Part shown: piece after piece, positions 1-64,000 of the stretch
Layout of the letters: the number at the start of each line of letters is the position of its first letter
Numbering within the stretch: position 1 is the first letter of the stretch
Program-made: the position numbers and the translations under genes
Notes under the pieces: model-generated
What the model was told of the DNA's origin: nothing
What the model saw: only the letters and a program-made list of their open reading frames with translations
Database searches by the model: none
Assembly: GCA_910587745.1 (NCBI GenBank)
Contig: CAJUNE010000002.1
Span: 2,097 to 66,096, forward strand
DNA from: an uncultured Bacilli bacterium
Lineage (GTDB): Bacteria > Bacillota_I > Bacilli_A > RF39 > UBA660
DNA length: 64,000 nucleotides
Direction of reading: 5' to 3'

Positions 1-1
1 A

Positions 2-544
2 TATGGTACTTTTAGTTTGCGCGACCATCGTGGTGTAATTTATGGACCTTTTAATCCTTTATATGGTTTTGGTATTGTGATAATAGTTATTATTTTAGGT
101 AGAAAAAAAAGACATCCTTATAAAACTTTTATTTATGGAGCTATACTTGGTGGTTTGATTGAATATGTTGCAAGCTTTTTATTAGAATTTGTCTTGGGCG
201 CTAAATCTTGGGATTATAGCGACCAAATACTTAATATTAATGGTCGTACTTCAATTTCTTATATGATATTCTGGGGATTTGCGATGATGCTTTTAATTCA
301 CTTTGTTCTTCCTTGGATATCTAAAAAAATAGAGTCTATTCCTAAAAAAATCGGCGATTTATTAGTTAAGTTTTTTGTCATTTTTTTAAGTATCGATATG
401 CTTATTTCTTTTACTGCACTTGCAAGACAAGTTTTACGCCATAAAGGATATGAACCTCTAACTTTTATTGGCGAATTTTATGATAAAGTTTATACAGATG
501 AATTTTTAAAAAAGATATATGTTAATATGAGTTTTGAGGATTAG
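2..544 (+). CDS. polytopic membrane protein, 5'-truncated by the window edge (putative ABC-transporter type IV / DUF1113-like)
   Basis: The reading frame is open to nt 2, and the TTG at 17 is probably not the true start. Several hydrophobic segments. RGVIYGPFNPLYGFG resembles the conserved N-terminal motif of that family. Confidence 0.55.
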   Translation, partial: YGTFSLRDHRGVIYGPFNPLYGFGIVIIVIILGRKKRHPYKTFIYGAILGGLIEYVASFLLEFVLGAKSWDYSDQILNINGRTSISYMIFWGFAMMLLIHFVLPWISKKIESIPKKIGDLLVKFFVIFLSIDMLISFTALARQVLRHKGYEPLTFIGEFYDKVYTDEFLKKIYVNMSFED

Positions 545-548
545 TATT

Positions 549-1769
549 ATGTTTGAAGTTGTTAGTGTTTTTCTTATTGTACTTGGTTTGTTATGGCTTT
601 TTAGTACTGCTTTTTTAGCTAGATTTAATAAAAATTTTCCTAAAACAAAAAGACCAGAAATGGAAAATATTTGTTTCTTGATTCCTGCACGTGATGAATC
701 AAAAGTTATTGAAGATTTACTCATAAGTATTTCTAAACAATCTTTTAAAAAAGGGTTGAAAAATGTTTATATCATAGTTGAATCTAGTAATGACCCTACT
801 GTTTCTATTGCTAAAAAATATGGCGCTACTATTTTTGTTAGAAAAAATCTAAATTTAAAAAGCAAAGGTTATGCTCTTCAAGAAATAGTTAAAGACCTTG
901 TTTCAAAAAATATTTATTATGATGCATATTTTATATGTGATGCTGATAATGTATTAGATAAAGATTTTGTTAAAGAAATGAATAATTCTTATATGGATGG
1001 ATACGATATTGTTACTAGTTATAGAAACTTAAAAAATGGAAATGATTCTATTATTAGTGCTTGCTCTGGCATTACTTTTCAGTTTTTAAATTCTAATGGC
1101 AATGAAACGAAAAGTAAACAGTCTAGAAATGTTACTCTATCTGGTACTGGTTTATTTATAGCGGGTGAATTAATAAAAAAATGGAATGATTTTCCTTTTC
1201 ACTCTTTAACAGAAGATTATGAACTTACTTTATATTCCATTTTAAATAATCTTACTAGTACTTATAATAAAAAAGCGATGTTTTATGATGAGCAACCTAT
1301 TAAATATAAAAATACTATAAATCAAAGAGTTCGTTGGATTAAAGGTTATTTTAATGTTAGAAAAGAATATATTCCTAAGTTTAGAAAAGTTTTAAATAAT
1401 AATCCTAATTTTGGCTCTTTAATTACTGAAATAACGGGTATGAAACCTTATATTTTAATGATAGTAGGTGCAATTTTTTATATAATACAACAAATAATTA
1501 ATATAGTGTTACATAAATTTATATTATGGTCTTTATTTAAAATCTTTTTAATATTTTTCTTAGCTTATTTCTTATTTTCAATGATGACCCTCTTTGTTAT
1601 TTATAAAGATAAAAATATAAACTTAAATAAAAGTATGAAAGTAAAAACTTGTTTATTTAGTCCCCTATTCTTTGTAACTTATGTTCCTTGTGCTCTAAGG
1701 ACATTATTTAAAAAAGAAGTTAATTGGGAAAAGGTTGAACATTCAAGAAGATGGGATGAAAAAAGTTAG
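549..1769 (+). CDS. membrane-bound family-2 glycosyltransferase
   Basis: FLIPARDE, CDADN (DxD-like) and TEDYELT motifs, with N- and C-terminal TM segments. ATG 549 lies 8 nt after GAGGA; the ORF track starts at TTG 534. Confidence 0.75.
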   Translation: MFEVVSVFLIVLGLLWLFSTAFLARFNKNFPKTKRPEMENICFLIPARDESKVIEDLLISISKQSFKKGLKNVYIIVESSNDPTVSIAKKYGATIFVRKNLNLKSKGYALQEIVKDLVSKNIYYDAYFICDADNVLDKDFVKEMNNSYMDGYDIVTSYRNLKNGNDSIISACSGITFQFLNSNGNETKSKQSRNVTLSGTGLFIAGELIKKWNDFPFHSLTEDYELTLYSILNNLTSTYNKKAMFYDEQPIKYKNTINQRVRWIKGYFNVRKEYIPKFRKVLNNNPNFGSLITEITGMKPYILMIVGAIFYIIQQIINIVLHKFILWSLFKIFLIFFLAYFLFSMMTLFVIYKDKNINLNKSMKVKTCLFSPLFFVTYVPCALRTLFKKEVNWEKVEHSRRWDEKS

Positions 1770-1795
1770 TAATTGTATAGTTACTAACCTTTTTT
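1765..1795 (+). terminator. rho-independent terminator of the GT2 gene
   Basis: GTTAGTAA (1765-1772) pairs with TTACTAAC (1781-1788) and is followed by a T-run. Confidence 0.7.
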
Positions 1796-1832
1796 ATTAA
1801 TATGTGATATATGTAAAAAATGTAAATAATTA

Positions 1833-2078
1833 TTATTTTTCTATATCATCAAATAATTGTTTTAAATCTATATTAAGTGCTTTAGCAATTCGACTTAAAC
1901 TATCTAGACGGGGTCTTACTACCATTTTTAGGGATTCTAAATTTCTAATAAATTGATGCGAAAATCCACTTCTATCTGCTAATTCTTGTGATGTAATATT
2001 GGCTAGATTTCTATACTTTTTTATATTTACTCTAGCAACATAATAACAATAATCATCACTATTTTTGTTATAGTTCAT
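1833..2078 (-). CDS. XRE-family helix-turn-helix transcriptional regulator
   Basis: ITSQELADRSGFSHQFIRNLE is a typical HTH_3 core; 81 aa. Confidence 0.8.
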   Translation of the reverse strand: MNYNKNSDDYCYYVARVNIKKYRNLANITSQELADRSGFSHQFIRNLESLKMVVRPRLDSLSRIAKALNIDLKQLFDDIEK

Positions 2079-2224
2079 AATATCACCTATATATATTATC
2101 TGTAAAAATTGTAAAAAAATATGTACTTAGTTCAAAGACATTATTAACAATAAAAGCTTACCTTAAATTATTCTAATGTGGTATAATATTTTTGGATTAG
2201 TAATAGAAAAAGCAACTATATAAG

Positions 2225-2476
2225 TTACTTCATATCAACTCTATTAGGTAATTGTTTGTGAGTATTTTTTGTTTCTTGGAAAAGAATGTGAGGTTCGATT
2301 TCTAATACTTTGGAAATAAGTTCTATTTTTTCAAATTTCGGACCATATTTTCCACTTTCTATTTCACTTATGTAGGAAGGATTTAAATCAACTTTTTCAG
2401 CAAATTTTTCTTGAGTTAAGCCTTTCTTATAGCGATAGTAGCGCATATTTTTTCCAAAAACTTCTTTTAGAGTCAT
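2225..2476 (-). CDS. XRE-family helix-turn-helix transcriptional regulator
   Basis: LTQEKFAEKVDLNPSYISEIESGK is an HTH_3 core. The likely start is Met24 of the tracked ORF (MTLKEVFGKNMRYYR); the ORF extends to 2545. Confidence 0.7.
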   Translation of the reverse strand: MTLKEVFGKNMRYYRYKKGLTQEKFAEKVDLNPSYISEIESGKYGPKFEKIELISKVLEIEPHILFQETKNTHKQLPNRVDMK

Positions 2477-2581
2477 TGTACCAACCACCAATACTAATAA
2501 TATGGTACAATTTTCTTTTATAATACTCCATTGAGTTAAACTCAAAGAAGTTACTAATCTTAGAAAAGAGGAAATACTTTA

Positions 2582-3004
2582 ATGAATTCAAAAGAACAGG
2601 AACTCTATCAATATATTGTTGGTATAAGTTGGGAACCTTATATTTATAATTATATTGAATTAATTTATAATAAAGCTCAATCTTTAGAAAAAGATAGCAG
2701 GAATAGGTCTAAACTTATTGATAGTACATTATTTAGAATTTTTACAAATCTGAAAAATACAATAAAGATTAATGACTATGATAAAATATTAGAAAAGATA
2801 GGTTCTAATGAAGAATATGAATTGGCTTTTAAAATAATAAAAACTTTTTATAATGATGAATTTATAGAGAATAATGCTATAAATACTTTATTAGAATTAG
2901 TACAACAATATAGATTTAATAAAGATAAACCTTTACTTATACTAACTAATGATGTTTTAATGTGCATACTTTCTATACATTATGTTTATTGTGTAAAAAA
3001 ATAA
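2582..3004 (+). CDS. hypothetical protein (140 aa)
   Basis: An ORF with a good RBS (AAAGAGGAAA) 6-7 nt upstream. No recognisable motif. Confidence 0.5.
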   Translation: MNSKEQELYQYIVGISWEPYIYNYIELIYNKAQSLEKDSRNRSKLIDSTLFRIFTNLKNTIKINDYDKILEKIGSNEEYELAFKIIKTFYNDEFIENNAINTLLELVQQYRFNKDKPLLILTNDVLMCILSIHYVYCVKK

Positions 3005-3010
3005 CTTTTT

Positions 3011-3095
3011 ATTATTTTTACAGATTTTGTGTTTTTAGCTAGACAGATTTTATGTATTCTGTTTTTGACTTGTGTCTTTTTGTATGGTATCTTGA
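3011..3095 (+). promoter_or_regulatory. promoter with upstream CAGATTT-type repeats (paralog of 47090-47232)
   Basis: TTGACT (3065-3070), a 17-nt spacer containing a TGn extension, then TATCTT. It is preceded by ACAGATTTT and TAGCTAGACAGATTTT. About 65 nt are roughly 80 % identical to 47165-47230. Confidence 0.55.
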
Positions 3096-3116
3096 TTGGT
3101 GAAAGGAATATTTTAT

Positions 3117-4022
3117 ATGAAAGAAGAAAATTATTATATTGAAATTGAGAATTATATTAAAAGAAATGAAACAAATAAAAGGAGAAGAAATCTTGAAGAT
3201 AATTACGATACTCTAAATAATTATTGGAATATCGGTAAGCTTATAGTGGAAGCTCAAGGAGGAAGTAATAGAGCAAAGTATGGAAATGAGTTAATTAAAG
3301 AATGGAGTTTAAATCTTACTCGGAATTATGGCAAAGGTTATGATTATACTAATTTATCTAGATTTAGAAAATTGTATATAGCATTTCCGAATCTTGGGCC
3401 ACTGGCCCAACTATCTTGGACTGTTATTTGTAAACTATTACCGATTAAAGATATGAATAAAAGAAATTATTATATTAATTTATGTATTGAAAGGAATTTA
3501 TCTAAAAGACAATTATTAGAAGAAATTAAATCTAATAATTATGAAAGATTAGTTAACAAACCTAAACATATTGAATTAGTTTCACTAAAAAAAGAATATT
3601 TTACTTTTGAAGATATAAAAAGCCCAATAATTATAAAAATAGATAAAAATAAAATAATTAAAAGCGAAAAAGACTTAGAGTTAACAATATTATCAGAAAT
3701 AGAATTTATTTTAATGCAATTTGGTAAAGGCTTTACTTTTGTTGGGAGTCGGTATAAGATTAATAATTATTATATTGATTTATTATTATTTAATATTGAA
3801 TTAAATTCTTATGTAGTAGTAGAGTTAAAGGTGAGGAAATTAAAGCCCGAAGATAAAGCTCAAACAGAAATGTATATGAATTTAGTTGATAATAACTTAA
3901 AAAAATCTTTTCATAATAAAACTATTGGGATAATAATTAGTAAAGAACAAGATGAATATATTGCTAATTTTGTTAGAAGTAATAACTTAATACCTTTAGA
4001 ATATATTATAGAGAACAACTAA
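3117..4022 (+). CDS. DUF1016 / YhcG-family PD-(D/E)xK nuclease-like protein
   Basis: The N-terminal helical region plus the C-terminal IDLLLF...VVVELKVRK (D...ExK) is typical of YhcG. ATG 3117 follows GAAAGGAA. Confidence 0.7.
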   Translation: MKEENYYIEIENYIKRNETNKRRRNLEDNYDTLNNYWNIGKLIVEAQGGSNRAKYGNELIKEWSLNLTRNYGKGYDYTNLSRFRKLYIAFPNLGPLAQLSWTVICKLLPIKDMNKRNYYINLCIERNLSKRQLLEEIKSNNYERLVNKPKHIELVSLKKEYFTFEDIKSPIIIKIDKNKIIKSEKDLELTILSEIEFILMQFGKGFTFVGSRYKINNYYIDLLLFNIELNSYVVVELKVRKLKPEDKAQTEMYMNLVDNNLKKSFHNKTIGIIISKEQDEYIANFVRSNNLIPLEYIIENN

Positions 4023-4032
4023 AAAAGATGCC

Positions 4033-4674
4033 TTAATCTTTGGCATCTCCTATAATGCTTAATAAACGTATGAATATATTTATAAAGTCTAAATATAATT
4101 CAAATGCGCCATTAATAGCTAATACTTCATTATCAATGTTTTCTTCACTTAATTCTTTAATCTTTTGAATATCATATGCTGTATATCCGAAAAATACTAC
4201 TAAAGTAATGATTGATACAATTAAATCAAATGTATCATTACCAATGAATACATTGATAATTGAACATACTATGACTGCTAATAAACCCATTAATAATATT
4301 GTTCCAATATTACTTAAGTCTGTATTTGTTTTATATCCTATCATACCGAATAACCCAAATACTAATGCTGCGATTAAGAATACCATCATTACAGAATCTA
4401 GTTCAAATAAAACAAAGATACTTGAGAATGTTAGACCAGTTACAAATGAATATAACAAGAAGCATATTTTAGCTGTTGTCGGACTCATTTTTCTTACTCT
4501 TATTGAAAAGAATATTACTAATGCAAACTCAGCGATAATAAATACCCAATATAATGAACTATTAAATACTGCATCTAACATTGTTTCACTTATTGATACT
4601 ACATAACCTGTTGCAAATGTAACTAATAAACCAATAAACATCCACAAGAATGATTTTGATAGTAATTTATTCAT
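4033..4674 (-). CDS. Bax-inhibitor-1 / YccA-family membrane protein
   Basis: Seven predicted TM segments, and the C-terminal AINGAFELYLDFINIFIRLL is typical of the BI-1 family. Confidence 0.8.
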   Translation of the reverse strand: MNKLLSKSFLWMFIGLLVTFATGYVVSISETMLDAVFNSSLYWVFIIAEFALVIFFSIRVRKMSPTTAKICFLLYSFVTGLTFSSIFVLFELDSVMMVFLIAALVFGLFGMIGYKTNTDLSNIGTILLMGLLAVIVCSIINVFIGNDTFDLIVSIITLVVFFGYTAYDIQKIKELSEENIDNEVLAINGAFELYLDFINIFIRLLSIIGDAKD

Positions 4675-4736
4675 TTTATCCTCCTTTTTCTATTTATATT
4701 ATAGCATATTTTATAGTATTCGTAAACTTTACTATT

Positions 4737-5837
4737 TTAAACATTAAATCTAAAATATACTATGTCGCCATCTTGCATTAAATAGTCTTTACCTTCAAGT
4801 CTTAATTTACCGGCTTCTTTAACTTTAAGTTCACTACCATATTCTTTTAAATCATCAAAACTTGTTACTTCTGCTTTTATAAATCCTCTTTCAATGTCAC
4901 TATGAATTATTCCTGCACAAACCCGCGCATTCATTCCATCTTTAAATGTCCATGCGCGACATTCATCTGGACCGCTTGTAAAAAATGTTTTTAAACCAAG
5001 TAAATTATAAGTTGCAAATATTAATTTATCTAATCCACTATTTGAAATCCCTAATTCACTTAAAAATACTTTTTTATCATCGTCTGATAACTCTGATAAT
5101 TCTGATTCCATTTTGGCACACATAACTATTACACCGCTATTTTCTTTTGATGCATAATCTTTTACTTCTTTGGTATAATTATTATCTCCTATAACTATAT
5201 CTTCTTCACTTACATTAGCAGCATATATAAGAGGTTTTAATGTAATAAAATTAAAAGGTTTCATTACTAATAATTCATCTTCATTCCACTCAACTCTTCT
5301 TAAAGGAATATTTTGTTCTAGATTAGTTTTAGCTTTTGTTAATGTATTTACTTCTAATACTGCATCTTTATCTTTGGTTGTCTCTGCTTTCTTTAATATT
5401 TTTCCTAATCTATTTTCAATGATTTCTAAATCCGCTAGGATAAGCTCTACATTTATTATTTCTATATCTCTAACTGGATTAGTTTTTCCTTCAACATGAG
5501 TTATGTTTTCATCATCAAAACATCTTACTACTTCGACGATTGCATCAGTTTCTCTAATATGACTTAAAAATTTGTTTCCTAAACCTTCACCTTTAGATGC
5601 TCCACTTACTAAACCTGCTATATCGGTAAATTCGAAAGTGGTGGGAACAGTACTTTTTGGTAAATACATATTTTCTAGGTATGTTAATCTTTCATCTGGT
5701 ACAGTTACCATTCCTACATTGGGCTCAATAGTCGCAAAAGGATAATTAGCTGCTAAAATATTTTTTTTAGTTATCGCATTAAATAGGGTTGATTTACCTA
5801 CATTGGGTAAACCTACAATTCCTGCTTTTAAACTCAT
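4737..5837 (-). CDS. ychF: ribosome-binding ATPase YchF
   Basis: GIVGLPNVGKSTLFNA P-loop, ANYPFATIEPNVG, and a TGS-like C-terminus ending DGDIVYFRFNV; 366 aa. Confidence 0.95.
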   Translation of the reverse strand: MSLKAGIVGLPNVGKSTLFNAITKKNILAANYPFATIEPNVGMVTVPDERLTYLENMYLPKSTVPTTFEFTDIAGLVSGASKGEGLGNKFLSHIRETDAIVEVVRCFDDENITHVEGKTNPVRDIEIINVELILADLEIIENRLGKILKKAETTKDKDAVLEVNTLTKAKTNLEQNIPLRRVEWNEDELLVMKPFNFITLKPLIYAANVSEEDIVIGDNNYTKEVKDYASKENSGVIVMCAKMESELSELSDDDKKVFLSELGISNSGLDKLIFATYNLLGLKTFFTSGPDECRAWTFKDGMNARVCAGIIHSDIERGFIKAEVTSFDDLKEYGSELKVKEAGKLRLEGKDYLMQDGDIVYFRFNV

Positions 5838-5876
5838 TTTTATTCCTCTTTTCTGTATTTTATTATAACATATTTA

Positions 5877-6818
5877 TTAATATTCTTTTAGTATTTTTAA
5901 ATAGTTCTTTAATTCATTACTAGGATTTATTTCTAAGCAATAGTTTATTCTTCCTATAATGCTATTTAAATATTTCTCTTTATCTTTTTTTAGATGTTTA
6001 CAATGACTTTCTAGTCCATATTTTTTTATATAATACATCTCTTGTCTTATTTTTCTTTTATATTCTTTCATTATATTTATTTTCTTATTTACTATTATAC
6101 CTGTTACTAATTGTCTACTATTATTTTGGATAACTTTTGTTTTTTTCTCATTTAAATTATATCCCATTTCCTCTAAAAAAACTTCAACTTTATTCTTAAG
6201 CTTTTTGACATTAAAATCACCTGAAAATGTTAAATCATCACAATATCTTGTGTAACTTATTTTTCTGTCTTCACAATATTTTCCTATATATTCATCAAAA
6301 TTTTTTAAAGCTAAATTTGATAAATAAGGACTGGTAGGAGCGCCTTGTGGTAAATAATCATAGTATGTACATAGTTTAACTAATAATACTTTTATTTCTT
6401 TAGGGAATATACTATTTGGTAAGGAATTATAAATATTCTCAAATGTGATGTTAGTAAAAAAATCTTTTATGTCTAGTTTTAAAATGACTTTTTTATCTAT
6501 ATGAGGATAAGCATTGTCTACTAGTTTTTTATTTGGTATGTATGCACAGGCATATTTAGATATTTTTAAACCATATAAAACATTATTTAATATATTCTTT
6601 TGAATACTTTTTAAGATTGGTTTTGGTACTAATAACTCTCTTTTAGTCCCATCTTTTTTATTTATATATTTGGAAGTATAAAACTTTTCAGGTTTATTAC
6701 TTATAGTGTATAAGATATTTAATTTTTCTTTATCACTAAACTTATTTTTTACTAAGTCTAATGATAAAATAAATTCCTTAATTTGTTCTTTGGTTAAATA
6801 CTTCCACATTAAAATCAC
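5877..6818 (-). CDS. retron-type reverse transcriptase
   Basis: LPQGAPTSPYLSNL, YTRYCDDLTFSG (YxDD), NAYPH (NAxxH) and RQLVTGIIVNKK (VTG). About 310 aa with no extra domain. The probable true start is ATG 6809, after AAAGGTGA. Confidence 0.85.
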   Translation of the reverse strand: MILMWKYLTKEQIKEFILSLDLVKNKFSDKEKLNILYTISNKPEKFYTSKYINKKDGTKRELLVPKPILKSIQKNILNNVLYGLKISKYACAYIPNKKLVDNAYPHIDKKVILKLDIKDFFTNITFENIYNSLPNSIFPKEIKVLLVKLCTYYDYLPQGAPTSPYLSNLALKNFDEYIGKYCEDRKISYTRYCDDLTFSGDFNVKKLKNKVEVFLEEMGYNLNEKKTKVIQNNSRQLVTGIIVNKKINIMKEYKRKIRQEMYYIKKYGLESHCKHLKKDKEKYLNSIIGRINYCLEINPSNELKNYLKILKEY

Positions 6819-6824
6819 CTTTAA

Positions 6825-7001
6825 AAAGCAGTACTTTAAAATTATCTTATATAGATATCATGGACAAAAGTATAATGAAATTATACCTTAGCCTTTAGGC
6901 GGGTCCTTGCTAGCTATATTAGTAAATGAGTTATATAAAATCTTTCGAATAAGCGACTCGCTTTTCTATCTGCTATTTCAAACAGAAACCTCTACTGCTT
7001 T
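6825..7001 (-). ncRNA. candidate retron msr/msd non-coding RNA
   Basis: A 9-bp inverted repeat: AAAGCAGTA (7001-6993) and TACTGCTTT (6833-6825). G6992 follows directly after the 5' repeat. Internal hairpins include GTATAAT-TTC-ATTATAC. It starts just downstream of an extended -10 and ends just before the RT RBS. Confidence 0.45.
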
Positions 7002-7007
7002 ATTCGT

Positions 7008-7016
7008 ATTATAACA
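7008..7016 (-). promoter_or_regulatory. extended -10 promoter element in front of the candidate msr/msd
   Basis: TGtTATAAT read on the minus strand. The predicted TSS falls at about 7001-7003, the first bases of the a2-like repeat. Confidence 0.45.
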
Positions 7017-7050
7017 GATATAATATTAAAATGCACTAATTATTTTTTTA

Positions 7051-7345
7051 TTATGTCGAAATCTGTCGTACGAATTTTGTTGCTATTTACTCTTTAATAA
7101 TTTAGAATAATAACTTGAGCGTTAGGGCTAATGCATTTACTTATACCATTATTTTTTATTCTATTACATTCCCTTGGGGGTTTTGACGTAGAAAGGAAGT
7201 GATGTTGTGGAGTTTCGGATAAGAGTAATTTTACCGTTTAAAAAAACATTAGTCTTAAAGATAAGGCTAATGCTTACACGCAAGTAGTAGGCGTTAGACT
7301 AACCCTAACGCTCTACTAATTTAATATTAACATATTTTTTAAATA
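7051..7345 (-). ncRNA. structured RNA locus, paralog A (unknown family), directly upstream of the retron
   Basis: Conserved extended -10 (TGtTAATAT, -10 at 7329-7324). An 11-bp closing helix pairs 7313-7303 with 7127-7117. Helices are compensated relative to paralog B. No ORF is conserved between the copies. The 3' tail (7051-7123) is conserved. Confidence 0.6.
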
Positions 7346-7353
7346 ATTACAAC

Positions 7354-8901
7354 CTAGATAGTTGTTACGCCATTAATTCCAATTGGTAAACCTATTATAA
7401 ACCATACTATTAATAAAGCTAGTAATATTATACCTACTAACATAGTATATGGCATTTGATATCTTAGTGTTTTAAATAGATTAATTGGCTTGGAACTTTG
7501 ATTATATTTTTCTAAATAAGCAAGATATATACAATAATATGCCATTAATGGTGTTATACCCATAGTTACTGATTCACCAAATCTAAATATTGTTTGACTA
7601 AATTCTGGAGATATACCAATATTCATAAGAGTTGGTACAGCTATACCTGCCATTATAGCCCATTTAAAGCTTGAGTTTGGTAAGAATAAAGTTGAAATCG
7701 CAGTTATAATAAATAATATTACTATTAACGGAAAAGCTCCTAAGCCTTCTATAGTTAAGATATTTACTAAAGCTGCAGTTATAACTTCACCTATACCAGT
7801 TTTCTTAAATATACTTATAAATGTTGAAGCTAAAAATATTAATACTAATGTCTTTCCTATTCCATCTAAACTATGACCTAAATCGTCACAGAAATCTTTA
7901 TTGTTTCTAATAGTCTTAGCTCCAATACCATAAAAGAAACCTAATATGATAAACAACATTGTTACTACAAAGACAAATCCATGGCTGAAAAATGATGTTG
8001 GACTAAATAATTTATCGATATAGAATAACTTAGTATTATCTAGTAATGCTCCTGATAAAGGTAATCCTGGAATAATACAATAAATAAATATTAATAAATA
8101 TACTAAACCTGCTAGTCCTGCTAAAACTAATCCTTTTAGCTCTTTTTTATTTATCGTTAAATCCTCTTCTAAAGAACTTTCAGGAAATTCATACTTTGGT
8201 AATCTAGGAACTATAAAGTTTTCGGTAACAGATGTTATGACAAAAGCTAATATGATTATAGCTACTAACATAATAAATATAAAAGCTGTTGTTCCAAGAG
8301 CATAACTAGAATTTATCATATGTGAACCTAATAATGTATTTATTAAAAGCTCAGAATCTGTTGCAGTAAATAATACACTTAATCCTGTACCAGCACTGAG
8401 AGCTGCAAAAGATGATATTATTCCTATATAGGGATTACGTCTTCCATATTCAAATATCAAGGCACTTAGTGGTATCATAATAACATATGGTAAATTGCCC
8501 ATAACACTAGATAATAAACATATAAGAACTAGTACAAAAGTTACATTTTTCTTTTTAGCTTTTTTTGTTAATAGTGTTATTGCTGTTTTTAAGAATCCAC
8601 TTTTTTCCATTACACCTATACCAATTAATATGATTATTAAACTTGATAAGGGAGTAAATGATATAAAGTTTGATACGGTATTGGTAAATATATATTTTAA
8701 ACCACTTAAACTAAATAAAGATTCGACTGATACTAACCCTTGAGTATACTCTATATTAACATCACTTGCTATTTTATTATAAGTTACGTGTGTTCCTAAA
8801 AGGTGCAAAAAACCACTTAAAACAATGGTTGCTACTATTAAAATTAGTAATGTCATTATAGGATCTAAGGTTATTCTATCTTTAATTGACCTCTTTTTCA
8901 T
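7354..8901 (-). CDS. AbgT-family (p-aminobenzoyl-glutamate-type) transporter
   Basis: 515 aa, polytopic, with AbgT-like blocks (FTPLSSLIIILIGIGVMEKSGF, GESVTMGITP). GGAGG RBS. Confidence 0.8.
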   Translation of the reverse strand: MKKRSIKDRITLDPIMTLLILIVATIVLSGFLHLLGTHVTYNKIASDVNIEYTQGLVSVESLFSLSGLKYIFTNTVSNFISFTPLSSLIIILIGIGVMEKSGFLKTAITLLTKKAKKKNVTFVLVLICLLSSVMGNLPYVIMIPLSALIFEYGRRNPYIGIISSFAALSAGTGLSVLFTATDSELLINTLLGSHMINSSYALGTTAFIFIMLVAIIILAFVITSVTENFIVPRLPKYEFPESSLEEDLTINKKELKGLVLAGLAGLVYLLIFIYCIIPGLPLSGALLDNTKLFYIDKLFSPTSFFSHGFVFVVTMLFIILGFFYGIGAKTIRNNKDFCDDLGHSLDGIGKTLVLIFLASTFISIFKKTGIGEVITAALVNILTIEGLGAFPLIVILFIITAISTLFLPNSSFKWAIMAGIAVPTLMNIGISPEFSQTIFRFGESVTMGITPLMAYYCIYLAYLEKYNQSSKPINLFKTLRYQMPYTMLVGIILLALLIVWFIIGLPIGINGVTTI

Positions 8902-9088
8902 TCTTTCCTCCTATTACTTTTTTTAACTTTTTTGTAAATTCTAAACGGTCTAGCATTACTTCCCGTCCACAATTTAAACACTTTATTTTAATATCTACTC
9001 CCATTCTTGTTATTTGCCACTCATTTGTGCCACAAGCATGGGGTTTCTTCATTATTACTATATCATTTATATTAAATGTCTTGTCCAT
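8882..9088 (-). CDS. DUF951-family small protein
   Basis: MDKTFNINDIVIMKKPHACGTNEWQITRMGVDIKIKCLNCGREVMLDR is the typical DUF951 sequence with a CxxC pair. The start is taken at the internal Met. Confidence 0.75.
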   Translation of the reverse strand: MDKTFNINDIVIMKKPHACGTNEWQITRMGVDIKIKCLNCGREVMLDRLEFTKKLKKVIGGKNEKEVN

Positions 9089-9896
9089 GATGTACCTCGA
9101 TTTGATTGTATGGAATTTTAATATTGTTTTTATCATATGCTAGTTTTATTCTTTTTAGCATTTCTCTTCTAATGTTATATCTTTTGTTTTGGTCACAATT
9201 AATCTTTACTAAGTATTTTACTGATGACGTGCCTAAATCATTAATTCCTAAATATTCACTATCAGGGAGAATTAATTTTTCTACTATTGCTTTATCTATA
9301 ACGCCCATTAATACTTTTTCGACTTTGCTTTCTTTTTCTTCATATGCTGTGTCTATCTCCAGATATAAATTGGCTTTCTTTTGAGATAAATTAACTATCG
9401 TATCAATGTTACGATTGGCTATAACCATTACTTCACCACTAGCTTTTTTTATCTTTGTAACTCTTAAACCTAATTCAATTACTTCACCAGTAAAATCATT
9501 ATAAGTTACAGTATCTCCTACAGCTAAATAGTTTTCTAATATTAATGATATACCACTTATAAAGTCTTTTAATGTATCTTGTAATGCTAAACCTAGAACA
9601 GCTCCAGCTACTCCAATACTAGCTATTAAACTTTTAGTATTAACTCCATAAAAATCTAATATTATTAAACCTGCGATAATATATATTATATATTTAAAAA
9701 TACTTCCTATTAATTCAATTATAGTCTTTCTTCTTTTAGCTTCATAATCTGTCTTGCCTTTAATTAATATTTTAGAAACTACATTTTTAAATATTTTAAC
9801 TAAAATTATAGCGATTATAATAGTTAGTAATGTTCCTAATACTTTCTTGGTTAAAACGAAATCTAAAATATTTTCAATAAATGTTTTAAAATTCAT
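9072..9896 (-). CDS. small-conductance mechanosensitive channel (MscS family)
   Basis: Three N-terminal TM segments and the MscS beta-domain motif GDTVTYNDFTGEVIELGLRVTKIK. Confidence 0.85.
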   Translation of the reverse strand: MNFKTFIENILDFVLTKKVLGTLLTIIIAIILVKIFKNVVSKILIKGKTDYEAKRRKTIIELIGSIFKYIIYIIAGLIILDFYGVNTKSLIASIGVAGAVLGLALQDTLKDFISGISLILENYLAVGDTVTYNDFTGEVIELGLRVTKIKKASGEVMVIANRNIDTIVNLSQKKANLYLEIDTAYEEKESKVEKVLMGVIDKAIVEKLILPDSEYLGINDLGTSSVKYLVKINCDQNKRYNIRREMLKRIKLAYDKNNIKIPYNQIEVHHGQDI

Positions 9897-9898
9897 TT

Positions 9899-10781
9899 TT
9901 AATCACCTTCAATGTTTATATTTAATTCTTCTAATATACGAGTTAATTCTTCGTCATCTTTATATGGTATTTCTATTTTTTTATTGTTAATCTTTACTTT
10001 AACGCCTAGTCTTTCACGACATAAGTTTTCATAAATACTAAACTTTATATCAAATGTTGAGGCTCTATTTATGTTGTGCTTTTTAGGTATGTTTTCAGCA
10101 TTAATTAATTTCTCGGTATCCCTTACACTTAAGCCTTCTCTTACTATTTTATATGCTAATTCATTAATCTTGTTTTCATCTTCTAGTTTACTTAATGCCC
10201 TAGCATGACCCATTGATAACTCTTTTTTTTCAACTAATTTAATAGTACTCTCAGGTAAATTTAATAAACCTAACATATTTGTTATGTAACTTCTACTTTT
10301 AGAGAATTTGTGCGCTAACTCTTCTTGAGTTATATTATTTATCTTAATGATATTTTCATAAGCTTTGGCCTCTTCAATGGGATTTAAATTCTCTCTTTCA
10401 ATGTTTTCTATAAGAGCTATTTCCATCATTTCAACATCATTAAAATCTTTGATTATAGCGGGAATTGTTTTTAAACCTGCTAGTCTAGCTGCTCTTGTTC
10501 TTCTTTCTCCTGCAACTAATTCATAGCCTTTGATACTTTTTTTAACAATTATAGGTTGAATAATTCCGTGCTCTTTAATTGAATTTGCTAATTCTTCTAA
10601 TGTGTCATTATCAAACATAACACGAGGTTGATAAGGATTACTTCTTATTTCCTCTAAAGGTATTTCGGTTATACCTCCTGTTTGTTTACCCTCGTCAACT
10701 ATCTCAGTTTCAAATTTGTTGAAATTGATTACTTCATTTGAAAATAATTGCTCTAATCCTTTTCCTAAAGCTTTTTTGCGA

Positions 10782-10795
<14 letters not shown>
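9899..10795 (-). CDS. parB: chromosome partitioning protein ParB / Spo0J
   Basis: NPYQPR, GIIQPIIV, LVAGERRTRAA and an HTH; overlaps parA. Confidence 0.95.
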
Positions 10796-11567
<772 letters not shown>

Positions 11568-11675
11568 AATGCTACACCTCTTTATATTATAATTAGATAA
11601 CTAGAATTATTTTATCATATAATTCTCTTTTTGTCTTTAATTTTAGATAATTATTTTTAGTTTTTAAAGCCTATC

Positions 11676-12218
11676 TTAGTATATTTTTATTTCTGTTATT
11701 AAATAGTCTAATCTTATATCTGTTTTATCGCTTTTTATTTCTTTGGTTATTTGTTCTTCATAACATAAACCTATTTTTTTAATATTTGTATTACTTAAAT
11801 ATTTGTCATAATAACCTTTACCATAACCAATTCGATTCCTATTTTTATCAAAACATATTCCTGGAATAATTATTAAATCTATTTCTTCTTTTTTTATTGG
11901 TTTTTTATTTTTTACTTTTGGTTCTTTAATATTAAATGCTCCTACTTCTAAATCTTTTAAACAATTTATCTCATAAAAGTCCATAGTATTATCTTTGTTT
12001 ATTTTAGGTAAAACTACTTTTTTGCTCTCTAAACTTATTTTAATTAATTCTTTTGTTTCTACTTCTGAAGATATATTACTATATAAAGCGATAACTTTAC
12101 TTTTTTGATACTCTTTTGTATTTATTAATCTTTTAATTATTTCACTACTTTTTTTATCTCTATTATTAATATTATCTCGAATTATTTTATATCTCTTTCT
12201 TAATTCTTCTTTATTCAT
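11676..12218 (-). CDS. 5-formyltetrahydrofolate cyclo-ligase
   Basis: NRIGYGKGYYDKYL motif and appropriate size. The start is taken at MNKEEL. Confidence 0.8.
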   Translation of the reverse strand: MNKEELRKRYKIIRDNINNRDKKSSEIIKRLINTKEYQKSKVIALYSNISSEVETKELIKISLESKKVVLPKINKDNTMDFYEINCLKDLEVGAFNIKEPKVKNKKPIKKEEIDLIIIPGICFDKNRNRIGYGKGYYDKYLSNTNIKKIGLCYEEQITKEIKSDKTDIRLDYLITEIKIY

Positions 12219-13086
12219 TATTAACCTCAATAGGATTTACATGAATTATAGTTTTGTATATTTTACGATATTTATTAACAATTTCTGTTTCTAAAGTATC
12301 TGCGATATTATGTGATTCAAAAGTACTTAAATTACCATCAACATCTATTGTTAATATCGCTATATATTTATAACCAGTTGCAATAGTATAAAAATCACTT
12401 ACTTTTTTCACATTTTTATTACTTAATATATAATCTATTATTTTGGCTTTTTCTTCTTTTTCAATAGATATATCCATTAGTATTTTATAACTTTCAATAA
12501 ATATCTCAATGCCACTAAACATTATATATAGAGAAATAATCGCGCCAAATATTCCGTCAAAATAGTAAAATCCATATTTGCCTAAGATACATGATATTAA
12601 AGTACCTGTTGTTAATATCATATCATTTCGATGGTCTTTCATACTAGCTTTAATTAAAATATTTGAATGTTTCTTGTACTCTTTCTTGCAATAGCAATAT
12701 AAAATAAATTTAATTATAATTGTTATTATACATACTAATATTAAATAATAAGAGAATATAAATTCATTTTTAATTATAATAGATGTTATAGATGTAATTA
12801 GTATTTTACCTGCTATTATAATCATAAATATGCTTATTAATAAAGAAAATATATATTCAGCTTTACCATGACCAAAATTATGATTGTCGTCTTTGGGTAT
12901 ACTAGCTATTTTATTTCCAATTGATGTCATTAGAGATGAAAATATATCACCTGCAGAATTTAAGGCATCTGCTAACATAGCTTCACTATGACTAATTATT
13001 GCAACCGATATCTTGATTATTAATAAAAATATATTGCCGATAATTCCTAATAATCCTACTTTTTTTGTACTTTCATATCTATTCAT
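12211..13086 (-). CDS. cation diffusion facilitator family transporter
   Basis: Six TM segments, HSEAMLADALNSAGD in TM2 and a cytoplasmic C-terminal domain. Confidence 0.85.
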   Translation of the reverse strand: MNRYESTKKVGLLGIIGNIFLLIIKISVAIISHSEAMLADALNSAGDIFSSLMTSIGNKIASIPKDDNHNFGHGKAEYIFSLLISIFMIIIAGKILITSITSIIIKNEFIFSYYLILVCIITIIIKFILYCYCKKEYKKHSNILIKASMKDHRNDMILTTGTLISCILGKYGFYYFDGIFGAIISLYIMFSGIEIFIESYKILMDISIEKEEKAKIIDYILSNKNVKKVSDFYTIATGYKYIAILTIDVDGNLSTFESHNIADTLETEIVNKYRKIYKTIIHVNPIEVNNE

Positions 13087-13193
13087 TTAATCACTTCCTT
13101 AGTGTTATTACATTATATCAAATATTTTATTTATTGGATATTATAAACGCTTAATTTTTAAAAGATATAAAATTTTATATATTCATTTAATAA

Positions 13194-13246
13194 CAAAAAA
13201 AGAGAATAATTCCTTACCCTCTTCCTCAAGTTCATTTATCTTTTGT
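13194..13246 (-). terminator. rho-independent terminator within a repeated 3' module (paralog at 52171-52220)
   Basis: Minus strand: AAAAGATAAATGAACTTG, then AAGAGGGTAA-GGAA-TTATTCTCTT, then a T-run. Confidence 0.7.
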
Positions 13247-15142
13247 TTATTTATATTTTTCAATTATTTTAGTAATATCTTCTGCTTCTTTAAAACCTAT
13301 AAAACCATCGACCATTTTACCATCTTTGATAACAACTACTGTTGGTGAAAGTTTACTATTTTTTAGTAATTCACCATAAGTTGCTTCTTTCTCTTCAAAG
13401 ATTGTTTTTATATCTAATTTAGAATATAACTTATCAAAAGTATTACTACTGTTAAGTGATGTATTATATATGTTTATATTCATAGTTTTAACAAGACTAT
13501 CTAGTTCAACTTCTAAATTGCGACATGGTTCACAAGGAACACTATCAAAATATAAAATATGTAAACCTTTTTTATCAAATAAACTTAATGCTTCTTCTTC
13601 ATTTATTTTTTTAATAACGTTTAATGGTGTGTCATTAAAAACATCTAATGATATTCTTGCACTAACAAAACTAATCGGTTCATACATTCCTGGTTTTTCT
13701 TCATACATATGAAGCTTATTATTAACTTTGTCAATAGCGAAACTCGCTTCTTTAATTAAATTATGATAATCTCTTTTTTCTTCACAATTTTCATCTTCAG
13801 AAAAATAACATGTATCATAACCAGCGAAATCATTTCCAGCTTTTTTTAACTCTTGCATTATGTATTCATATAATTTTGTTTCAAAGTTAGGTATATCTTT
13901 TGTTGGATTATCACTTAAATAACTTATTTTTTTGTTTTTATCTATTAACATATTTACAGCATTTATTGTTTTTGTATTTATTTCTTTAGCTTCATTAAAG
14001 CCTAAATGATATTTGATAAAATCTTCTTTTTTATATTCTTTTTTATTAATCTGATAATATACTTGATAATCGTTTGCTGTATGATAATATATATCAGCGT
14101 TTATATAAATATAAGCATAATTATTTCCTTCTGTGTCTAATTTTTCTTTTTTTAATATTTCTTTTTCTAATAAATTAATATAATCTTTTAAATTAAGTTC
14201 TGTTATTTCTTTAGAAATATAATTGTAGTCAGGGTCTATATTATTTTGATTATTAATTCTAAAGTTTACATATGTTTTATCATTTATAAAATGACCTGCA
14301 TCAGCATATCCATTATTATCTTTTTCTAATAATTCATATATTTTATCAGCACAATTATTTGGTTCACAATAATTAGTTATATCTTTTTCATATATACTAT
14401 TATCTAAATAACGATCATATATAGTTATATCATTAAAGAAATCATAATACTCTAAATAAATTCCACTAAATTCATCTTCCTTACTTTCATAGGTTAGAAC
14501 AGCATTCTTAGTATTAACACTTAAGATATAATCATTATTTTTAATTTTTTGGAGATTTTCAGCGATGGTATTTTCAATATTGTTATCATATTCAGAATCA
14601 TTATCTTCAGGGCTACAAATTCCCCACATACAAGTACTATTATAACTACTTTTTACTATAAAACTATATATATCAGAATCTTTATTGAATAGTTCTTCTA
14701 TTGTTATTTCTTCACCAGTCTTTAAATTGACATTTACTGTTTCTATGGCACAACTTATACTTAAAACATTTGATACATTTGTATTGATGTGACAATTGTT
14801 ACCAAATTCGCTTTCTTCAACTGTTAATACAGATAATTTTTCATTAACTTTATTTTCAATCTCTTTATCTTTTAAACCACTTATTTTAACCTTACCTTTT
14901 GTAAAATTTATTTCAATAGGATTTATAGGATATTTTTTAAATATATCAATTGTATCACTTTTAGAGACTTCTTTAAAAGTTAAAAATGGTTTAACATCCT
15001 CTTTGGGAGTGTTAGTAACTCCATTTTTATCAACATTTTCTTTATGTTTATAGATAGCAAAAGCTGTACCTGAGATGCTTAATATTACCACTAAGGCTAA
15101 AATACTATAAAAGATAATATTATTTCTTTTTGATTGGGACAT
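13247..15142 (-). CDS. membrane-anchored protein with a C-terminal thioredoxin-fold (CxxC) domain
   Basis: N-terminal TM segment. The C-terminal 110 aa contain VPCEPCRNLE and SPTVVVIKDGK, which is thioredoxin-like. The middle region is not recognised. Confidence 0.6.
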   Translation of the reverse strand: MSQSKRNNIIFYSILALVVILSISGTAFAIYKHKENVDKNGVTNTPKEDVKPFLTFKEVSKSDTIDIFKKYPINPIEINFTKGKVKISGLKDKEIENKVNEKLSVLTVEESEFGNNCHINTNVSNVLSISCAIETVNVNLKTGEEITIEELFNKDSDIYSFIVKSSYNSTCMWGICSPEDNDSEYDNNIENTIAENLQKIKNNDYILSVNTKNAVLTYESKEDEFSGIYLEYYDFFNDITIYDRYLDNSIYEKDITNYCEPNNCADKIYELLEKDNNGYADAGHFINDKTYVNFRINNQNNIDPDYNYISKEITELNLKDYINLLEKEILKKEKLDTEGNNYAYIYINADIYYHTANDYQVYYQINKKEYKKEDFIKYHLGFNEAKEINTKTINAVNMLIDKNKKISYLSDNPTKDIPNFETKLYEYIMQELKKAGNDFAGYDTCYFSEDENCEEKRDYHNLIKEASFAIDKVNNKLHMYEEKPGMYEPISFVSARISLDVFNDTPLNVIKKINEEEALSLFDKKGLHILYFDSVPCEPCRNLEVELDSLVKTMNINIYNTSLNSSNTFDKLYSKLDIKTIFEEKEATYGELLKNSKLSPTVVVIKDGKMVDGFIGFKEAEDITKIIEKYK

Positions 15143-16058
15143 AACCTGCCTCCCTTGCTACTTTAGCTCCTTCATTTGATAATAATGCTTCTTTAAATTC
15201 TAATGTTTTTTTACTTGCATCTTTTCTTGTTACAATATAATATGCTGTCATTAATGGATATGTCTCATTTTCTATAGTTTCATATGTTGGTTTAACTCCA
15301 TTAATACCTAAAAATTTGATATTTGGTGTGCGATACATTATATTAGCATAATAATAGTAAGAATAGCCTAATCCATCTATATTGTTATCATAGTTGGCTA
15401 CGGCATCAATTATTCCTCCCATAGTTGCTACTAATTCAGTTGTCGTTGGTTCTCTTAATGGTACGCCTTTCATAACAAGTGATAACATTCCTGTTTGAGA
15501 ACCTGAATTAATTGGTCTTTGATATGGTATTATTCTTGATTTATTTCCTCCGACTTCATCCCAATTATTTATTTTTCCAGAATATATATCAATAACATTC
15601 TCTAATTTTAAATTATCTACTGGATTTTTAGCGTTGGCATAAAATACAAACCCTTCATTGACAACTTTTGTTACTTCAAGTTCAACATTCTTTTCTTTGG
15701 CTAAAGCTAATTCTTCGGCGCTCGGTTCTGTAACAACTATTAAGTCTGTTTCCCCATTAATTAACTTAACATAGCCTGGATGTGTATTAGTATAATTTTC
15801 TTTTACTTCATTTAAAAAGTCTTCATCTCCAAAATATTTAGCATACGCATTCATTAATGGTTGAGTTGCTAATGATGCATCTACTCTTAATTTACTATTT
15901 GCAAATTTGCCTTTTAAATCTTCAGTAACTGGTAGTTCTTCTTGAGGTTTCTTATCAGGTACTTTTGGCTCTTCCTTGGTAAAATGTTTATATGCAAAAA
16001 AACAACTTGGTGCTAGTATTAATAATACTATTATTGATATAATAACTTTCTTTTTCAT
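15120..16058 (-). CDS. PstS-like periplasmic substrate-binding domain protein (lipoprotein/anchored)
   Basis: Signal/TM segment, then ATQPLM, GSQTG and GYSYYYY blocks resembling the PBP-like 2 family. Confidence 0.6.
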   Translation of the reverse strand: MKKKVIISIIVLLILAPSCFFAYKHFTKEEPKVPDKKPQEELPVTEDLKGKFANSKLRVDASLATQPLMNAYAKYFGDEDFLNEVKENYTNTHPGYVKLINGETDLIVVTEPSAEELALAKEKNVELEVTKVVNEGFVFYANAKNPVDNLKLENVIDIYSGKINNWDEVGGNKSRIIPYQRPINSGSQTGMLSLVMKGVPLREPTTTELVATMGGIIDAVANYDNNIDGLGYSYYYYANIMYRTPNIKFLGINGVKPTYETIENETYPLMTAYYIVTRKDASKKTLEFKEALLSNEGAKVAREAGYVPIKKK

Positions 16059-16080
16059 ACTTCAAACTCTCTTTCTTTTT

Positions 16081-16593
16081 TTATCTCCACTCACTAACAC
16101 TATCTAGTTCTTTTCTTGGTCGTGGTTTGGGTTTAGCATCACTATATCCTAAGGCTAGAGTTGCTATTAACGTTTTATCAGTGTTTAATAATTCTTTTAA
16201 TTCTTCTTCTATCTTTAAAGTATATCCGATCCATAAACTCGATATGTTTAAATCTGTTGCTTTTAATATCATATTTTCGATACATGCGCCAACTGACTGA
16301 ACATCTAAAATTGTATTTTCAATATCAGCATATATCATTATGATGGTATCACTAGTTTTTATAACTTCACTAGTTAAACTGGCTTCAGGAAGCCTTTCTT
16401 CTAATAAATTTCCTATTTCATTTTTTAAATCTTTATCCTCTTTTATAATTATAAAATGCCATGGTTGGCGATTTTTGGCAGATGGTGCTAAAATTCCACA
16501 CTCTAATATTTTTTCAATATCCCTTTTTTCTATTTCTTTTTCATTGTAATGCCTTATGCTTCGACGATTTTTTATCACAGTCTCTAATTCCAT
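16081..16593 (-). CDS. nitroreductase-family protein
   Basis: RRSIRHY...APSAKNRQPWHFI N-terminal signature. Confidence 0.85.
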   Translation of the reverse strand: MELETVIKNRRSIRHYNEKEIEKRDIEKILECGILAPSAKNRQPWHFIIIKEDKDLKNEIGNLLEERLPEASLTSEVIKTSDTIIMIYADIENTILDVQSVGACIENMILKATDLNISSLWIGYTLKIEEELKELLNTDKTLIATLALGYSDAKPKPRPRKELDSVSEWR

Positions 16594-16596
16594 ATT

Positions 16597-17388
16597 CTAT
16601 ACGCCCATCGAAGAAGTCTCTGGTAAAGTGGATCCTCCATCAATTACTATTCCTTGACCTGTTATATAACTTGCTTCATCGCTTCCTAAGAAAGCTGCTA
16701 GCTCACCTATTTCTTTAGGGTCTGCTAGTCTACCCATTGGTATAGAGGCTGCTATATCTTCGACAACAGAATTAGGATTTTCCTCGTTTGATAATATCGC
16801 CATATTGTCTACTAAAGGTGTTTTAACATAACCTGGCATAATTGCATTTACTCTAATATTGTTAGTAACTACTTCCATTGCTAAACTTTTAGTAAAACCT
16901 AAAACCGCTGCTTTACTCGTGGCATATGCTACTTCTCCACTGTCTGCGACCATTGGACCTGTTACACTTGATAAATTAACTATTGCTCCTTTACCAGTTT
17001 TCTTAATTAATGGTAAAAATACTTTAGTAACATTCCATGTACCATTGATATTGATATCAAAATGGAAATCTCTAGTATTATCATCCATATCTTCAAAAGT
17101 AGTAAGTTTACATACACCAGCATTATTTACTAAAATGTCAATGTGGCCATATCTACTTTCAATTTCTTTGGCACAAGCTTCTAATACTTCTTTGTTTCTA
17201 ATATCAACAATAAAGCCATTAATTTTATTAGGATACTTCGCATTTAGTTCTGTTAGCGTATTTGTTAATGCTTCATTGTAATCTAATATTATGACACTCG
17301 CACCATATTTTAGATATACTTCTACAATGCCTTTTCCTATACCCATTGCCCCACCAGTTATAACTGCTATCTTATTCTCTAGTTTCAT
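16597..17388 (-). CDS. short-chain dehydrogenase/reductase (SDR)
   Basis: TGGAMGIGKG, NNAG and YATSKAA catalytic motifs. Confidence 0.9.
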   Translation of the reverse strand: MKLENKIAVITGGAMGIGKGIVEVYLKYGASVIILDYNEALTNTLTELNAKYPNKINGFIVDIRNKEVLEACAKEIESRYGHIDILVNNAGVCKLTTFEDMDDNTRDFHFDININGTWNVTKVFLPLIKKTGKGAIVNLSSVTGPMVADSGEVAYATSKAAVLGFTKSLAMEVVTNNIRVNAIMPGYVKTPLVDNMAILSNEENPNSVVEDIAASIPMGRLADPKEIGELAAFLGSDEASYITGQGIVIDGGSTLPETSSMGV

Positions 17389-17426
17389 ATAATCCTCCTA
17401 TTATTTATAGTATACCACTTATTAAA

Positions 17427-17453
17427 TAAAAAAAGCAGAGATTTTTCTCTACT
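17427..17453 (-). terminator. rho-independent terminator after leuS
   Basis: Minus strand: AGTAGAG-AAAAAT-CTCTGCT followed by a T-run. Confidence 0.6.
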
Positions 17454-17459
17454 TTATTT

Positions 17460-20306
17460 TTACTTTACAACTATATTGATTATTTTATTTGGAACTATTA
17501 TAGTTTTAACTATTTCTTTGCCTTCTAAATATTTAGTAACTTTTTCATCTTTTAATGCTAAATCTTTTAAAACTTCTTCTTCAGTATTTAAAGCAACTTT
17601 AATGGTGTTACGAAGTTTGCCATTTACAGATATAGCTATATTAACTTCATCATCTACTAATTTTTCTTCGTCATATGTTGGCCAAGGCTCATATGCAATA
17701 GTATTATTATGACCATACATTTCCCATATCTCTTCACCTAAATGTGGGGTTACACATGATAACATCTTAATAAAACCTTCTGCATAAACTTTCGGACATT
17801 TCATAGTTTTATAACAAACATTTACAAAAACCATAAATTGACTAATTGCTGTGTTAAATCCTAATGTCTCAAAATCATTGGTTACTTTTTTAACCATTGT
17901 GTGATAGGCTTTATCTAATGAACCATCATTATTATCTGTGATATTTTCCATATTGGTGAAGAAACGCCATACTCTATCTACAAACTTTTTAGCTCCTTCA
18001 ACACCTTTACTACTCCATGGTTTGGAATCTTCAATTGGTCCCATAAACATTTCATATAATCTTAATGTGTCAGCACCATAACTTGCTGCGATATCTTTAG
18101 GGTCAATAGCAAACTCAGGATATCTTTTTCCCATTTTGATACCATTTTCACCTAGTATCATTCCTTGATGAACTAGTTTTTTAAATGGTTCTTTAACAGG
18201 TGATAAACCTTTATCATATAAATAATTGTTCCAAATTCTAGAATACATTAAATGCCCTACAGCGTGCTCTGGTCCACCCATATATAAATCAACTGGTAAC
18301 CAATGTTTGGCTAATTCTTGATTACAAAATTCTTTATCATTATTTGGGTCGATATATCTTAAATAATACCAACTAGAACCAGCACTGCCTGGCATAGTGG
18401 ATGTTTCTCTTACTCCTTTAATACCATTTTCGGTAACGTATGTTTTCCATTCAACAGCATTCTCTAAAGGAGCCTTTCCATTGTGACCTTTGTAATCTTT
18501 TAATTCTGGTAAAACAAGAGGTAATTCTTTATCTTCAAGTAATATATCTTCACCATTTTCTAAATGAACAATTGGAACTGGTTCGCCCCAATATCTTTGA
18601 CGAGCAAATATCCATTCTCTAAACTTATAATTAATTTTCTTAGAGCCTAATCCTCTTTCTTCTAACCATGCAACCATTTTATTAATAGCTTCTTCTTTAT
18701 TTAAACCATTTAAAATGTCAGAATTAATGTGAGTTCCATCATCAGTGTATGCGCCCTCACCTTTCATTAATAATGAAAAGCTATATTTGTGAGCTTCATT
18801 AGTTAATGTATCTATTAAATTTTCTTTATCTATCCATTTGATATCAGCGATATCTTGCTCTTCTTTGGAAATAGCTATTTGTTCTAAACTTTTTAACTTT
18901 CCAACAACTGTATAACAAGTTATATGGCGATTTACATCTTTATGGGCTGCATAAAATGTATCATAATAAATAAATTCCATCTCTCTTAAATCCGCAAAAT
19001 CTGTATATCCTGTTTCTTCTGTAATTTCTCTTTTAGCAGCTTCGATTGGTGTCTCTTTACCTTCAATGCCACCCATTACAAAATCTATCCAGTTATATTT
19101 TTTGTTATTTACACACAAATATTTATCTTCAGTTGGATGTTTAATTATAGCATTTACTACTCTTCTTTCAGTCATGGGTTTATCACTTCTTACTTCAGAA
19201 GAACCACTGCCAATAAAGTTTTTAGCTAATACTTGAATTATTGGAATATTAAATTTTTTAGCAAATTCATAATCTCTTTCATCATGGGCTGGAACTGCCA
19301 TTATTGCTCCTGTACCATAACTTGCTAAAACATAATCACTTATATAAATAGGTATTTTAGTATCATTAACAGGATTTATAGCATATGCACCAGTGAATAC
19401 TCCTGTTTTATCTTTATTTAGTTCTGTTCTTTCTAAATCACTTTTACTAGCGCATACTTTTTTGTATTCTAAAACTTCTTCTTTTTTATCTGGTGTAGTT
19501 ATTATATCAACATATTCATGTTCGGGTGCTAATACACAATATGTAGCACCATATAATGTATCTGGACGAGTTGTAAATACGGTAAAATCTAAATCATGGT
19601 TATCAATTTTAAATTTAACATGGGCTCCAATAGATTTACCAATCCAATGTGCTTGCATCTCTTTAGTAGATTCGGGCCAATCAATTTCATTTAAGCCTTC
19701 TAATAACCTTTCCGCAAATTTGGGTTGGTCTATACATAACTGTTTCATTTTCTTACGAATTACAGGGTAGCCCCCTCTTTCAGATTTTCCATCAATTACT
19801 TCATCATTTGATAAAACAGTTCCTAATTCTTCACACCAATTAACAGGCATATCGATATATTTAGCATAACCATCTTTGTATAATTCTTTAAATATCCATT
19901 GAGTCCATTTATAATATTTTGGATCACTTGTAGATATCATTTTTGACCAGTCATAATCAAAACCTAAAGTATTTAATTGTTCACTAAAATATTTAATATT
20001 TTTTTCAGTAAAACCACTTGGATGATTGCCAGTTTGAACTGCATATTGCTCTGCGGGCAAACCAAAAGAATCATAACCCATTGGGTGTAATACATTATAT
20101 CCTTGCATTCTTTTCATACGTGATACTATATCTGTTGCTGTATATCCTTCAACATGTCCTGCATGTAAACCAACACCACTTGGATAAGGGAACATATCTA
20201 ATACATAATATTTTGGTTTACTAAAATCCCAAACATCAGTTTTAAAAGTTTCATTTTCTTGCCAATATTTTTGCCATTTTTGTTCTATAGTTTTATAATC
20301 GTACAT
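17460..20306 (-). CDS. leuS: leucyl-tRNA synthetase with an inserted Nudix-box domain
   Basis: HAGH (HIGH variant), editing-domain blocks ([28 protein letters not shown]), RQRYWGEP and a KMGKR (KMSKS-like) motif. It is 948 aa, longer than the roughly 800-860 aa I recall as usual, because of an insert at about aa 365-515. Confidence 0.95.
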
Positions 20307-20413
20307 ATAAGCCCTCTTTTCTTATAATTATAGTTTAAATTATATAGTTTGAGTGGTTAAATGTCAATTGTTTTATTGTTTACCACTTAAAAAGAAATAT
20401 CTATTGATATCTC

Positions 20414-20929
20414 TTATTTTCTTTCAACTGGTTTATCTTCTGTTAATAATTTTTGTTTAATGTGAACAGACATTTTTCTTTCACCAACTTGATATGTATA
20501 TATTCCTCCAATAACTTGATTGTATAGAGCTCTTCCAAGAGGTGAATTAATCGAAATTTTATCTTCATTATGTAATGTTCCTATGGTTGCTGTTAATTCA
20601 GTTTCCATTTCTTCAACATCATGTGATGGAAACATTATTTCTAATAATAATCTGTCACCTATATCTACTCTTGTATCTTCTCCGTGTTTTTCAATAATTT
20701 TTATTCGATCTCTTTTTTTTCGCAAATCTTGTAAATTATCTAAAATCAATTTTTCTCTTCTAACTAAATCACATGAGGTTGCACTTGAATAGTGTTCATC
20801 TAATAAAATATCTTTTGCTTCTGTACTTCTTGTTGCTAAAAAACTTTTTAATTCTTCTTCTAATGCACTTATTCTTTGTAAATAATCCTTATAACCTACA
20901 ACATCTAAATAATATATATTTTCTTCCAT
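20414..20929 (-). CDS. GreA/GreB-like protein (C-terminal domain homolog)
   Basis: An N-terminal coiled-coil-like region and the C-terminal ISINSPLGRALYNQVIGGIYTY, which resembles the GreA C-terminal domain motif. Confidence 0.6.
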   Translation of the reverse strand: MEENIYYLDVVGYKDYLQRISALEEELKSFLATRSTEAKDILLDEHYSSATSCDLVRREKLILDNLQDLRKKRDRIKIIEKHGEDTRVDIGDRLLLEIMFPSHDVEEMETELTATIGTLHNEDKISINSPLGRALYNQVIGGIYTYQVGERKMSVHIKQKLLTEDKPVERK

Positions 20930-20962
20930 ATATTTACCTCCTCTTAATTTGAATATAATTAT

Positions 20963-22000
20963 TTATTTTAAATCTTTTCTTACTCTTAAAATCATTTCTC
21001 TTTTAAGTTTTGTTCCTTTGTATTCATCGTCTAAATTTGGTATGCCATTTAATGCATTTTGAAGTTTTTCTCTTAATTCTTCATTTTCCATATAGTATAT
21101 AGCAATTGTTATTATTTCAACGTTCTTACTTTCTATAATTTTATCTACAGCATAACTTGAACAAGGTCTATTACATATAGCTAAGGTGATTATATAATTT
21201 AACCAAAAATCAGTTTTTTTTGCATTGCCATTTTCATTTAAAATGTAATCTATCATTCCAATATACGTTGTGTTTTCTGTATTCTTTATTAAATCAATAA
21301 TTCTTATATAGTCTTTACTTTCGACTATACCTTTTATAATTTTATCTCTTGAGTCTTTATTATCTACTTCATGGTCTTTTAAAAACATACTTAAGTGAAC
21401 TGCGTAAATACCCGTTTTTTTGGCATTTAATAACCCTTCTGCAAATTCGTTTATTGATACAATAGTTGCAATATTCGCTACAGCAACAATGTATCTTGAA
21501 TCTTTTAGTTCGATTACTCTTCTTTCTAATAACTCTTTTGTTTCTGGATTTAATTTTGAACCAATGTCTCTAAGCATGTAAAAAATATATGTACTATTAT
21601 CATATTTTGCCATAGCAGCAGCTAGTTTCTCAATTGGCGCAAACATAATACCTCTCGCATAATAATACATTCTGATTGGATCTTTGCTTCTTATCATTCC
21701 TTTACTAAGTTCATTTAAAATTTTCTTTTTTTCTTCTTCTGATAAATCTTTTAAATTTTGAATAAAATAGGCATATTCTAAAATATAATAACTGTCTAAT
21801 TTTTTAGATAAAGTATTCGCTACTCTTCCTTTATTTATCCTCTCTATATGTTTTCCACATAAATATATTAGTCTAGTATCATTAGAACTAAAAATATAAT
21901 CTTCAATAAATTTTAATTCAACTTCCCCTGCTTTAATTAAATTATTTAACTCTTTTATTCTTTCTTCTTTTGATTCTAATAATACTTCTTCAACACTCAT
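20963..22000 (-). CDS. hypothetical alpha-helical protein (345 aa)
   Basis: A long intact ORF with no recognisable catalytic motif. Confidence 0.5.
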   Translation of the reverse strand: MSVEEVLLESKEERIKELNNLIKAGEVELKFIEDYIFSSNDTRLIYLCGKHIERINKGRVANTLSKKLDSYYILEYAYFIQNLKDLSEEEKKKILNELSKGMIRSKDPIRMYYYARGIMFAPIEKLAAAMAKYDNSTYIFYMLRDIGSKLNPETKELLERRVIELKDSRYIVAVANIATIVSINEFAEGLLNAKKTGIYAVHLSMFLKDHEVDNKDSRDKIIKGIVESKDYIRIIDLIKNTENTTYIGMIDYILNENGNAKKTDFWLNYIITLAICNRPCSSYAVDKIIESKNVEIITIAIYYMENEELREKLQNALNGIPNLDDEYKGTKLKREMILRVRKDLK

Positions 22001-22074
22001 AAAAAACTCCTATATATTTTTTATTATACTTTTATTTAATTCTTTTGTAAATATAATTAGTTTATAAGTATATT

Positions 22075-22341
22075 TTAATAATATTTATTCTTTTCTTTAA
22101 CTTTTACTATCTTTATTGTATAACCTATAGGACCAATTATTTTTAATAAATTTATTATACTTGGAGAATGCATACCCGCTTCAATTCTAGCAATTTTTTC
22201 ACGAGATACTCCAGAATATTTAGAAAATAAATCTTGAGTTAAATTGTTTTCTTTCCGAAAACGAGTAAAGTCTTTAATAAATATTGCATTTAATTCTTCG
22301 GGGTTAAATGATGCTTCAATATAGTTTTTATTATAGTTCAT
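22075..22341 (-). CDS. XRE-family helix-turn-helix protein
   Basis: LTQDLFSKYSGVSREKIARIEAG is an HTH_3 core. Confidence 0.7.
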   Translation of the reverse strand: MNYNKNYIEASFNPEELNAIFIKDFTRFRKENNLTQDLFSKYSGVSREKIARIEAGMHSPSIINLLKIIGPIGYTIKIVKVKEKNKYY

Positions 22342-22446
22342 TTTTCTTCACCAACCATATTGTATCATAATTGATACAAGTTTTCTAATAATATATTGCA
22401 TTTGGGAAGAAATTATTATATATTTAATTTAGAAATGAGGTAAATT

Positions 22447-24249
22447 ATGGAAAAAAATAAGATCATTTTTGAAGACTTACATCGTACTGGTGAAGTTAGA
22501 GAAATGGAAATGCCAAATCAATCTAAGTATAATTTTCTTCTTGAAAGAAACAAAAAATATATGAATTTTAACGCACTTAGCTTTGAAGGTATGAAAGATA
22601 AAGTTACTTACGAAGAATTGCATGATAAAATATGGCAATATGCTAAAGCTTTATATAAGAAAGGAATTCGTAAAGGTGATTTAATTGGTTTTTGTGCCGT
22701 TAATACACCTGAGTCTATTTATATAATGTATGCCCTTGATATAATAGGAGCTATTACAGTTGGACTTAGCCCTCTTAATAATGAATATCAAATGCGTAGA
22801 GATATTGAAATGATTAAACCGCAAAGAGTTATTACTGTTGATATGTTTTATGGTAATCTAAAAGGCTCTTTGAATGATTTTAATGTTTCACCTATTTTAT
22901 ATTCTCCTATTGAATCAATGCAAAGCCCAATTATAAAAGCAATTTATAAAATGAAACAGATTAAAGAAGGTAATTTTAAATTTGGCAAAGATTTTGATTT
23001 AAAAAGTATTGTTAAAGATGGCAGTGATAGCGAAATTGAGAGATGGGCATATAGTCCAGACTATGTTTCAGATATTATGTTTACTGGCGGTTCAACTGGT
23101 AGACATAAAGGTGTTGAACTATATGGTAATGGTTTTAACTGTTTAATTAAAGCTTTAGATAGAGTATTTTTCTTAGAGCCAGGACAAATTCATTTAGGAA
23201 ACGTTCCTGTAAATCATATGGTTTTTGGTAAAGCATTAACTCACTATGTATTATGTAATAATATGGAATATGCGCTTACTTTAAAAATGGGACCTAATGA
23301 TTTTACTGACGAAATCATTAGAACAGGAGCTAATGGTATTATGGGTGGACCTATTCACTTTGAAAATATGATTAATAACTCTAAAATAACGCCTGGTTCT
23401 TTGGCTACTGTTGAACAAGCTGTATCTGGTGGCGAAGCTTTTAAATTAAGAAAAAAACAAGAAGTTGAAGAAACATTAAGAAAAGGTGGCTCTAACGCTG
23501 TTATTGCTAATGCAATTGGCGCAACTGAAACTGAATCAGTAACACACGTAGATATTATAGATACAAGAAACTTACCTTTCCCATATTATGTTGATTATAA
23601 TAAGGAACCTGTTACTTGCGGATATCCTATTCCTGGCATTGAATATAGAATTGTTGATAAAACTGCTTTAACAGAACGTGGAGAGATTATTGATGTTGCT
23701 CCTGGAGAATCTGGTTTATTCTTAGTTAGTGGTCCAACTATTATGAAAGGTTATTATCAAAATCCAGAAGAAAATGCAAAAGTATTTGTAACTGATAGTG
23801 ATGGCAAAGTTTGGTTTAACCAAGGCGACTTAATGAGAGCTACTGGTAAAGATTTTAAGAAGACTGAATTTACTGGACGTGTAAAAAGAAATTTTGTTAG
23901 TGGTGTTTCAAATATTTATCCAGAAGAAATCGAAGAACTACTTTTAAAATTTGACGAAATTAGAGAAGCTGTTATAGTTAGTGTGCCTGATGAAAAATAT
24001 CAATACTTACCAGTATATCATATAAGTTTAAATTATGAGTGTGATACTGAAGCACTAAAAGGTAAAATAGATGAGCTTATTTATAGAACTGTAGGCGAAG
24101 ATGCATTACCTGGATTAATTGAATATACTTTAAGTCCACTTCCTAGAACTGATAATGGTAAACTTAATGCGCCTATATTAGAGCAAGCTGATAGAGAAAA
24201 ATATATTGGCGAGAATAAAGCTAACAGCTTAGTTAGAATGAAATACTAA
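22447..24249 (+). CDS. AMP-dependent synthetase/ligase (acyl-CoA synthetase-like)
   Basis: FTGGSTGRHKG (AMP-binding P-loop-like motif), GYYQNPE, and GDL...TGRVKR. Confidence 0.8.
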   Translation: MEKNKIIFEDLHRTGEVREMEMPNQSKYNFLLERNKKYMNFNALSFEGMKDKVTYEELHDKIWQYAKALYKKGIRKGDLIGFCAVNTPESIYIMYALDIIGAITVGLSPLNNEYQMRRDIEMIKPQRVITVDMFYGNLKGSLNDFNVSPILYSPIESMQSPIIKAIYKMKQIKEGNFKFGKDFDLKSIVKDGSDSEIERWAYSPDYVSDIMFTGGSTGRHKGVELYGNGFNCLIKALDRVFFLEPGQIHLGNVPVNHMVFGKALTHYVLCNNMEYALTLKMGPNDFTDEIIRTGANGIMGGPIHFENMINNSKITPGSLATVEQAVSGGEAFKLRKKQEVEETLRKGGSNAVIANAIGATETESVTHVDIIDTRNLPFPYYVDYNKEPVTCGYPIPGIEYRIVDKTALTERGEIIDVAPGESGLFLVSGPTIMKGYYQNPEENAKVFVTDSDGKVWFNQGDLMRATGKDFKKTEFTGRVKRNFVSGVSNIYPEEIEELLLKFDEIREAVIVSVPDEKYQYLPVYHISLNYECDTEALKGKIDELIYRTVGEDALPGLIEYTLSPLPRTDNGKLNAPILEQADREKYIGENKANSLVRMKY

Positions 24250-24335
24250 ATTTAGTATTTCTTTTTATTTGGTTTAATTGCATTTAGATTTTAGATGTGT
24301 TAAAATATTATTATAAAGAATAGGAAGTTGATAAT

Positions 24336-26165
24336 ATGGGACTTTATATGTCGATTAGTAGTTTAATTTTTATTGGAATTTTAATGATGGACTTTTTTTC
24401 AAAAGAAAGAGTTAACAATATTGAAACAAGGTTATATAAATATTTACTTATTTTGACTTCAATTGGCTTATCATTAGATATTTTTACTGGTATCCTTTAT
24501 AATTTGAATGTTGATTATAATAATTTCTTTTATATGATAGCATCTAAGCTGGTGTTTGTTTATATTGTAGCATGGCTTTTAATTTTTGCTTTCTATATCA
24601 AACTTATTAGTATGCCTAATAGTGAAAATAGAAACAAAAAACTTTATAGTTCTTTTATGATTTTCGCTTTTATATTTATTATTGTAACTCCTTTTATCTT
24701 AATATTGCCTGTGCATTATATTGAGACTGATGCTACTATTGTTCCGAAAGGAATTTCAATGATTATCGCTTATATTGTTAGCGCTTTGTTAATAATTTAT
24801 ACTATTGGTTTAGCAATTAAAAATAGAAAGATAATTTCAAAAAGAAAAATCAAACCTCTTTATGCTTTAGTTATTTTATTAATAGTTAATTTCTTAGCTC
24901 AAAATTTTTTCCCAGATTTATTTTTAATAAATTTTTTGCTTAGTTTAGTTGTTATATTTATGTATTTTACAATTGAAAATCCTGATGTAAAAATGATTAA
25001 AGAACTTAATATGGCTAAAGACCAGGCTGAGAAAGCTAATAGAGCTAAGTCTGAATTCTTATCTAATATGTCTCATGAAATTAGAACTCCACTTAATGCA
25101 ATAGTTGGTTTTAGCGAATGTTTAATTGAATCTCCTAACTTAGATAGTGAAGCTAAAGATCATGCTAAAGATATTGTTGATGCTTCTAATAACTTACTAG
25201 AAATAGTAAATGGTATTTTAGATATTTCGAAAATAGAAGCTAATAAAATGGAAATAGTTCCAAAAGAATATAATCCAAAAGAAGTATTTAATGGTCTTTG
25301 TAAATTAATTATTCCAAGAATTGGAGCTAAACCTATTGAGTTTAGAAGTAATATAACAGAAGATTTACCTGGTATTTTAAAAGGTGATGTTGGTAAACTT
25401 AAACAAGTAGTTCTTAATATTTTAACTAATGCAGCTAAATATACTGATAGAGGCGAAATAATCTTTAGTGTTAGTTGTATCAATAGAATTGATACTAAAA
25501 AATGTTCACTAAACATCGCTGTTAAAGACACAGGTCGTGGTATAAAAAAGGAAGATATTAATAAATTATTTAATAAATTTGAAAGATTTGATGAAGACCA
25601 AAACACTTCTACTGAGGGTACTGGTTTGGGCCTTGCTATAACTAAGAGTTTAACCGAAATGATGGGCGGAAGAATTACTGTATCTAGTAATTATGGCGAA
25701 GGCTCAACATTTAGAATAAATATAGAACAAGATTTAATTAGTATGGAAGCTCCTGTTGGTAGTAGTGAGGAGATCGAAATTGATTACTCTCTTCATAGTG
25801 GTAAAAGAATATTAGTAGTTGATGATTCTAAAATTAATTTAAAAGTTGCTAATAATATTTTAAGACCTTATAACTTTACAATTGTAGAAGCTACAAGCGG
25901 ATTTGAAGCCTTAGAGCTTGCTGAAACAGGGACTTTTGATTTAATTTTAATGGATATTATGATGCCTAAAATGAATGGGGTTGAATGTCTTCGTAGATTA
26001 AAGGAAATACCTGGTTTTGATATTCCAGTAGTAGCACTTACTGCGGATGCTATTGAAGGTCAAGATGAAAAATATATTCAAGCTGGTTTTAATGATTACT
26101 TATCAAAACCAATTGATAGATATCAACTTAATAGAGTTTTAAATAAATATTTGGGAGGTAAATAG
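24336..26165 (+). CDS. hybrid sensor histidine kinase / response regulator
   Basis: About six N-terminal TM segments, H-box SHEIRTPLN, N/G boxes (NAAKYT, DTGRGI, GTGLGL) and a C-terminal receiver domain (VVDD..., DIMMPKMNG). Confidence 0.9.
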   Translation: MGLYMSISSLIFIGILMMDFFSKERVNNIETRLYKYLLILTSIGLSLDIFTGILYNLNVDYNNFFYMIASKLVFVYIVAWLLIFAFYIKLISMPNSENRNKKLYSSFMIFAFIFIIVTPFILILPVHYIETDATIVPKGISMIIAYIVSALLIIYTIGLAIKNRKIISKRKIKPLYALVILLIVNFLAQNFFPDLFLINFLLSLVVIFMYFTIENPDVKMIKELNMAKDQAEKANRAKSEFLSNMSHEIRTPLNAIVGFSECLIESPNLDSEAKDHAKDIVDASNNLLEIVNGILDISKIEANKMEIVPKEYNPKEVFNGLCKLIIPRIGAKPIEFRSNITEDLPGILKGDVGKLKQVVLNILTNAAKYTDRGEIIFSVSCINRIDTKKCSLNIAVKDTGRGIKKEDINKLFNKFERFDEDQNTSTEGTGLGLAITKSLTEMMGGRITVSSNYGEGSTFRINIEQDLISMEAPVGSSEEIEIDYSLHSGKRILVVDDSKINLKVANNILRPYNFTIVEATSGFEALELAETGTFDLILMDIMMPKMNGVECLRRLKEIPGFDIPVVALTADAIEGQDEKYIQAGFNDYLSKPIDRYQLNRVLNKYLGGK

Positions 26166-26167
26166 GA

Positions 26168-26884
26168 ATGGAAAAAGTAGATATATTAAGAAATAATAAT
26201 GTTCAAGTAGATAGTAGTTTGGAATTTTGGGGAGATATGAGTTCTTATAATGATAAACTTAGTAATCTAGAATATTATAGAAATCAACAAGATTTTGAAA
26301 ACTATGGAATTCTTGCTCATAGTACTAAAAGTGAGGCTAAATATTTAGGTTTTATGAATGAAGCAGAAATATTTTTACAACACGAAATGGCTGGTAAAGA
26401 AAAAAATAAAGAATTTATTGATAGTCATTTTGATGAACTTAAAAATACTATTAATAAAATAAATTCTACTTTAGAGGAATATTTTGATTCAAATGATGTA
26501 AGTACTGATGTTAAAAATATTTTAATAGCTGATGACTCTAGTATTATGCTTAATTTTATAGAACAAACTATTGGAGATGAATATAAAATAATTAAAGCTT
26601 CTAATGGGAAAGAAGCAATTCTAAAGCTAAATGAATTAAATATTTATGCATTACTTTTAGATCTTAATATGCCAAATACTAATGGCTTTGAAGTTCTAGA
26701 ATATTTAAAAAATAATGATTTAATAGAAAAAATCCCAGTGGTTATTATTACGGGAGATGATACGGAAGAAACAATTAAAAAAGCTTTTTCTTATCCTATT
26801 CTTGATGTTCTTAATAAACCATTTAAAGAAGATAATATAAAAAGAATTCTTGTTTCTATTAAAAGTTTTTATGAAAAAAATTAA
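26168..26884 (+). CDS. HPt-like plus receiver-domain protein (phosphorelay component)
   Basis: AHSTKSEAKYLG (HPt HxxKG-like) followed by a REC domain (IADDS..., LDLNMPNTNG, KP). Confidence 0.7.
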   Translation: MEKVDILRNNNVQVDSSLEFWGDMSSYNDKLSNLEYYRNQQDFENYGILAHSTKSEAKYLGFMNEAEIFLQHEMAGKEKNKEFIDSHFDELKNTINKINSTLEEYFDSNDVSTDVKNILIADDSSIMLNFIEQTIGDEYKIIKASNGKEAILKLNELNIYALLLDLNMPNTNGFEVLEYLKNNDLIEKIPVVIITGDDTEETIKKAFSYPILDVLNKPFKEDNIKRILVSIKSFYEKN

Positions 26885-26914
26885 GAAACCAATTGTGGTT
26901 TCTTTCTTTATTTT
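26885..26914. terminator. bidirectional rho-independent terminator between convergent genes
   Basis: GAAACCA-ATTG-TGGTTTC with T-rich tracts on both strands. Confidence 0.65.
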
Positions 26915-27891
26915 CTTGTAATATTTTTAAATATGTAGTTGTCTTCACTTTTTTCAAATACAATTATATATGTTGATAATTTATCTTTATATTCTGTTAT
27001 ATCTTTATTATCGTATTCTTCCTCGATAATATTATCTTCAATGTCTAAAAGTTTGTTTTCAGATGTTTTAGCAATAATAAATTCAAATGTTAATTCATTA
27101 TTTTCTTCATTTGCATTTATAATTTTATTAATAAGATTAATACTATTTGATTCTTCTTTTAGACCTATATATGTATCATTATAATACATAAATTTGATAT
27201 TATTATATATAAACATTTCATTTTTAATATTTATGTCTTCTCCAAATATTTTTTTGGCTGATTCTAATAAACTATCTTTATGGAATGTTATCATATCATT
27301 ATTGTTAGTAATTAAAACTTTATTAATGTTTTTATAAGCTATTTTTAATACTAATTCATTTGGAATAGTCTCTCTAGTAATAGTTTTTGTAAATAAATTA
27401 TATATTTCTTCATCATTTATTAATAAATTATCTAATAAATATCCATAGTTTTTAATGTAATAACTACTATCTGGTTTAGTGTCTACTATTGGTTCATTAT
27501 TATCTTCTTCTTTATCATTATTCTTTATTTCATCATCTTTTTTATTATCACTCGTTTTGTCTACTACTTTAGTTCTAATATTAAAATAATCGACATCATA
27601 TAAACAATAACAAAAATAACCTATGACTCCTAATAACAATATAATTATTATGTCTCGACGAATGATTTTACCAGTTTTACCACGGCTTAACTTTTTTTCT
27701 TCTTCTTTCATTCTTTTAGTTACTTTAAGTTCTATTTGTTCATCAATTTTATTAGTTAATTCTTTTTCTATATCGACTTTTCGATCTTCTAAATAATTGT
27801 TTAATTCTATTTCTATACTTTTAATATCAATATTTTTTTCTTTTGGTTCTTTGATTTCTTTCTTTTTTGTTTCATTTGCTTTTCTTGGCAT
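26908..27891 (-). CDS. hypothetical single-pass membrane protein, Lys/Glu-rich N-terminus
   Basis: An intact ORF with one TM segment (IIIILLLGVIGYFCYCLY). Confidence 0.5.
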   Translation of the reverse strand: MPRKANETKKKEIKEPKEKNIDIKSIEIELNNYLEDRKVDIEKELTNKIDEQIELKVTKRMKEEEKKLSRGKTGKIIRRDIIIILLLGVIGYFCYCLYDVDYFNIRTKVVDKTSDNKKDDEIKNNDKEEDNNEPIVDTKPDSSYYIKNYGYLLDNLLINDEEIYNLFTKTITRETIPNELVLKIAYKNINKVLITNNNDMITFHKDSLLESAKKIFGEDINIKNEMFIYNNIKFMYYNDTYIGLKEESNSINLINKIINANEENNELTFEFIIAKTSENKLLDIEDNIIEEEYDNKDITEYKDKLSTYIIVFEKSEDNYIFKNITRK

Positions 27892-27978
27892 ATTTTTAAC
27901 CTCTTCCCTGAATTTTTTTAAAACTAATCTATATTCATTCTATCATATATTTAGATTAAAAACTATACCTTTTTATGT

Positions 27979-28590
27979 TTAAAGCTTATTTATAAAGCTT
28001 TTAAAGATTAAGTAACTGTTGTTATCATTAATTGATTCAGGATGCCATTCTAAACCTATAAAATATTTTAAATGAGATAATTCAACAGCTTCAATTATAT
28101 TATCTTCACTTTTAGCACTTATCAGCATATTTGTATATGGTATTCCCGTATGATGCCTACTGTTGACTAGTATTTCTTCTTTATTTAATATATCATATAA
28201 TCTACTTCCTTTTTTTATTTTTACTTTATGCACATATTTGTTAGTACTATAATGGTTATTAACTTTTATTTCTCTTCTATCATTAAAATATTCAGCCATA
28301 CTTTGCATTCCTAAACATATACCTAATGTAGGAATATTTTTTTCTATTAAATATTTAACTAATTTAAAGTCGTTTTCATGAAAGTTTTCTCCTCCAGATA
28401 AAATTATACCATCACATATGTTTACCCCTTCTATAAGCTTGTTAAATTCGATATTAATGGGTATTCCAATTATACTTACATTAAAATCTTGGAATCTTGA
28501 AAACAAATCTTTTCTTGTGCCAATAAAATCAATGTTATTTTCTTTAAATTCACGTATTATTATACCTACTCTTTTTATATTAATCACCAT
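27979..28590 (-). CDS. class-I glutamine amidotransferase / peptidase C26 (gamma-glutamyl hydrolase-like)
   Basis: GICLGMQ nucleophile elbow and LEWHPE. Confidence 0.8.
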   Translation of the reverse strand: MVINIKRVGIIIREFKENNIDFIGTRKDLFSRFQDFNVSIIGIPINIEFNKLIEGVNICDGIILSGGENFHENDFKLVKYLIEKNIPTLGICLGMQSMAEYFNDRREIKVNNHYSTNKYVHKVKIKKGSRLYDILNKEEILVNSRHHTGIPYTNMLISAKSEDNIIEAVELSHLKYFIGLEWHPESINDNNSYLIFKSFINKL

Positions 28591-28674
28591 TATATTTTAT
28601 TATTCTTATATATTATTTATAAATAAAAAATAGAGATAGCCTCCATTTATATTTTATAATAATTAATTATAATG

Positions 28675-29223
28675 TTATTTCTCAATTTTATCTTTTATGT
28701 CTTTTACTATTTTATTTAATTTTTCAATAGAATACATTTTATTTATATCATCTATTTCTAATATATCTCCACTTGTAAAATTATATAAATATTCAAATTC
28801 AAAATATAAAAATTCACTAATTCCTAAAAAATATTTTTTTATGTCTTGAACGACTTCTTCTTGTTCTTCTTCAGACATTTGCCCAATAGTAATTAAATAA
28901 ATTTTTTTACCTCTTAATTTTTCACTGGAACAATAAGGATTTAATCTATCAATTATATTTTTTAATATTCCTGTAATTTGATTCATATAAATTGGTGACA
29001 TTATTACTATTTTATTACACTTATCTATTGCTTCATAAACCTGTTTCATATCATCATTTAAAATACAAGTATTATTTTTATTTTTTGCACAAGCATTGCA
29101 ACCTCCACAATACTTTATATTTAAATCTGCGACAGAAAGAAAAATGTCAGTATCATTTTTTATCATTTTTAAAAAATTATAGCTATTATGTTTTCTATTA
29201 CTTCCACTTATATATAAGTTCAT
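28675..29223 (-). CDS. NADPH-dependent FMN reductase / iron-sulfur flavoprotein-like
   Basis: YISGSNRK..., CGGCNAC, SPIYMNQITG. Confidence 0.65.
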   Translation of the reverse strand: MNLYISGSNRKHNSYNFLKMIKNDTDIFLSVADLNIKYCGGCNACAKNKNNTCILNDDMKQVYEAIDKCNKIVIMSPIYMNQITGILKNIIDRLNPYCSSEKLRGKKIYLITIGQMSEEEQEEVVQDIKKYFLGISEFLYFEFEYLYNFTSGDILEIDDINKMYSIEKLNKIVKDIKDKIEK

Positions 29224-29235
29224 TTATTATTCCTC

Positions 29236-30456
29236 CTAATTCTTATTTTTATATCTTATGTCTATATCGACATCAACATTTATTCCATCTACTCTACCAT
29301 TACTACATATTTGCCAATAATGATAATTACCCTTATAAGATGTTGATTTGGCATAATGTGCTAACCAGATTGGATAGTCTGTGTCTAACCATATTTGCTC
29401 TAAATAGTTTTTACTACCATATAATAAACCTTTATATCCTTTACTTTTAAAATAATTTAAATAACTATTGGCCATGTCTGTTAATTTGTAAAAACTTAAA
29501 TTAAAGTCATTATAGAAACTCCAATTTTCCCAGTCATAGGCTACTCCTAATTCTACTTTATAGGGTTTTATTTGTTCATATATCCACTCGGCATCTTTTA
29601 AAACTTTTTCTTTGCTATTAGCATAAGAATAAAAATATACTCCTACTGGCATTCCTATTTCATTAGCTTTTGTTATATTTTCTATAAACTTACCATCTAA
29701 AAAATATTCGCCTTTTATTCCTTTTGTTCCACCAACTCGCAAAATAACAAACTCTACTCCTGCTTCTTTTATCCGCTTGAAATCAACTGTTCCTTGCCAT
29801 TCTGATAAGTCCAAACCTATCTCAGTATCTTCATTCTTATGTTTTTCAACTATATCACTAAAATAGGTTTTTGGTGATGGCTTACTACTGTTATTATTTC
29901 CTGAATTAGGTTTAGGTTCAATAACATATAAATTAAATTTCTTCTCAGTAATATTATTTGAAGAATCAGTAGCTTTAAATGTAAGAGGATAGGTTCCTAC
30001 TGTATCCATATCATATTCACCAATAATTTCACAAGATGGATTATCGTCATAGTTATCACCACACATTATTTTTTCAGTTAAATTGACTTTACTACCTTTA
30101 TTTACTGTGTAACTAGAACCTAACCAAACTACTGGTGGTGTAGTATCTTTGATATTTAGCTCATATGAATATGGAATTTTGATATTATCTTCATTTATAT
30201 ATTCAAATTTTATTTCTTTTTCTCCAATAATGGTGGTATCTATATTATAATCGTTTGTTATAAAACCATTGATATTTGTTATAAAATCCGATACTTTTAC
30301 TTTACTTAAAAACTCTGTTTCTAAATCCTCTTTTAATTCTACAACTATTTTAGCGTTTTTTAGCTCTATTTTTTTGTTAATCTTTACTCCTACAAGAATA
30401 AATAATACTATTGATAAAATACTTAGACTTGCTATAACTATATTTTTTTTATTCAT
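29236..30456 (-). CDS. GH25 lysozyme (muramidase) with N-terminal anchor and Ig-like (DUF5011-type) domain
   Basis: GLDLSEWQG...VEFVILRVG...GVYFYSYA is GH25-like. DTTPPVV...TYPLTFKATDSSNN is Ig-like. Confidence 0.8.
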   Translation of the reverse strand: MNKKNIVIASLSILSIVLFILVGVKINKKIELKNAKIVVELKEDLETEFLSKVKVSDFITNINGFITNDYNIDTTIIGEKEIKFEYINEDNIKIPYSYELNIKDTTPPVVWLGSSYTVNKGSKVNLTEKIMCGDNYDDNPSCEIIGEYDMDTVGTYPLTFKATDSSNNITEKKFNLYVIEPKPNSGNNNSSKPSPKTYFSDIVEKHKNEDTEIGLDLSEWQGTVDFKRIKEAGVEFVILRVGGTKGIKGEYFLDGKFIENITKANEIGMPVGVYFYSYANSKEKVLKDAEWIYEQIKPYKVELGVAYDWENWSFYNDFNLSFYKLTDMANSYLNYFKSKGYKGLLYGSKNYLEQIWLDTDYPIWLAHYAKSTSYKGNYHYWQICSNGRVDGINVDVDIDIRYKNKN

Positions 30457-30547
30457 TTTATTTTCTTCTTTCTTAAATTGGTTATTTTTTAATATTTTCT
30501 TCTATTATAATCATTTATTATTTCTAAATTAGATAAATTTGTAATCT

Positions 30548-32029
30548 TTAACTGGTTTGTAAAGTTGTTTCTTCTACTAATTTTTCATATATTTTTACCA
30601 TTGCTAAAGTATCTAACTCGCAATATTTAAGTAAGTTTTTTCTTGTTTTTTCTTGCTCTTCTTTAGTCATATTTTTTAAGTTTTTAAAACTATTCATCGC
30701 TTCACTACCATTATGAATATTATCTAACGCATGATAATCTAAATTTCTATCATTAGGAAATAAAGCTGGCAAAACATACTTTATAGAATAAGACCCTTGC
30801 ATTTCTTTAGTGTAATAACTCCTGTTTTTAAACGGAATCATTAAATCTTTTATGTTATTATAAATATTCATTAAATGCTCACTTAAATCGGGATATAAAC
30901 TGGCTAATTTTTTAATTATCATTTTCTCAAAACTAGAATTATACGCGATTACACATGTATTTTTTGGAATATCCTTAATAAGCCGCTCTGCTAAATCTCT
31001 TCTAGGATCAGTATTTATTTTTGCTAAAAATTCTGCATGCTTTAATGTACCATTTTCATTTTCTAAATAATGTAAAGAATATTGAAATGGTATTTGTTCA
31101 TAAGGACTCGAATTTTCTAATACTGGTATTGATTCCTGAAAAGTTTCAAAATCTAAAAAATACATAGGAAATGTTAATGTGTTTAAAAACTCTTTTATTT
31201 CATCTTTTTTGATACTTGGTTCTTTGTCATTTAACTCAAAATCAATTTGTTCTAAATATTTATTATTTAATTTCTCTTGTAATAATTCTTTAAAACTTAT
31301 TTTGTTTTTATTATATAATTTAAACTTATTTGATATGCTCATTCCCCTTATATCGAAAACGTTAGGTCTAACTAAATTATTAGTACAATATTTAAAAAAT
31401 GGGCAATCATAGGGTTTAACACAATGCATTCCTATATCTTGTTTTGGCTCACTTTTCTCTTTAATATATTCATTTATTTCTTCTATGTTTTTTTCTATTT
31501 CCTCTTGTTTTTGAAGTGCTATATCTGTTACGTCCTCGATTATAAATAATTTTCTTAAATCTAACTTTTTTCCTCGGATGTATTTGGAATTGATATAAAC
31601 AATCGAGGCTTTTGTTATATTGTATCCTAAACTTTTTAAGACATATACTTGATATGAAACATCTTCTAAATAAATATCACTGATACTTGTGGAACTTTTT
31701 ACTTCATATATTTCATATCTATCATGATCCTTTTTTAAAATATCAACACTACAAAAATTATTATTATAAGAAAACGATGCTTCTGTAATTATTACACTAT
31801 CTTGTTTTAAAGTTTCTTCTGTGTCTTTAATCATTACTTGTAAATTTTCATTAAATTCTATATCAATTGACTTACCTAATAGGTGTTTAGCTATAATTCC
31901 TACTTCAGTACCATTTTCTAAAACTCCCTCATTATTTGTATCTTCTTTTACTTCTGGTTTAAATTCATTTAACCAAAGCATTTTTAAACATTGATGAGCA
32001 TTGCAATATTTAGATTTTGATAAATACAT
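30548..32029 (-). CDS. DUF2779-family protein (Cas4-like PD-(D/E)xK N-terminus plus RNase H-like exonuclease domain)
   Basis: MYLSKSKYCNAHQCLKMLWL start and EVKSST. The C-terminal half has FLDFET...AYNSSFE, a DEDD-like pattern. Confidence 0.65.
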   Translation of the reverse strand: MYLSKSKYCNAHQCLKMLWLNEFKPEVKEDTNNEGVLENGTEVGIIAKHLLGKSIDIEFNENLQVMIKDTEETLKQDSVIITEASFSYNNNFCSVDILKKDHDRYEIYEVKSSTSISDIYLEDVSYQVYVLKSLGYNITKASIVYINSKYIRGKKLDLRKLFIIEDVTDIALQKQEEIEKNIEEINEYIKEKSEPKQDIGMHCVKPYDCPFFKYCTNNLVRPNVFDIRGMSISNKFKLYNKNKISFKELLQEKLNNKYLEQIDFELNDKEPSIKKDEIKEFLNTLTFPMYFLDFETFQESIPVLENSSPYEQIPFQYSLHYLENENGTLKHAEFLAKINTDPRRDLAERLIKDIPKNTCVIAYNSSFEKMIIKKLASLYPDLSEHLMNIYNNIKDLMIPFKNRSYYTKEMQGSYSIKYVLPALFPNDRNLDYHALDNIHNGSEAMNSFKNLKNMTKEEQEKTRKNLLKYCELDTLAMVKIYEKLVEETTLQTS

Positions 32030-32044
32030 TTTAACCCTCCTAAC

Positions 32045-32758
32045 TTAGTTTCTATTTTTTAAAGCATCAATATATTTATTTAAATATTTGTTTTTATCTT
32101 TGCTGTTATATTGCATTATAAACCTGGGATGCTCTAAAGCTATAATCTTATCAAAGAATTTATATTCTTTATTTATTCTAGTTATAAAATTATAGTTTTC
32201 TCCACTTCCTATACAAAAACAAATAGAAGTGTCTATGCCTAAAGAAATTTGCTTTTTTAAAGATTCAATAATAAAATTATATAAAGCTTTTTCTAATTTT
32301 TTATTTTCATAATAATTTGAATTAATTTCATTTCCTTTGCTACTTTTATTTATAATACCTACTGGACAAATAAAACTCATAAAAAAGTCTTTATAGAATT
32401 TTTCACAACCTCCATATTGTTCCATAACATCATATAAAAAATTTGAGGATGATTTATTTATATAAAAATTATCAATCATAATTCCTGTTTCTTTATAAAG
32501 ATGATTGGCATCTTCAAATGGTATTCCAGTCATTGCTGTACCTTTTCTTGCTGGAGAACTTCCTAGTATTAAATATCTTTTATTATTGTCATTATAATAT
32601 TTTTTATAAAATCTATTTGTAATAGCTTTTATTTGCTCTTTATTTTGACCATTAAAGGGATTACTAATACTATAATTATCAAATAATTTTAAAGATATGG
32701 TTGCTAGCCAATTATTAAATTCTAATACATTATCTGAAAAAGTTTTTTGTTTAACCAT
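32045..32758 (-). CDS. uracil-DNA glycosylase superfamily protein (DUF4918-like)
   Basis: LILGSSPARKGTAMTGIPFED and ALEHPRF resemble UDG-superfamily motifs A and B. Confidence 0.6.
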   Translation of the reverse strand: MVKQKTFSDNVLEFNNWLATISLKLFDNYSISNPFNGQNKEQIKAITNRFYKKYYNDNNKRYLILGSSPARKGTAMTGIPFEDANHLYKETGIMIDNFYINKSSSNFLYDVMEQYGGCEKFYKDFFMSFICPVGIINKSSKGNEINSNYYENKKLEKALYNFIIESLKKQISLGIDTSICFCIGSGENYNFITRINKEYKFFDKIIALEHPRFIMQYNSKDKNKYLNKYIDALKNRN

Positions 32759-32824
32759 TTTATTTATTTTCCTTTCTAATTTTTAAAATGTATTTCGGCT
32801 TGCCCTTATATTTAATATTTTTTT

Positions 32825-33210
32825 CACATCCTCATACTTTTATCTTCATCTTCTAAATCTAGCATCAGCCATTTTTGATGATTACATTCCCTAGTGTCCA
32901 AATAAATTTCTTGTATTTCAATACAAAAGTGAGGTAACATATTTTCAAATTGTTCTTTTTCCTTTTTTCAAATAACAATCATTACACAAAAATAGTTTTC
33001 TCTTGGATATACAGCACATAGAGTTCTACTACCTTTTTTGAACTTTATATTCCAGCCGAATTCCAAACTACATTTGCTAAATTCAAATTTAGGATTTACA
33101 TTATAATTGCTTCTTATAAATTCACAAAAGTTATCCCATAGTTCATTATTGATATAATTGCTCATTTCATATTCGCTAGGAATATGTTTAAAATCTTCCT
33201 TACTAAACAT
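32825..33210 (-). pseudogene. DUF3788-like gene interrupted by an in-frame TGA
   Basis: The 80-aa ORF stops at TGA (32970-32968). The same frame continues KKEKEQFENMLPHFCIEIQEIYLDTRECNHQKWLMLDLEDEDKSMRM*, which matches my recollection of the second half of DUF3788 proteins. Confidence 0.55.
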
Positions 33211-33244
33211 AAATATCTCCTATAACGTTACTTGCATTTTGTAA

Positions 33245-33763
33245 TTATCTGTGTCTTATATAATTTAATGTTTTAGTTGTTAATGGTTTTAATATTAAAT
33301 ACATAATATATCCAATAATTCCACCTGTGACATTAGTTATTAAATCTGTTATGTCTGCTGACCTAACTCCATTTATCAAAGGCTGTAATAGTTCGATACT
33401 TAAGCTTAATAAAAAAGTATAAAAAACAACTTTTAATAGTTTATCATTTTCTTTTTTTACTAAAGGCATTAAAAAACCAAAAGGAATCGTCATTATCACA
33501 TTTAATCCAACTTGTCTAATAAAGTCTCCTCTACCATTTAAAACATCAATAAAAGGAACCAAATTCATTCTATCATATGGATGATTAAATATAAATGGTA
33601 AAGATGTTATTATAGGCATTAAGGTAAAATATAGTACAAAAGATAAGTATATATACATAAGAGTATTTATAAGTAGTATATCTTTACCTTCTTCTTTCCA
33701 TTTCTTATAAAATTTCCAAAAATATATTATTATTAAAATTACAAAATCCATTAATTCTTTCAT
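33245..33763 (-). CDS. VanZ-family membrane protein
   Basis: NLVPF...N..MTIPFGFL...ELLQ...R..D..D motifs and four TM segments. Confidence 0.8.
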   Translation of the reverse strand: MKELMDFVILIIIYFWKFYKKWKEEGKDILLINTLMYIYLSFVLYFTLMPIITSLPFIFNHPYDRMNLVPFIDVLNGRGDFIRQVGLNVIMTIPFGFLMPLVKKENDKLLKVVFYTFLLSLSIELLQPLINGVRSADITDLITNVTGGIIGYIMYLILKPLTTKTLNYIRHR

Positions 33764-33781
33764 ATTATTTTTCTCCTCAAT

Positions 33782-33956
33782 AAATTACTATTTATGCACA
33801 ACTTTGTATTAAATATTATACCATTAAAAAAGCAAAATCTAAACTGATTCTACTCTTATTTTAAAAAAAAATTATCTAGTCTAACACCTAGTATTATAGA
33901 AATTTGGTATAAGTTTTTAAGCAAAAAAAGTGGAACCTTTCAACTCCTTCAGGGGG
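33782..33956 (-). repeat. about 175-bp terminator-plus-promoter module, copy A (upstream of vanZ-like gene)
   Basis: About 90 % identical by eye to 34485-34659. It contains CCCCCTGAAGGAGTTGAAAGGTTCCAC plus a T-run and an extended -10 TGgTATAAT. Confidence 0.8.
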
Positions 33957-34123
33957 CTATTAAATTTTGGCTTATTTAATTTTAAAACCTTTATTTTGCT
34001 TTATATTTTGTTTGTTTTTTCCCAATTTTGATTAAAATATAAATATAAAAGTTTCAAATTTTGCTACCTAAATGCTACCTGAAATTTCAAAAATAATCTG
34101 CTCGATAAATTGTAATTTATTGG

Positions 34124-34471
34124 TTAGACAATATTTTCACCCAAAATTATTTTAGGCATTGTCATTAAACATCTATTCCAACGTTTATAAAATTTTTCTA
34201 CACCAAGTTTAGACACTCTTGCATGTGCTTCTTCGCTTTCTAGCACCCAATATAAGACATATATAACCTTACCCACATTTTTTGTAAGTCGGATAGGTAG
34301 CTCACCTTTTTTTACTGCATTAAAATCTTTTTGTCGATGAGTACGTTTTATATAATGTACATCAATAACTCCATCTTGTTTCAAATAAAATTCTGCTACT
34401 TCCTTCATTAGTTCTTCAATTTCATCAAGTTTGTTTAGTTTCGCTTCATATATACATATTTCATTAAACAT
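34124..34471 (-). CDS. hypothetical protein (115 aa), possibly a dimeric alpha-beta-barrel fold
   Basis: An intact ORF behind the repeated promoter module. The function call is weak. Confidence 0.45.
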   Translation of the reverse strand: MFNEICIYEAKLNKLDEIEELMKEVAEFYLKQDGVIDVHYIKRTHRQKDFNAVKKGELPIRLTKNVGKVIYVLYWVLESEEAHARVSKLGVEKFYKRWNRCLMTMPKIILGENIV

Positions 34472-34484
34472 ATTCCACCTCTAC

Positions 34485-34659
34485 AAATTACTATTTGTGC
34501 AACACTTTATATAAAAATATTATACCATTAAAAAAGTAAAATCTAAACTAATTCTACTCTTATTTTAAAAAAATTATCTAGTCTAAGACCTAGTATTATA
34601 GAAATTTGGTATAAATTTTTAAGCAAAAAAAAGTGGAGCCTTTCGGCTCCTTCAGGGGG
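34485..34659 (-). repeat. about 175-bp terminator-plus-promoter module, copy B
   Basis: Paralog of 33782-33956. Its 5' (minus-strand) part doubles as the terminator of the candidate sRNA. Confidence 0.8.
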
Positions 34660-34720
34660 TTTTGGTTCATATTCACATAAGTCGTGAATATGAGATCTCG
34701 GACATGATGTTTATCATGTC
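34625..34720 (-). ncRNA. candidate small RNA downstream of recG (about 96 nt)
   Basis: TTGACA (34755-34750), a 17-nt spacer, then TATGAT (34732-34727). Two hairpins follow: GACATGAT-AAAC-ATCATGTC and CATATTCAC-N7-GTGAATATG. Then comes single-stranded CCAAAACCCCC and the terminator GGAGCC-GAAA-GGCTCC with eight Ts. Confidence 0.45.
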
Positions 34721-34790
34721 ATAATAATCATATTATGTTTTTAGTTTTTTGTCAATTCTATTTTCGTAATTTCTTTTTTATTTTACAAAC

Positions 34791-36776
34791 TTAATTTAAT
34801 CTGTCTAAGTCTTTAATTATTTTATAATATGACATATTGTTTTTATATGCCTCACTATTTATATATTCTTCACTGTCACTTTTGGCTTGGAGCATTATTT
34901 TTAAATCATTTTTTAAATTAGCTATTTTAAATATTTTAACTCCACTTTGACGAATACCAAATAAATCTCCTTCTCCTCTAAGTTCTAAATCTTTTTCAGA
35001 AATATAAAAGCCATCATTACTTTCTTCTAATACCTTTAATCTTTCAATCTCTTTATCACTTATTAAATAGCAATAACTATCTAGTGAGTTTCTTCCTACT
35101 CTTCCTCGTAATTGGTGAAGAGTTGCAAGACCAAATCTATCAGCATCAAATATAACCATTATCGTAGCATTTTTTACATCTACTCCGACTTCTATAACCG
35201 TAGTTGATATTAATATCTTCGTTTCATTATTCTTAAATCTAGCCATTATTTCATCTTTTTCTTTTTGCTTTAATTTACCGTGTAATATTTCAATGGGTAT
35301 CTTATTTTGAAATGCTAAATTAAATTTCTCTTTTAATGTTTCAACACTTTTTAAATCTAGTTCTTCATTATCGTCTATAAGACTTGCTACAACATAAACT
35401 TGATGTCCTTGCTTTATTTCTTCTAAAATATGCGATAATACTTCTTTTAATTCACTAAATTTCTTTAGCTTTGTGATTATTTCTTTTCTCCCACCAGGTT
35501 TGTGAGTAATAAAAGATACATCTAAGTCACCATATAATGTTAAAGCATAACTTCTTGGTATTGGTGTTGCACTCATATAAAGAGCATCTGGTACTTCACC
35601 TTTACTTTTTAATATCTCTCTTTGTTTGACACCAAAACGATGTTGCTCATCTGTAATAACTAAGCCTAAACGATAAAATATTACACTTTCCTCAATTATA
35701 GCATGAGTTCCTATCAATATGTCTATATCTCCTCTTATAAGCTTATCTTTAACTGCTTCTTTCTCTTTTTTAGTCATACTTCCTACTAATATCTCAATAT
35801 TTATTTTACTGTCTCTAAAATAATTTATAGCACTTTCAAAATGTTGTCTTGCTAAAACTTCAGTGGGTGCCATTAAGACACTTTGATAACCAGATAAAAA
35901 ACTAGCATACATAGATATAAAACTTATTACTGTCTTGCCACTGCCTACATCTCCTAAAACTAATCTATTCATTTTGTTATTATTTTTTAAATCTTTCAGA
36001 ATTAAATCTAAAGCTTCATTTTGACTGTCTGTTAAACTAAATGGTAAACTATTTATAAATTTAGTTATATCTTCGTCATTAAAATGTTTTTCTTCCTTTT
36101 TTATGTTCTGATTATCTTTTTTCATATAGCCTATTTTAAACATAAATAAAAATAATTCTTCATATTTTAAATAAAAACTGGCTTTTTTTATTTCTTCAAA
36201 ATTATGGGGTAAATGTATCATTCTTAAAGCTTGCTTTTTACTTATCATATTATATTTTTCAATAAATTCACTTGGAACATAATTGTAACTAGCAGCATTA
36301 TCTATAATAGCATTTTCCATTATTTTTCTTAGTTCACTATTTTTTATATCTTTTTTAGTGTGATAAATTGGTATTATTTCTTTCTTTTCAAGAGGTGTTA
36401 GTTTTATATCATCGCAGATAAATGTATTCTTTTTTATATCATATTTGCCTACTAAAGTTATAGTTTTTCCAATAATAATATGTGGTTTTAAAAAGGCACG
36501 ATTAAATATGACAGCATACATTGTTTTATTATTGTGGTTACATCTAAATTGTAATTTATTAAAATTTCTTTTTATAAAAGCAGTTGTTGCTGTTGTTTCT
36601 ACAATTACATTAATGGCTACTCTCTCTCCATTATAGTTTTCATCTAGATTAATAGGCTCAAATATGTCATAACGATATGGATAGTAAGATAATAAATCTT
36701 CCATATTATTGATATTTAAAGTTTTTAAGTTACCTAACATTTTAGGTCCAACACCTTTTATGTCACTTAGTTCCAT
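34791..36776 (-). CDS. recG: ATP-dependent DNA helicase RecG
   Basis: Wedge/OB N-terminus, GDVGSGKT, DEQHRFG, and the TRG-like motif LHQLRGRVGR. Confidence 0.95.
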   Translation of the reverse strand: MELSDIKGVGPKMLGNLKTLNINNMEDLLSYYPYRYDIFEPINLDENYNGERVAINVIVETTATTAFIKRNFNKLQFRCNHNNKTMYAVIFNRAFLKPHIIIGKTITLVGKYDIKKNTFICDDIKLTPLEKKEIIPIYHTKKDIKNSELRKIMENAIIDNAASYNYVPSEFIEKYNMISKKQALRMIHLPHNFEEIKKASFYLKYEELFLFMFKIGYMKKDNQNIKKEEKHFNDEDITKFINSLPFSLTDSQNEALDLILKDLKNNNKMNRLVLGDVGSGKTVISFISMYASFLSGYQSVLMAPTEVLARQHFESAINYFRDSKINIEILVGSMTKKEKEAVKDKLIRGDIDILIGTHAIIEESVIFYRLGLVITDEQHRFGVKQREILKSKGEVPDALYMSATPIPRSYALTLYGDLDVSFITHKPGGRKEIITKLKKFSELKEVLSHILEEIKQGHQVYVVASLIDDNEELDLKSVETLKEKFNLAFQNKIPIEILHGKLKQKEKDEIMARFKNNETKILISTTVIEVGVDVKNATIMVIFDADRFGLATLHQLRGRVGRNSLDSYCYLISDKEIERLKVLEESNDGFYISEKDLELRGEGDLFGIRQSGVKIFKIANLKNDLKIMLQAKSDSEEYINSEAYKNNMSYYKIIKDLDRLN

Positions 36777-36835
36777 TATCCTACTTCCTTTCTTTTTTAT
36801 TATAGCATTTAAAAAGAAGAATTTCTATTCCTCTT

Positions 36836-38518
36836 TTAATCGTCTCCAAATAAATCATAAACTTCTTCAGTATCATCAGATACATTGTCAATAACATCTC
36901 GGTTATTAACATTTATTTTTTTTATGTTTATTTCTTCATCTTGGTTTTTATTTTTCTTTTTTTCTTTAGCTTTTTTCTTTTCAAGTTTCTTTAATTCTTT
37001 TAACTCTTTTTTTGATAATTCATTTTTGTCTATTTCAAGCTTTTGTGTTGCTTCTAACTTTTCTTTACTTAATGTGTCAAGTATTCCTGTTAAATCGGCT
37101 TTGTCATATTCTGATTTTTTTTCTTCTTCAACTTTGGTGATTTTCTTAGTTTCTTCTAAATTTATTTTTGCTTTTTTTTCTAATTCACCCTTGTTATCTT
37201 CTTTTTCTTTGGCAGTTATTTTTTGCACTTCACTTACGACATCATTAAGCTTTCTTGTAGCTTCTATCTTGGCTTCTTGACGCTCAATAAATTTATTTAT
37301 TTTCTTTTGTTTCTTTTTTGAACTATGTAATAAACATATAATTATTATTAACATTAAAAATGATGTACTTGCAAAGGCAATAATTACATAAGAATATAAT
37401 TTTAATGTTTCTTTAGATGCACTGATTAACTCTTCATCATATCTAATTACTGTATTATTTTCCGTATCATATAAGTAGTAACTAGTGTTACCATCTGATA
37501 GACTTTTAGCATTAATAATTACAAATTCACTATTATCATTAATTTTATAACAATCAATCTCTTCGCCATTAATATTTACTTTTCCTTTATTAAAGTCTAA
37601 TTCTTTATCAAGAGGAACTGGTATTAGTAAAATATGATTTAAATTCATTTCATTAAATTTAGAATATTTGCCATCTTTATATTCAAATAATTTAATTACT
37701 CCATCTTCATTTTTTAAACCTACTAAAGTAATATCTGCTTTGTCATTTATAAATACTGGTATCTCATAACCCTCAATTGTTATTGTACTTTCCTCAAATG
37801 TATCTGGTTTTGTTAAATGTTCTTTTAATTTCACTACTGTGTAATTTCGGTCATTTACTGTAACTTCAATAGGGTTCTCATCTTTAACATCAATATTTAT
37901 TGTGTATATCTTTTCTATTCCTGTTTCTGATTTTACAACTATGTTAATAGCATTAGACCCTTCTTCTAATTCTATATTTCCAGCGCCTGTTACAGTGGCA
38001 TAGGGACTATTTGCAGTAGCTTTTATCTCTATATTTTTTGTACCTTCAGGGACTGTTGCTAGATAAACTTGAACGTCTTTATCAAATTCAGGGCTTAATT
38101 CAAAACCTGTAACATTTAAGCTTTTTAAATTATTGTCATTAGATTTTTCTCTTGGTGCGGTAACATTTATTTTTATTGATTTAGCTTTTAAATTAGCAGG
38201 ATTACCACTACCATCACTTACTCCACTTGGGGTTACTGTTATAGTGGCACTTCCCGTATTTATAGCACTTAATTTAATACTATAAGTATTGTTTTCTATC
38301 CATGCTCTATCTTCACTTACTGCGACTACTCCAGAATTTGATGAAGATATATTAAATCTTCCAGTTACATCATTTCCCCTAATAGTTAATGTTACAGTGC
38401 TTCCTTTAGTGGGATTAGTAGTACTTGCTGATATATTAAATGATGCTGCGTTAGCTTTTGTAAGACCAATAAATAAACTTATTAGCATAACCCCTATTTT
38501 TAAAATATTCTTTTTCAT
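36836..38518 (-). CDS. surface protein: signal peptide, cohesin/Ig-like domain, cadherin-like beta-sandwich domain, TM anchor, Lys/Glu-rich cytoplasmic tail
   Basis: LKSLNVTGFELSPEFDKDVQVY...ATVTG resembles a cadherin-like domain. There is a TM segment at about aa 375-395 and a charged low-complexity C-terminus. Confidence 0.6.
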   Translation of the reverse strand: MKKNILKIGVMLISLFIGLTKANAASFNISASTTNPTKGSTVTLTIRGNDVTGRFNISSSNSGVVAVSEDRAWIENNTYSIKLSAINTGSATITVTPSGVSDGSGNPANLKAKSIKINVTAPREKSNDNNLKSLNVTGFELSPEFDKDVQVYLATVPEGTKNIEIKATANSPYATVTGAGNIELEEGSNAINIVVKSETGIEKIYTINIDVKDENPIEVTVNDRNYTVVKLKEHLTKPDTFEESTITIEGYEIPVFINDKADITLVGLKNEDGVIKLFEYKDGKYSKFNEMNLNHILLIPVPLDKELDFNKGKVNINGEEIDCYKINDNSEFVIINAKSLSDGNTSYYLYDTENNTVIRYDEELISASKETLKLYSYVIIAFASTSFLMLIIIICLLHSSKKKQKKINKFIERQEAKIEATRKLNDVVSEVQKITAKEKEDNKGELEKKAKINLEETKKITKVEEEKKSEYDKADLTGILDTLSKEKLEATQKLEIDKNELSKKELKELKKLEKKKAKEKKKNKNQDEEINIKKINVNNRDVIDNVSDDTEEVYDLFGDD

Positions 38519-38522
38519 TTTA

Positions 38523-40271
38523 TCACTCCATTATACTATTTTTAATTCTTACATAATCTGTGGCTTTGATATTTCCATCACCATCAACATCTGCGGCAAT
38601 GCTCGCAGGAGTAGATAATTCACTTCCACTTTTTTCCATTATGTAATTTTTAATTTTTACATAATCGGTTGCTCCTAACTTGCCATCACCATCTACATCA
38701 CCTTTGACAGCGATTATATATTTATAAGTTTTCTTGCCATCAGTTATTGTAATTTCTTGTCCTGTTTTTATAATGTCATTGTCACTAGCATTAATTGTTA
38801 CTGTATATCCACTTAATTTACTTTTTATAGTTCCTATTGTGGTACCAACAGCAAGATTTTGCAAACATCCTGCATTAACACTTGCTCCTAGTTTAGCTAA
38901 CATAGCTGTTTCATCACTATCAACACTTGGAGACGAAGAGCTACCACCATTTACAATAACATCTTTAGAACCACCACTTGCATATACTAAACCAGCTAAA
39001 GCAGGATTCTTGGCACTACTACTAGCACCGATATTAAAGAAGTTATATAACCCAGCATAAGTTACTCCTTCATATGTAAACTCTGCACCATTAGTAGTAT
39101 TTGATAATTTAACTCCAGCCTCTTGAATGGCTAAACTTGCTAAATATACTGCGCTTATATTTTCATTTTTTCCAGCTTCAACAAATATAGAAGAATATGA
39201 TTGATTGTCTAATACCGAAGTACCTGACATAAAAGTTCCTTTTAAAATTGTCTGTACAACTTGTTCATTATAATTATCAGAATATCCTAAATTTTCAAAC
39301 ATTAATATTCTTTCTTCTATTAAAAAGTTTCTTGGGTCTAAATAATATCCTACGGTTGCACGATTTGCTTTATACCATCCTTTTTCTGTTTGAACTAATG
39401 GTTTATCATAATATGCATCACCACCTTGAATAGAACTTACATTTTGCTCAGCTGTTATTGACTTTTCAAAATCTAAGCCTGTTTTTAAAGCTTTAAAAGT
39501 CCAGTTAGGACGAGTTTTATGAAGTAATCTTAATTTGCATTTATAACTTTCAGGAAAACCTTGTTCATTTAATTCAGCTTCAAAAGTAGCATCAGTTATT
39601 GTACTTTCGCAAGTTTTATCAATTTCTTTTCCTGGCAACCCAGTATATTCTGGCATATTTTCAAATATCGGTATGGTAAATTCTAAGGGTAATTCTAATA
39701 AATTATTGGCTTTATATGTTCTATAACTTGTTAATGCTTCACTATATGGGGCTGCTAAATTAGCCATATATTGATGATTGTAAACATTGTATGATGAATT
39801 CGGATTTACATTGAACTTTTTTAAATATGATGTAAATTGACCTTTATTTATGTATGACCTTGTCATAAATCTTGCTCCACCTACAATGGCTTTCTTTGGT
39901 GTTGTCCATGGTCTATCATATACATCAGTATTTTCCCCAGCATTTTTAATTTCTATATAACTAGCACAAACATAGGCACTTTTTCCACTGTAATCTATTT
40001 CATACCAGCCAGCATTACAAGCTCCATTTTTAGGTTCATCAGGTACTACACTTTCTTTTTTTAATGAGTAAGATGTGCCACTTTTACCAAGTATATAATA
40101 GCCATAATTTGTTCCTGGACCTTTTCTTAAATATACTGCATCTTTTAATACTGCTTTTTTTTCTTCAGCATAAACATTTATAGTTAGACAAAAAAAGACA
40201 AATATAAAGACTAAAAATAACTTTTTTCTACTACACTTCATAACTGCCTCCTTATTCTCATAGTTATACAT
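38523..40271 (-). CDS. secreted peptidoglycan hydrolase: SH3b, glucosaminidase (GH73-like) domain and C-terminal dockerin-type repeats
   Basis: Signal peptide and an SH3b-like region (LRKGPGTNYGYY). The GH73-like part is a weak call from overall resemblance, with no catalytic motif identified. Two C-terminal EF-hand-like repeats: DVDGDGKLGATDYVKIKNYI and DVDGDGNIKATDYVRIKNSI. Confidence 0.6.
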   Translation of the reverse strand: MYNYENKEAVMKCSRKKLFLVFIFVFFCLTINVYAEEKKAVLKDAVYLRKGPGTNYGYYILGKSGTSYSLKKESVVPDEPKNGACNAGWYEIDYSGKSAYVCASYIEIKNAGENTDVYDRPWTTPKKAIVGGARFMTRSYINKGQFTSYLKKFNVNPNSSYNVYNHQYMANLAAPYSEALTSYRTYKANNLLELPLEFTIPIFENMPEYTGLPGKEIDKTCESTITDATFEAELNEQGFPESYKCKLRLLHKTRPNWTFKALKTGLDFEKSITAEQNVSSIQGGDAYYDKPLVQTEKGWYKANRATVGYYLDPRNFLIEERILMFENLGYSDNYNEQVVQTILKGTFMSGTSVLDNQSYSSIFVEAGKNENISAVYLASLAIQEAGVKLSNTTNGAEFTYEGVTYAGLYNFFNIGASSSAKNPALAGLVYASGGSKDVIVNGGSSSSPSVDSDETAMLAKLGASVNAGCLQNLAVGTTIGTIKSKLSGYTVTINASDNDIIKTGQEITITDGKKTYKYIIAVKGDVDGDGKLGATDYVKIKNYIMEKSGSELSTPASIAADVDGDGNIKATDYVRIKNSIME

Positions 40272-40415
40272 TATAATTATAACTTATAGTAAAAAATATC
40301 TCAACTTATTAGACTTTTTAATTCGTAAATTTTATGTAAAGCTTATAAATTGTTTGCAAGAAGACATAATATATTATATAATAATAATTGTTAATATTAG
40401 AATAGAAGGTGTTTA

Positions 40416-42419
40416 ATGAAAGTACTTTTTAATAAATTAAAAAAATGTAATAAAATATTTCTTATTATTTATTTATTAACTTTTATTATATATTTAGTAA
40501 CTTATTTCTTACTGATAAAGAATTTAATGGGTCTTAGTGGTGTTGAAACTTTAATAAGATCTATTGTAATTGGTTTGTTCGGAATATGGTTAATAGCTTA
40601 TTTTTTATGGAACTTAATTAATCTTATTTTGAAAAAACATATTACTTTATCTATTACGACAGCTTTAACTATTATTTTTGTGGTAGTATTCTCCGCGGTA
40701 AATTATTATATAAATGTTATTTATACAAGTATTGATAATTTAGCAGAAAGTGAACAAGTTACTTATACTTCTAATTTAATTGTTATGAGTGGAACTTCTT
40801 TAAATGATAATAGTAAACTGGGAATGATTAATACTGATAAAGATATTGAAGGTAATGTTCTTGCTAAAGAACTGATTAAAGATAAAAAATTGGAAAATTT
40901 AGAAGTTATTGAATACTCTAGCTATTATGAAATGATTTATGATTTAATTAGTGGTAAAATACAAGGAACTTTCTTAAATTCTAATTATTTAGTTACTTAT
41001 AGTGAAGAAGAATTTGAAGGTATTAAAAATAGTATGATTCTTTATTCTTATAGTAAAAAAATGAAAAATCAAGATACCGAACTTAAAAGCAAAAAAAGTT
41101 TAAATGAACCTTTTACTATTCTCCTTATGGGTGTTGATAGTGAGGATGATGGACTAGATCAAAATGCTGCTTTTAATGGGGATACTTTAATGCTTGTTAC
41201 TTTTAATCCTAAAACTCTTAATGCGACCATGTTCTCTATTCCAAGAGATACTTATGTCCCTATTGCTTGTAATAACAATAAATATGCAAAAATAAATTCA
41301 GCGGCTGGGTATGGTACAAGTTGTGTTATCCAAACTATTGAACAACTTACGGAAGTGAAAATAGATTACTATGTTAAAATTAACTTTAAAGGCGTTGTTG
41401 ATTTAGTAGAAGCAGTTGGTGGAATTGATGTTGATGTTGAAGTTCCAGATTATAAACTTTATTATAAGGCCCATAATGGTCGTGTTTGTGAGCAAAACTC
41501 TTTAAGACAATTTGGCGATCAACTTGTTTGTATGGATACTGGTATGCAACACTTAAACGGCGAACAAGCCTTAGCTTATGCTAGATGTAGACATGCTTAT
41601 TTACAAAGTGATATTGCTCGTAATAGACATCAACAACAAATTGTTGAAGCTTTAGCTAGAAAAATCGCTAATCCTTCTAATATTAATCGCTTTGAAGAAT
41701 TACTTAATGCTATAACTAATAATATGAAAACTAATATGGAAAAGAAACAAATGCTTACGTTCTATGATGTCCTAAAAGAAATGGTCTTAAAATCTTTTGG
41801 TGATGGCGATTTTGTTAAAATTCAAAAAACTTATTTAGAATATTATTCTCTTCCTGTTAGATATGGTAATATGACATTATCAGCGGTTGGTTATTATCCA
41901 GACTCTTTAAATGCTATTAAAAATTTAATGAAATCTAATTTAGGCTTAGAAAAAAAAGAAATGATTAAAACGTTTAGCTTCGATGCTAATGAAGAATATA
42001 CAACAAAAGTTACTGGTCAAGGTATTACAACAGGTGGTAAGTTAGAAACCATGCCAAACTTTATTGGTAAACCTATATCAGAAGTAGAAGCTTGGGCAAC
42101 TAGCCATAATATCACTTTAAATACAGAATTTGTTGATGCAGATAGTGAATATTATAATTCTAATACTTTACCTGGTATGGTAGCTAATCAAAGTATTGGA
42201 GCTTATACTCTTATAAATGAAATTACAGAATTAACAATTTATATAAATAATGCGTCTCAAATACCAACTCCTAATCCTGATGATAACCAAAATAACAATG
42301 ATTCTAATAACGGGGAAGAAGATAATTCTAACGATGATATTCCTGATGTAATTCTTCCGAGTGAAGAAGAGGAATCTGATAATGAGAACTCTGAAAATGA
42401 AGAAACTAACCAAGATTAA
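40416..42419 (+). CDS. LytR-CpsA-Psr (LCP) family protein with a C-terminal PASTA-like domain and acidic tail
   Basis: LLMGVDS...DTLMLVTFNP...SIPRDTY...ALAYARCRH is an LCP core. PNFIGKPISEVEAWA...ELTIYIN is PASTA-like. Confidence 0.8.
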   Translation: MKVLFNKLKKCNKIFLIIYLLTFIIYLVTYFLLIKNLMGLSGVETLIRSIVIGLFGIWLIAYFLWNLINLILKKHITLSITTALTIIFVVVFSAVNYYINVIYTSIDNLAESEQVTYTSNLIVMSGTSLNDNSKLGMINTDKDIEGNVLAKELIKDKKLENLEVIEYSSYYEMIYDLISGKIQGTFLNSNYLVTYSEEEFEGIKNSMILYSYSKKMKNQDTELKSKKSLNEPFTILLMGVDSEDDGLDQNAAFNGDTLMLVTFNPKTLNATMFSIPRDTYVPIACNNNKYAKINSAAGYGTSCVIQTIEQLTEVKIDYYVKINFKGVVDLVEAVGGIDVDVEVPDYKLYYKAHNGRVCEQNSLRQFGDQLVCMDTGMQHLNGEQALAYARCRHAYLQSDIARNRHQQQIVEALARKIANPSNINRFEELLNAITNNMKTNMEKKQMLTFYDVLKEMVLKSFGDGDFVKIQKTYLEYYSLPVRYGNMTLSAVGYYPDSLNAIKNLMKSNLGLEKKEMIKTFSFDANEEYTTKVTGQGITTGGKLETMPNFIGKPISEVEAWATSHNITLNTEFVDADSEYYNSNTLPGMVANQSIGAYTLINEITELTIYINNASQIPTPNPDDNQNNNDSNNGEEDNSNDDIPDVILPSEEEESDNENSENEETNQD

Positions 42420-42437
42420 TGGTTAGTTTTTGTTTTT
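42404..42437 (+). terminator. rho-independent terminator after the LCP gene
   Basis: AACTAACCA-N7-TGGTTAGTT followed by a T-run. Confidence 0.7.
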
Positions 42438-42441
42438 AATA

Positions 42442-43323
42442 CTATATATTTTCACTTATTTTTATACTTGCTAAAGCACCTTCGCTTGCAGCATTTATTA
42501 ATTGGTAGGTATCTTTTTTTGTTACATCGCCTGAGGCATATATTCCATCTATATTTGTCGCTCCATTTTTATCTACCAAAATATACCCTTTATCTAATTT
42601 AATGTCACTATTTTCTATAAAACTAGTATTTGGTATAAATCCTATATAAATAAATAAAGCACTTACATTTAACTCTTGGCCATCTTTTAAGATTAAACCT
42701 GATAATATATTATTTTCTTCTTTTAACTCTTTTATTTCATTATTTAATATTAATTCTATATTATTAGTATTCTTAACTTCTTCAACTAAAGTATCTTCGC
42801 CTCTAAATTCTTCTCTACGATGAATTAAATAAACTTTTTTTACTAGTTTAGATAAATGTATACTTTCTGCTAAAGCACTAGAGCCTCCACCTATAACTGC
42901 TACTTCTTTATTTTTATATAATGCTCCATCACATAATGCACAAGTACTTATTCCTCTTCCTAATAAAGCTTCTTCTTTGTCTAAACCTAATAGTTTAGGT
43001 CTTCTACCAGTAGCTATTAAAATATTTTTAGCTTGATATACATTGTTTTTAGTTTTTATTGTTTTAGAATCAGTTATAATATCTGTTACTTCTTCTATTT
43101 TATATTCAATCTCTAATTCTTGAACTTTTGTAAATAAGTTAAATGCAAAATCAGGACCACTTACTGAAGATATTCCAGGATAGTTCTCGACATTAGTTAT
43201 TTTATTTAACGTTCCACCTGGTGCGCTACTTTCAATCATTAAAACTTTTAAATTGGCTCTTTTTGCATATATCGCTGCGCTTATACCAGATATACCCATA
43301 CCAATTATTATTAAATCATACAT
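42442..43323 (-). CDS. trxB: thioredoxin-disulfide reductase
   Basis: GMGISGISAA FAD motif, redox CALCDG, GGGSSA NADPH motif and the C-terminal GD motif. Confidence 0.9.
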   Translation of the reverse strand: MYDLIIIGMGISGISAAIYAKRANLKVLMIESSAPGGTLNKITNVENYPGISSVSGPDFAFNLFTKVQELEIEYKIEEVTDIITDSKTIKTKNNVYQAKNILIATGRRPKLLGLDKEEALLGRGISTCALCDGALYKNKEVAVIGGGSSALAESIHLSKLVKKVYLIHRREEFRGEDTLVEEVKNTNNIELILNNEIKELKEENNILSGLILKDGQELNVSALFIYIGFIPNTSFIENSDIKLDKGYILVDKNGATNIDGIYASGDVTKKDTYQLINAASEGALASIKISENI

Positions 43324-44132
43324 TATTCTATTCTCCCTTTATTTATATCATTATATAAATTTTCATATTTACCTTTATGATGTAATATTACTAAATATAC
43401 CAAAGCTATTACAAATAAACATATAGATATTATTTGAGCTATTTTGAATCCCCCTAGCATTAGGGAGTCTGTTCGCCAAGCTTCAATAAAGAATCTGCCA
43501 AAACTATACCACATTAAATATATACATGTTGTTGCTCCTATTTTAATATATTTTCTACTTCTAATAAATATTAAAACTATAAATCCTAAAATACACCATA
43601 AGAATTCGAAATAAAATGTTGGTAAGTAATATATTCCGCCAATATGCATTCCTTTAATAATAAACTCTGGTATACATAAATCTTTTAAAAATGTATAAGT
43701 GGTAGCAAACCCGTGAGCTTCACTATTGAAAAAATTCCCCCATCTGCCTATCCCTTGAGCTAGAATGACTGCTGGTACAACAATGTCTAGTATTTTTAAA
43801 AAATTTAACTTTTTTCTTTTGGTATAAATATATATTGCAATAGTTCCAAATATTAAACCTCCATGAATAGCAAGGCCACCATTCCAAACTGCAAATATCT
43901 CCATTAAATTGTATTTATAATATGATATATTAAATAATACATAATATAATCTAGCACCTAATATACCAAATACTATGCCATAAAAACACATATTTATAAT
44001 ATCATCTTTTGATATATTAAACTTTTTAGCTTCTTTTAAGACTAAATACATTCCTATAAAAATTCCTGTTAGTATTAAAAAAGAATACCATTTTATTTCT
44101 AATCCAAATATTGTAAGCATTGTGGGATTCAT
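43323..44132 (-). CDS. lgt: prolipoprotein diacylglyceryl transferase
   Basis: GGLAIHGG, GRWGNFFNSEAHG and polytopic topology. Confidence 0.9.
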   Translation of the reverse strand: MNPTMLTIFGLEIKWYSFLILTGIFIGMYLVLKEAKKFNISKDDIINMCFYGIVFGILGARLYYVLFNISYYKYNLMEIFAVWNGGLAIHGGLIFGTIAIYIYTKRKKLNFLKILDIVVPAVILAQGIGRWGNFFNSEAHGFATTYTFLKDLCIPEFIIKGMHIGGIYYLPTFYFEFLWCILGFIVLIFIRSRKYIKIGATTCIYLMWYSFGRFFIEAWRTDSLMLGGFKIAQIISICLFVIALVYLVILHHKGKYENLYNDINKGRIE

Positions 44133-44183
44133 ATAATCAACTCTTTTCTTTTATTATTATACTAGAAAATAAAAAATAAATAA

Positions 44184-44315
44184 ACAAAAAACTACTTTGA
44201 TACTTATTCATCAAAGTAGTCTTAGATATTACTCTTTAATATCGTTAATACTTATAATATTAGATTGATATCAAAAAATAAATATGTGCATAAGTAATAC
44301 CTGTTGCACATATTT
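44184..44315 (-). terminator. two consecutive minus-strand intrinsic-terminator-like hairpins with no upstream ORF
   Basis: AAATATGTGCA-N14-TGCACATATTT (44280-44315) and ACTACTTTGAT-N8-ATCAAAGTAGT (44191-44220). Each is followed by a T-run on the minus strand. Confidence 0.45.
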
Positions 44316-44427
44316 ATAGTTTGTTATATTTTATTTCTTATATTAAACCTGTTTTTACCATTTTTTATTTTATTGTATTTTATTTTTTTCTTTTTTCTTG
44401 TATAATTGTTTTAAAGGAGTATGGGAA

Positions 44428-44853
44428 ATGGAAAAAATTAAAGAATTATACACTAAATATGAAGAGATTATTAATTATTTAATTGTGGGAGTTTTAACTA
44501 CTGTTGTTAGTCTTGCTACTTATTTTATTTGTACTGAAACATTTTTAGACCCTAATAAAAAATTAGAACTACAAATTGCTAATATTATTTCTTGGATATT
44601 CGCTGTTGCTTTCGCTTATTTCACTAATAGAAAATACGTTTTTAAAAGTAAAAATAAAAATATGCTAAAAGAAGCTTCCTCTTTTGTAGGCTCTAGAATT
44701 CTTAGTCTTTTAATGGATATGTTTACAATGTTTATTATTGTTTCAGTTTTACATCTTAATGATAAAATTGGTAAACTTGTTTCTCAAGTTATTGTTACAA
44801 TTGCTAATTATATATTAAGTAAATTATTTGTATTTAAGAAAAAAGAAAACTAG
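44428..44853 (+). CDS. GtrA-family membrane protein
   Basis: Four TM segments and the FAYFTNRKYVFKS motif. ATG 44428 follows AAAGGAG. Confidence 0.8.
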   Translation: MEKIKELYTKYEEIINYLIVGVLTTVVSLATYFICTETFLDPNKKLELQIANIISWIFAVAFAYFTNRKYVFKSKNKNMLKEASSFVGSRILSLLMDMFTMFIIVSVLHLNDKIGKLVSQVIVTIANYILSKLFVFKKKEN

Positions 44854-44859
44854 TATTTA

Positions 44860-45197
44860 TTTAGAAAATATGTTAATATTAAATTAGTAGAGCGTTAGGA
44901 TGCAATCTAATATCTACTTTTTGGGTAAGACATTGACTGTAATAGTTAATGTCATTTTTATTATTCTGAACAAGGTTACCCTTATTTGAACCTTCATCTA
45001 ATCACACTCCTTACTAGCCCAAAACCCCGTAGGATAAAGAAGAGTCGGATAGTGAATAGAAAAGGCAGACATTAGCCCTAACGCTCAAGGTATTATTCTA
45101 ATTTATTAAGTATTAAATGGCAATAAAATTCGTACGACAGATTTCGACATAACACTTAAAAAGATGTGATTTTTTATAGTCACATCTTCTTTGTTTT
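44860..45197 (+). ncRNA. structured RNA locus, paralog B (unknown family), stand-alone with its own terminator
   Basis: It has the same extended -10 (TGtTAATAT, 44871-44879). A 10-bp closing helix pairs 44890-44899 with 45077-45086. The conserved tail is 45087-45152, and the terminator is AAGATGTGA-N10-TCACATCTT (45161-45188). Confidence 0.6.
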
Positions 45198-47036
45198 AGT
45201 TTCTTTATATATTAAACCGATGATTAATGGTAAACTAAATACGATTGGTACCATATATCTAAAATATGTATTTACTGGTCCTACTACACAAGTGAGTAAT
45301 AGTGTAAATGCTGGTATTAATAAAAGTATGAATTTCTTTTTCTTTTCTACTATTAAATATGTAAATATTAGCATATATACCCAAACGTTAAAACCAATAT
45401 TGACTTGAGAACCTAGTATAGGAATATAAGGATATATTACACCAAAATTTCCAAGTATGTTTCTTGGTATTCCTAAGCCTTTAATAAAATGATAATCTAG
45501 GCCAACATTTTCTAACTTCTTGTCATAATTATGATAAACATACCAGTTAGATGTATTAGGATAAAAATAACCATAAGTTGTATTTATTGTAGCATTTATA
45601 TAAGTCATTGGATGTTTAAATAAATGAATAAACCATATTTTTAAATATTTAATTAAATCTTCATTAGTCGTATCTTTATTAAATTCATCTTTAACATGAT
45701 CTGCTAGATTGGCTTTATATCTTGTACCTAATGTTTCATAATTTAGAATTTTATCAATTATAGCAATTTCTTCTTCATTTAATTCTTCACTATGATATTT
45801 TACATATCTGGCTGTTTGTTGAAAAGGTACTGATAATACTTCTCTTATACTTCCTGATGTTATATTCATTTTTGGTAAAAGAATTTTATTGTGTACAACA
45901 TACACAAACAATGTAGATAATATAGTTATTATTAAAGCTACTCTTTTTTCTTTTATAACGATAATTGCGCCTAAAATAGTAAATAATAAAATGTATACAC
46001 CATTGTTTCTTGTAAGCATTGTAAATAGCATTAATAAACCTAATATAATATAATCTTTTTTATTATAATTTGATGTTATTAAGCGATGTAATTCGATAAT
46101 GAAAAATATTAATAATGCTCCAAAAAAGACATCTTTAACTGGTGACATCGCATATAATGGAAATACTGGTATCAAAGAATACATTATTAAGACTATAAAG
46201 CGATACATAAATGGTATTTTTAATCTTTTTAAATATATTAAAGAATATGTTAAAGCACTTATTAATACAAATATCTGAAAGCAACTAAACATAAATAATC
46301 CTAAATTAATATTTCCTATAGCATCGCCTATTTTAGCACATCCACCTAATATAAATGAATGAAATGCTGGATGATGGTTTGTTATTTTAATATTATCATT
46401 TATTAAATTAACTCCTGTTGAAAATCTAGTGTCCATTCCAAAATATTGCTTTATTTGATTAGCTGGGTCCGATGACATTATACTAGGATAAAAACTAATT
46501 ATATAGGGTAACCAAGCGATTAATATAATTATTATTGTTGTTTTATATGGATGTTTTTCATAATAATTTTTAAATCTTTTTAAGAACTTTGGTTCTTTTA
46601 TTTTTTTTAAGTTCATACCTTTAATTTTTGCCATTAATAAATTAATAACTGTTGATAAAAAGTAATAATATGTAATTATTTTTACAACTGATAACATTAT
46701 TAATATAATATTTCCAGCGATTAAACTTTCATTTCCAATAATACTATAGCTAAAACCAAATGTTAGTAATAATGAAAATATAAAACTTAAAATATTGTAA
46801 GCTTTTTTCTTCTCTATATCAATAAACTTTTTATAAAAAATTATTAGAGCAATTGTTATCCCTAAGATTAATAAAAAATCTGTGTTAGAGTAAAAAAACT
46901 TTGTTAAAGAAGATATACTAATATTTTTGATATTTCCATAAGTTAAAACTACTTCTTTTAATATCCTTTCACTATATATACATAAGGCAGTGAATAAACT
47001 TATTAAATATATAACTATTCTTTTCATAGGCTTCAC
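45180..47036 (-). CDS. large polytopic membrane protein (618 aa), possibly a glycosyltransferase-C-fold / DUF6020-like protein
   Basis: At least 12 hydrophobic segments plus a soluble loop. The family assignment is a guess. Confidence 0.5.
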   Translation of the reverse strand: MKPMKRIVIYLISLFTALCIYSERILKEVVLTYGNIKNISISSLTKFFYSNTDFLLILGITIALIIFYKKFIDIEKKKAYNILSFIFSLLLTFGFSYSIIGNESLIAGNIILIMLSVVKIITYYYFLSTVINLLMAKIKGMNLKKIKEPKFLKRFKNYYEKHPYKTTIIIILIAWLPYIISFYPSIMSSDPANQIKQYFGMDTRFSTGVNLINDNIKITNHHPAFHSFILGGCAKIGDAIGNINLGLFMFSCFQIFVLISALTYSLIYLKRLKIPFMYRFIVLIMYSLIPVFPLYAMSPVKDVFFGALLIFFIIELHRLITSNYNKKDYIILGLLMLFTMLTRNNGVYILLFTILGAIIVIKEKRVALIITILSTLFVYVVHNKILLPKMNITSGSIREVLSVPFQQTARYVKYHSEELNEEEIAIIDKILNYETLGTRYKANLADHVKDEFNKDTTNEDLIKYLKIWFIHLFKHPMTYINATINTTYGYFYPNTSNWYVYHNYDKKLENVGLDYHFIKGLGIPRNILGNFGVIYPYIPILGSQVNIGFNVWVYMLIFTYLIVEKKKKFILLLIPAFTLLLTCVVGPVNTYFRYMVPIVFSLPLIIGLIYKETKTKKM

Positions 47037-47089
47037 CTATCTTTAATTTATCATAATTTATTACTTTTTACAATATAAAAGATTTATTT

Positions 47090-47232
47090 ATTATTTTTTT
47101 AATTTTACAGATTTAAGGTAAACTGCTATATAGATTTGTGACCTTTAGCTTAGCAGATTTAGTGCTTTTAGCTAGGCAGATTTTTAGGATTCTGTTTTTG
47201 ACTTTTATTATTTTGTATGTTATTTTGTTTTC
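47090..47232 (+). promoter_or_regulatory. promoter with 3-4 upstream CAGATTT-type repeats (paralog of 3011-3095)
   Basis: Upstream repeats: ACAGATTTAAGG, ATAGATTTGTG, TTAGCTTAGCAGATTTAGTG and TTAGCTAGGCAGATTTTTAGG. The promoter is TTGACT (47198-47203), a 17-nt spacer with TGt, then TATTTT (47221-47226). Confidence 0.55.
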
Positions 47233-47283
47233 GTGAGACACATTATGTTATGGTACTTGCCACTTTCTAGGAGGTGGTCACTT

Positions 47284-47352
47284 GTGAGTAAAAAAGACTT
47301 TTTAGTTTTAATACTTTTAGTGATAATTATTCTGTTAATCCTATTTAGATAA
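47284..47352 (+). CDS. candidate type I toxin: 22-aa hydrophobic peptide (M)SKKDFLVLILLVIIILLILFR
   Basis: A GTG start 9 nt after AGGAGG, with one predicted TM helix. The mRNA 5' and 3' ends are complementary, and a convergent antisense RNA is predicted. Confidence 0.45.
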   Translation: MSKKDFLVLILLVIIILLILFR

Positions 47353-47374
47353 GTATCTATGGGGGTTTTGGATA

Positions 47375-47452
47375 TAAAAATAAGCACCACTCATAAAATA
47401 AGTGGTGCACCATAAAATTCTTGTGGCAAGCACTATTTAGTGTCTCGCTAAG
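47375..47452 (-). ncRNA. candidate antisense (antitoxin) RNA overlapping the 3' UTR of the small ORF
   Basis: On the minus strand, a TATAAT sits about 7 nt upstream of TTAGCGAGACAC. The terminator is GCACCAC-N10-GTGGTGC followed by TTATTTTTAT. Confidence 0.4.
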
Positions 47453-47489
47453 TTAATATTATAATATTTTTAACAAAAAGTAAAGCTTT

Positions 47490-48146
47490 TTAATATTCGT
47501 CATATAGTAATTTATTTAAATAATCAACTAGTAAATACTCTTTTTTATTGATAATAATCTTATTACAATCTTCTTCATTTATTTCTAAAGCCCCTTTTAA
47601 TACATTATATTTTAGGGTGCATTTTTCTTTAACATCTATCATATTATTTTTTAGTTCAATTTTTGGAATATCAAAAATAGTACTTAGTTCATTTCCGACA
47701 TTTGCTTCTTTAACATCAAAAAGATTGCCACAATACATACATAAATGTGTATCGTGGGGACTGTATGCAAATTTGCCATCATCACTATGGATATGACCAC
47801 ATATAGGACATTTCTCCTCTTTTAGTGTTATATCATTTAATAAAGATAATAAAAGTCCTCCAAAGTCTCTAACTTCAAAAATCGAATTATCAATTTTTAA
47901 TATCCCTATTTCTCTATCATTAATTAAAATTTTACCTTTAACGCTTTCTAATAAATTAGGATATATTAATACTATTTCTTTTATATCTTCTTTTTTCATT
48001 TCAATAATATTATCATAGGCTGATTTATTTTTGGATAAACATTTTTCTAATTTATTATTTTCTTTATCAAATGCAGGCGAACGATGAGTAGTACAATAAT
48101 ACTTTCTTTCACCATTCCAAATTACTTCTTCAATATTACATGTCAT
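47490..48146 (-). CDS. hypothetical zinc-ribbon protein (218 aa) immediately downstream of uvrB
   Basis: CPICGH...CMYCG and an N-terminal C...C..H. Its start lies 20 nt after the uvrB stop. Confidence 0.5.
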   Translation of the reverse strand: MTCNIEEVIWNGERKYYCTTHRSPAFDKENNKLEKCLSKNKSAYDNIIEMKKEDIKEIVLIYPNLLESVKGKILINDREIGILKIDNSIFEVRDFGGLLLSLLNDITLKEEKCPICGHIHSDDGKFAYSPHDTHLCMYCGNLFDVKEANVGNELSTIFDIPKIELKNNMIDVKEKCTLKYNVLKGALEINEEDCNKIIINKKEYLLVDYLNKLLYDEY

Positions 48147-48165
48147 ATCTTTCTCTCCTACTTCT

Positions 48166-50112
48166 TTATGATTTTTTCATTTCAAATAAAATATCTCTTA
48201 ATTCCATTGCTCTTTCAAAGTCTAAGTTTTTAGCTGCTGTCTTCATCTCTTCTTCTAAAGTCATTAATATACTTTCTTTTTCTTTTTTGCTCATCTTTGG
48301 CTTTTTAGATTTATTTTCTACTTCATTTGATACTACTTCTTTGATATCTTTAATAATTGTTCTTGGGGTAATTCCATTTTCTTCATTGTATTTCATTTGG
48401 ATTTCACGACGTCTAGCAGTTTCTTTTATTGCTTTATCCATTGCTTCACTTATATTATCTGCATACATAATTACATGACCATTTTCATTTCTGGCACATC
48501 TACCAATTGTTTGAATAAGTGAACGTTCACTTCGTAAAAATCCTTGTTTATCAGCGTCTAATATACATATTAAACTAACTTCAGGTATATCTATACCTTC
48601 ACGAAGTAAATTTATTCCAACTACACAATCATACATTCCTAAACGTAAGTCGTGAATTATTTTTAATCTTTCTAAGGTTTTTATTTCACTATGTAAATAT
48701 GCAACTTTGATACCCATTTCTTTTAAATAATTTGTTAACTCTTCACTCATTCTAATAGTTAAAGTTGTAATTAATACTCGTTCATTTTTTTCTTTTCTGA
48801 TGTTTATTTCATTTATTATATCATCTATTTGTCCCATACTTGGTTTTATTTCAATAGTAGGGTCTAATAATCCAGTTGGTCTTATTATTTGTTCTACATA
48901 TTCATTATTTGTATGTTCTAATTCATAATCTCCTGGAGTTGCTGATACATATATTGCTTGATTAATCTTTTTTTCAAACTCTTCATAATTAAGAGGCCTA
49001 TTATCTAGGGCACTTGGTAATCTAAAACCATAATCTACTAAAACTGTTTTACGCATTTTATCACCATTATACATACCACGTACTTGAGGTAATGTAACGT
49101 GCGATTCGTCAACTACTAATAAAAAATCTTTGGGAAAAAAGTCTATTAAACAGGTTGGGGTCTCGCCTGGTCCTCGTAAGGCTAAATGTCTTGAATAGTT
49201 TTCAACTCCACTGCAGAATCCTGTTTCTTTTAACATTTCAATGTCATAATTGGTTCTTTCACGAAGTCTTTGTTCTTCTAATAATTTGTTATTTTCTTTT
49301 AGTTCTTTTAACCTTTCATCTAATTCAGCTTGAATTCTTTTTAATGCTTCCTCTAATTTTTCAGGGCTTGTTACGAAATGAGAAGCGGGAGATATTGTAA
49401 TAGTTTTTTTATCAGATATGATAACGCCTGTTACGGGGTCAAATGTTGATATTCTTTCAACTTCATCCCCAAATAGTTCAATCCTTATTCCATAAGCGTG
49501 TTCATTAACTGGTATGACATCAATAATATCTCCTCTAGCACGAAATGTTCCACGATGGAAATCTATATCACTACGTTCATAAGTCATATCTACTAATCTA
49601 TTTATAATGGCATTCCTTTTAATGATATCTCCAACTGTTAAAATAAGTCTGGCTTTTTCATATTCTTCTCTTTCACCTATACCATATATACAGGATACAC
49701 TTGATACTACTATAACATCATTATAGTTAATTAATGCACTGGTTGCTCCATGTCTTAATTCATCTATCTCATCATTAATTGAAGAATCTTTCTCAATATA
49801 TGTATCACTTGAAGGAACATATGCTTCTGGCTGGTAATAATCATAATAACTAACAAAATACTCAACGTGATTATCAGGGAAGAATTCCTTTAATTCTGAA
49901 TAAAGTTGTCCTGCTAGAGTTTTATTGTGCGCTAAAACTAAAGTTGGTTTATTGACTTCTTTAATAACATTAGCAATTGTAAAAGTCTTACCAGTTCCCG
50001 TTGCTCCTAGTAAAACTTGCTCTTTCTTGCCTTCTTTAATTCCTTCTACAAGTTCTTTAATTGCTTCCGGTTGGTCTCCTGATGGTTCAAATTTTGATAC
50101 TAATTTAAACAT
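48166..50112 (-). CDS. uvrB: excinuclease ABC subunit B
   Basis: [12 protein letters not shown], helicase motifs, and a C-terminal UVR domain ([15 protein letters not shown]). Confidence 0.95.
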
Positions 50113-50403
50113 ATTGCCCTCCTAATTTTTAGTTACTCTAATTATTAATAAAAATTAAACTTAATAATTATGTATTGATATAAGCTTTAAAAAATATTAA
50201 TTAATACTAGATAATTTATCTCAGACTTATTTTATCATATAATAACTTTAATGTATATTTTTTTTTAGTATTTCCTACTTATTTCTTTTTTATTATCAAA
50301 TTTGACTTTGCATGAAGCATTTTTTTAGTTAAATGTTATTTGTATTCTAATATTAGCAAAACTATGTTATAATAAAAATGTATTATAAAGGTGAGGTAGT
50401 GTT

Positions 50404-52068
50404 ATGGCATTAATTAAATGCAATGAGTGTGGTAAAGAAATTAGTAGTGAAATTAAATTTTGTTTACACTGTGGAGCAAAGATAAATAATTCTTCAAATA
50501 AAGAAGTTAATAAATCTCCAATTAATAGTTTTTATATTTGGTCGGTAATATTTCTTCCAATTATATGTTGTTTTTTGTTTTGGGCAATAGAATATTTTAC
50601 TAATTCTTTTTTAATAAGTATTTTTCCTACATTAGTATTTAATATAATTTTAGAAATATTTTTTATTTTAAAAGATTATAGAGTTTTAAAGGCAACTGAA
50701 ATTGACACTTCTTCTTTAGGAATAGTAAAAGCCACTAGTATTAACATTCCTAAATATATTATAAAAAGAGCTAAATTGTTAAATGAAAGCATTCTTAAAT
50801 TTATTATTTGGCTTATAGGTTTTATTTTCTTTATTCTTATAATACTATTAGAATTTAATCCTTTTAATTCTTACAATAAATATATTGATGAAGTTAAAGA
50901 AGGTCGATTATATTTATGTGATAATTATACTGTTGAAGCGTTGATAAATGAATATGTAGAAAATCCTAAATGGAAAGTTGAAAAAACAAAAGATGGTAAT
51001 ATCGCTGTTAATATTAGTGGTGAAATAACTTATTTAGATAAACCTGCTAAAGCATTAATTCAATTTTATATAGATGATCAGGAATTTAAGTTTAATGCCT
51101 TTGAAATTAATGGTATACTTCAAACAGATGTAATATTTTATGCTTTTATAGAAAGTATGTGCAATAGTATGCTTGAAGAAAATACTAAAAATGCTATTGT
51201 AACATTTGATAATGGATTAATAATTGAAGAAGAAGAATTTTATAATGAAGTTAAAGAAAGTAGCAAAAATGCTTTTGATGTATTAATAAATAAAATAGAT
51301 TGTATCATATATGAAAATGAATTTCCTAATGAAATAAATAATGCTAAAGATTACGCTAAAGAATATATTAAAAATGTTAAAAGTTATTATGGTTCTGAAT
51401 ATGAATATTTGGAAGCTTTAAAGTCATATGGTTATAAAAGCGAAAAAGACTTGGAAGATTATACATATACCGCCTATTTACAAAATTATGCTGTAAAAAC
51501 TTATATTAAAAGCTCACTTACATCACAAGAACTTAAAGATTATTATGATAATAAAGTTTTTCCTGATATGGCGCTTTATCATATTTTAGCTTTCTCTAAA
51601 GAAGAAGCTACAAATATTCTTAAAGAACTTGATTATGCGAAAGAAAATGGCAGTGATGTACTAGAAAGCTTTAAAAAAATTGCGAAAGAAAAAACTCAAG
51701 ATTCTACTAATAAATCTGAAGGTGGATATCTAGGAATAGTAAATAATGAATTTTTTTCTTCAAATAATATTGAACTATTTATTGAAGCTGGAAAAATTAA
51801 AGATGGTGAATATTCTTCTAATATAATTAAAACTGAATATGGATATCACATAATATTTAAAAGTGCTACTTATTCTAAAAAATCATATGAAGATAGTCTT
51901 CCTTTTATAAAAGAATCTTTAGCAGAAGAAAAAATAAATAATAAATCAAATTTAATATATGAAATAATTGAACATTATTATAATAAATATAATCCTAAAA
52001 TATTGGACCAAGAATTAAATATTAAATATCAAAATTACTTTAAGGAACTAAAAGATAAGTTTCTATAA
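50404..52068 (+). CDS. membrane protein with N-terminal zinc-ribbon and C-terminal parvulin-type PPIase (PrsA-like) domain
   Basis: CNECGKEI...CLHCG, TM segments, and the PpiC-type motifs GGYLG...EYGYHII. Confidence 0.65.
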   Translation: MALIKCNECGKEISSEIKFCLHCGAKINNSSNKEVNKSPINSFYIWSVIFLPIICCFLFWAIEYFTNSFLISIFPTLVFNIILEIFFILKDYRVLKATEIDTSSLGIVKATSINIPKYIIKRAKLLNESILKFIIWLIGFIFFILIILLEFNPFNSYNKYIDEVKEGRLYLCDNYTVEALINEYVENPKWKVEKTKDGNIAVNISGEITYLDKPAKALIQFYIDDQEFKFNAFEINGILQTDVIFYAFIESMCNSMLEENTKNAIVTFDNGLIIEEEEFYNEVKESSKNAFDVLINKIDCIIYENEFPNEINNAKDYAKEYIKNVKSYYGSEYEYLEALKSYGYKSEKDLEDYTYTAYLQNYAVKTYIKSSLTSQELKDYYDNKVFPDMALYHILAFSKEEATNILKELDYAKENGSDVLESFKKIAKEKTQDSTNKSEGGYLGIVNNEFFSSNNIELFIEAGKIKDGEYSSNIIKTEYGYHIIFKSATYSKKSYEDSLPFIKESLAEEKINNKSNLIYEIIEHYYNKYNPKILDQELNIKYQNYFKELKDKFL

Positions 52069-52070
52069 TA

Positions 52071-52103
52071 AATAGTGTTGGTAAATAGCTGACACTATTT
52101 TTT
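52071..52103 (+). terminator. rho-independent terminator
   Basis: AATAGTGT-N13-ACACTATT followed by a T-run. Confidence 0.7.
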
Positions 52104-52170
52104 AGTTCATATAAAGTGAATTATTAATATAAAACTATGATGCTATAAATTTATATAATTATCATTCCAT

Positions 52171-52220
52171 AAAAAAGAGAATAATTTCTTATCCTCTTTA
52201 GCAAGTTCATTTATCTTTTA
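52171..52220 (-). terminator. rho-independent terminator within a repeated 3' module (paralog of 13194-13246)
   Basis: Minus strand: AAAAGATAAATGAACTTG, then AAGAGGATAA-GAAA-TTATTCTCTT, then a T-run. Confidence 0.7.
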
Positions 52221-52282
52221 TTTTTGATTTTTCAATACTACTTGATGAATCCTAGTATTTAAGCTTGTCTACTTTTCTTTTT

Positions 52283-55200
52283 TTATTTGTTTTTCTTTTT
52301 GAATACATATACTGATAATCCTATAAGTATTGTCATTATAGCTGTCATTAACCATATAATATAATTATTTTTTCTAGTTACTTTGTTAGAATTATGTATA
52401 GGATTGCTTGTACTTAATTTTTTGTATGATACTACAAATTTGCCTAAGTTTTTAGCTGATATTTCAATGTTTTCTCCGTCTTTTACATAATCTACAGGTT
52501 TTATTATATTATCTTCGGTTATTTCGTATACACCAATAAAGTCTTTATTATTATCTATTTTTATATTTATTTTGATTGGACTTGTAGCATTAACATCTAT
52601 TCTTTCATATTTGTCATTTTCTAAATAGATATCATAATATTCACTTAAAGCACCAAAACTATATTTTAAGTTTTCATCTAATTCGAAACCATTAGCACTT
52701 AATTTACCGTCTTCTTTAATTGCATTTGATGGGATTTTTACATCAACTTTATCTGTTGTATAGTTTTTATATTCACTATCATCTGGTTTTTCTGTATCAG
52801 GTTTATCACTTGGCTTGTTATTATTACCAGAGTTTCCTGGCTTATTAGGTTCATTTGGTTTATTTGGAATATTTGGTGTATCAGGGTTTTCAGGTTTATT
52901 TCCTTCATTCGGTTTATCAGTATTAGGTTTGTCGTCTGGTTTTTCTGGTTCACCAGGATTGTCTGGAACTTCAGGCTTATCTGGTTCTTCAGGTTTTTCA
53001 GGGACATCTGGTTTTCCATCATCGATACCAATTGTATCTATTACTGCAGTAACCTTTCCCTCATTTCCTACTTTGTCATAGAATATTATTTCATATGTTC
53101 CATTTTCAGTAAATTCATAAACGCCATTACCTTCTTTAAATGTTATTTCTTCACTTGGATTTATTACTGTTACTGTTACTTTGTCTTTTGTCTTGTCGTA
53201 TTTTAACTCAGCGGTAGGAGCAACTCTATCTATCCATGTGACAGTTGCTTCAATTTGTCCAACATTACCTCGACTATCTAAATATTGGAAGCCAAATGTA
53301 CCATTTTCGGTAAATGTATATTTATTACTAGCATCATTGTTTACTATTCTAAATCCATCTTCAAGGGTTAATGTTACTTCAACATTATCTCTGGTTGGAT
53401 TAGTTGTTGAATATTTTAATTCATAATGTGGTACTCTTGCTATCCATGTTACTATCGCTTTTATCGAACCAGTATTACCTGCTCTATCAACAAATTCAAA
53501 AGTAAATTCACCATTATCATTAAATACATATTCATCACTACCACCATTATTGGTAATTGTTATTGGTTCGCTTGGTTTTAATTTGGCTGTAACTGCTTTA
53601 TCTGTTAAATGAATTGTACTATATTCTACTTCAGCTGTAGGTGCAGTTTTATCTATCCAATTAACAGAAATAGTTTTCTTACCTATATTTCCTAAATCAT
53701 CCATAAACTCTAATTCAACTGTATCATTTTCTAAGAAAGTAATTGTTTTACTATTATCTACTGGATTAATTGCAATTTGGACGTCTTTAGATAATATTGT
53801 TACATTTTTATCAAACTTCAGTGTTGCTACAACTTCCTCATTAGTAATAGCTGTTGTATTAAATGTTACATCTAATTTTGGTGCAGTTTTATCTATCCAT
53901 GTTACTTTTGCTGTTGTACTTCCTTTATTACCATTATCATCAACATATTCAAATGTAAACTCACCATTTTCGGTAAAGGTATGAGTCATTTTACCATCAT
54001 TATTAGTTACTGTTATTGGTCTAATTGGATTTACTAATTCAGCGACAACATCTTTGTTAGTTGGATTTACAATGTTATAATTAACGTCTGCTCTTGGAGT
54101 ATCATTTACTAAAACGTTTTCATATAGTTTTATAACCGATACAGCTAAAGCGATAATCTCACTGTCATAAGCACTTTGGCATTCGAATTTTACATATAAA
54201 GCTTTTTTAGCTACTGGGAATTCTATATGTTTTAGATTATCATTATCTCCTAAATTATTCTTTGTGGCAGCTAGTTCCCAATTTTGATTATCCATACTAA
54301 CATAAATTTTAACATTTCTAGCACGACCATATGGAACAAAAGTAATATACTTAGCATTTTTATCTGGAATATAATCTAGACCTGAGATATATCTTGGTTG
54401 GTCTAATTTTATTGTAACATATGCTGGCATTATTCCATGTTTAGATTGCCAAGAAGTATTTACATTACCGTCTAACATGTTTTCTACTCTTCCAGTTTGA
54501 GTGGCATTTACTTCATGAATAGTTAAATATTTAGATTGAATATACCATTTTTCATCATTAGTGTTGTTTTCTTTGAATGTGTAATATACAGGATCACTTG
54601 CTATCTCTGTTCCTTTGGCAATTACTCTTACATAAACTCTTTTATTGCCACTAAATATTGGATTTGTATTGGCAAATGAATTCCATCCATCTGCTGGATT
54701 TAACGTCCATTCCATTTCATCAGTTGCGCCAATCATTCTGTCTTCCTCATCATTAATGGAAATTAAACCAGTTGGGAATGACCTTTTAGTGATATCAATT
54801 GTATATATATTTGCATCAGTCATTGGTAAACCTGAAATATGAACTTTAATATCATTATTTACTGTTATACTTGCTACTTCCTCTGGAGTTAGCTCTACTG
54901 AGTGCTCATATACATCTTTCCAAGTATTGCCTCCATCTAAACTATAACTCCAATTAACTTGTGAGCTTTGCAATTGTTTTGATAATGTAATTTTATTAGC
55001 TGAGGCTCCACTAAATGAGAATGTTGCTATATCAGAATTTATCTCTCCTAATAAAGCTTGAGCTACAACTGGGACTTCTTTATATTGTAATGTATTTGCT
55101 CCAGTTGCTTTTGTAGCTTGTCGCAAAGTTTTATTTTGTAAAAGCATTAATTTACTTTTATACTCTGGTGATGTAATCTTAATTCCGATTCTACGAGTTA

Positions 55201-57175
55201 AATCATACATAGGAAGTGGATTATATGTATAAACTTCACTTATTTCTTCTGCTAAACTAATTAACTCTTCCTCTGTTTTAGTTTCATCTTTTATATATAA
55301 ATTTACTAATCCTAACCAAGCATCCCAGTTTATTATTTCTTCTCTTAAAGCATCACGATAAATTCTTTCTAGTTTCTTAGCATCATCTTTATATACTCTT
55401 TCAAGCATCATTATTAATTCTGCTTTTTCATATTTATCATATTCATTTTGAGCTTCTTGTGATAAGAAGAAATATGAAGCTGATTTTATTGTACCTGTAT
55501 TTGTTACAATTCCACTACTGAGATTTCCCCAGTCATTAGGCATTCTTGAATATCCTTGGGTATTAGCCCATGCAGTTTCTGCTACATTGTATGCTAATTG
55601 CCAAGCTCCTTTTCCCCCAACATTATAATAATATATATAAGCTGCATGAGCAGGTTGACCTACAACACTCGCAGGCACGCCCCACACACCATATAAATTG
55701 GCTGCTGTTTTTGAAAGTCCACCACAAACAGCTCCTTCTTCAAATACTATCCATAACTTTGGATTGCCTGATTTATATGTTATATTGTAATCTGATAAAT
55801 TGTATTTTTGGTCCCATTTAGCATAGTTATCTTGACTATAATATTGTGGTCTGTAATAACTATATCCAAAGGTATAAGTTATATATTTATATGGATTAAA
55901 TCTTTCTGTTGTATTTGGATATCTTTTAGCTGAGTAGTCTCTTAGCCATTTGATTTCTTCATCATCAATATTGTTATGCATTAACCAACGCATTTCTTCA
56001 ACAGTATAACTTTCAAACATTGAATTTGACATTAACTTATTGTTTAAATGCATATCTTTATATATTTCATATCGAGTTACAGCATTGGAACATTGGCTAT
56101 TGTTAATCCATAAGCAAACACCCGAAGAATGAGTTAATGATAAAGATAACATCATTCTTAAATATAAATCTTTATATTTAGTACCATTGGCTGTTACCCC
56201 TTCATTTTCTAAATCTTCTTTGTGTGCATGATATAAATTACTAAGTACTTGTAATGAATTGGCATATGTACCATTAGGGATTCCACCAACAGTCCACAAT
56301 CTTAATGCCTCTTCATTGTATATGAACCATTTTAATGTTTCCATATTTTTAGGATCTGCATCTACAAAAGTTCTTAATTGAAATTGTCCTACTCTATCAA
56401 TAAAGTTTCTTTGTAATAACGTAAGTTTTAAATTATCTTGAATTGAGCCTGATGTATAATTAGCTTTTATTGCTTTATCAAATTCACTTACTGGTATAGT
56501 TATATCATCACTATATCCTTCTTTTATTAATTTACTATCACCCCATACAGCATGGTCTGAAGCATTAGAACCATTATCGTGAGCATATAATCTTATGTAA
56601 TTTACTCCTCTAATATCTATCTTAGCATAAGAAGCATTGCTTACACCTTTTTTAGCATCAGGATTTTCTTCGGTTTGTAATGTCCATTCTTTACCATCTA
56701 CAGAAGTATAAATATAAAATTTGACACCATTACCATTATTCCCTGCAGTAGTATTTAAACCATAATATGTCGTAAAATATGCATAATCTTTATATTCACT
56801 AATATCATATTCTACAGTTGAGGTGGCATGAGCCCATATTCCTTTTTTAAACGTTGTGGAATAACCATTTAACTTTAATATTAATGGTGTATTTGATTGG
56901 GTTTTATCAAGAGATACTGTTCCCCAACCTACCTGTGCTTTATTATAAGTTATATCCGATAAGTATAAAACTTGTTCGGAGACATTGCCTCTATCAACTA
57001 ATACTGTCTCTGGTAGGGCATAACTCCTTGTAGGATGACTAAAATATATCAATATTCCTATCAAAAATATTACCCCACACATTACATAAAAAATTCTCGA
57101 TTTTAGAATTTTACTAAAACTCAAAATCTTATTGATATCCATTACACTCTTCCTCTCACTAATATAGATTATCAT
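52283..57175 (-). CDS. giant surface protein (1630 aa): NPCBM domain, possible transglutaminase-like Cys/His core, F5/8 type C (discoidin) domain, tandem Ig-like repeats, Pro-rich stalk, C-terminal TM anchor
   Basis: VGWGTVSLDKT...GIWAHA is NPCBM-like. GAVCGG...PAHAAY is a possible Cys/His core. MLDGNVNTSWQS is discoidin-like. (V/N)WI(D/A)(K/R)(T/V)(A/P) repeat ends occur four times. The stalk is made of PEKPEEPDKPEVPD-type units. Confidence 0.8.
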   Translation of the reverse strand: MIIYISERKSVMDINKILSFSKILKSRIFYVMCGVIFLIGILIYFSHPTRSYALPETVLVDRGNVSEQVLYLSDITYNKAQVGWGTVSLDKTQSNTPLILKLNGYSTTFKKGIWAHATSTVEYDISEYKDYAYFTTYYGLNTTAGNNGNGVKFYIYTSVDGKEWTLQTEENPDAKKGVSNASYAKIDIRGVNYIRLYAHDNGSNASDHAVWGDSKLIKEGYSDDITIPVSEFDKAIKANYTSGSIQDNLKLTLLQRNFIDRVGQFQLRTFVDADPKNMETLKWFIYNEEALRLWTVGGIPNGTYANSLQVLSNLYHAHKEDLENEGVTANGTKYKDLYLRMMLSLSLTHSSGVCLWINNSQCSNAVTRYEIYKDMHLNNKLMSNSMFESYTVEEMRWLMHNNIDDEEIKWLRDYSAKRYPNTTERFNPYKYITYTFGYSYYRPQYYSQDNYAKWDQKYNLSDYNITYKSGNPKLWIVFEEGAVCGGLSKTAANLYGVWGVPASVVGQPAHAAYIYYYNVGGKGAWQLAYNVAETAWANTQGYSRMPNDWGNLSSGIVTNTGTIKSASYFFLSQEAQNEYDKYEKAELIMMLERVYKDDAKKLERIYRDALREEIINWDAWLGLVNLYIKDETKTEEELISLAEEISEVYTYNPLPMYDLTRRIGIKITSPEYKSKLMLLQNKTLRQATKATGANTLQYKEVPVVAQALLGEINSDIATFSFSGASANKITLSKQLQSSQVNWSYSLDGGNTWKDVYEHSVELTPEEVASITVNNDIKVHISGLPMTDANIYTIDITKRSFPTGLISINDEEDRMIGATDEMEWTLNPADGWNSFANTNPIFSGNKRVYVRVIAKGTEIASDPVYYTFKENNTNDEKWYIQSKYLTIHEVNATQTGRVENMLDGNVNTSWQSKHGIMPAYVTIKLDQPRYISGLDYIPDKNAKYITFVPYGRARNVKIYVSMDNQNWELAATKNNLGDNDNLKHIEFPVAKKALYVKFECQSAYDSEIIALAVSVIKLYENVLVNDTPRADVNYNIVNPTNKDVVAELVNPIRPITVTNNDGKMTHTFTENGEFTFEYVDDNGNKGSTTAKVTWIDKTAPKLDVTFNTTAITNEEVVATLKFDKNVTILSKDVQIAINPVDNSKTITFLENDTVELEFMDDLGNIGKKTISVNWIDKTAPTAEVEYSTIHLTDKAVTAKLKPSEPITITNNGGSDEYVFNDNGEFTFEFVDRAGNTGSIKAIVTWIARVPHYELKYSTTNPTRDNVEVTLTLEDGFRIVNNDASNKYTFTENGTFGFQYLDSRGNVGQIEATVTWIDRVAPTAELKYDKTKDKVTVTVINPSEEITFKEGNGVYEFTENGTYEIIFYDKVGNEGKVTAVIDTIGIDDGKPDVPEKPEEPDKPEVPDNPGEPEKPDDKPNTDKPNEGNKPENPDTPNIPNKPNEPNKPGNSGNNNKPSDKPDTEKPDDSEYKNYTTDKVDVKIPSNAIKEDGKLSANGFELDENLKYSFGALSEYYDIYLENDKYERIDVNATSPIKINIKIDNNKDFIGVYEITEDNIIKPVDYVKDGENIEISAKNLGKFVVSYKKLSTSNPIHNSNKVTRKNNYIIWLMTAIMTILIGLSVYVFKKKNK
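52780..53035 (-). repeat. coding low-complexity Pro/Lys/Asn/Glu-rich stalk (short degenerate repeats)
   Basis: DVPEKPEEPDKPEVPDNPGEPEKPDDKPNTDKPNEGNKPENPDTPNIPNKPNEPNKP. Confidence 0.8.
53040..54110 (-). repeat. four to five tandem coding repeats of about 215-240 nt (Ig-like modules)
   Basis: Recurrent ATCTATCCA(T/A) (T/A)GT-type junctions near 53230, 53440, 53655 and 53895. In the protein the units end in VTWIDKTAP, VNWIDKTAP, VTWIARVP and VTWIDRVAP. Confidence 0.75.
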
Positions 57176-57354
57176 TATCTATTATTTATATATATTTTAT
57201 CATGGGTTTTTGGTATTGACAATATCTTTTAGAATGATTAAAAGTTTATAAATATTTTTTATTATTTTAATTTCTTAATTGTTAATTTTATTTTTTAGCT
57301 TCTTTTTTCGACTTTTTATGTATTTTTTTATTAATTAGTGCTATAATTAAGGGG

Positions 57355-57489
57355 ATGAGTGAGGTGGAGTTTTTGAAAACTATAAAAAAGAATTTACCAG
57401 ATGGAGTAAAAAAACAATTTGGTAAAGTTAAAGGCGTTAAAGTAAGATTTATTAACAAAAATTTAGATAAAAAGAAAGCTAGCAAATAA
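57355..57489 (+). CDS. possible small Lys-rich protein (44 aa)
   Basis: TATAAT lies 7 nt before the ATG, so the transcript would be near-leaderless. The peptide is MSEVEFLKTIKKNLPDGVKKQFGKVKGVKVRFINKNLDKKKASK. It is followed by the hairpin CTAGCAA-N10-TTGCTAG and a T-run. It competes with a minus-strand ORF (57288-57485). Confidence 0.3.
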   Translation: MSEVEFLKTIKKNLPDGVKKQFGKVKGVKVRFINKNLDKKKASK

Positions 57490-57511
57490 TTTAGATTGCT
57501 AGTTTTTTAAT

Positions 57512-58708
57512 TTAATATAAATATGTTTCTGGGATGTATAATACTTCTCCTACTTTGATTTGATTCTTATCCTTTATTTTATTTATTAATACTAATTCAA
57601 ATACTGAAGTATGATAATCATTTGCTATTAATGATAAGGTATCACCTTTTTTTACAATATACTTTATTAAATGATTATTATTAGTAGGTTTTATTTCTAA
57701 TCTTTCATTTGGATAAATTAAATTGGGATTTTTTATATCATTCCAACTAACTAAATTACTTATTGTTACATGAAAAATACCTGCTATTCTTGTTAATGTG
57801 TCACCTATTTTTACAATATAATTGTCATTATTTCCACTTTTTATAACTTGTTTTTCTATGTCAGTATTTATTTTTATTACTTCATTTGGAAATATTAGAT
57901 TTGGATTTTTTATATTATTTTCTATTACTAAATCATTAATTGTTACATTGTATCGTTTGGCTATATGATATAGTGTATCACCAAATTTAACTCGATAATA
58001 TATTGTTTTCTTTTTTTCTTCTGGTTTTAATTCTGGTTCTTTTATAGCACTACTATCTCCTAAATATATTTCATTTTTAAAAATATCTCTATCGACATAA
58101 CCATTGATACCAGGAATATCCCCTTTATCTGTGTATTGCCAACCAATATAATTCTTTGCCTCAGGTTCCCTAACTCCATATTCCGCTAACCATAAAGGGT
58201 ATTCTTCAAATAATGATTCTTCAAAAGTATATTTGGCATTGTAAGCATCACTATATATTACTAATTCTTTTTCAGTTAGCCTTTTTAATTCTTCTAAAAA
58301 TGCTTTTGCTATACTATTTATTTCTTCTTTTGTTAAACCTCTAAAAGTTTCAAAATCCATTGCTAATCGACAATCTGCTTCTTTTCCTTTGATAACTGTT
58401 GCAAAAAATCTGGCTTGTTCTTGCGCCTCTTCTATGTTTCTTGCAGTTACATAATGATAAAATCCTATTTTTAAATTGTTTTCTTTCGCTTTTTGGTAGT
58501 TTTCTTCAAATTTAGTATCAATGTATGAATGACTGGCACTACTTCTTATATATACTATTTCTATTCCATAATCTTTTACTTCTTGAAAGTTAATATTACC
58601 TTGGAATTCACTGACATCTATTCCTTCAATTGCTTTTGCTTTTTGTGTAAAGGTTAAAAATGCTAATAAAGATATAATTACTATACTAATTCTTTTAATA
58701 AAAAACAC
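57512..58708 (-). CDS. GH25 lysozyme with three C-terminal LysM domains
   Basis: GIDVSEFQG...IVYIRSS...GFYHY is GH25-like. Three repeats follow with the pattern Y.VK.GDTL..IA....V....L...N.I.N. Confidence 0.9.
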   Translation of the reverse strand: MFFIKRISIVIISLLAFLTFTQKAKAIEGIDVSEFQGNINFQEVKDYGIEIVYIRSSASHSYIDTKFEENYQKAKENNLKIGFYHYVTARNIEEAQEQARFFATVIKGKEADCRLAMDFETFRGLTKEEINSIAKAFLEELKRLTEKELVIYSDAYNAKYTFEESLFEEYPLWLAEYGVREPEAKNYIGWQYTDKGDIPGINGYVDRDIFKNEIYLGDSSAIKEPELKPEEKKKTIYYRVKFGDTLYHIAKRYNVTINDLVIENNIKNPNLIFPNEVIKINTDIEKQVIKSGNNDNYIVKIGDTLTRIAGIFHVTISNLVSWNDIKNPNLIYPNERLEIKPTNNNHLIKYIVKKGDTLSLIANDYHTSVFELVLINKIKDKNQIKVGEVLYIPETYLY

Positions 58709-58756
58709 CTCCTAATATAATATATTAAGCGGTGCTTTTAATGACTTTGCTATTGA

Positions 58757-59512
58757 CTATTTTCTTAATCTTTCTAAGGTTAAAAACGAGTCTAATTCGT
58801 GATTAAATTCACTTTTTGTAACTTGTAATCCTAATCTTAATTTTTGTTCTAATGAATATAATTTTTTAATTTCTTCTAATGCTTTTCTAGAAAATTTAAA
58901 GTATGAATCGATAAATGCTTCTTGTATATACTTTTCAGTAGGGGAACTTTTTAGATTTTTAGGATAACCTGAATGCAGTTCTTGTTTTATTCTTCTAAAA
59001 TATTCTAATTCGTGATTGTTATGACTTATAACTCCTACTGACATCATTTGTAATAATGAATCTATTTCAGCCATTCGCTCTGTTGGACATATAAAATTAT
59101 TTTTTAAATAATAAGCTTCATCTTTTAATGAAAGTATACAAGCTCTAATTATATTACATTCTAAATCTTCTCTATCACTATTTGCGATTGAATTTTGGTC
59201 TCCATGACATACTTCATGTAATAAAGTTTGCATAATTTCTTCATTTTTTCTATAATAATTGTTTTCTCCAAATATTTTACTTAATACTTGGTAAATATAA
59301 TCTAAATATACTTTTATTATTTTATCTTCATAGTGATATGTAGCTAAAGTACGGGGTTTTCCTTTAGGCAATATTATGATGTCTTTTATGTAAGGTGCAA
59401 GTCTTTTATTTCCTTGAATACTTGTACTTGCTATGTCTTCTAATGCTTTTTTATCTAATAATCTTTGATTACTAGAATATGTATCTAATATGGTTGCAAA
59501 CTTTTGATACAT
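58757..59512 (-). CDS. hypothetical protein with a HExxH (zincin-like) motif
   Basis: LLHEVCHGDQ. No signal peptide seen. Confidence 0.45.
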   Translation of the reverse strand: MYQKFATILDTYSSNQRLLDKKALEDIASTSIQGNKRLAPYIKDIIILPKGKPRTLATYHYEDKIIKVYLDYIYQVLSKIFGENNYYRKNEEIMQTLLHEVCHGDQNSIANSDREDLECNIIRACILSLKDEAYYLKNNFICPTERMAEIDSLLQMMSVGVISHNNHELEYFRRIKQELHSGYPKNLKSSPTEKYIQEAFIDSYFKFSRKALEEIKKLYSLEQKLRLGLQVTKSEFNHELDSFLTLERLRK

Positions 59513-59549
59513 AAAAAAACATCCCCTAACTTGTAGGATGTTATTATAC

Positions 59550-60629
59550 TTATTTTTCTTCTTTTTGTAAAGTTTTTTCTTTTTGTTCTTCCTTTTTTAC
59601 TTTATGAGTATGTTTTAAACCTCTTAGTGTTGTATATAATTTTTTACTAGTTTTAAATAAACGATATTTTAAAGGCTTAATCTCTAAATTAACTTCTCCT
59701 ATAAGTTCAACTAGCTCAGTACCAAAGCCACTTTTAAATCTATATAATCCATCTGGTTTGCCATCTTTAAATGAGAATCCTTTAAAATCATATAGAATAG
59801 AATTATTTTTCATTGCTATTTTTATCGCTTCCCATTGTAATAAATATGTTGACATTACATTACGATGGATATTACTACTTGCTCCATATAAATACCAAGT
59901 TTTATTACCATATGTAAGTGGCATTATTCCAGCGATTGGTGTAGATTCATAATAGGCGATTAATATTGTTAAACCATCAAAATAATTAAATAATTCTTTA
60001 TAATACTCAATTGGTCTTATTATAAATCCATCTCTATTTCCTGTGGTTTTTAATAATTCATAAAATTCTTCTATTCCATCTTTGCCTAATTCCTTTATTT
60101 CTACACCTTTTTTTATTGATAAACGAATGTTGTATCTGGTTTTAGAAGCAAAGCTTTCAAATATTTCTTCTTCAGTTCGATTCTTTAAATTTAGTCTTAA
60201 ATTGTGTCTTGCTTGTATCTCATCTCTAAAACTTTTACTATTACTCTTTATTTTATATCCTAATTTTTTAGCGATGACTTTAAATTCTTTATCATCTACT
60301 CTGATATCTGGTTCCATTAAAACTACAAATGCTTTTACTTTCTTAGCTAATTCTTTTAACTTAATTGTTAATTCTTCTAATAATTCTTCACTATGTATGT
60401 CTCCTATAGGTCCTCGTGGTACATACATTATATTTCCAAATATAGGCATTTTTCTAATTAATACGTTAATAGCTAATTTTATGTTTTTATCTTTTTTAAT
60501 GATTATTTGTTCATTAGTCCAATAGGTCTTAATTTTGTTCCAAGCTAAACTTTGTTCAAAATCACACATTTCATCGTTTTGGATAAATGTTTCATATTCT
60601 TCTTGGATGTCTATTTTCTTTTCTTTCAT
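59550..60629 (-). CDS. FemAB-family peptidoglycan bridge-forming aminoacyltransferase (FemX/MurM-like)
   Basis: The typical N-terminal FxQS..W...K motif (FEQSLAWNKIK), RYNIRLSIKKG, and LYRFKSGFG. Confidence 0.85.
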   Translation of the reverse strand: MKEKKIDIQEEYETFIQNDEMCDFEQSLAWNKIKTYWTNEQIIIKKDKNIKLAINVLIRKMPIFGNIMYVPRGPIGDIHSEELLEELTIKLKELAKKVKAFVVLMEPDIRVDDKEFKVIAKKLGYKIKSNSKSFRDEIQARHNLRLNLKNRTEEEIFESFASKTRYNIRLSIKKGVEIKELGKDGIEEFYELLKTTGNRDGFIIRPIEYYKELFNYFDGLTILIAYYESTPIAGIMPLTYGNKTWYLYGASSNIHRNVMSTYLLQWEAIKIAMKNNSILYDFKGFSFKDGKPDGLYRFKSGFGTELVELIGEVNLEIKPLKYRLFKTSKKLYTTLRGLKHTHKVKKEEQKEKTLQKEEK

Positions 60630-60658
60630 CTTAAACTTCCTTCTTTACTTCTTTTTAT

Positions 60659-61261
60659 CTATTCTTGTTCTTTTTTATTTTTTATTAATGTTTCTACTAA
60701 ATAATTAGTTAAATTATCATTTCTAGCTAGTATGGGACCAATTATCGAAGTTGCATAAAAGTTATTTTTCTTATAGCCTTCCATACAAGTTTCATTGTTA
60801 CCATAGCCTTTTTCTAAACTAAATAAGATATTTTTAGTGGTTTTTATTAAATATTCGGTATTTTGAAACCCATAAATCTTACCATTATATAATGATGTTG
60901 TTCCTTCAATATCGGATACTCTTCTTTTATCGTAATATTCAATTTCATATAATCTTAATAATTCTAATATAGCAATACTGTTACCAGTTGCTAGTAATAC
61001 CTTATCTTTATTAATATAATCCTTAATATCTTTTTTATACGGCTCTAACCTCTCTTTTATTTCTTCTAAAAATTCAGGCCTACCACTTCCTATATATACA
61101 AAATCATAGGCTTTAATATCAAAGCTATCTTCTTTATTTATACAAGTTACTTCTACTTCAATTCCTTTTTGTTCTAATGCATATTTTAAAGCTTTTAAAT
61201 TACCATTTTCACCATATAATGTTAGTTCATATGGATATAAATGTCCGATCTTTATTTTCAT
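60659..61261 (-). CDS. gatD: GatD-like (CobQ-type glutaminase) subunit of lipid II isoglutaminyl synthase, catalytic residues apparently replaced
   Basis: It overlaps the murT stop and aligns along its length with my recollection of S. aureus GatD (YIGSG, GFQN, GPILARN). The Cys position reads ATGNS (Thr92) and the His position reads SIIGP (Ile174). Confidence 0.7.
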   Translation of the reverse strand: MKIKIGHLYPYELTLYGENGNLKALKYALEQKGIEVEVTCINKEDSFDIKAYDFVYIGSGRPEFLEEIKERLEPYKKDIKDYINKDKVLLATGNSIAILELLRLYEIEYYDKRRVSDIEGTTSLYNGKIYGFQNTEYLIKTTKNILFSLEKGYGNNETCMEGYKKNNFYATSIIGPILARNDNLTNYLVETLIKNKKEQE

Positions 61262-62577
61262 AGCTCCTCCTTAAATGTTTCATTAAATGGGTCTATATAA
61301 TCAAAGTTTAAGATACCATATACATATTTTACTTCATCTTTATTAACCATATCTTTAATTTCTGGTATAGATTCTGCCATGATTATTTTATCTTCTGGTA
61401 TGCCTGCTAGAACTAATCTTTTCTTAATATTTTCAGCATCAATTCCTACAGCATATACTTTATTTAAAGAATCACTATTTAATAATTCAAACTCTATATC
61501 ATATAACCAGGAAACATCAAAATGTGCATATCGACGTGATATTTCTTTCCAACCAATAATTATATCTTTCTTTTCTTTATTCATTATTGTTTTAAAGATT
61601 ACACCATTATATGTTGTAGCATTCTCAGCCTTACATGACATAGGAAAGTATACTTTATTATTTTTTTCATAACTATACGTACTATAATCATTAAATTTAT
61701 TGATGGATTTTATTATTTTATCTTCATCTAAACCTACATCTTTTAGAGTTGTAAAACTAGCAAGAGTATTATAAGCGTGATATAAAAAGTTGCCACCTAT
61801 ATTTAATTTATTGTCATTAATCTCTAGAGTTTCATTTTCTAAATCTAAATTACTTCCTATAACTTTAGCATTTTCATTTTTAAAATCACATTTTGTACAT
61901 TTATATTTGCCTAAAGTTTCAAAATTGTAATATTCATATTCTAGCTTTCCTTTACAATAAGGACAATAATATGTATTTAAGTTCTCAAATATTTGGTTCT
62001 TGTAACTATATTTATTTTTTTCTAAACTAAAATATATCATCTCATTTTTAGTATCTCGCTCAAAACTTCTTAAATATGGTTCATCGATATTTGTTACTAT
62101 TTTAGAGTTTGGAGTTATTCCTTTTAAAATATCTTTATATACATTGTCAATATGATGTTGGCGTGGTGGTTGATCTTTGGTTAAATTCGTTATAACAATA
62201 TGCGTTGGACGTAAATTTGGAAACATTTCTTTCGTGTCTCTTTCATCTATTTCGATAACAAGAACATCTGCTTTAATTTTGCCAGTTAAACTACTTTTGC
62301 GTAAAAAACTAGTAGTACAACCCCATGTTAAGTTAGAACCCATATCATTATAACTAACTTTATAACCATTATCTTTTAACACTTTGGCAATTAAACTAGA
62401 CGTACTTCCCTTACCTGATGATCCTGTAACTGCGATTCTTATTTCAGGATATTTTAATTTACTTAAAAGGTTTTTATCTATTTTTAAAGCTAACTTCCCT
62501 GGTAGTGAAGAACCACGCTGCATTATATTTCCTGCGATTATAATTAATTTCCCTGTTAATATGGCTAAGAATTTCAT
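61258..62577 (-). CDS. murT: lipid II isoglutaminyl synthase MurT (Mur ligase family with Cys4 ribbon and DUF1727 C-terminus)
   Basis: TGSSGKGST P-loop and CPYCKGKL...CTKC zinc ribbon. The C-terminal domain is followed by the gatD-like gene. Confidence 0.85.
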   Translation of the reverse strand: MKFLAILTGKLIIIAGNIMQRGSSLPGKLALKIDKNLLSKLKYPEIRIAVTGSSGKGSTSSLIAKVLKDNGYKVSYNDMGSNLTWGCTTSFLRKSSLTGKIKADVLVIEIDERDTKEMFPNLRPTHIVITNLTKDQPPRQHHIDNVYKDILKGITPNSKIVTNIDEPYLRSFERDTKNEMIYFSLEKNKYSYKNQIFENLNTYYCPYCKGKLEYEYYNFETLGKYKCTKCDFKNENAKVIGSNLDLENETLEINDNKLNIGGNFLYHAYNTLASFTTLKDVGLDEDKIIKSINKFNDYSTYSYEKNNKVYFPMSCKAENATTYNGVIFKTIMNKEKKDIIIGWKEISRRYAHFDVSWLYDIEFELLNSDSLNKVYAVGIDAENIKKRLVLAGIPEDKIIMAESIPEIKDMVNKDEVKYVYGILNFDYIDPFNETFKEEL

Positions 62578-62954
62578 AGAAACCTCTTTATACTTTCTAA
62601 TGTATTATTTAGTGGTATGGTATTCCAACCTTTTAATTCGTCTAAATATGGTTCATATATATCTTGTAATAAAAATATTTTCTTTTTAAAATAAAAGGCA
62701 AAAGCTATTTCAGCGAATGAATTTGGTCCAATATAATTTTTTAATTCACCTTTATCACAATTTACTACTAAGATAGCGTCCGTATCTTTATTTTGGATAC
62801 GATTAAAATGCGCTCTAGATGCTATTTCTTTAGGAAGGCCCTCCATACATTCTTTTGGCAATTCTGTTTTAAACCCTAAGTTTTCTAATTTGTCACTTAT
62901 TTCTAGAATCTTATCTTTAAATTTCATGCTTCCACATATTACTATTGTTTTCAT
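62574..62954 (-). CDS. small nucleoside 2-deoxyribosyltransferase-like (Rossmann/flavodoxin-like) protein
   Basis: MKTIVICGSMKF start and GPNSFAEIAFAF, resembling the G..(F)E.G.A motif of NDT/Rcl-like proteins. It overlaps the murT start by 4 nt. Confidence 0.45.
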   Translation of the reverse strand: MKTIVICGSMKFKDKILEISDKLENLGFKTELPKECMEGLPKEIASRAHFNRIQNKDTDAILVVNCDKGELKNYIGPNSFAEIAFAFYFKKKIFLLQDIYEPYLDELKGWNTIPLNNTLESIKRFL

Positions 62955-63061
62955 AAAGTCACCTTATATTTATTTTATCATACACTAAGTAATTTTTAAA
63001 TCTAAATTGACATATTATAGGTTTTATAGTACTATTTTTTTAAAGGTAGGTGTAATAACAC

Positions 63062-64000
63062 ATGTGTGGAATTGTTGGTTATACAGGTAAACAAAAAGCT
63101 TATCCCATTTTAATTAATGGACTTAAAGCTTTAGAATACAGAGGTTATGATTCAGCTGGTATTGCTTTATTTGAAAGTGGAAAATTAAAAATATCTAAAG
63201 AAAAAGGTCGAGTTAAAAACTTGGATGATAATTCAGATTTAAAGTCAAGTAATAGCTCTATTGGTATCGCTCATACTCGTTGGGCTACTCATGGTGTCCC
63301 AAGTAGTGATAATGCTCATCCTCATTTGGATAATAGTGGCAATTTTGCGGTAGTCCATAATGGAATTATTGAAAATTATTTAGAATTAAAAGAGTTTTTA
63401 TCTAAAAATGGTTATAAATTTAAAAGTGAAACAGATACTGAAGTTATTCCTAATCTAATTCATTATTATTATGAAAAAGAAAAAGATTTTTTACAAGCTT
63501 TTAATAGAACTATCAAAGATTTAAAAGGAAGTTATGCAATACTTGTTTTATCTCCTTTATTTGATGGTATTTATGTTGCTAAAATGAATAGTCCTTTAGT
63601 TATTGGTGAAGGAGAAGATGAAAACTTTATTGCTTCTGATATTCCTGCTGTCCTTGAATATACTAAAAATTTTTATTTTTTAAATGATGGAGATTTGGCT
63701 TATATTACAAATAATAGCCTAGTCTTTTATAATAATGACTTAAAAGAAGTGAATATTCCTAAAAAAGTAATTGATTGGGATAAGAATGCTGCGGATAAAA
63801 ATGGCTATGAAGACTTTATGCTTAAAGAAATTTTTGAACAACCTCGTGCGATAAATGAAACTTTAGCTGGTAGAATTATATTGGAAGATAAATGTAATTT
63901 CTTGGATATTAATATAGATAGTAAATATTTAAAAAATGTTAATAAAATTTATATTGTGGCTTGCGGAACAGCTATGCATGCTGGAAGAGTTGGTAAAACT
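63062..64000 (+). CDS. glmS: glutamine--fructose-6-phosphate aminotransferase, 3'-truncated by the window edge
   Basis: MCGIVGY N-terminal nucleophile, RGYDSAGIA, HTRWATHG. The frame is open to the end of the window. Confidence 0.95.
   Translation, partial: MCGIVGYTGKQKAYPILINGLKALEYRGYDSAGIALFESGKLKISKEKGRVKNLDDNSDLKSSNSSIGIAHTRWATHGVPSSDNAHPHLDNSGNFAVVHNGIIENYLELKEFLSKNGYKFKSETDTEVIPNLIHYYYEKEKDFLQAFNRTIKDLKGSYAILVLSPLFDGIYVAKMNSPLVIGEGEDENFIASDIPAVLEYTKNFYFLNDGDLAYITNNSLVFYNNDLKEVNIPKKVIDWDKNAADKNGYEDFMLKEIFEQPRAINETLAGRIILEDKCNFLDINIDSKYLKNVNKIYIVACGTAMHAGRVGKT

What the first reader, a model, noticed from the sequence alone, without database searches (positions are those of the whole stretch)
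5877..7016. Retron-type RT with plausible msr/msd but no effector gene, wedged between ychF and an AbgT transporter
The 313-aa ORF has the RT palm motifs (LPQGAPTSP, YCDD). It also has the two signatures usually treated as retron-specific: NAxxH (NAYPH) and VTG (QLVTGIIVN). An msr/msd-like layout lies upstream in the same orientation:
- an extended -10, TGtTATAAT (7016-7008);
- AAAGCAGTA (7001-6993), followed directly by G6992;
- about 160 nt rich in hairpins;
- the complement TACTGCTTT (6833-6825), directly before the RT RBS.
This matches the a2 / branching-G / a1 layout of retron ncRNAs. Retrons are normally tripartite (RT, ncRNA and effector), and the effector is what is missing here. The RT has no fused domain. 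The next gene, 39 nt downstream, is canonical ychF, and the upstream neighbour is a transporter. The effector could be in trans, the locus could be a decayed remnant, or it could be a different arrangement, for example one involving the RNA locus just upstream.
Basis: partly seen in the sequence, partly recalled or inferred. Interest (0 to 1): 0.65.

Follow-up and report, generated by a model that had tools for sequence, protein, structure and literature searches.

The report
Effector-less Ec107-like retron beside ychF
This is an intact retron (a reverse transcriptase plus the structured RNA it copies into small DNA) of the known "Ec107-like" group, which typically has no toxin partner gene; here it has been kept in one chromosomal spot in mouse-gut Bacilli, and its cellular role is unknown.

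Summary
The minus strand of window 5877-7016 holds a complete 310-aa retron reverse transcriptase (RT). It is preceded by an msr/msd non-coding RNA gene with its own extended -10 promoter.

- **Classification:** the RT's best defence-library match is PADLOC RT_Ec107-like (3.6e-122, full length).
- **ncRNA layout:** an automatic rule finds the same order in 29 of 32 related Bacillota loci, with compensatory changes. The order is promoter, a2, branching G, two msr hairpins (the second with a GCGAGUCG loop), msd hairpin, a1, ribosome-binding site (RBS), ATG.
- **No effector:** no accessory gene recurs next to these RTs. A PRTase effector appears only beside Bacteroidota type III-A relatives (about 43% identity).
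- **Not a remnant:** abgT-RT-ychF synteny holds down to 63% RT identity, and RT dN/dS is 0.10-0.26.
- **Upstream element:** the "RNA locus" upstream is a separate 300-nt repeated element. It is not next to the RT in L003-L005.

Stand-alone (msr-msd)-RT cassettes of the clade 2 / Ec107 branch are already described (Mestre 2020). A 2026 metagenome survey calls them abundant, mostly in Bacillota, host-associated and without recurrent accessory genes. This is therefore a new member of a known kind. The function of the group remains open.

The parts
7008..7016 (-). Extended -10 promoter TGtTATAAT of the retron transcript
   Evidence: Read. A TGnTAnAAT-like or TAnAAT box lies 0-12 nt upstream of a2 in the related loci. 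The generic two-hexamer scan did not call it, because there is no -35 hexamer.
6993..7001 (-). a2 arm (AAAGCAGUA) of the closing inverted repeat; likely 5' end of the ncRNA
   Evidence: Pairs with 6833-6825. The arm covaries across loci, e.g. AAAGCAAUA, GAGCAGCA, AGCAGGUA, UGCAGUG and AGAACAACA, each with a matching a1.
6992..6992 (-). Predicted branching (priming) guanosine
   Evidence: G directly follows a2 in the loci found by the rule, which required it. This agrees with the alignments made without that requirement. L028 is the exception, with C at this position. The 2'-5' branch itself is inferred from what is known of retrons and was not observed.
6964..6987 (-). msr hairpin 1 (9-bp stem; sequence varies between loci)
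   Evidence: Minimum-free-energy folds of the window and of 16 homologous ncRNAs each place a hairpin here.
6951..6963 (-). msr hairpin 2 with the conserved loop/stem motif AGCGAGUCGCU
   Evidence: The motif occurs only here in the 64-kb window; 0.04 matches are expected by chance. It is kept in the related loci, with a covarying extended stem. A type III-A relative, L033, shares it.
6846..6922 (-). msd stem-loop (Y-shaped: outer stem, middle stem, two terminal hairpins); template for the predicted msDNA
   Evidence: Fold. The consensus of the five syntenic or close loci keeps all four helices, with 13 of 40 pairs compensated. The extent of reverse transcription (about 6834 up to roughly 6925-6935) is inferred.
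6825..6833 (-). a1 arm (UACUGCUUU), 15 nt before the RT start
6815..6822 (-). Ribosome-binding site AAAGGUGA of the RT
   Evidence: Read. An AGGAGG/AGGUG-type site follows a1 in the homologues.
5877..6809 (-). Retron reverse transcriptase, 310 aa, Ec107-like (clade 2), no fused domain
   Evidence: PADLOC RT_Ec107-like 3.6e-122. Pfam RVT_1 only. Motifs located. Closest solved structures are retron RTs: Ec86 at 1.2e-33, then Kva2, Ec83, Ec67 and Ec78. dN/dS is 0.10-0.26.

Best explanation
This is a functional stand-alone retron of the clade 2 / Ec107-like group.

**Mechanism (steps 1-4 inferred from the anatomy and from what is known of retrons):**
1. A dedicated extended -10 promoter (7016-7008) starts a transcript at about 7001.
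2. The first 177 nt of that transcript fold into the msr-msd RNA. The rest encodes the RT and probably reads on into ychF.
3. The RT binds the msr hairpins. The invariant GCGAGUCG hairpin is the likely recognition element.
4. The RT primes on the 2'-OH of G6992, which the a2/a1 stem holds next to the template. It copies the msd region from about 6834 upwards into a branched msDNA of roughly 90-100 nt.

**Shown here:**
- No toxin or effector gene is linked to this retron in any member of the Bacillota clade examined.
- The cassette has been inherited vertically at the abgT/ychF site under purifying selection.

**What the RT-msDNA particle does (my guess):** I think it most likely works with a partner that is not encoded next to it, or has an effector-free, host-beneficial role. 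The particle could act as a sensor or as a molecule that sequesters another factor. Classic cis toxin-antitoxin-like abortive infection seems less likely. This last step is inference and is the part most likely to be wrong.
For: - **RT identity:**
- **RNA:** the layout is kept with compensatory changes in 29 of 32 loci by an automatic rule. Two more loci were found by eye.
- **Selection and synteny:** abgT-RT-ychF-BI1 order is kept in L001-L005 while RT identity falls from 97% to 63%. RT dN/dS is 0.10-0.26, with dS similar to the flanking genes.
- **No cis effector:** no neighbour family recurs beyond close synteny. Neighbours are housekeeping genes such as CTP synthase, a Mur ligase, a ZIP transporter, TyrRS and ychF.
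- **Sister group:** PRTase_III-A is found only beside the Bacteroidota RTs, whose own best profile is RT_III-A.
- **No trans candidate in the window:**
- **Transcription:** metatranscriptome contigs cover the RT ORF in five runs. They cover the ncRNA in two runs (6781-6972 and 6775-6995), with nothing beyond 7001 in those two runs.
- **Literature:** stand-alone (msr-msd)-RT cassettes occur in a branch of clade 2 that includes Ec107 (PMC7736814). clade2_Ec107like has n=192, is 93% Bacillota and 91% host-associated, and has no recurrent accessory modules (10.64898/2026.05.14.725207). Clade 2 retrons are among the highest RT-DNA producers in E. coli (10.1101/2024.01.25.577267).
Against: - No msDNA was observed. 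Only assembled contigs were available, not raw reads, so no 5' ends, strand information or local depth could be read.
- The RNA-run contigs are shallow (depth 2-7) and could include DNA carry-over.
- Rfam has no matching family. The published Ec107_like covariance model was not on hand, so the RNA class was matched by anatomy only.
- The rest of the genome could not be searched for an unlinked effector.
- One relative, L028, has C at the branch position and an altered hairpin 2, so some copies of the family may be decaying.
Confidence: 0.8

Rival explanations
1. Ordinary tripartite defence retron whose toxin or effector is encoded elsewhere in the genome (a split system). The RT-msDNA complex neutralises that unlinked toxin until phage infection.
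For: All characterised retron defence works through an effector. The sister type III-A RTs carry a PRTase next door. Purifying selection on RT and RNA is what an antitoxin-like role would produce.
Against: No PRTase or other retron effector is found in 64 kb. Mestre et al. report that most genomes with orphan retrons lack homologues of known retron-associated proteins (PMC7736814). The locus is not in a defence island and has no close relatives on phages or plasmids.
Confidence: 0.3
2. Decayed remnant of a type III-A-like retron that lost its effector and is drifting towards loss.
For: The clade is sister to PRTase-bearing type III-A. Mestre et al. propose that the Ec107 branch lost the associated protein (PMC7736814). 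L028 shows signs of decay.
Against: The ORF is intact with all catalytic motifs. dN/dS is 0.10-0.26 over saturated dS. Synteny is kept to 63% identity. The RNA helices are kept by compensatory changes, the promoter is kept, and the locus is transcribed. Any effector loss is therefore old and clade-wide, and the RT-RNA pair has been maintained since.
Confidence: 0.04
3. ychF, or whichever gene lies downstream, is the functional partner. The retron is the first cistron of an operon, and its product regulates or is coupled to the downstream gene.
For: The downstream gene is co-oriented in 31 of 35 loci, with a median gap of 57 nt. Only 5 of those 31 have a terminator-like hairpin after the RT. 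In L005 the RT and ychF ORFs overlap by 4 nt. RNA contigs span the RT-ychF junction.
Against: The downstream gene differs between lineages: ychF, a Mur ligase, a ZIP transporter, a cyclophilin-like protein and unknowns. ychF here is the canonical housekeeping gene (TIGR00092, 497 bits against a cutoff of 279) and has its own TGtTATAAT box in the 39-nt spacer. Co-orientation is the norm in Bacillota.
Confidence: 0.06
4. The retron works together with the 300-nt structured element just upstream (7051-7350), for example as a second template RNA.
For: The two are adjacent in the window, L001 and L002. The element folds strongly (z = -4.1) and has a long-range closing stem.
Against: The element has a second copy 38 kb away with no RT nearby. 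It is not next to the RT in L003-L005, where the gap upstream of the RT start is only about 230-300 nt. It carries no GCGAGUCG motif.
Confidence: 0.03

Closest known systems
Retron-Eco5 (Ec107) and the 'Ec107-like' stand-alone branch of retron RT clade 2 (Mestre et al. 2020, PMC7736814; clade2_Ec107like in the SPIRE survey, bioRxiv 10.64898/2026.05.14.725207)
   Same: The RT's best profile is RT_Ec107-like, full length. It is an (msr-msd)-RT cassette with an a1/a2 stem and a priming G. There is no recurrent accessory gene. The host is a host-associated member of the Bacillota, as for 93% and 91% of that group. It is chromosomal and not prophage-borne.
   Different: Ec107 itself is from E. coli. 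I could not compare its sequence or its msr/msd model directly. Here the cassette lies in the ParA/ParB (chromosome-partition) neighbourhood next to ychF, and I show it to be vertically inherited under purifying selection in one lineage of 26%-GC gut Bacilli.
Type III-A(1) retrons (clade 2; RT + PRTase-like effector, with or without a winged-helix protein)
   Same: This is the second-best RT profile (RT_III-A, 350 bits). The conserved GCGAGUCG msr hairpin is shared with the III-A-type locus L033.
   Different: The PRTase effector is present beside L031 and L032 but absent from the window and from all Ec107-like loci examined.
Retron-Eco1 (Ec86), type II-A3, the structurally best-known retron
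   Same: It is the closest solved RT (1.2e-33). RT size (320 aa against 310 aa) and RNA logic are the same.
   Different: Ec86 works with an adjacent NDT-type effector. None is present here.

Membership tests
Retron (general definition) | Reverse transcriptase of the retron lineage with the NAxxH and VTG signatures and a YxDD catalytic site | tested here: met
   NAYPH, VTG and YCDD are located. The top 25 PADLOC hits are all retron RT profiles. The top PDB hits are retron RTs. The group II intron maturase and Drt2/Drt3a models score far below their cutoffs.
Retron (general definition) | Adjacent ncRNA with terminal inverted repeats a2/a1 and a conserved priming G directly after a2 | tested here: met
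   a2 is 7001-6993, the G is 6992, and a1 is 6833-6825. The same layout occurs in 29 of 32 loci by rule. Covariation: 94.7% of cells paired against 35-60% in slid controls.
Retron (general definition) | msr region with one to three short hairpins and msd region with a long stem-loop | tested here: met
   There are two msr hairpins and a 77-nt Y-shaped msd stem-loop. The consensus has 13 compensated pairs.
Retron (general definition) | Production of branched msDNA (2'-5' RNA-DNA) | not testable with these tools
   Only assembled contigs of public runs were available. Clade 2 retrons in general produce abundant RT-DNA in E. coli (10.1101/2024.01.25.577267).
Retron as tripartite defence system | A linked effector or accessory gene, or a fused effector domain | tested here: not met
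   The RT matches the 307-position profile end to end with nothing extra. No neighbour family recurs. PADLOC and Pfam scans of 128 neighbours found retron effectors only at two Bacteroidota loci. The window scan found none.
Clade 2 Ec107-like stand-alone retrons | RT scores best against the Ec107-like profile rather than the sister type III-A profile | tested here: met
   405.5 against 349.7 bits for the window RT. The order is the same for L005, L006, L010, L017 and L023, and reversed for L031-L033.
Clade 2 Ec107-like stand-alone retrons | Match to the published Ec107_like msr/msd covariance model | not testable with these tools
   The model is not in Rfam (no hits) and was not available here. 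The RNA was matched by anatomy only.
Clade 2 Ec107-like stand-alone retrons | Bacillota, host-associated, no recurrent accessory module | tested here: met
   Related loci are gut MAGs labelled Bacilli, Tenericutes, Clostridia and similar. The sequence is in many mouse-gut metagenome runs. Neighbour analysis.
Type III-A retron | PRTase-like effector next to the RT | tested here: not met
   tblastn with the L031 and L032 PRTases finds nothing below E = 0.7 in the window and nothing at E <= 1e-3 in the other loci.

The most novel reading that the evidence does not exclude
The Ec107-like retrons of gut Bacillota may not be toxin-based abortive-infection systems at all. They could be domesticated, vertically inherited msDNA producers. 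In that reading the RT-msDNA particle is itself the functional product: a regulator, a molecule that sequesters another factor, or an effector-free immune sensor. It would be expressed from its own promoter at the head of housekeeping operons and kept even in small, AT-rich genomes.
Probability: 0.3. Interest if true: 0.7.

Novelty: new member of a known kind. Interest (0 to 1): 0.3.

Why it matters
Retrons are now understood as three-part defence systems in which the effector does the killing. The Ec107-like group breaks that rule. According to a 2026 survey it is one of the most abundant retron groups in host-associated Bacillota, yet nobody knows what it does.

This locus is a clean and compact example. 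The promoter, 177-nt RNA and 310-aa RT fit in 1.14 kb. It is kept by purifying selection at a fixed chromosomal site, and five diverged syntenic loci (L001-L005) are available for comparison. That makes it a convenient test case for two questions: does an effector-free retron have a function, and what is that function? It may also be a compact RT-DNA producer for biotechnology. In itself it does not add a new kind of system.

Tried and rejected
- **Rfam.** A gathering-threshold scan of the whole window and a permissive scan of 6700-7450 found no family.
- **Generic promoter/terminator scan.** It missed the extended -10 because there is no -35. It called only the palindromic hairpin 2 on the wrong strand as terminator-like.
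- **Trans effector in the window.** The PADLOC scan of 55 proteins gave only HTH and candidate (PDC) families. Only the top 25 of 62 families are listed, so weak single hits could be hidden. For that reason I also ran tblastn with two real type III-A PRTases, which found nothing.
- **msDNA in public data.** All DNA and RNA runs are stored as assembled contigs, so no local depth, ends or strand can be read.
- **Strain polymorphism.** I laid DNA contigs on the region at 85% likeness to look for strains lacking the retron. Cross-matching ychF from other species dominated the result. Two low-depth joints in one run (5831->8585 and 5854->8967) have sides of only 34-59 nt, and I do not rely on them.
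- **msd complementarity.** Only chance matches of 9-15 nt to other window sequence were found.
- **Small ORFs in the upstream repeated element.** None is shared by the two copies.
- **Direct comparison with E. coli Ec107.** Not done. No protein search is offered for the E. coli collection, and I would not write the sequence from memory.
- **Literature on the function of stand-alone retrons, 2021-2026.** Nothing resolves it.

Full report
**What is there.** All features lie on the minus strand of the window, in this order:
- an extended -10 box, TGtTATAAT (7016-7008);
- six bases later, AAAGCAGTA (7001-6993), followed by G6992;
- a 177-nt structured stretch that ends in the exact complement TACTGCTTT (6833-6825);
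- a ribosome-binding site, AAAGGTGA;
- an ORF to 5877.

The ORF list starts this ORF at GTG 6818, but that GTG is part of the RBS. The homologues all begin MWKY(L/I), so the start is most likely ATG 6809, giving 310 aa. The protein carries NAYPH (aa 99-103), LPQGAPTSP (153-161), YCDD (189-192) and VTG (235-237). Downstream, 39 nt later, is canonical ychF (TIGR00092, 497 bits against a cutoff of 279). Upstream is an AbgT-family transporter.

**The protein.**
- Against PADLOC the best profile is RT_Ec107-like (retron): 3.6e-122, 405 bits, residues 8-308 on model positions 1-305 of 307. RT_III-A follows at 350 bits, and other retron RT types score lower.
- Pfam sees only RVT_1.
- NCBIfam retron models match below their strict cutoffs. 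The group II intron maturase, Drt2 and Drt3a models are far weaker.
- The closest solved structures are all retron RTs: Ec86 at 1.2e-33, then Kva2, Ec83, Ec67 and Ec78. A group II maturase appears only at 2.4e-11.
- The RT fills its profile end to end, so there is no fused effector domain.

**The RNA.**
- The window sequence folds with a2/a1 as the closing stem. Inside are a 9-bp hairpin, a short hairpin AGCGAGUCGCU, an A/U-rich linker and a 77-nt branched stem-loop. The energy is -41.3 kcal/mol with z = -2.7.
- On its own, a 9-bp inverted repeat in 26%-GC DNA means little. Every upstream region I scanned holds several chance repeats of that size. The comparison with relatives settles it.
- A scan of one genome per species returned 40 loci that encode relatives.
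- An automatic rule found the same layout in 29 of the 32 Bacillota-type loci with enough upstream DNA. The layout is: a TAnAAT box (usually TGnTAnAAT) 0-12 nt before a2; a 7-12-nt a2 followed by G; a hairpin; a second hairpin with the motif (G/A)CGAGUCG; a variable msd stem-loop; a1 6-27 nt before the RT start.
- One of the 29 calls (L019) is a wrong pick by the rule. The homologous a2 there has one mismatch.
- L013 and L022 have the layout but fall outside the rule's motif or distance limits.
- L028 deviates. It has C at the branch position and an altered hairpin 2.
- The arm sequence changes between lineages, and a1 changes with it: AAAGCAGUA, GAGCAGCA, AAAGCAAUA, AGCAGGUA, UGCAGUG, AGAACAACA and others.
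- On a 12-sequence alignment, the closing stem plus hairpin 2 are 94.7% paired, against 35-60% when the 3' partners are slid by 1-3 columns. Eleven of 18 pairs carry changes on both sides. None of 500 shuffles reaches the observed covariation score.
- In the five closest loci the msd region keeps an outer stem, a middle stem and two terminal hairpins. Thirteen of the 40 pairs in the whole predicted structure are compensated.
- The AGCGAGTCGCT motif occurs nowhere else in the 64-kb window; 0.04 matches are expected by chance.
- Rfam holds no matching family.

**No effector, in cis or in the window.**
- I clustered all ORFs within about 6 kb of the RT in the 40 loci. Apart from the RT itself, no family recurs except among close syntenic relatives.
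- I scanned 128 immediate neighbours (positions -2, -1, +1, +2). The only retron effector was PRTase_III-A / PRTase-CE, in two proteins. Cluster c61, which occurs only beside the RTs of L031 (Pedobacter) and L032 (Bacteroidales), fits this. Its L031 member was confirmed as PRTase-CE by Pfam, and the L032 member is its homologue by tblastn.
- Those RTs are 43% identical to ours, and their best profile is RT_III-A, not Ec107-like.
- Five further Bacillota RTs tested are Ec107-like first and III-A second, as is the window RT.
- The other neighbours are housekeeping genes: CTP synthase, a Mur ligase, TyrRS, a ZIP transporter, homocitrate-synthase-like and cyclophilin-like proteins, an RNA polymerase subunit, and ychF.
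- In the window, a PADLOC scan of 55 proteins shows no retron effector.
- tblastn with the two real PRTases finds nothing.
- The rest of the genome could not be searched.

**Not a remnant.**
- The order abgT-RT-ychF-BI1 is kept in L001-L005. Over that series RT identity falls 97, 95, 73, 67, 63% and ychF identity 99, 98, 90, 86, 83%. L004 has two extra genes between abgT and the RT, so the RT-ychF link is the tighter one.
- RT dN/dS against these five loci is 0.10-0.26. This is in the range of the neighbouring BI1 (0.04-0.23) and abgT (0-0.15). dS is as saturated as in the flanking genes, about 1-2 for L003-L005.
- The cassette has therefore diverged in step with its neighbours, under purifying selection.
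- No relative above 43% identity is in the phage or plasmid collections.

**Expression.**
- Only assembled contigs of public runs were available.
- In mouse-gut metatranscriptomes, contigs cover parts of the RT ORF in five runs. In two of them a contig crosses the RT-ychF junction.
- In two other runs a contig covers the ncRNA (6781-6972 and 6775-6995). Those two runs have nothing between 7001 and the next gene's 3' region.
- This fits a start near 7001 and read-through into ychF. It is weak evidence: depth is 2-7, there is no strand information, and DNA carry-over is possible.
- Across the family, the gene after the RT is co-oriented in 31 of 35 loci, with a median gap of 57 nt. Only 5 of those 31 show a terminator-like hairpin. 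In L005 the RT and ychF ORFs overlap by 4 nt.

**The upstream 'RNA locus'.**
- The 330 nt between abgT and the retron promoter hold a 300-nt element (7350-7051, minus strand). A second copy lies at 44853-45152 on the plus strand. Each copy starts at or within 4 nt of a stop codon.
- The ends are 92-96% alike and the core only about 60% alike. The core keeps a hairpin plus U-tract and a long-range stem, GAGCGUUAGGG...CCCUAACGCUC.
- In strain L002 the copy at the retron site resembles window copy 2 (90%) more than copy 1 (76%).
- L003 has only a weak copy 4 kb from its RT, and L004 and L005 have none in the stretch fetched. In L003-L005 the gap upstream of the RT start is only about 230-300 nt, which the promoter and ncRNA largely fill.
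- The element has no shared small ORF and no Rfam match.
- It is a separate, unexplained repeated element and not part of the retron.

**What is known.**
- Mestre et al. 2020 (PMC7736814) describe stand-alone (msr-msd)-RT cassettes in a branch of RT clade 2 that contains Retron-Eco5 (Ec107), and in clade 11. They note that this branch shares a node with PRTase-linked RTs and that most host genomes lack known retron-associated proteins. They leave open whether such retrons use unknown effectors in trans or have another function.
- A 2026 preprint on the SPIRE genomes (10.64898/2026.05.14.725207) counts clade2_Ec107like as the second most abundant retron group (192 candidates). [quoted passage not shown]
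- The experimental census of retrons (10.1101/2024.01.25.577267) finds clade 2 among the strongest RT-DNA producers.
- I found nothing from 2021-2026 that resolves the function.

**Verdict.**
The locus is a real, maintained, effector-less retron.
- It belongs to a described category, so it is a new member of a known kind.
- This analysis adds four things for this lineage:
  1. evidence of vertical inheritance and purifying selection at a fixed site beside ychF;
  2. a conserved promoter-to-RBS anatomy, with a near-invariant GCGAGUCG hairpin shared with a type III-A relative;
  3. the exclusion of the 'remnant' reading;
  4. no support for a role of the upstream RNA locus.
- What the RT-msDNA particle does without a linked effector remains the open question.

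Noticed in passing
window 7051-7350 (- strand) and 44853-45152 (+ strand); also L002:4310-4610, L003:1852-2201, L041:1701-1723, L042:2820-2842: A 300-nt non-coding repeated element starts at or within 4 nt of a stop codon. Its ends are conserved (92-96%) and its core diverged (about 60%), but the core keeps a hairpin plus U-tract and a long-range stem GAGCGUUAGGG/CCCUAACGCUC. The RNA fold has z = -4.1. There is no Rfam match and no shared ORF. The core variant at the retron site differs between strains. The exact 23-nt 3' motif occurs in only two other contigs of the genome collection.
   Followed up: partly
window 5862-5870 (- strand): A second extended -10 box, TGtTATAAT, lies inside the 39-nt RT-ychF spacer. 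ychF can therefore probably be transcribed both on its own and by read-through from the retron. In L005 the RT and ychF ORFs overlap by 4 nt instead.
   Followed up: partly
window 8882-13086: The retron lies in a ParA/ParB chromosome-partition gene neighbourhood: DUF951, MscS-like channel, ParB_N and an AAA_31 (ParA-type) protein are among the window proteins. The ParA/ParB ORFs were not mapped individually.
   Followed up: no
window 33767-33956 and 34470-34659: A block of about 190 nt of non-coding sequence is duplicated 703 nt apart at 79-97% identity. Each copy lies just upstream of a minus-strand ORF (33245-33763 and 34124-34471).
   Followed up: no
window 3007-3097 and 47094-47230: An intergenic stretch of 86 nt is repeated 44 kb apart at 80% identity. 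It contains reiterated CAGATTT motifs.
   Followed up: no
L028:2323-2572: One Ec107-like relative (a Eubacteriales MAG) has C instead of G at the branch position, an extended a2/a1 stem and an altered hairpin 2 (GUGACUCG). It is either a decaying copy or a variant that primes from a neighbouring G.
   Followed up: no
L033:4713-5602: In the Mucilaginibacter type III-A locus, two short co-oriented ORFs of 180 and 123 aa lie upstream of the RT, where L031 and L032 have a PRTase of about 300 aa. This may be a split or frameshifted effector.
   Followed up: no

Follow-up and report, generated by a model that had tools for sequence, protein, structure and literature searches.

Chromosomal type I toxin-antitoxin loci of Bacillus subtilis such as txpA/RatA, bsrG/SR4 and bsrE/SR5 carry antisense RNAs that overlap the toxin mRNA at its 3′ end. 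Each consists of a small ORF of less than 60 codons with its own promoter and a convergent cis-encoded sRNA (~80–200 nt) covering the 3′ part of the toxin mRNA. The loci are intergenic, several diverged paralogs are found per genome, and the toxins are clearly hydrophobic membrane peptides. For hok/Sok of plasmid R1 and aapA1/IsoA1 of Helicobacter pylori, a full-length toxin mRNA has been described that is closed by a long-distance 5′–3′ interaction and in which an anti-SD segment located upstream sequesters the Shine-Dalgarno sequence (PMC5416894, PMC6733600). Segments of these mRNAs can enter alternative pairings, and the antisense RNA is directed against the 5′ or translation-initiation region and acts after 3′ processing. 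Retrons of the Ec107-like / type III-A-like group possess an msr-msd RNA of ~200 nt, which is structured, bounded by an inverted repeat of ~11 bp with junction G residues and transcribed from its own promoter next to the reverse transcriptase (RT) gene (Mestre et al. 2020, PMC7736814).

The window analysed here, a stretch of 64,000 nt, contains two diverged paralogs of a locus that resembles these systems in different respects. The regions 7040–7350 (copy A) and 44855–45165 (copy B) are reverse complements of each other with near-identical flanks and a core diverged by ~50%. Each copy appears to be a compact cassette of ~310 bp with two convergent, overlapping transcription units in a type I toxin-antitoxin architecture; we assign this reading a probability of roughly 0.55. 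With the B. subtilis loci the cassette would share the short ORF with its own promoter, a predicted convergent cis sRNA over the 3′ part of the mRNA, the intergenic placement and the diverged paralogs. Promoters, Shine-Dalgarno sequences and ORFs, helices and their strand preference, terminator-like hairpins, the paralogy and the exchange of cassettes between strains were computed in silico. Transcript ends are predicted throughout. The features of the two copies are as follows.

Copy A
7054..7070, plus strand: direct repeat, putative operator, TGTCGAA-N3-TGTCGTA, just upstream of the −35 box
7080..7108, plus strand: sigma-A-type promoter, TTGCTA-17-TAGAAT, from the promoter scan
7115..7335, plus strand: predicted small-ORF mRNA, start inferred from the −10 box, 3′ end uncertain
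7117..7127, plus strand: 5′ arm of the long-range helix, GAGCGTTAGGG, partner 7303–7313
7190..7203, plus strand: extended Shine-Dalgarno sequence, AGAAAGGAAGTGAT, core ~9 nt ahead of the start codon
7207..7287, plus strand: small ORF, GTG start, 26 codons, MEFRIRVILPFKKTLVLKIRLMLTRK, stop TAG
7303..7313, plus strand: 3′ arm of the long-range helix, CCCTAACGCTC; on the other strand part of the 5′ hairpin of the sRNA
7240..7317, minus strand: predicted antisense sRNA, ~78 nt, overlapping the ORF by 48 nt
7324..7352, minus strand: putative sRNA promoter, TTGTAA-17-TAATAT with TG, extended −10 TGTTAATAT, found by inspection

Copy B
45135..45151, minus strand: direct repeat, putative operator, TGTCGAA-N3-TGTCGTA
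45095..45123, minus strand: promoter, TTGCCA-17-TAGAAT, 10 of 12 matches in the promoter scan
44870..45088, minus strand: predicted small-ORF mRNA
45076–45086 with 44890–44899, minus strand: long-range helix, from the mRNA fold
45001..45013, minus strand: Shine-Dalgarno sequence, TAAGGAGTGTGAT, core 9 nt ahead of the ATG
44914..44997, minus strand: small ORF, ATG start, 27 codons, MKVQIRVTLFRIIKMTLTITVNVLPKK, stop TAG
44871..44879, plus strand: putative extended −10 promoter of the sRNA, TGTTAATAT
44886..44963, plus strand: predicted antisense sRNA, ~78 nt, overlapping the ORF by 50 nt

The inverted relationship of the two copies, already recognized in the preliminary description of this DNA, was recovered by a repeat finder as two arm pairs, 7304–7350/44853–44899 (47 nt, 96% identity) and 7051–7133/45070–45152 (83 nt, 92% identity). 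A pairwise alignment of A and B contains all of the identical blocks listed earlier and a core in which about half of the positions differ. The GC-rich closing helix GAGCGTTAGG(G)/(C)CCTAACGCTC lies where it had been placed and is retained in all homologs found. A recent duplication followed by random drift, which had been named as a possible objection, does not account for the pair: orthologs are present in other MAGs (96% identity for the A-type, 90% for the B-type orthologs), conservation across the cassette is block-wise, and both strands fold more stably than shuffled sequences (z −2.4 to −5.6).

It had been stated that no ORF is conserved between the copies on either strand. Nevertheless, a small ORF is found in frame in four diverged variants (A, B and the homologs L003 and L152). 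It is encoded by the strand complementary to that favoured earlier, i.e. plus in copy A and minus in copy B. In all four variants an extended Shine-Dalgarno sequence of 12–14 nt is located 9–11 nt upstream of the start codon, and the promoter lies ~90 nt upstream of the ORF, giving a 5′ UTR of ~90 nt. The promoter hexamers and the 17-nt spacing are constant in these variants, while the sequence of the spacer varies. The ORF has 26 codons in A, 27 in B, 38 in L003 and 41 in L152/L153, where it was already called as a gene (P0122) by a public pipeline. The distance from the start codon to a conserved AAGTAG stop amounts to 81, 84 or 126 nt, and the frame is kept despite a 42-nt insertion. From base composition, open frames of 26, 27 and 38 codons have chances of 0.13, 0.12 and 0.05, respectively. 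With its own ribosome binding site and promoter in all four variants, the small ORF is predicted at the sequence level to be transcribed and translated.

The peptides themselves are less constant. Close orthologs differ little (a single change, R6K, between copy A and L001; MKVQIRVSLFRIIKTTLTITVNVYHKK in L002/L134 as the counterpart of the copy B peptide), but A and B share only about one third of their residues, and the ORFs of L003 and L152 are separated by one synonymous and ~6 non-synonymous changes. The peptide sequence is poorly conserved; it may be of less importance than structure or than translation as such. Searches of the peptides against Pfam, NCBIfam and PADLOC gave no match (E ≤ 10, 10 and 1, respectively).

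The predicted mRNAs are strongly folded. Minimum free energies of −64.9 kcal/mol (z = −5.1) and −67.5 kcal/mol (z = −5.6) were calculated for copies A and B, compared to z-scores of −3.8 and −2.4 for the RNAs of the strand proposed earlier. The 5′ and 3′ ends of the copy A mRNA are paired with each other, and the Shine-Dalgarno sequence and start codon are paired in the folds of both copies, in copy A the Shine-Dalgarno sequence with an upstream U-rich segment, in copy B both inside a long imperfect hairpin. A terminator of the mRNA is not clear-cut. Such folding would also be expected for a non-coding or dual-function structured sRNA of ~220 nt on the same strand, in which the SD-like sequence and the open frame are incidental or secondary. 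Substitutions respect helices more than codons, the differences between L003 and L152 fall in a hairpin loop and are mostly non-synonymous, folding is strong (z about −5) and the G-rich loop GGGGUUUUG is conserved. An incidental frame is nonetheless difficult to reconcile with the fact that each of the four variants has a Shine-Dalgarno sequence of 12–14 nt placed 9–11 nt ahead of an open frame with its start codon, with indels that stay in frame, with the conserved position of the stop and with the lack of an Rfam match on either strand. We consider a non-coding or dual-function RNA quite unlikely.

On the opposite strand, the preliminary description had placed a single non-coding RNA of 270–300 nt, starting from the TGTTAATAT promoter (minus in copy A, plus in copy B), with the GC-rich helix closing it. 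A and B share 96% identity in the promoter block, and L003 and L152 have equivalent boxes, TG-n-TAAACT or TG-n-TAAAAT, likewise with a 17-nt spacer; this promoter is below the 9-of-12 threshold of the scan. A hairpin followed by a U-run is, however, located ~78 nt past the putative start in every variant, and that of copy B is also flagged as terminator-like by the scan. In copy A the resulting short RNA would consist of a 5′ hairpin (about 7318–7285) and a terminator hairpin, CATTAGCCTTATCTTTAAGACTAATG, that runs into T7 (7275–7240), in copy B of a 5′ hairpin and a terminator at 44929–44953 with a U-rich tail. Fold z-scores of the short RNAs are −4.6 (copy A) and −3.8 (copy B), with a further value of −7.3. 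The covariance model R2 scores the sRNAs with 88.5 bits (copy A) and 95.7 bits (copy B), both being part of its training set.

The strand to which the long-range helix belongs was judged from the pattern of G·U and A·C pairs. On the mRNA strand this 5′–3′ helix has a length of 22 bp and 96.4% of its cells are paired, eight pairs varying on one side only by way of G·U. On the other strand only 88% of the cells are paired, no pair varies on one side only, and the 12 unpaired cells are A·C or C·A with the exception of one C·U. The local 5′ hairpin displays the reverse pattern, with its G·U pairs on the sRNA strand. A double compensatory change (GGG/CCC to GAA/TTC) is present in the long-range helix of L003 and L152. 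Covariation statistics are weak because the sample comprises four sequence types of one narrow lineage, and 29–33 of 500 shuffles reach the observed values. By the G·U versus A·C pattern, an assignment of the long-range helix to the mRNA strand and of the local hairpin to the sRNA strand fits better. A conserved inverted repeat as such carries no information on the strand; the pattern of G·U versus A·C does, which is a point of general use.

The strand and the length in the preliminary description are not supported, while its conserved, structured and paralogous locus with a long-range helix, and with hairpins kept despite sequence change, is upheld. Of the two compensatory helices it listed, TTGCGT:ACGtCAA versus TTTTGG:CCAAAA compares non-homologous columns, is used in none of the minimum free energy or consensus folds and is missing in L003. 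For CATTAG/CTAATG versus GACATT/AATGTC, all variants do have the hairpin, but with a register shift. A single long RNA on this strand could draw on the 96% identity of its promoter-like block, on folding beyond shuffles (z −3.8 and −2.4) and on read-through of the internal terminator, which would yield such a molecule. We regard it as very unlikely, since all variants have the hairpin with its U-run ~78 nt from the start, 12 cells of the closing helix that form G·U on the other strand are unpaired on this one, the conserved 70-nt “tail” past the helix is accounted for by the promoter and operator of the opposite strand, and the conserved Shine-Dalgarno sequence and ORF are left out of account.

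Rfam gave no match at the gathering score in the whole window, in agreement with the earlier exclusion, by motif inspection, of tmRNA, RNase P RNA, SRP RNA, 6S RNA, T-boxes and common riboswitches, and at E ≤ 10 the regions around both copies produced chance hits only (eukaryotic miRNA and snoRNA). ARAGORN found no tRNA or tmRNA. The sequence AUCACUUCCUUUCUA on the sRNA strand of the core is close to the general anti-SD end of 16S rRNA. Mimicry of the 16S rRNA 3′ end was considered and rejected; the sequence is more simply read as the complement of the extended Shine-Dalgarno sequence on the mRNA strand, behind which the start codon and the ORF are located.

The putative toxin differs from those of B. 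subtilis. Its net charge is +6/+7 in the A and B types and +3 in L003, the charges are spread throughout the peptide, and the C-termini are polar or charged (TRK, PKK, SKKFK). For proteins of less than 50 aa, the transmembrane rule of Fozo et al. (2010; PMC2887945) sets a minimum of 10 IVLFCMA residues in a stretch of 15. The best 15-residue windows of the cassette peptides contain 8–9 hydrophobic residues and stay below this value; the peptides are not clearly transmembrane, whereas the B. subtilis toxins are clearly hydrophobic membrane peptides. Furthermore, unlike the B. subtilis loci, the cassette has no similarity to a toxin family of Pfam or NCBIfam or to Rfam, and membership in a described toxin or antitoxin sequence family is thus not indicated. 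Toxicity of the peptide would follow from the architecture of the cassette.

A further difference to the B. subtilis loci is the direct repeat just upstream of the −35 box, which suggests control by an activator. The pattern TGTCG-N5-TGTCG occurs in the window at the two cassette copies only (0.2 expected) and the repeat is retained in L002, L003 and L134. In MT836753.1, the same repeat together with a −35 box (90% identity over 40 nt) is found ahead of a histidine-kinase gene that adjoins cell-wall glycopolymer genes. The repeat TGTCGAA-N3-TGTCG(A/T)A may represent the operator of a response-regulator-type activator. These data would also suit a small cationic protein without toxic function, which is regulated by a two-component system in feedback or envelope stress and fine-tuned by the cis-antisense RNA. 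Such a protein would agree with the operator and its occurrence ahead of the histidine-kinase gene, with the location of copy B among envelope genes (GtrA, DUF6020, LytR_cpsA_psr, Lgt) and with peptides that are not clearly transmembrane. However, toxin loci are the more typical setting for strong silencing of translation, for an antisense RNA that overlaps the mRNA, for multiple diverged paralogs and for the exchange of cassettes; a specific protein partner is hard to reconcile with so little peptide conservation, and no two-component system was identified in the window. On balance a non-toxic regulated protein appears unlikely.

If the cassette is a type I-like system, its function may be envisaged as follows. 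The sigma-A promoter TTGnnA-17-TAGAAT would drive an mRNA of ~220 nt, the extreme 5′ end of which (GAGCGUUAGGG and ~10 further nt) could pair with the 3′ end CCCUAACGCUC. A strong Shine-Dalgarno sequence and the start codon would be hidden in a long hairpin bearing the conserved G-rich loop. According to the predicted folds, the full-length mRNA would be kept translationally inert by this 5′–3′ fold-back and the sequestered Shine-Dalgarno sequence. The encoded peptide would comprise 26–27 residues (38–41 in relatives) and be strongly cationic and partly hydrophobic. From the convergent extended −10 promoter, an sRNA of ~78 nt would be made that has a stem-loop at its 5′ end and, behind it, a terminator hairpin with U-run, and that is fully complementary to the last ~48–50 nt of the ORF and to the 3′ end of the mRNA. 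Its pairing with the 3′ part of the mRNA would lead to degradation of the mRNA or keep it locked. The peptide would be produced only upon activation of the promoter, probably by a response regulator at the direct repeat, or when the balance of the two RNAs shifts.

The cassette mRNA would resemble those of hok/Sok and aapA1/IsoA1 in the long-distance closure of the full-length molecule, in the sequestration of the Shine-Dalgarno sequence by an upstream anti-SD segment and in alternative pairings, with the predicted 3′ end pairing either with the 5′ end or locally. It differs in the position of the predicted antisense RNA, which overlaps the 3′ end instead of the 5′ or translation-initiation region. 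The cassette has no known processing signal, unlike hok and aapA1, and its hosts are MAGs of uncultured gut Bacilli/“Tenericutes”.

With two diverged paralogs in 64 kb and a patchy distribution, the cassette behaves in a way typical of toxin-antitoxin loci. It occupies four different intergenic sites. At the same site the core is of type A or type B in different strains, although the flanking AbgT (99.6–100%) and RT (95–97%) are nearly identical; relatives with an RT of 79–83% identity lack the cassette at the AbgT–RT site. In related strains, contig breaks are located within the conserved flanks. A MITE-like insertion with terminal repeats or target-site duplication was rejected, since a comparison of filled and empty AbgT–RT sites revealed the replacement of unrelated sequence without clean ends. 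A 24-mer scan of metagenome contigs yielded one true match, L134, with the same nhmmer score as L002, and two chance matches. The L152/L153 variant was the sole addition from the search with the peptides. Among viral contigs, a 15-mer scan returned 53 chance matches, two further viral scans and BLAST against plasmids found nothing, and BLAST against phages matched the operator block only.

In relatives the cassette is found within 4 kb of an RT gene at three different sites, a proximity that is biased because most of the DNA searched for homologs was centred on RT genes. Copy A is likewise located next to a retron, 20–50 nt from the retron's own promoter and upstream of its msr-msd. The preliminary description had missed the RT, which is 230 nt away. 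The retron features in the window are the following.

5880..6809, minus strand: retron reverse transcriptase, 310 aa, Ec107-like / type III-A-like
6823..7003, minus strand: the retron's own msr-msd ncRNA, outside the cassette

The RT matches Pfam RVT_1, PADLOC RT_Ec107-like (3.8e-122) and, under its cutoff, NCBIfam retron_St85_RT (9e-64); no effector gene is adjacent. In the msr-msd, a1 is AAAGCAGTA at 7002–6994, followed by the branching G, and a2 is TACTGCTTT at 6836–6828. Their spacing to the RT start is constant and they covary strongly over ~55 loci, the canonical span of −192 to −15 in the window having its equivalent in these loci. The covariance model R1, built from 33 loci, scores 6823–7003 with 99.9 bits. 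The same model reaches 18.8 bits (E 0.15) on the tail and flank of copy A (7028–7139) and 9.6 bits on copy B, both within the noise of 69 hits.

The proximity raises the question of whether the cassette is a retron-linked element, serving the adjacent RT as an additional template or ncRNA or representing the missing effector. Like an msr-msd, it would be a structured RNA of ~200 nt with its own promoter and an inverted repeat of ~11 bp with adjacent G residues, so that its closing helix superficially resembles a1/a2, and Ec107-like retrons have no known effector (PMC7736814). The strand preference of this inverted repeat points to the RNA antisense to the RT gene. However, the retron has its canonical msr-msd elsewhere, at 6823–7003, and the typical features of these retron ncRNAs (an a1 ending in GCAGTA followed by G, an invariant GCGAGTCGY hairpin, a2 14–18 nt before the RT start) are lacking in the cassette. 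No RT accompanies copy B in the window. In most RT loci only 190–260 nt upstream of the RT were available and no cassette was found there; nhmmer and R2 detected none in the loci with more distant RTs. Complementarity between cassette and retron ncRNA is not above chance (longest match 9 nt, shuffles 7–10 nt). The idea that the msr-msd is represented by copy A, while copy B would be a second ncRNA without an RT, was discarded on these grounds: the a1/a2 of the family lie directly before the RT, most loci have no room for such an element, and neither a model match nor complementarity beyond chance was obtained. A retron-linked element of either kind has a very slim chance of being correct. Functional coupling of the cassette to the effector-less Ec107-like retron, with the peptide as missing effector or the retron guarding or regulating the cassette, and with the A and B cores as alternative effector alleles, is highly improbable; if true, it would explain why the cassette recurs at several sites around the RT in related genomes. 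The evidence favours coincidence for the position of the cassette beside the retron.

If the type I-like reading is right, the cassette would represent a previously undescribed toxin-antitoxin-like family composed of a small ORF and a cis-antisense RNA. Its hosts belong to a lineage of uncultured, very AT-rich gut Bacilli/“Tenericutes” for which annotations of this type of locus are lacking; with ORFs of 26–27 codons, the cassette escapes automatic pipelines. The neighbouring retron belongs to a clade without known effector. The cationic peptide that is not clearly membrane-spanning, the activator-type operator and the exchange of whole cores between otherwise near-identical strains would be unusual.

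A repeat finder confirmed the reverse-complement paralogy of the two regions, which form inverted cassettes of about 310 bp (copy A, 7040-7350; copy B, 44855-45165) and share blocks at 7304-7350/44853-44899 (47 nt, 96% identity) and 7051-7133/45070-45152 (83 nt, 92% identity). The identical blocks listed in the preliminary description are present in the pairwise alignment and enclose a core in which about half of the positions differ, and the helix GAGCGTTAGG(G)/(C)CCTAACGCTC was found where it had been placed. No Rfam model reached its gathering score anywhere in the window. At E ≤ 10 only chance-level matches to eukaryotic miRNAs and snoRNAs were obtained around either copy, and the window contains no tRNA or tmRNA genes. 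The RNA structure is real and does not belong to a known family, but for the main transcript the proposed strand, length and non-coding status probably do not hold.

Base pairing was compared for both strands in five sequences, representing three or four lineages. On the strand described initially (minus in copy A, plus in copy B) 88% of the cells of the long-range helix are paired; the 12 unpaired cells are A·C or C·A with a single C·U among them, and one-sided variation of a pair is absent. The equivalent 22-bp helix of the opposite strand has 96.4% of its cells paired and eight pairs varying one-sidedly via G·U. Shuffle controls for this strand test were weak, with 29-33 of 500 shuffles reaching the observed values. 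In a local 5′ hairpin of the initially described strand the pattern is reversed: three positions pair as G·U in the majority of sequences, and on the opposite strand each would be a C·A mismatch. This distribution of G·U pairs and mismatches therefore assigns the long-range helix to an RNA of the opposite strand and the local hairpin to a short RNA of the initially described strand. The opposite-strand RNAs showed fold z values of −5.1 and −5.6, with Shine-Dalgarno (SD) sequence and start codon paired, compared to −3.8 and −2.4 for the long RNA of the initially described strand.

A promoter scan of the opposite strand revealed the following elements:

7080-7108, plus strand: predicted mRNA promoter of copy A, TTGCTA-17-TAGAAT
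45123-45095, minus strand: predicted mRNA promoter of copy B, TTGCCA-17-TAGAAT

Boxes and spacing are kept in the related loci L003 (TTGATA-17-TAGAAT) and L152 (TTTACT-17-TAGAAT), while the spacer sequence varies. The promoter is immediately preceded by the direct repeat TGTCGAA-N3-TGTCG(A/T)A, which within the window is found only at the two cassette copies and which we infer to be a response-regulator-type activator site. The same repeat together with the −35 box precedes a histidine-kinase gene in MT836753.1 (L140:1501-1539; 90% identity over 40 nt), and the element common to both is probably bound by a response regulator. Although labelled 'Bacteriophage sp.', MT836753.1 contains genes for bacterial cell-wall glycopolymers (GHMP kinase, NTP-transferase/HAD, SIS, WecG/TagA); this label is probably incorrect.

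About 90 nt past the predicted start an extended SD sequence is present (copy A, AGAAAGGAAGTGAT; copy B, TAAGGAGTGTGAT; L003, AGAAAGGAG), followed at 9-11 nt from its core by a start codon and an open frame:

Variant A, small ORF of 26 aa: MEFRIRVILPFKKTLVLKIRLMLTRK
Variant B, small ORF of 27 aa: MKVQIRVTLFRIIKMTLTITVNVLPKK
Variant L003, small ORF of 38 aa: MKEAILTFIKSLFCRQNKTTSTNIYIHMDKIEVNVFSK
Variant L152, small ORF of 41 aa (gene call P0122 of a public pipeline): MKEAILTFIKSLLGRQNKMTSTNIYIQVDKIKVNVFSKKFK

The frame stays intact across a length difference of 42 nt between the variants, and in A, B and L152 it ends with the TAG of an invariant AAGTAG.

On the initially described strand the conserved block taken for promoter and start of the long RNA reads as an extended −10 promoter, TGTTAATAT, of a predicted short RNA; in copy A a −35-like TTGTAA is located 17 nt upstream. 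The 5′ hairpin comes next, and a second hairpin, with a U-run, stands about 78 nt past the putative start. In copy B a scan flagged this feature:

44929-44953: terminator-like hairpin of copy B

The hairpin of copy A has a T7 run, and the layout is the same in L003. The short RNAs showed fold z values of −4.6, −3.8 and −7.3. A model search of 93 sources revealed no further copies of the short RNA.

By nhmmer and BLAST the cassette was found in close relatives only.

Cassette copies in related loci, with identity of the retron reverse transcriptase (RT) to that of the window
L001: RT 97%; core type A, 96% identical to copy A; between AbgT and msr
L002/L134: RT 95%; core type B, 90% identical to copy B; between AbgT and msr, as in L001
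L003: RT 73%; third core type; 3.8 kb upstream of RT, between cation-efflux gene and parA
L152/L153: RT outside the stretch covered; fourth variant, L003-like; cation-efflux/parA site, as in L003
L004: RT 69%; only the start visible, cut by the contig end; after Bax1-I, 1.9 kb downstream of RT

Core types A and B thus occupy one AbgT/msr site (window 7040-7350, L001:9455-9770, L002:4305-4625) in genomes whose RTs are 95-97% identical. AbgT of L001 and L002 is 100% and 99.6% identical to that of the window, yet the cores differ at about half of the positions. This speaks for exchange of the core as one cassette, with recombination or gene conversion via the conserved flanks as the presumable route, and against gradual divergence. 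The independently assembled Logan contigs L142-L147 (RT 95% identical to that of the window) all end within the conserved tail or helix arm of the cassette (first 60-130 nt). Such breaks in conserved flanks are expected of a repeat and argue indirectly for several cassette copies in those genomes as well. Relatives with 79-83% identical RTs lack the cassette at the AbgT-RT site. AbgT-msr spacers without cassette (L150:278-628, L149, L151) contain another small ORF, about 30 codons long (...SLSEKELNKLKKEIC), so that small genes seem to accumulate at this site.

Two further repeats were noticed in the window. A direct repeat family built on reiterated (A/G)CAGATTT motifs (80% identity over 86 nt) is present at 3007-3097, about 4 kb from copy A, and at 47094-47230, about 2 kb from copy B. 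A regulatory region of about 190 nt is duplicated at 33767-33956 and 34470-34659 ahead of adjacent minus-strand genes (172 and 115 aa). It consists of a terminator (GGAGCCGAAAGGCTCC followed by a T-run), a promoter, an operator-like near-palindrome (minus strand, CTAGGTCTTAGACTAG; second copy, CTAGGTGTTAGACTAG) and a second extended −10 promoter.

The locus most likely represents a new family of type I toxin-antitoxin (TA)-like cassettes in which a small ORF is paired with a cis-antisense RNA, as judged from its sequence. Its anatomy would comprise five parts: promoter with operator, 5′-3′ fold-back, sequestered SD sequence, very small ORF, and a convergent antisense RNA (about 78 nt) that overlaps the ORF in its 3′ half. 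Further features in keeping with this class are the paralogy, the patchy distribution, the use of several intergenic sites and the exchange of cores. In antisense RNA position the closest likeness is to txpA/RatA and bsrG/SR4 of Bacillus. In predicted mRNA folding the nearest counterparts are hok and aapA1 (PMC5416894, PMC6733600). We commit to this architecture and to post-transcriptional silencing of the predicted mRNA as the mechanism. Several properties of the peptides do not fit the class. Their best 15-residue window holds just 8-9 hydrophobic residues and thereby falls short of the rule of Fozo et al. 2010, by which proteins below 50 aa require 10 per 15 (PMC2887945). Peptides of types A and B carry net charges of +6/+7 and that of L003 one of +3, and neither Pfam, NCBIfam nor PADLOC revealed a family match. 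Furthermore, the peptide sequence evolves rapidly, and most of the changes separating L003 from L152 are non-synonymous. The peptide would most likely act as a toxin; the main alternative is a non-toxic small protein controlled by a two-component system, with the putative response-regulator site upstream of its promoter.

A retron is located next to copy A:

5880-6809, minus strand: retron RT of 310 aa, ORF just downstream of copy A
6823-7003, minus strand: canonical msr-msd between copy A and RT, with a1 AAAGCAGTA plus branching G and a2 TACTGCTTT

The RT belongs to Pfam RVT_1 and matches the PADLOC models RT_Ec107-like (3.8e-122) and RT_III-A (5e-105) as well as the NCBIfam retron St85-type model (9e-64, under the family cutoff). 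It lies in a conserved housekeeping block (cation efflux, ParA, ParB, MscS, DUF951, AbgT, [retron], YchF, Bax1-I), with AbgT, YchF and Bax1-I as neighbours and ParA/ParB further off. No effector gene is apparent next to it, in line with the lack of any associated protein that Mestre et al. 2020 reported for the Ec107 branch (PMC7736814). Two related loci contain an extra ORF beside the RT, of 259 aa between RT and YchF in L138 (1049-1828) and of 192 aa between AbgT and RT in L004 (3925-4503). Both lack a PADLOC match and the former has no recorded Pfam family; they could serve this otherwise effector-less retron clade as accessory or effector genes.

We compared 80 loci encoding RT relatives, from metagenome-assembled genomes of uncultured gut Bacilli/'Tenericutes' and, more distantly, Lachnospiraceae. 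The a1/a2 inverted repeat has a fixed place directly 5′ of the RT start (a1 near −190, a2 ending 14-18 nt before the start) and covaries extensively (AAAGCAGTA/TACTGCTTT, AAGCAGCA/TGCTGCTT, GAGCAATA/TATTGCTC, ACAGCAGGAGCAATA/TATTGCTCCTGCTGT and others), a1 always being followed by G. The consensus fold of 33 loci combines this covariation with an msr hairpin carrying a nearly invariant GCGAGTCGY motif, of which G.GAGTC is kept in 33 loci. The msr-msd of the window has its own promoter, TGTTATAAT.

Since the RT was found just downstream of copy A, this copy was initially considered to be the msr-msd, with copy B as a second, orphan ncRNA. This was rejected in favour of the canonical msr-msd at 6823-7003, which reaches 99.9 bits with a covariance model of the retron ncRNA; the matches of the tail and flank of copy A (7028-7139; 18.8 bits) and of copy B (9.6 bits) are within noise. 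In most loci only 190-260 nt separate the RT from the upstream gene, leaving no room for a cassette. Related genomes carry cassette copies less than 4 kb from the RT at three different sites, a proximity suggestive of a functional link. Nevertheless, we consider such a link very improbable, because the DNA examined was mostly centred on RT genes, the second copy of the window is 37 kb distant and all direct tests were negative: tblastn detected no second RT in the window, and complementarity between cassette and retron RNA did not exceed that of shuffled sequence. A link to the retron or an unusual activity of the peptide, if shown, would raise the interest of the locus.

What the first reader, a model, noticed from the sequence alone, without database searches (positions are those of the whole stretch)
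18762..19214. Nudix-hydrolase domain inserted inside leucyl-tRNA synthetase
LeuRS here is 948 aa. About 150 extra residues (roughly aa 365-515) lie between two blocks: [24 protein letters not shown] at the end of the editing domain, and [23 protein letters not shown]. From memory, B. subtilis LeuRS has only about 20 residues at this point.
The insert contains a perfect Nudix box GX5EX7REUXEEXGU, namely [23 protein letters not shown] (aa 412-434, nt 19073-19005), with surrounding beta-strand-like sequence. The frame is intact and flanking LeuRS motifs are preserved, although the KMSKS loop is unusual (KMGKRYPEF).
Nudix enzymes cleave nucleoside-diphosphate-X compounds, including Ap4A, and aminoacyl-tRNA synthetases can make Ap4A as a side product. 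A built-in Nudix domain could therefore couple synthesis and removal of such alarmones, or act on adenylate-derived by-products. I do not recall a described LeuRS with this architecture.
Basis: partly seen in the sequence, partly recalled or inferred. Interest (0 to 1): 0.7.

Follow-up and report, generated by a model that had tools for sequence, protein, structure and literature searches.

The report
Nudix hydrolase nested inside leucyl-tRNA synthetase
The leucyl-tRNA synthetase of this uncultured gut bacterium carries a complete, apparently active Nudix (nucleotide-pyrophosphate-cleaving) enzyme inside its proofreading domain, and this Nudix subfamily turns out to be repeatedly fused to or encoded next to tRNA synthetases in small-genome bacteria, an association I could not find described in the literature.

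Summary
The gene at 17460-20306 (-) encodes a 948-aa bacterial LeuRS. In it, 155 residues (aa 362-516) replace an 8-10-residue surface loop of the CP1 editing domain (T. thermophilus 364-373). The insert is a true Nudix domain: Pfam gives 46 bits against a cutoff of 21, the box GX5EX7REUXEEXGU is perfect, the AlphaFold model has pLDDT 96, and TM is 0.7-0.8 to small Nudix hydrolases. It is not an assembly artefact, because independent assemblies carry it. It is under purifying selection (dN/dS 0.06-0.26). LeuRS catalytic and editing motifs are intact.

The wider picture is new. The insert belongs to a narrow Nudix subfamily with the signature [11 protein letters not shown]. In the sequences examined, members lie inside LeuRS (at least four insertion points, up to three copies), in one case inside a ProRS, or as free-standing genes, many of them directly upstream of thrS or leuS. 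Close relatives of this LeuRS have no insert, a second type (B), or both.

The substrate is not established. The best inference is a tethered nucleotide-polyphosphate hydrolase, with Ap4A/Ap4N-type synthetase by-products as the leading candidate. I found no paper describing it. I rate it a new variant of a known kind, of fairly high interest.

The parts
17460..20306 (-). leuS coding sequence, 948 aa, bacterial-type leucyl-tRNA synthetase carrying the insert
   Evidence: ORF. TIGR00396 984 bits vs cutoff 548. Foldseek of the full model matches E. coli and T. thermophilus LeuRS, TM 0.70-0.72 normalised to the query.
20154..20165 (-). HIGH motif (HAGH, aa 48-51) of the class I catalytic site
   Evidence: Translation. 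Invariant in 52 homologs.
19224..19643 (-). CP1 editing domain, first part (aa 222-361). Includes the T-rich motif TTRPDT (nt 19557-19574), GTG (nt 19308-19316) and the editing aspartate D345 (nt 19272-19274, = Tt D347)
   Evidence: Pfam PF13603 aa 220-363 = profile 2-143/185. Alignment to T. thermophilus LeuRS. Motif translation.
18759..19223 (-). Nudix insert (aa 362-516, 155 residues), type A. It corresponds end to end to a free-standing ~160-aa Nudix ORF
   Evidence: PF00293 46-50 bits. AF2 domain model pLDDT 95.9. Foldseek TM 0.7-0.8 to Nudix hydrolases. End-to-end alignment with free-standing proteins. dN/dS 0.06-0.26.
19005..19073 (-). Nudix box [23 protein letters not shown] (aa 412-434), the catalytic metal-binding motif
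   Evidence: Translation. The strict box is kept in 48 of 49 Bacilli LeuRS insert copies.
18924..18956 (-). Subfamily signature [11 protein letters not shown] (aa 451-461)
   Evidence: Invariant or nearly invariant columns in the family alignment A3. Translation.
18627..18758 (-). CP1 editing domain, second part (aa 517-560), resuming at '[13 protein letters not shown]'
   Evidence: Alignment query 517-719 = Tt 374-579. Translation.
18123..18137 (-). KMSKS-loop variant KMGKR (aa 724-728). The leucine-specific domain that precedes it in T. thermophilus is absent
   Evidence: Translation. Invariant in insert-bearing and insert-less homologs. Query 719-742 spans Tt 579-654.
17571..17912 (-). Anticodon-binding domain (aa 799-912)
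   Evidence: Pfam PF08264 70 bits.

Best explanation
**What it is (high confidence).** This is a working LeuRS. A short surface loop of its CP1 editing domain has been replaced by a complete, independently folding Nudix pyrophosphohydrolase with all catalytic residues. The two enzymes are translated as one chain. The aminoacylation and editing sites are untouched.

**Family (shown).** The Nudix belongs to a narrow subfamily that is recurrently linked to aminoacyl-tRNA synthetases. In the sequences examined it is nested in LeuRS at several loops, nested in one ProRS, or encoded directly upstream of thrS or leuS.

**How it most likely works (inferred).** The Nudix acts as a tethered house-cleaning enzyme. 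It cleaves a nucleoside-polyphosphate compound that synthetases make or meet.
- Leading candidate: dinucleoside polyphosphates of the Ap4A/Ap4N type, formed when an aminoacyl-adenylate reacts with an NTP. The Nudix would cleave them asymmetrically to NTP + NMP close to their source.
- Second candidate: damaged or non-canonical NTPs.

**Confidence split.** About 0.95 that it is a real, expressed, selected Nudix domain in a functional LeuRS. About 0.5 that its role is synthetase-linked nucleotide-polyphosphate clearance. About 0.3 that the substrate is specifically Ap4A/Ap4N.
For: **Identity and fold.**

**Catalytic box.** Strictly conserved while the X positions vary, in 15/15 type-A and 33/34 type-B Bacilli inserts and in 101/107 free-standing members.

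**Selection.** dN/dS 0.06-0.26 for the insert against 0.06-0.10 for the backbone.

**LeuRS intact.** HIGH, KMxK, TTRPDT, GTG and D345 are all present.

**Narrow subfamily.** Only 407 clusters at E<=1e-3 among 1.84 billion representatives. Of the best 150, 97 have LeuRS flanks.

**Independent synthetase links.**
- LeuRS insertion at q361, q~208, q~239 and q~630.
- ProRS insertion in P0198.
- Free-standing gene 73-89 bp upstream of thrS in three clusters and many assemblies.
- Free-standing gene 2-3 bp upstream of leuS in two lineages.

**Substrate class (weak).**
- Fold neighbours are small NTP, Ap4A and RppH-type Nudix enzymes.
- The best curated family is RppH.
- Profile hits include AvrM14, NUDT12 and the Ap4A hydrolases CT771 and 1f3y.

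**Background.** Synthetases are the main source of Ap4A/Ap4N, and Nudix enzymes are one of the known routes of removal (PMC13627108).
Against: - No enzymatic data exist.
- RppH and Ap4A-type family thresholds are far from met: 27-40 bits against a cutoff of 118.
- Fold similarity to NudI, MutT1 and NudB is as good as to Ap4A hydrolases. ADP-sugar pyrophosphatases also appear in the profile search.
- By my recollection of the older biochemical literature, LeuRS is not a strong Ap4A producer compared with LysRS or PheRS.
- The Nudix occupies different loops in different LeuRS. A precise geometric coupling to one active site is therefore unlikely.
- CPR LeuRS also host Ham1, HAD and Ser_hydrolase domains. 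LeuRS may simply be a permissive scaffold.
- One free-standing member (P0129) is not next to a synthetase gene.
- Whether these genomes lack ApaH or YqeK was not tested.
Confidence: 0.5

Rival explanations
1. Hitch-hiking house-cleaning enzyme. The Nudix is an ordinary sanitiser of the nucleotide pool, MutT/NudI-like, acting on oxidised, deaminated or surplus (d)NTPs. Its chemistry has nothing to do with LeuRS. It sits in LeuRS because this essential, well-expressed protein tolerates insertions in surface loops. In very small genomes, fusion secures expression and retention.
For: - Related CPR LeuRS host other unrelated small hydrolases at other loops: a complete Ham1/ITPase, HAD and Ser_hydrolase.
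- The Nudix occupies at least four different loops.
- The top fold neighbours include NudI/YfaO, MutT1 and NudB.
- The distribution among close relatives is patchy: none, A, B or A+B. This suggests the insert is dispensable for LeuRS itself.
Against: - The subfamily is almost confined to synthetase contexts. It is also linked to ProRS and to thrS and leuS operons as a separate gene. Permissiveness of the LeuRS scaffold does not explain that.
- 97 of the top 150 clusters are LeuRS-embedded.
Confidence: 0.25
2. RNA- or tRNA-end enzyme. The Nudix acts on a diphosphate-containing group at the end of an RNA held by the synthetase. Examples are an Np4N, NAD or triphosphate 5' cap (RppH- or decapping-like), or a pyrophosphorylated tRNA 3'-CCA end. 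It would then be a repair or quality-control step for tRNA, added to the domain that already handles the CCA end.
For: - The best curated-family hits are RppH and YtkD RNA pyrophosphohydrolases.
- The best profile hit in the PDB is AvrM14, which I recall as an mRNA-decapping Nudix effector. NUDT12 is next, and I recall it removes NAD caps.
- Site 1 lies in CP1, 16 residues after the editing aspartate.
- The free-standing genes neighbour thrS and the tRNA-modification gene miaA.
- The conserved lead-in is basic: R373, K376, R381.
Against: - All these similarities are weak, far below family cutoffs.
- The other insertion points and the ProRS site are not near the CCA-binding pocket.
- No orientation data could be obtained, because no coordinates or PAE are available.
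- The 3'-pyrophosphate idea rests only on my recollection of the toxSAS literature.
Confidence: 0.12
3. Non-catalytic module. The Nudix fold serves as a nucleotide sensor or as an extra tRNA- or protein-binding surface that modulates LeuRS, without hydrolysing anything.
For: - Some CPR copies have lost the strict box: 20/83 at site 1, 6/16 at site 2, 4/4 at site 3, and L005.
- Multiple copies per protein could serve binding avidity.
Against: - In the window's clade the full catalytic box is invariant while neighbouring positions vary freely. That pattern is typical of selection on catalysis.
- The free-standing ~160-aa members are ordinary single-domain enzymes.
Confidence: 0.05
4. Selfish or neutral insertion. 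The segment is an intein-like or otherwise mobile in-frame element that spreads among synthetase genes and is merely tolerated.
For: - Insert states are interleaved on the backbone tree.
- There are several insertion sites, tandem copies and a 1,430-aa repeat protein.
- A whole ORF is inserted in frame.
- The window's insert is much closer to a free-standing clade (60-67%) than to CPR-embedded copies (28-31%).
Against: - There are no intein termini. The insert begins 'KNFIGSG' and ends 'LLMKG', with no Cys/Ser/Thr nucleophiles and no His-Asn.
- There is no nuclease or recombinase domain.
- Rfam finds no intron.
- dN/dS is well below 1 and the catalytic residues are kept.
- Composition is fully host-like.
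Confidence: 0.05
5. Assembly chimera or mis-join.
For: None found.
Against: - Identical architecture in independent MAGs and assemblies at 82-99% identity.
- The frame is intact.
- GC and GC3 are uniform.
- The insert and backbone co-diverge.
Confidence: 0.01

Closest known systems
Canonical bacterial LeuRS (T. thermophilus 1H3N/2BYT, E. coli 4AQ7/4ARC)
   Same: Same overall fold and domain order: catalytic Rossmann fold, CP1 editing domain, anticodon-binding and C-terminal domains. HIGH, KMxK and the editing motifs are conserved.
   Different: 155 extra residues forming a Nudix domain replace loop Tt 364-373 of CP1. No solved LeuRS has this; all are <=880 aa. The leucine-specific domain is missing and the KMSKS motif reads KMGKR.
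Free-standing ~155-165-aa Nudix genes upstream of thrS (P0278, P0296, P0340, P0271; the named ones are Candidatus Saccharibacteria)
   Same: 52-67% identical over the full length of the insert. They share the lead-in F.G.G.S..R.DKP.T.R, the Nudix box and the [11 protein letters not shown] signature.
   Different: They are separate genes with their own start codon, next to a threonyl- rather than inside a leucyl-tRNA synthetase gene. They are uncharacterised, with only generic 'MutT/NUDIX' annotation.
Nudix Ap4A hydrolases and RppH/NudH (Aquifex 3I7U, Chlamydia CT771 4MPO, lupin 1F3Y, E. coli RppH)
   Same: Single-domain Nudix fold of the same size, TM 0.6-0.7. These are the best curated-family and some of the best sequence hits. 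Their substrates (Ap4A, Np4A caps) are synthetase by-products (PMC13627108).
   Different: 13-21% identity. NCBIfam RppH scores 27-40 bits against a 118-bit cutoff. The subfamily signature and N-terminal lead-in are not features of those families. The insert is equally similar to the NTP-specific NudI and MutT1.
Other synthetases with an appended enzyme domain, e.g. IleRS with an N-acetyltransferase domain (NCBIfam NF040702)
   Same: A class I synthetase of the same subclass, fused to an unrelated small-molecule enzyme domain. A curated family exists for it (listed).
   Different: Different partner enzyme. Here the extra domain is nested within the editing domain rather than appended. No curated family exists for the LeuRS-Nudix form.

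Membership tests
Bacterial leucyl-tRNA synthetase (TIGR00396 leuS_bact) | Whole-protein profile score above the curated cutoff | tested here: met
   983.7 bits against cutoff 548.4, in three stretches because of the insert.
Bacterial leucyl-tRNA synthetase (TIGR00396 leuS_bact) | Class I signature motifs HIGH and KMSKS | tested here: met
   HAGH at aa 48-51. KMGKR at aa 724-728 is a variant, but K724, M725 and the second lysine K727 are kept. It is invariant across the clade.
Bacterial leucyl-tRNA synthetase (TIGR00396 leuS_bact) | CP1 editing domain with the threonine-rich motif, GTG and the conserved aspartate | tested here: met
   PF13603 202 bits. TTRPDT at 245-250, GTG at 331-333, D345 = Tt D347.
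Bacterial leucyl-tRNA synthetase (TIGR00396 leuS_bact) | Aminoacylation and editing activity; sole leuS of the genome | not testable with these tools
   Only 64 kb of the genome is available. The pattern scan found one locus per MAG, but it would miss a divergent paralogue.
Nudix hydrolase superfamily (PF00293) | Profile score above the Pfam gathering threshold | tested here: met
   46.2 bits in the full protein and 49.8 bits for the insert alone, against 21.1.
Nudix hydrolase superfamily (PF00293) | Nudix box GX5EX7REUXEEXGU | tested here: met
   G412-x5-E418-x7-R426 E427 I-x-E430 E431-x-G433 Y434.
Nudix hydrolase superfamily (PF00293) | Alpha/beta/alpha Nudix fold | tested here: met
   AF2 pLDDT 95.9, pTM 0.87. 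Foldseek E 6e-10, TM 0.76-0.82 to 2AZW and 3OGA.
Nudix hydrolase superfamily (PF00293) | Mg2+/Mn2+-dependent pyrophosphohydrolase activity | not testable with these tools
   Needs an enzyme assay.
RppH/NudH RNA pyrophosphohydrolase / Ap4A hydrolase (NCBIfam NF001936 and relatives) | Equivalog score above the curated cutoff | tested here: not met
   27.9-28.5 bits for the window's insert and 22-40 bits for free-standing members, against a cutoff of 118.
RppH/NudH RNA pyrophosphohydrolase / Ap4A hydrolase (NCBIfam NF001936 and relatives) | Closest structural neighbours are Ap4A hydrolases or RppH rather than other Nudix classes | tested here: inconclusive
   3I7U, 4MPO and RppH are among the top 20. 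NudI/YfaO, 2AZW and MutT1 score as well or better.
Intein / protein-splicing element | N-terminal Cys/Ser, C-terminal His-Asn followed by Cys/Ser/Thr, Hint-fold blocks | tested here: not met
   The insert begins (A)KNFIGSG and ends LLMKG|EGAY. The only Pfam hit in it is NUDIX.
Self-splicing intron | Match to group I or II intron RNA families, with the reading frame interrupted | tested here: not met
   No Rfam match in the window. The frame is continuous and under purifying selection.

The most novel reading that the evidence does not exclude
The synthetase-linked Nudix subfamily is a previously unrecognised quality-control activity that acts on RNA rather than on free nucleotides. Held on the CCA-handling editing domain, it would remove diphosphate-containing groups from tRNA or RNA ends. 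Candidates are Np4N or NAD-type 5' caps, or toxin-added 3'-pyrophosphates on the CCA end. This would be a second, chemically different proofreading or repair step built into aminoacyl-tRNA synthetases of small-genome bacteria.
Probability: 0.12. Interest if true: 0.9.

Novelty: new variant of a known kind. Interest (0 to 1): 0.68.

Why it matters
Aminoacyl-tRNA synthetases are among the best-studied enzymes, and LeuRS CP1 is a drug target (benzoxaboroles). A catalytically intact second enzyme nested in that domain is an architecture I could not find described. It recurs in gut Bacilli and in several Candidate Phyla Radiation lineages, at several insertion points and in up to three copies.

The same Nudix subfamily is tied to ProRS, thrS and leuS. 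This is a classic 'Rosetta-stone' signal of a shared process. It makes an old question directly testable: how do cells, especially those with very small genomes, dispose of the dinucleoside polyphosphates that synthetases produce? A defined ~160-aa enzyme family and natural fused, unfused and insert-less LeuRS variants are available for comparison.

It also shows that LeuRS in ultra-small genomes acts as a scaffold for several house-cleaning hydrolases (Nudix, Ham1, HAD, serine hydrolase). Database names can be misled by this: one such LeuRS is labelled as an RdgB/HAM1 pyrophosphatase.

Tried and rejected
- **Synteny as proof of orthology with insert-less leuS.** Neighbours are conserved only in the nearest MAGs (L001, L002, L089, partly L091) and not in the 799-aa relatives. 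This gave no argument either way.
- **Search for a second leuS in the same genome.** The genome scan uses query-specific peptide patterns and keeps only 80 loci, so it cannot exclude a divergent paralogue. Left open.
- **Geometry of the Nudix active site relative to the editing and synthetic sites.** The prediction tool returns no coordinates or PAE.
- **Sequence search of the insert against solved structures.** Only box-level similarity, E >= 1e-3. The family profile improved this only to about 1e-6. No substrate assignment follows.
- **NCBIfam.** No curated family claims the insert or the free-standing proteins.
- **Rfam on the whole window.** No T-box, riboswitch or intron. There are no tRNAs either.
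- **Intein, intron and chimera readings.** Rejected; see rivals.
- **Idea that the KMGKR loop is linked to the insert.** Rejected, because insert-less relatives have it too.
- **Literature.** Seven full-text searches on LeuRS, synthetase, Nudix, CPR and Ap4A combinations found no description of this architecture.
- **The first backbone tree script timed out**. It was replaced by a faster distance calculation. All trees here are NJ without support values, so their topology should be read as indicative only.
Full report
**1.

The ORF at 17460-20306 on the minus strand encodes 948 aa. It is a bacterial leucyl-tRNA synthetase: TIGR00396 scores 984 bits against a cutoff of 548.

Pfam places the LeuRS editing domain at aa 220-363, but only up to profile position 143 of 185. 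A NUDIX domain (PF00293) follows at aa 394-504, with 46 bits against a gathering score of 21. The excised segment alone scores 50 bits.

A residue-level alignment with T. thermophilus LeuRS gives query 2-361 = Tt 4-363 and query 517-719 = Tt 374-579. So 155 residues (aa 362-516, nt 18759-19223) stand where T. thermophilus has a ten-residue loop (364-373). Insert-less close relatives have the eight residues 'EGGDISKE' there.

The insertion lies inside CP1, not at its end:
- It starts 16 residues after the editing aspartate (D345 = Tt D347).
- About 44 further CP1 residues follow it.

**2. It is not an artefact, and LeuRS looks functional**

The same gene occurs in independent assemblies:
- at 98-99% identity in L001, L002 and P0001;
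- at 82-90% identity, with the frame intact, in L089-L091.

GC (0.295 against 0.309) and third-position GC (0.168 against 0.159) of the insert match the rest of the gene.

All LeuRS functional motifs are present: HIGH (HAGH), the KMSKS loop (KMGKR, second lysine kept), the threonine-rich editing motif TTRPDT, GTG and D345.

The KMGKR variant and the lack of a leucine-specific domain are shared with insert-less relatives. They are lineage traits, not consequences of the insert.

The full-length AlphaFold model superposes on E. coli and T. thermophilus LeuRS, with TM about 0.7 normalised to the query.

**3. The insert is a selected, probably active Nudix enzyme**

- The isolated domain is predicted with pLDDT 95.9 and pTM 0.87.
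- It matches compact Nudix hydrolases at TM 0.7-0.8.
- Among 49 insert copies from related Bacilli LeuRS, 48 keep the strict box while the 'X' positions vary freely.
- Nei-Gojobori dN/dS among four type-A genes is 0.06-0.26 for the insert and 0.06-0.10 for the backbone. dS is about 0.9-1.6, near saturation, so these values are approximate.

**4. Two insert types and a patchy distribution**

Homologs of this LeuRS fall into four states:

| State | Length | Count (of 118 proteins classified) |
|---|---|---|
| No insert | ~799 aa | 72 |
| Type A, as in the window | ~946-954 aa | 12 |
| Type B, only ~26% identical to A but with a related signature (YYAYNKD against FYAAHKD) | ~937-946 aa | 31 |
| A and B in tandem | ~1,100 aa | 3 |

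- On a neighbour-joining tree of the backbone with the insert removed, these states are heavily interleaved.
- Within about 16% backbone divergence of the window protein there are A-bearing, B-bearing and insert-less proteins.
- Insert divergence rises with backbone divergence (Spearman ~0.46) but plateaus near 35%.
- The pattern indicates repeated loss and/or exchange. These data do not say which.

**5. The insert belongs to a narrow, synthetase-linked Nudix subfamily**

An exhaustive phmmer search of 1.84 billion representative proteins with the insert found only 407 clusters at E<=1e-3 and 155 at E<=1e-10. Of the best 150:
- 97 have LeuRS sequence on one or both sides;
- 36 are short (<=210 aa) with no LeuRS flank;
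- 17 are longer proteins with no LeuRS flank.

In LeuRS the domain occurs at four points:

| Site | Position (window-protein coordinates) | Location |
|---|---|---|
| 1 | q361/517 | loop inside CP1; the window's site |
| 2a | ~q207-209 | just before the CP1 hinge |
| 2b | ~q237-241 | first CP1 hairpin |
| 3 | ~q628-633 | hairpin that is a zinc knuckle in T. thermophilus |

Other findings on the subfamily:
- Up to three copies occur per protein (P0121, P0122, P0150).
- Carriers include Saccharibacteria, other Patescibacteria, Moranbacteria, Paceibacteria and a lineage that reads UGA as a sense codon.
- The Moranbacteria protein is KKP58971.1, on a 970-kb contig.
- One member is nested in a class II prolyl-tRNA synthetase, between the anticodon-binding and C-terminal domains (P0198).

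**6. Free-standing relatives and their neighbours**

About 100 clusters of 155-165-aa proteins are 52-67% identical to the window's insert.
- They align with it end to end, from residue 2 ('M-AKEFFG' against 'AKNFIGSG').
- They share a basic lead-in (F.G.G.S..R.DKP.T.R) and the signature [11 protein letters not shown].
- The few that carry a name are Candidatus Saccharibacteria.

Their genomic context:
- In three different clusters and many assemblies, the gene lies 73-89 bp upstream of thrS on the same strand, with miaA nearby.
- More distant free-standing members lie 2-3 bp upstream of leuS. One such leuS carries an embedded Nudix and another does not.
- One member (P0129) has no synthetase neighbour.

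How the window's insert relates to the other copies:
- It is 60-67% identical to the thrS-linked clade.
- It is only 28-31% identical to the copies embedded in CPR LeuRS, whose backbones are 44-45% identical to the window's.
- In the NJ tree of the subfamily, the type-A inserts and this free-standing clade form one group, and type B forms another.
- The Bacilli type-A insertion is therefore a separate event from the CPR insertions. The direction (capture of a free gene, or escape from LeuRS) is unresolved.

**7. What it most likely does**

Shown:
- a complete Nudix enzyme with conserved catalytic residues is tethered to an intact LeuRS;
- its subfamily is linked by fusion or adjacency to three different synthetases.

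Inferred: it hydrolyses a nucleoside-polyphosphate compound relevant to synthetases.

[quoted passage not shown] Nudix hydrolases are one of the known removal routes, alongside ApaH and YqeK (PMC13627108).

Weak similarity points the same way:
- the best curated family is RppH;
- fold neighbours include the Aquifex and Chlamydia Ap4A hydrolases and RppH;
- profile hits include AvrM14, NUDT12, CT771 and lupin Ap4A hydrolase.

None of this reaches a family threshold, and NTP-specific Nudix enzymes (NudI, MutT1, NudB) are equally close in fold.

**8. The main rival**

CPR LeuRS that carry this Nudix also carry other small hydrolases at other loops:
- a complete Ham1/ITPase domain (P0170/P0383, which NCBI names as an RdgB/HAM1 pyrophosphatase);
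- a HAD phosphatase (P0199);
- a Ser_hydrolase domain (P0190, P0226).

Together with the multiple Nudix insertion points, this suggests LeuRS is a permissive scaffold on which house-cleaning enzymes hitch-hike in very small genomes, without a mechanistic tie to leucylation.

Against this, the subfamily's links to ProRS and to thrS and leuS operons as a separate gene are not explained by scaffold permissiveness.

Other readings are listed with their evidence in the rivals section: an RNA- or tRNA-end reading, a non-catalytic reading and a selfish-element reading. Intein, intron and chimera readings were tested and not met.

**9. Novelty and verdict**

Seven full-text searches found no description of a LeuRS-Nudix architecture, or of a synthetase-linked Nudix family. 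No NCBIfam model exists for it. The sequences have sat in public databases under plain 'LeuRS' or 'NUDIX hydrolase' names.

Both component families are well known, so I class this as a new variant of a known kind.

The functional proposal is plausible but untested. Interest is fairly high, because the finding:
- extends to a cross-phylum pattern;
- defines a compact enzyme family for direct assay;
- touches a drug-target domain of an essential enzyme.

Noticed in passing
P0170/P0383 (1,330 aa), P0190, P0226, P0199 (related CPR LeuRS, not in the window): LeuRS proteins carrying the Nudix also contain other embedded small hydrolases: a complete Ham1/ITPase domain (residues 984-1167), Ser_hydrolase (~601-766) or HAD_2 (654-808). 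P0383 is named 'RdgB/HAM1 family pyrophosphatase' in GenBank (MCK5490653.1) although it is a LeuRS.
   Followed up: partly
P0198 (643 aa, JGI metagenome): A class II prolyl-tRNA synthetase has the same Nudix subfamily inserted between its anticodon-binding domain and its C-terminal domain (residues ~398-515). Its box is partly degenerate. It was seen on a single contig only.
   Followed up: partly
L081-L084, L092-L099 (free-standing Nudix loci): There is a conserved block: Imp-YgjV, the Nudix gene, thrS (73-89 bp downstream of the Nudix gene, same strand), then miaA/IPPT close downstream. It is present in many independent assemblies and is presumably from Saccharibacteria.
   Followed up: partly
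L005:910-3867 (JAYWGH010000072.1): This LeuRS gene has four in-frame TGA codons, and at least one aligns with a conserved glycine (Y*ADVLR against YGADTLR). That indicates UGA=Gly recoding (code 25, Gracilibacteria/Absconditabacteria-like). Its embedded Nudix box is degenerate (E to D, R to K).
   Followed up: partly
P0125 (379 aa) and P0276 (1,430 aa): These proteins consist of tandem repeats of this Nudix subfamily with no synthetase part. P0276 would hold roughly eight or nine copies.
   Followed up: no
P0139, P0140, P0145 (279-388 aa): These are stand-alone proteins made of a degenerate C-terminal piece of the LeuRS CP1 domain plus the Nudix. In P0139, for example, 'VPLHIQEH' stands in place of 'VPAHDxRD'. 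They look like truncated duplicates of a LeuRS-Nudix.
   Followed up: no
window 18123-18137 and the region aa 719-742 of leuS: This LeuRS clade lacks the leucine-specific domain. It has KMGKRYPEF in place of the usual KMSKSKGN, and this is invariant in 52 homologs with and without the insert.
   Followed up: yes
window 20307-20413: Only 107 bp separate leuS from the upstream gene, and Rfam finds no T-box leader or any other RNA family in the whole 64-kb window. From memory, leuS in many Firmicutes has a T-box leader.
   Followed up: partly
window 20414-20929 and 20963-22000 (-): Upstream of leuS lie a 171-aa protein with only a sub-threshold GreA/GreB C-terminal match (24 bits against 26.9) and a 345-aa protein with no Pfam match. 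In the 99%-identical leuS locus L001 these two genes are only 69% and 44% identical to the window's, so this is a variable spot next to a conserved gene.
   Followed up: no
window 52283-57175 (-): A 1,630-aa ORF has NPCBM and F5/8 type C (galactose-binding-like) domains. It is probably a large secreted or surface glycan-binding protein or glycosidase of a gut bacterium.
   Followed up: no
P0009, P0014, L007 (tandem A+B LeuRS): In the tandem forms, type B follows the 'GAMTEDGxHINS' strand, whereas in B-only proteins it precedes that strand. Short flank-like motifs ('QV..TG', a degenerate second 'A..D..I') are repeated. This hints at an origin by unequal recombination between A- and B-type alleles.
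   Followed up: partly
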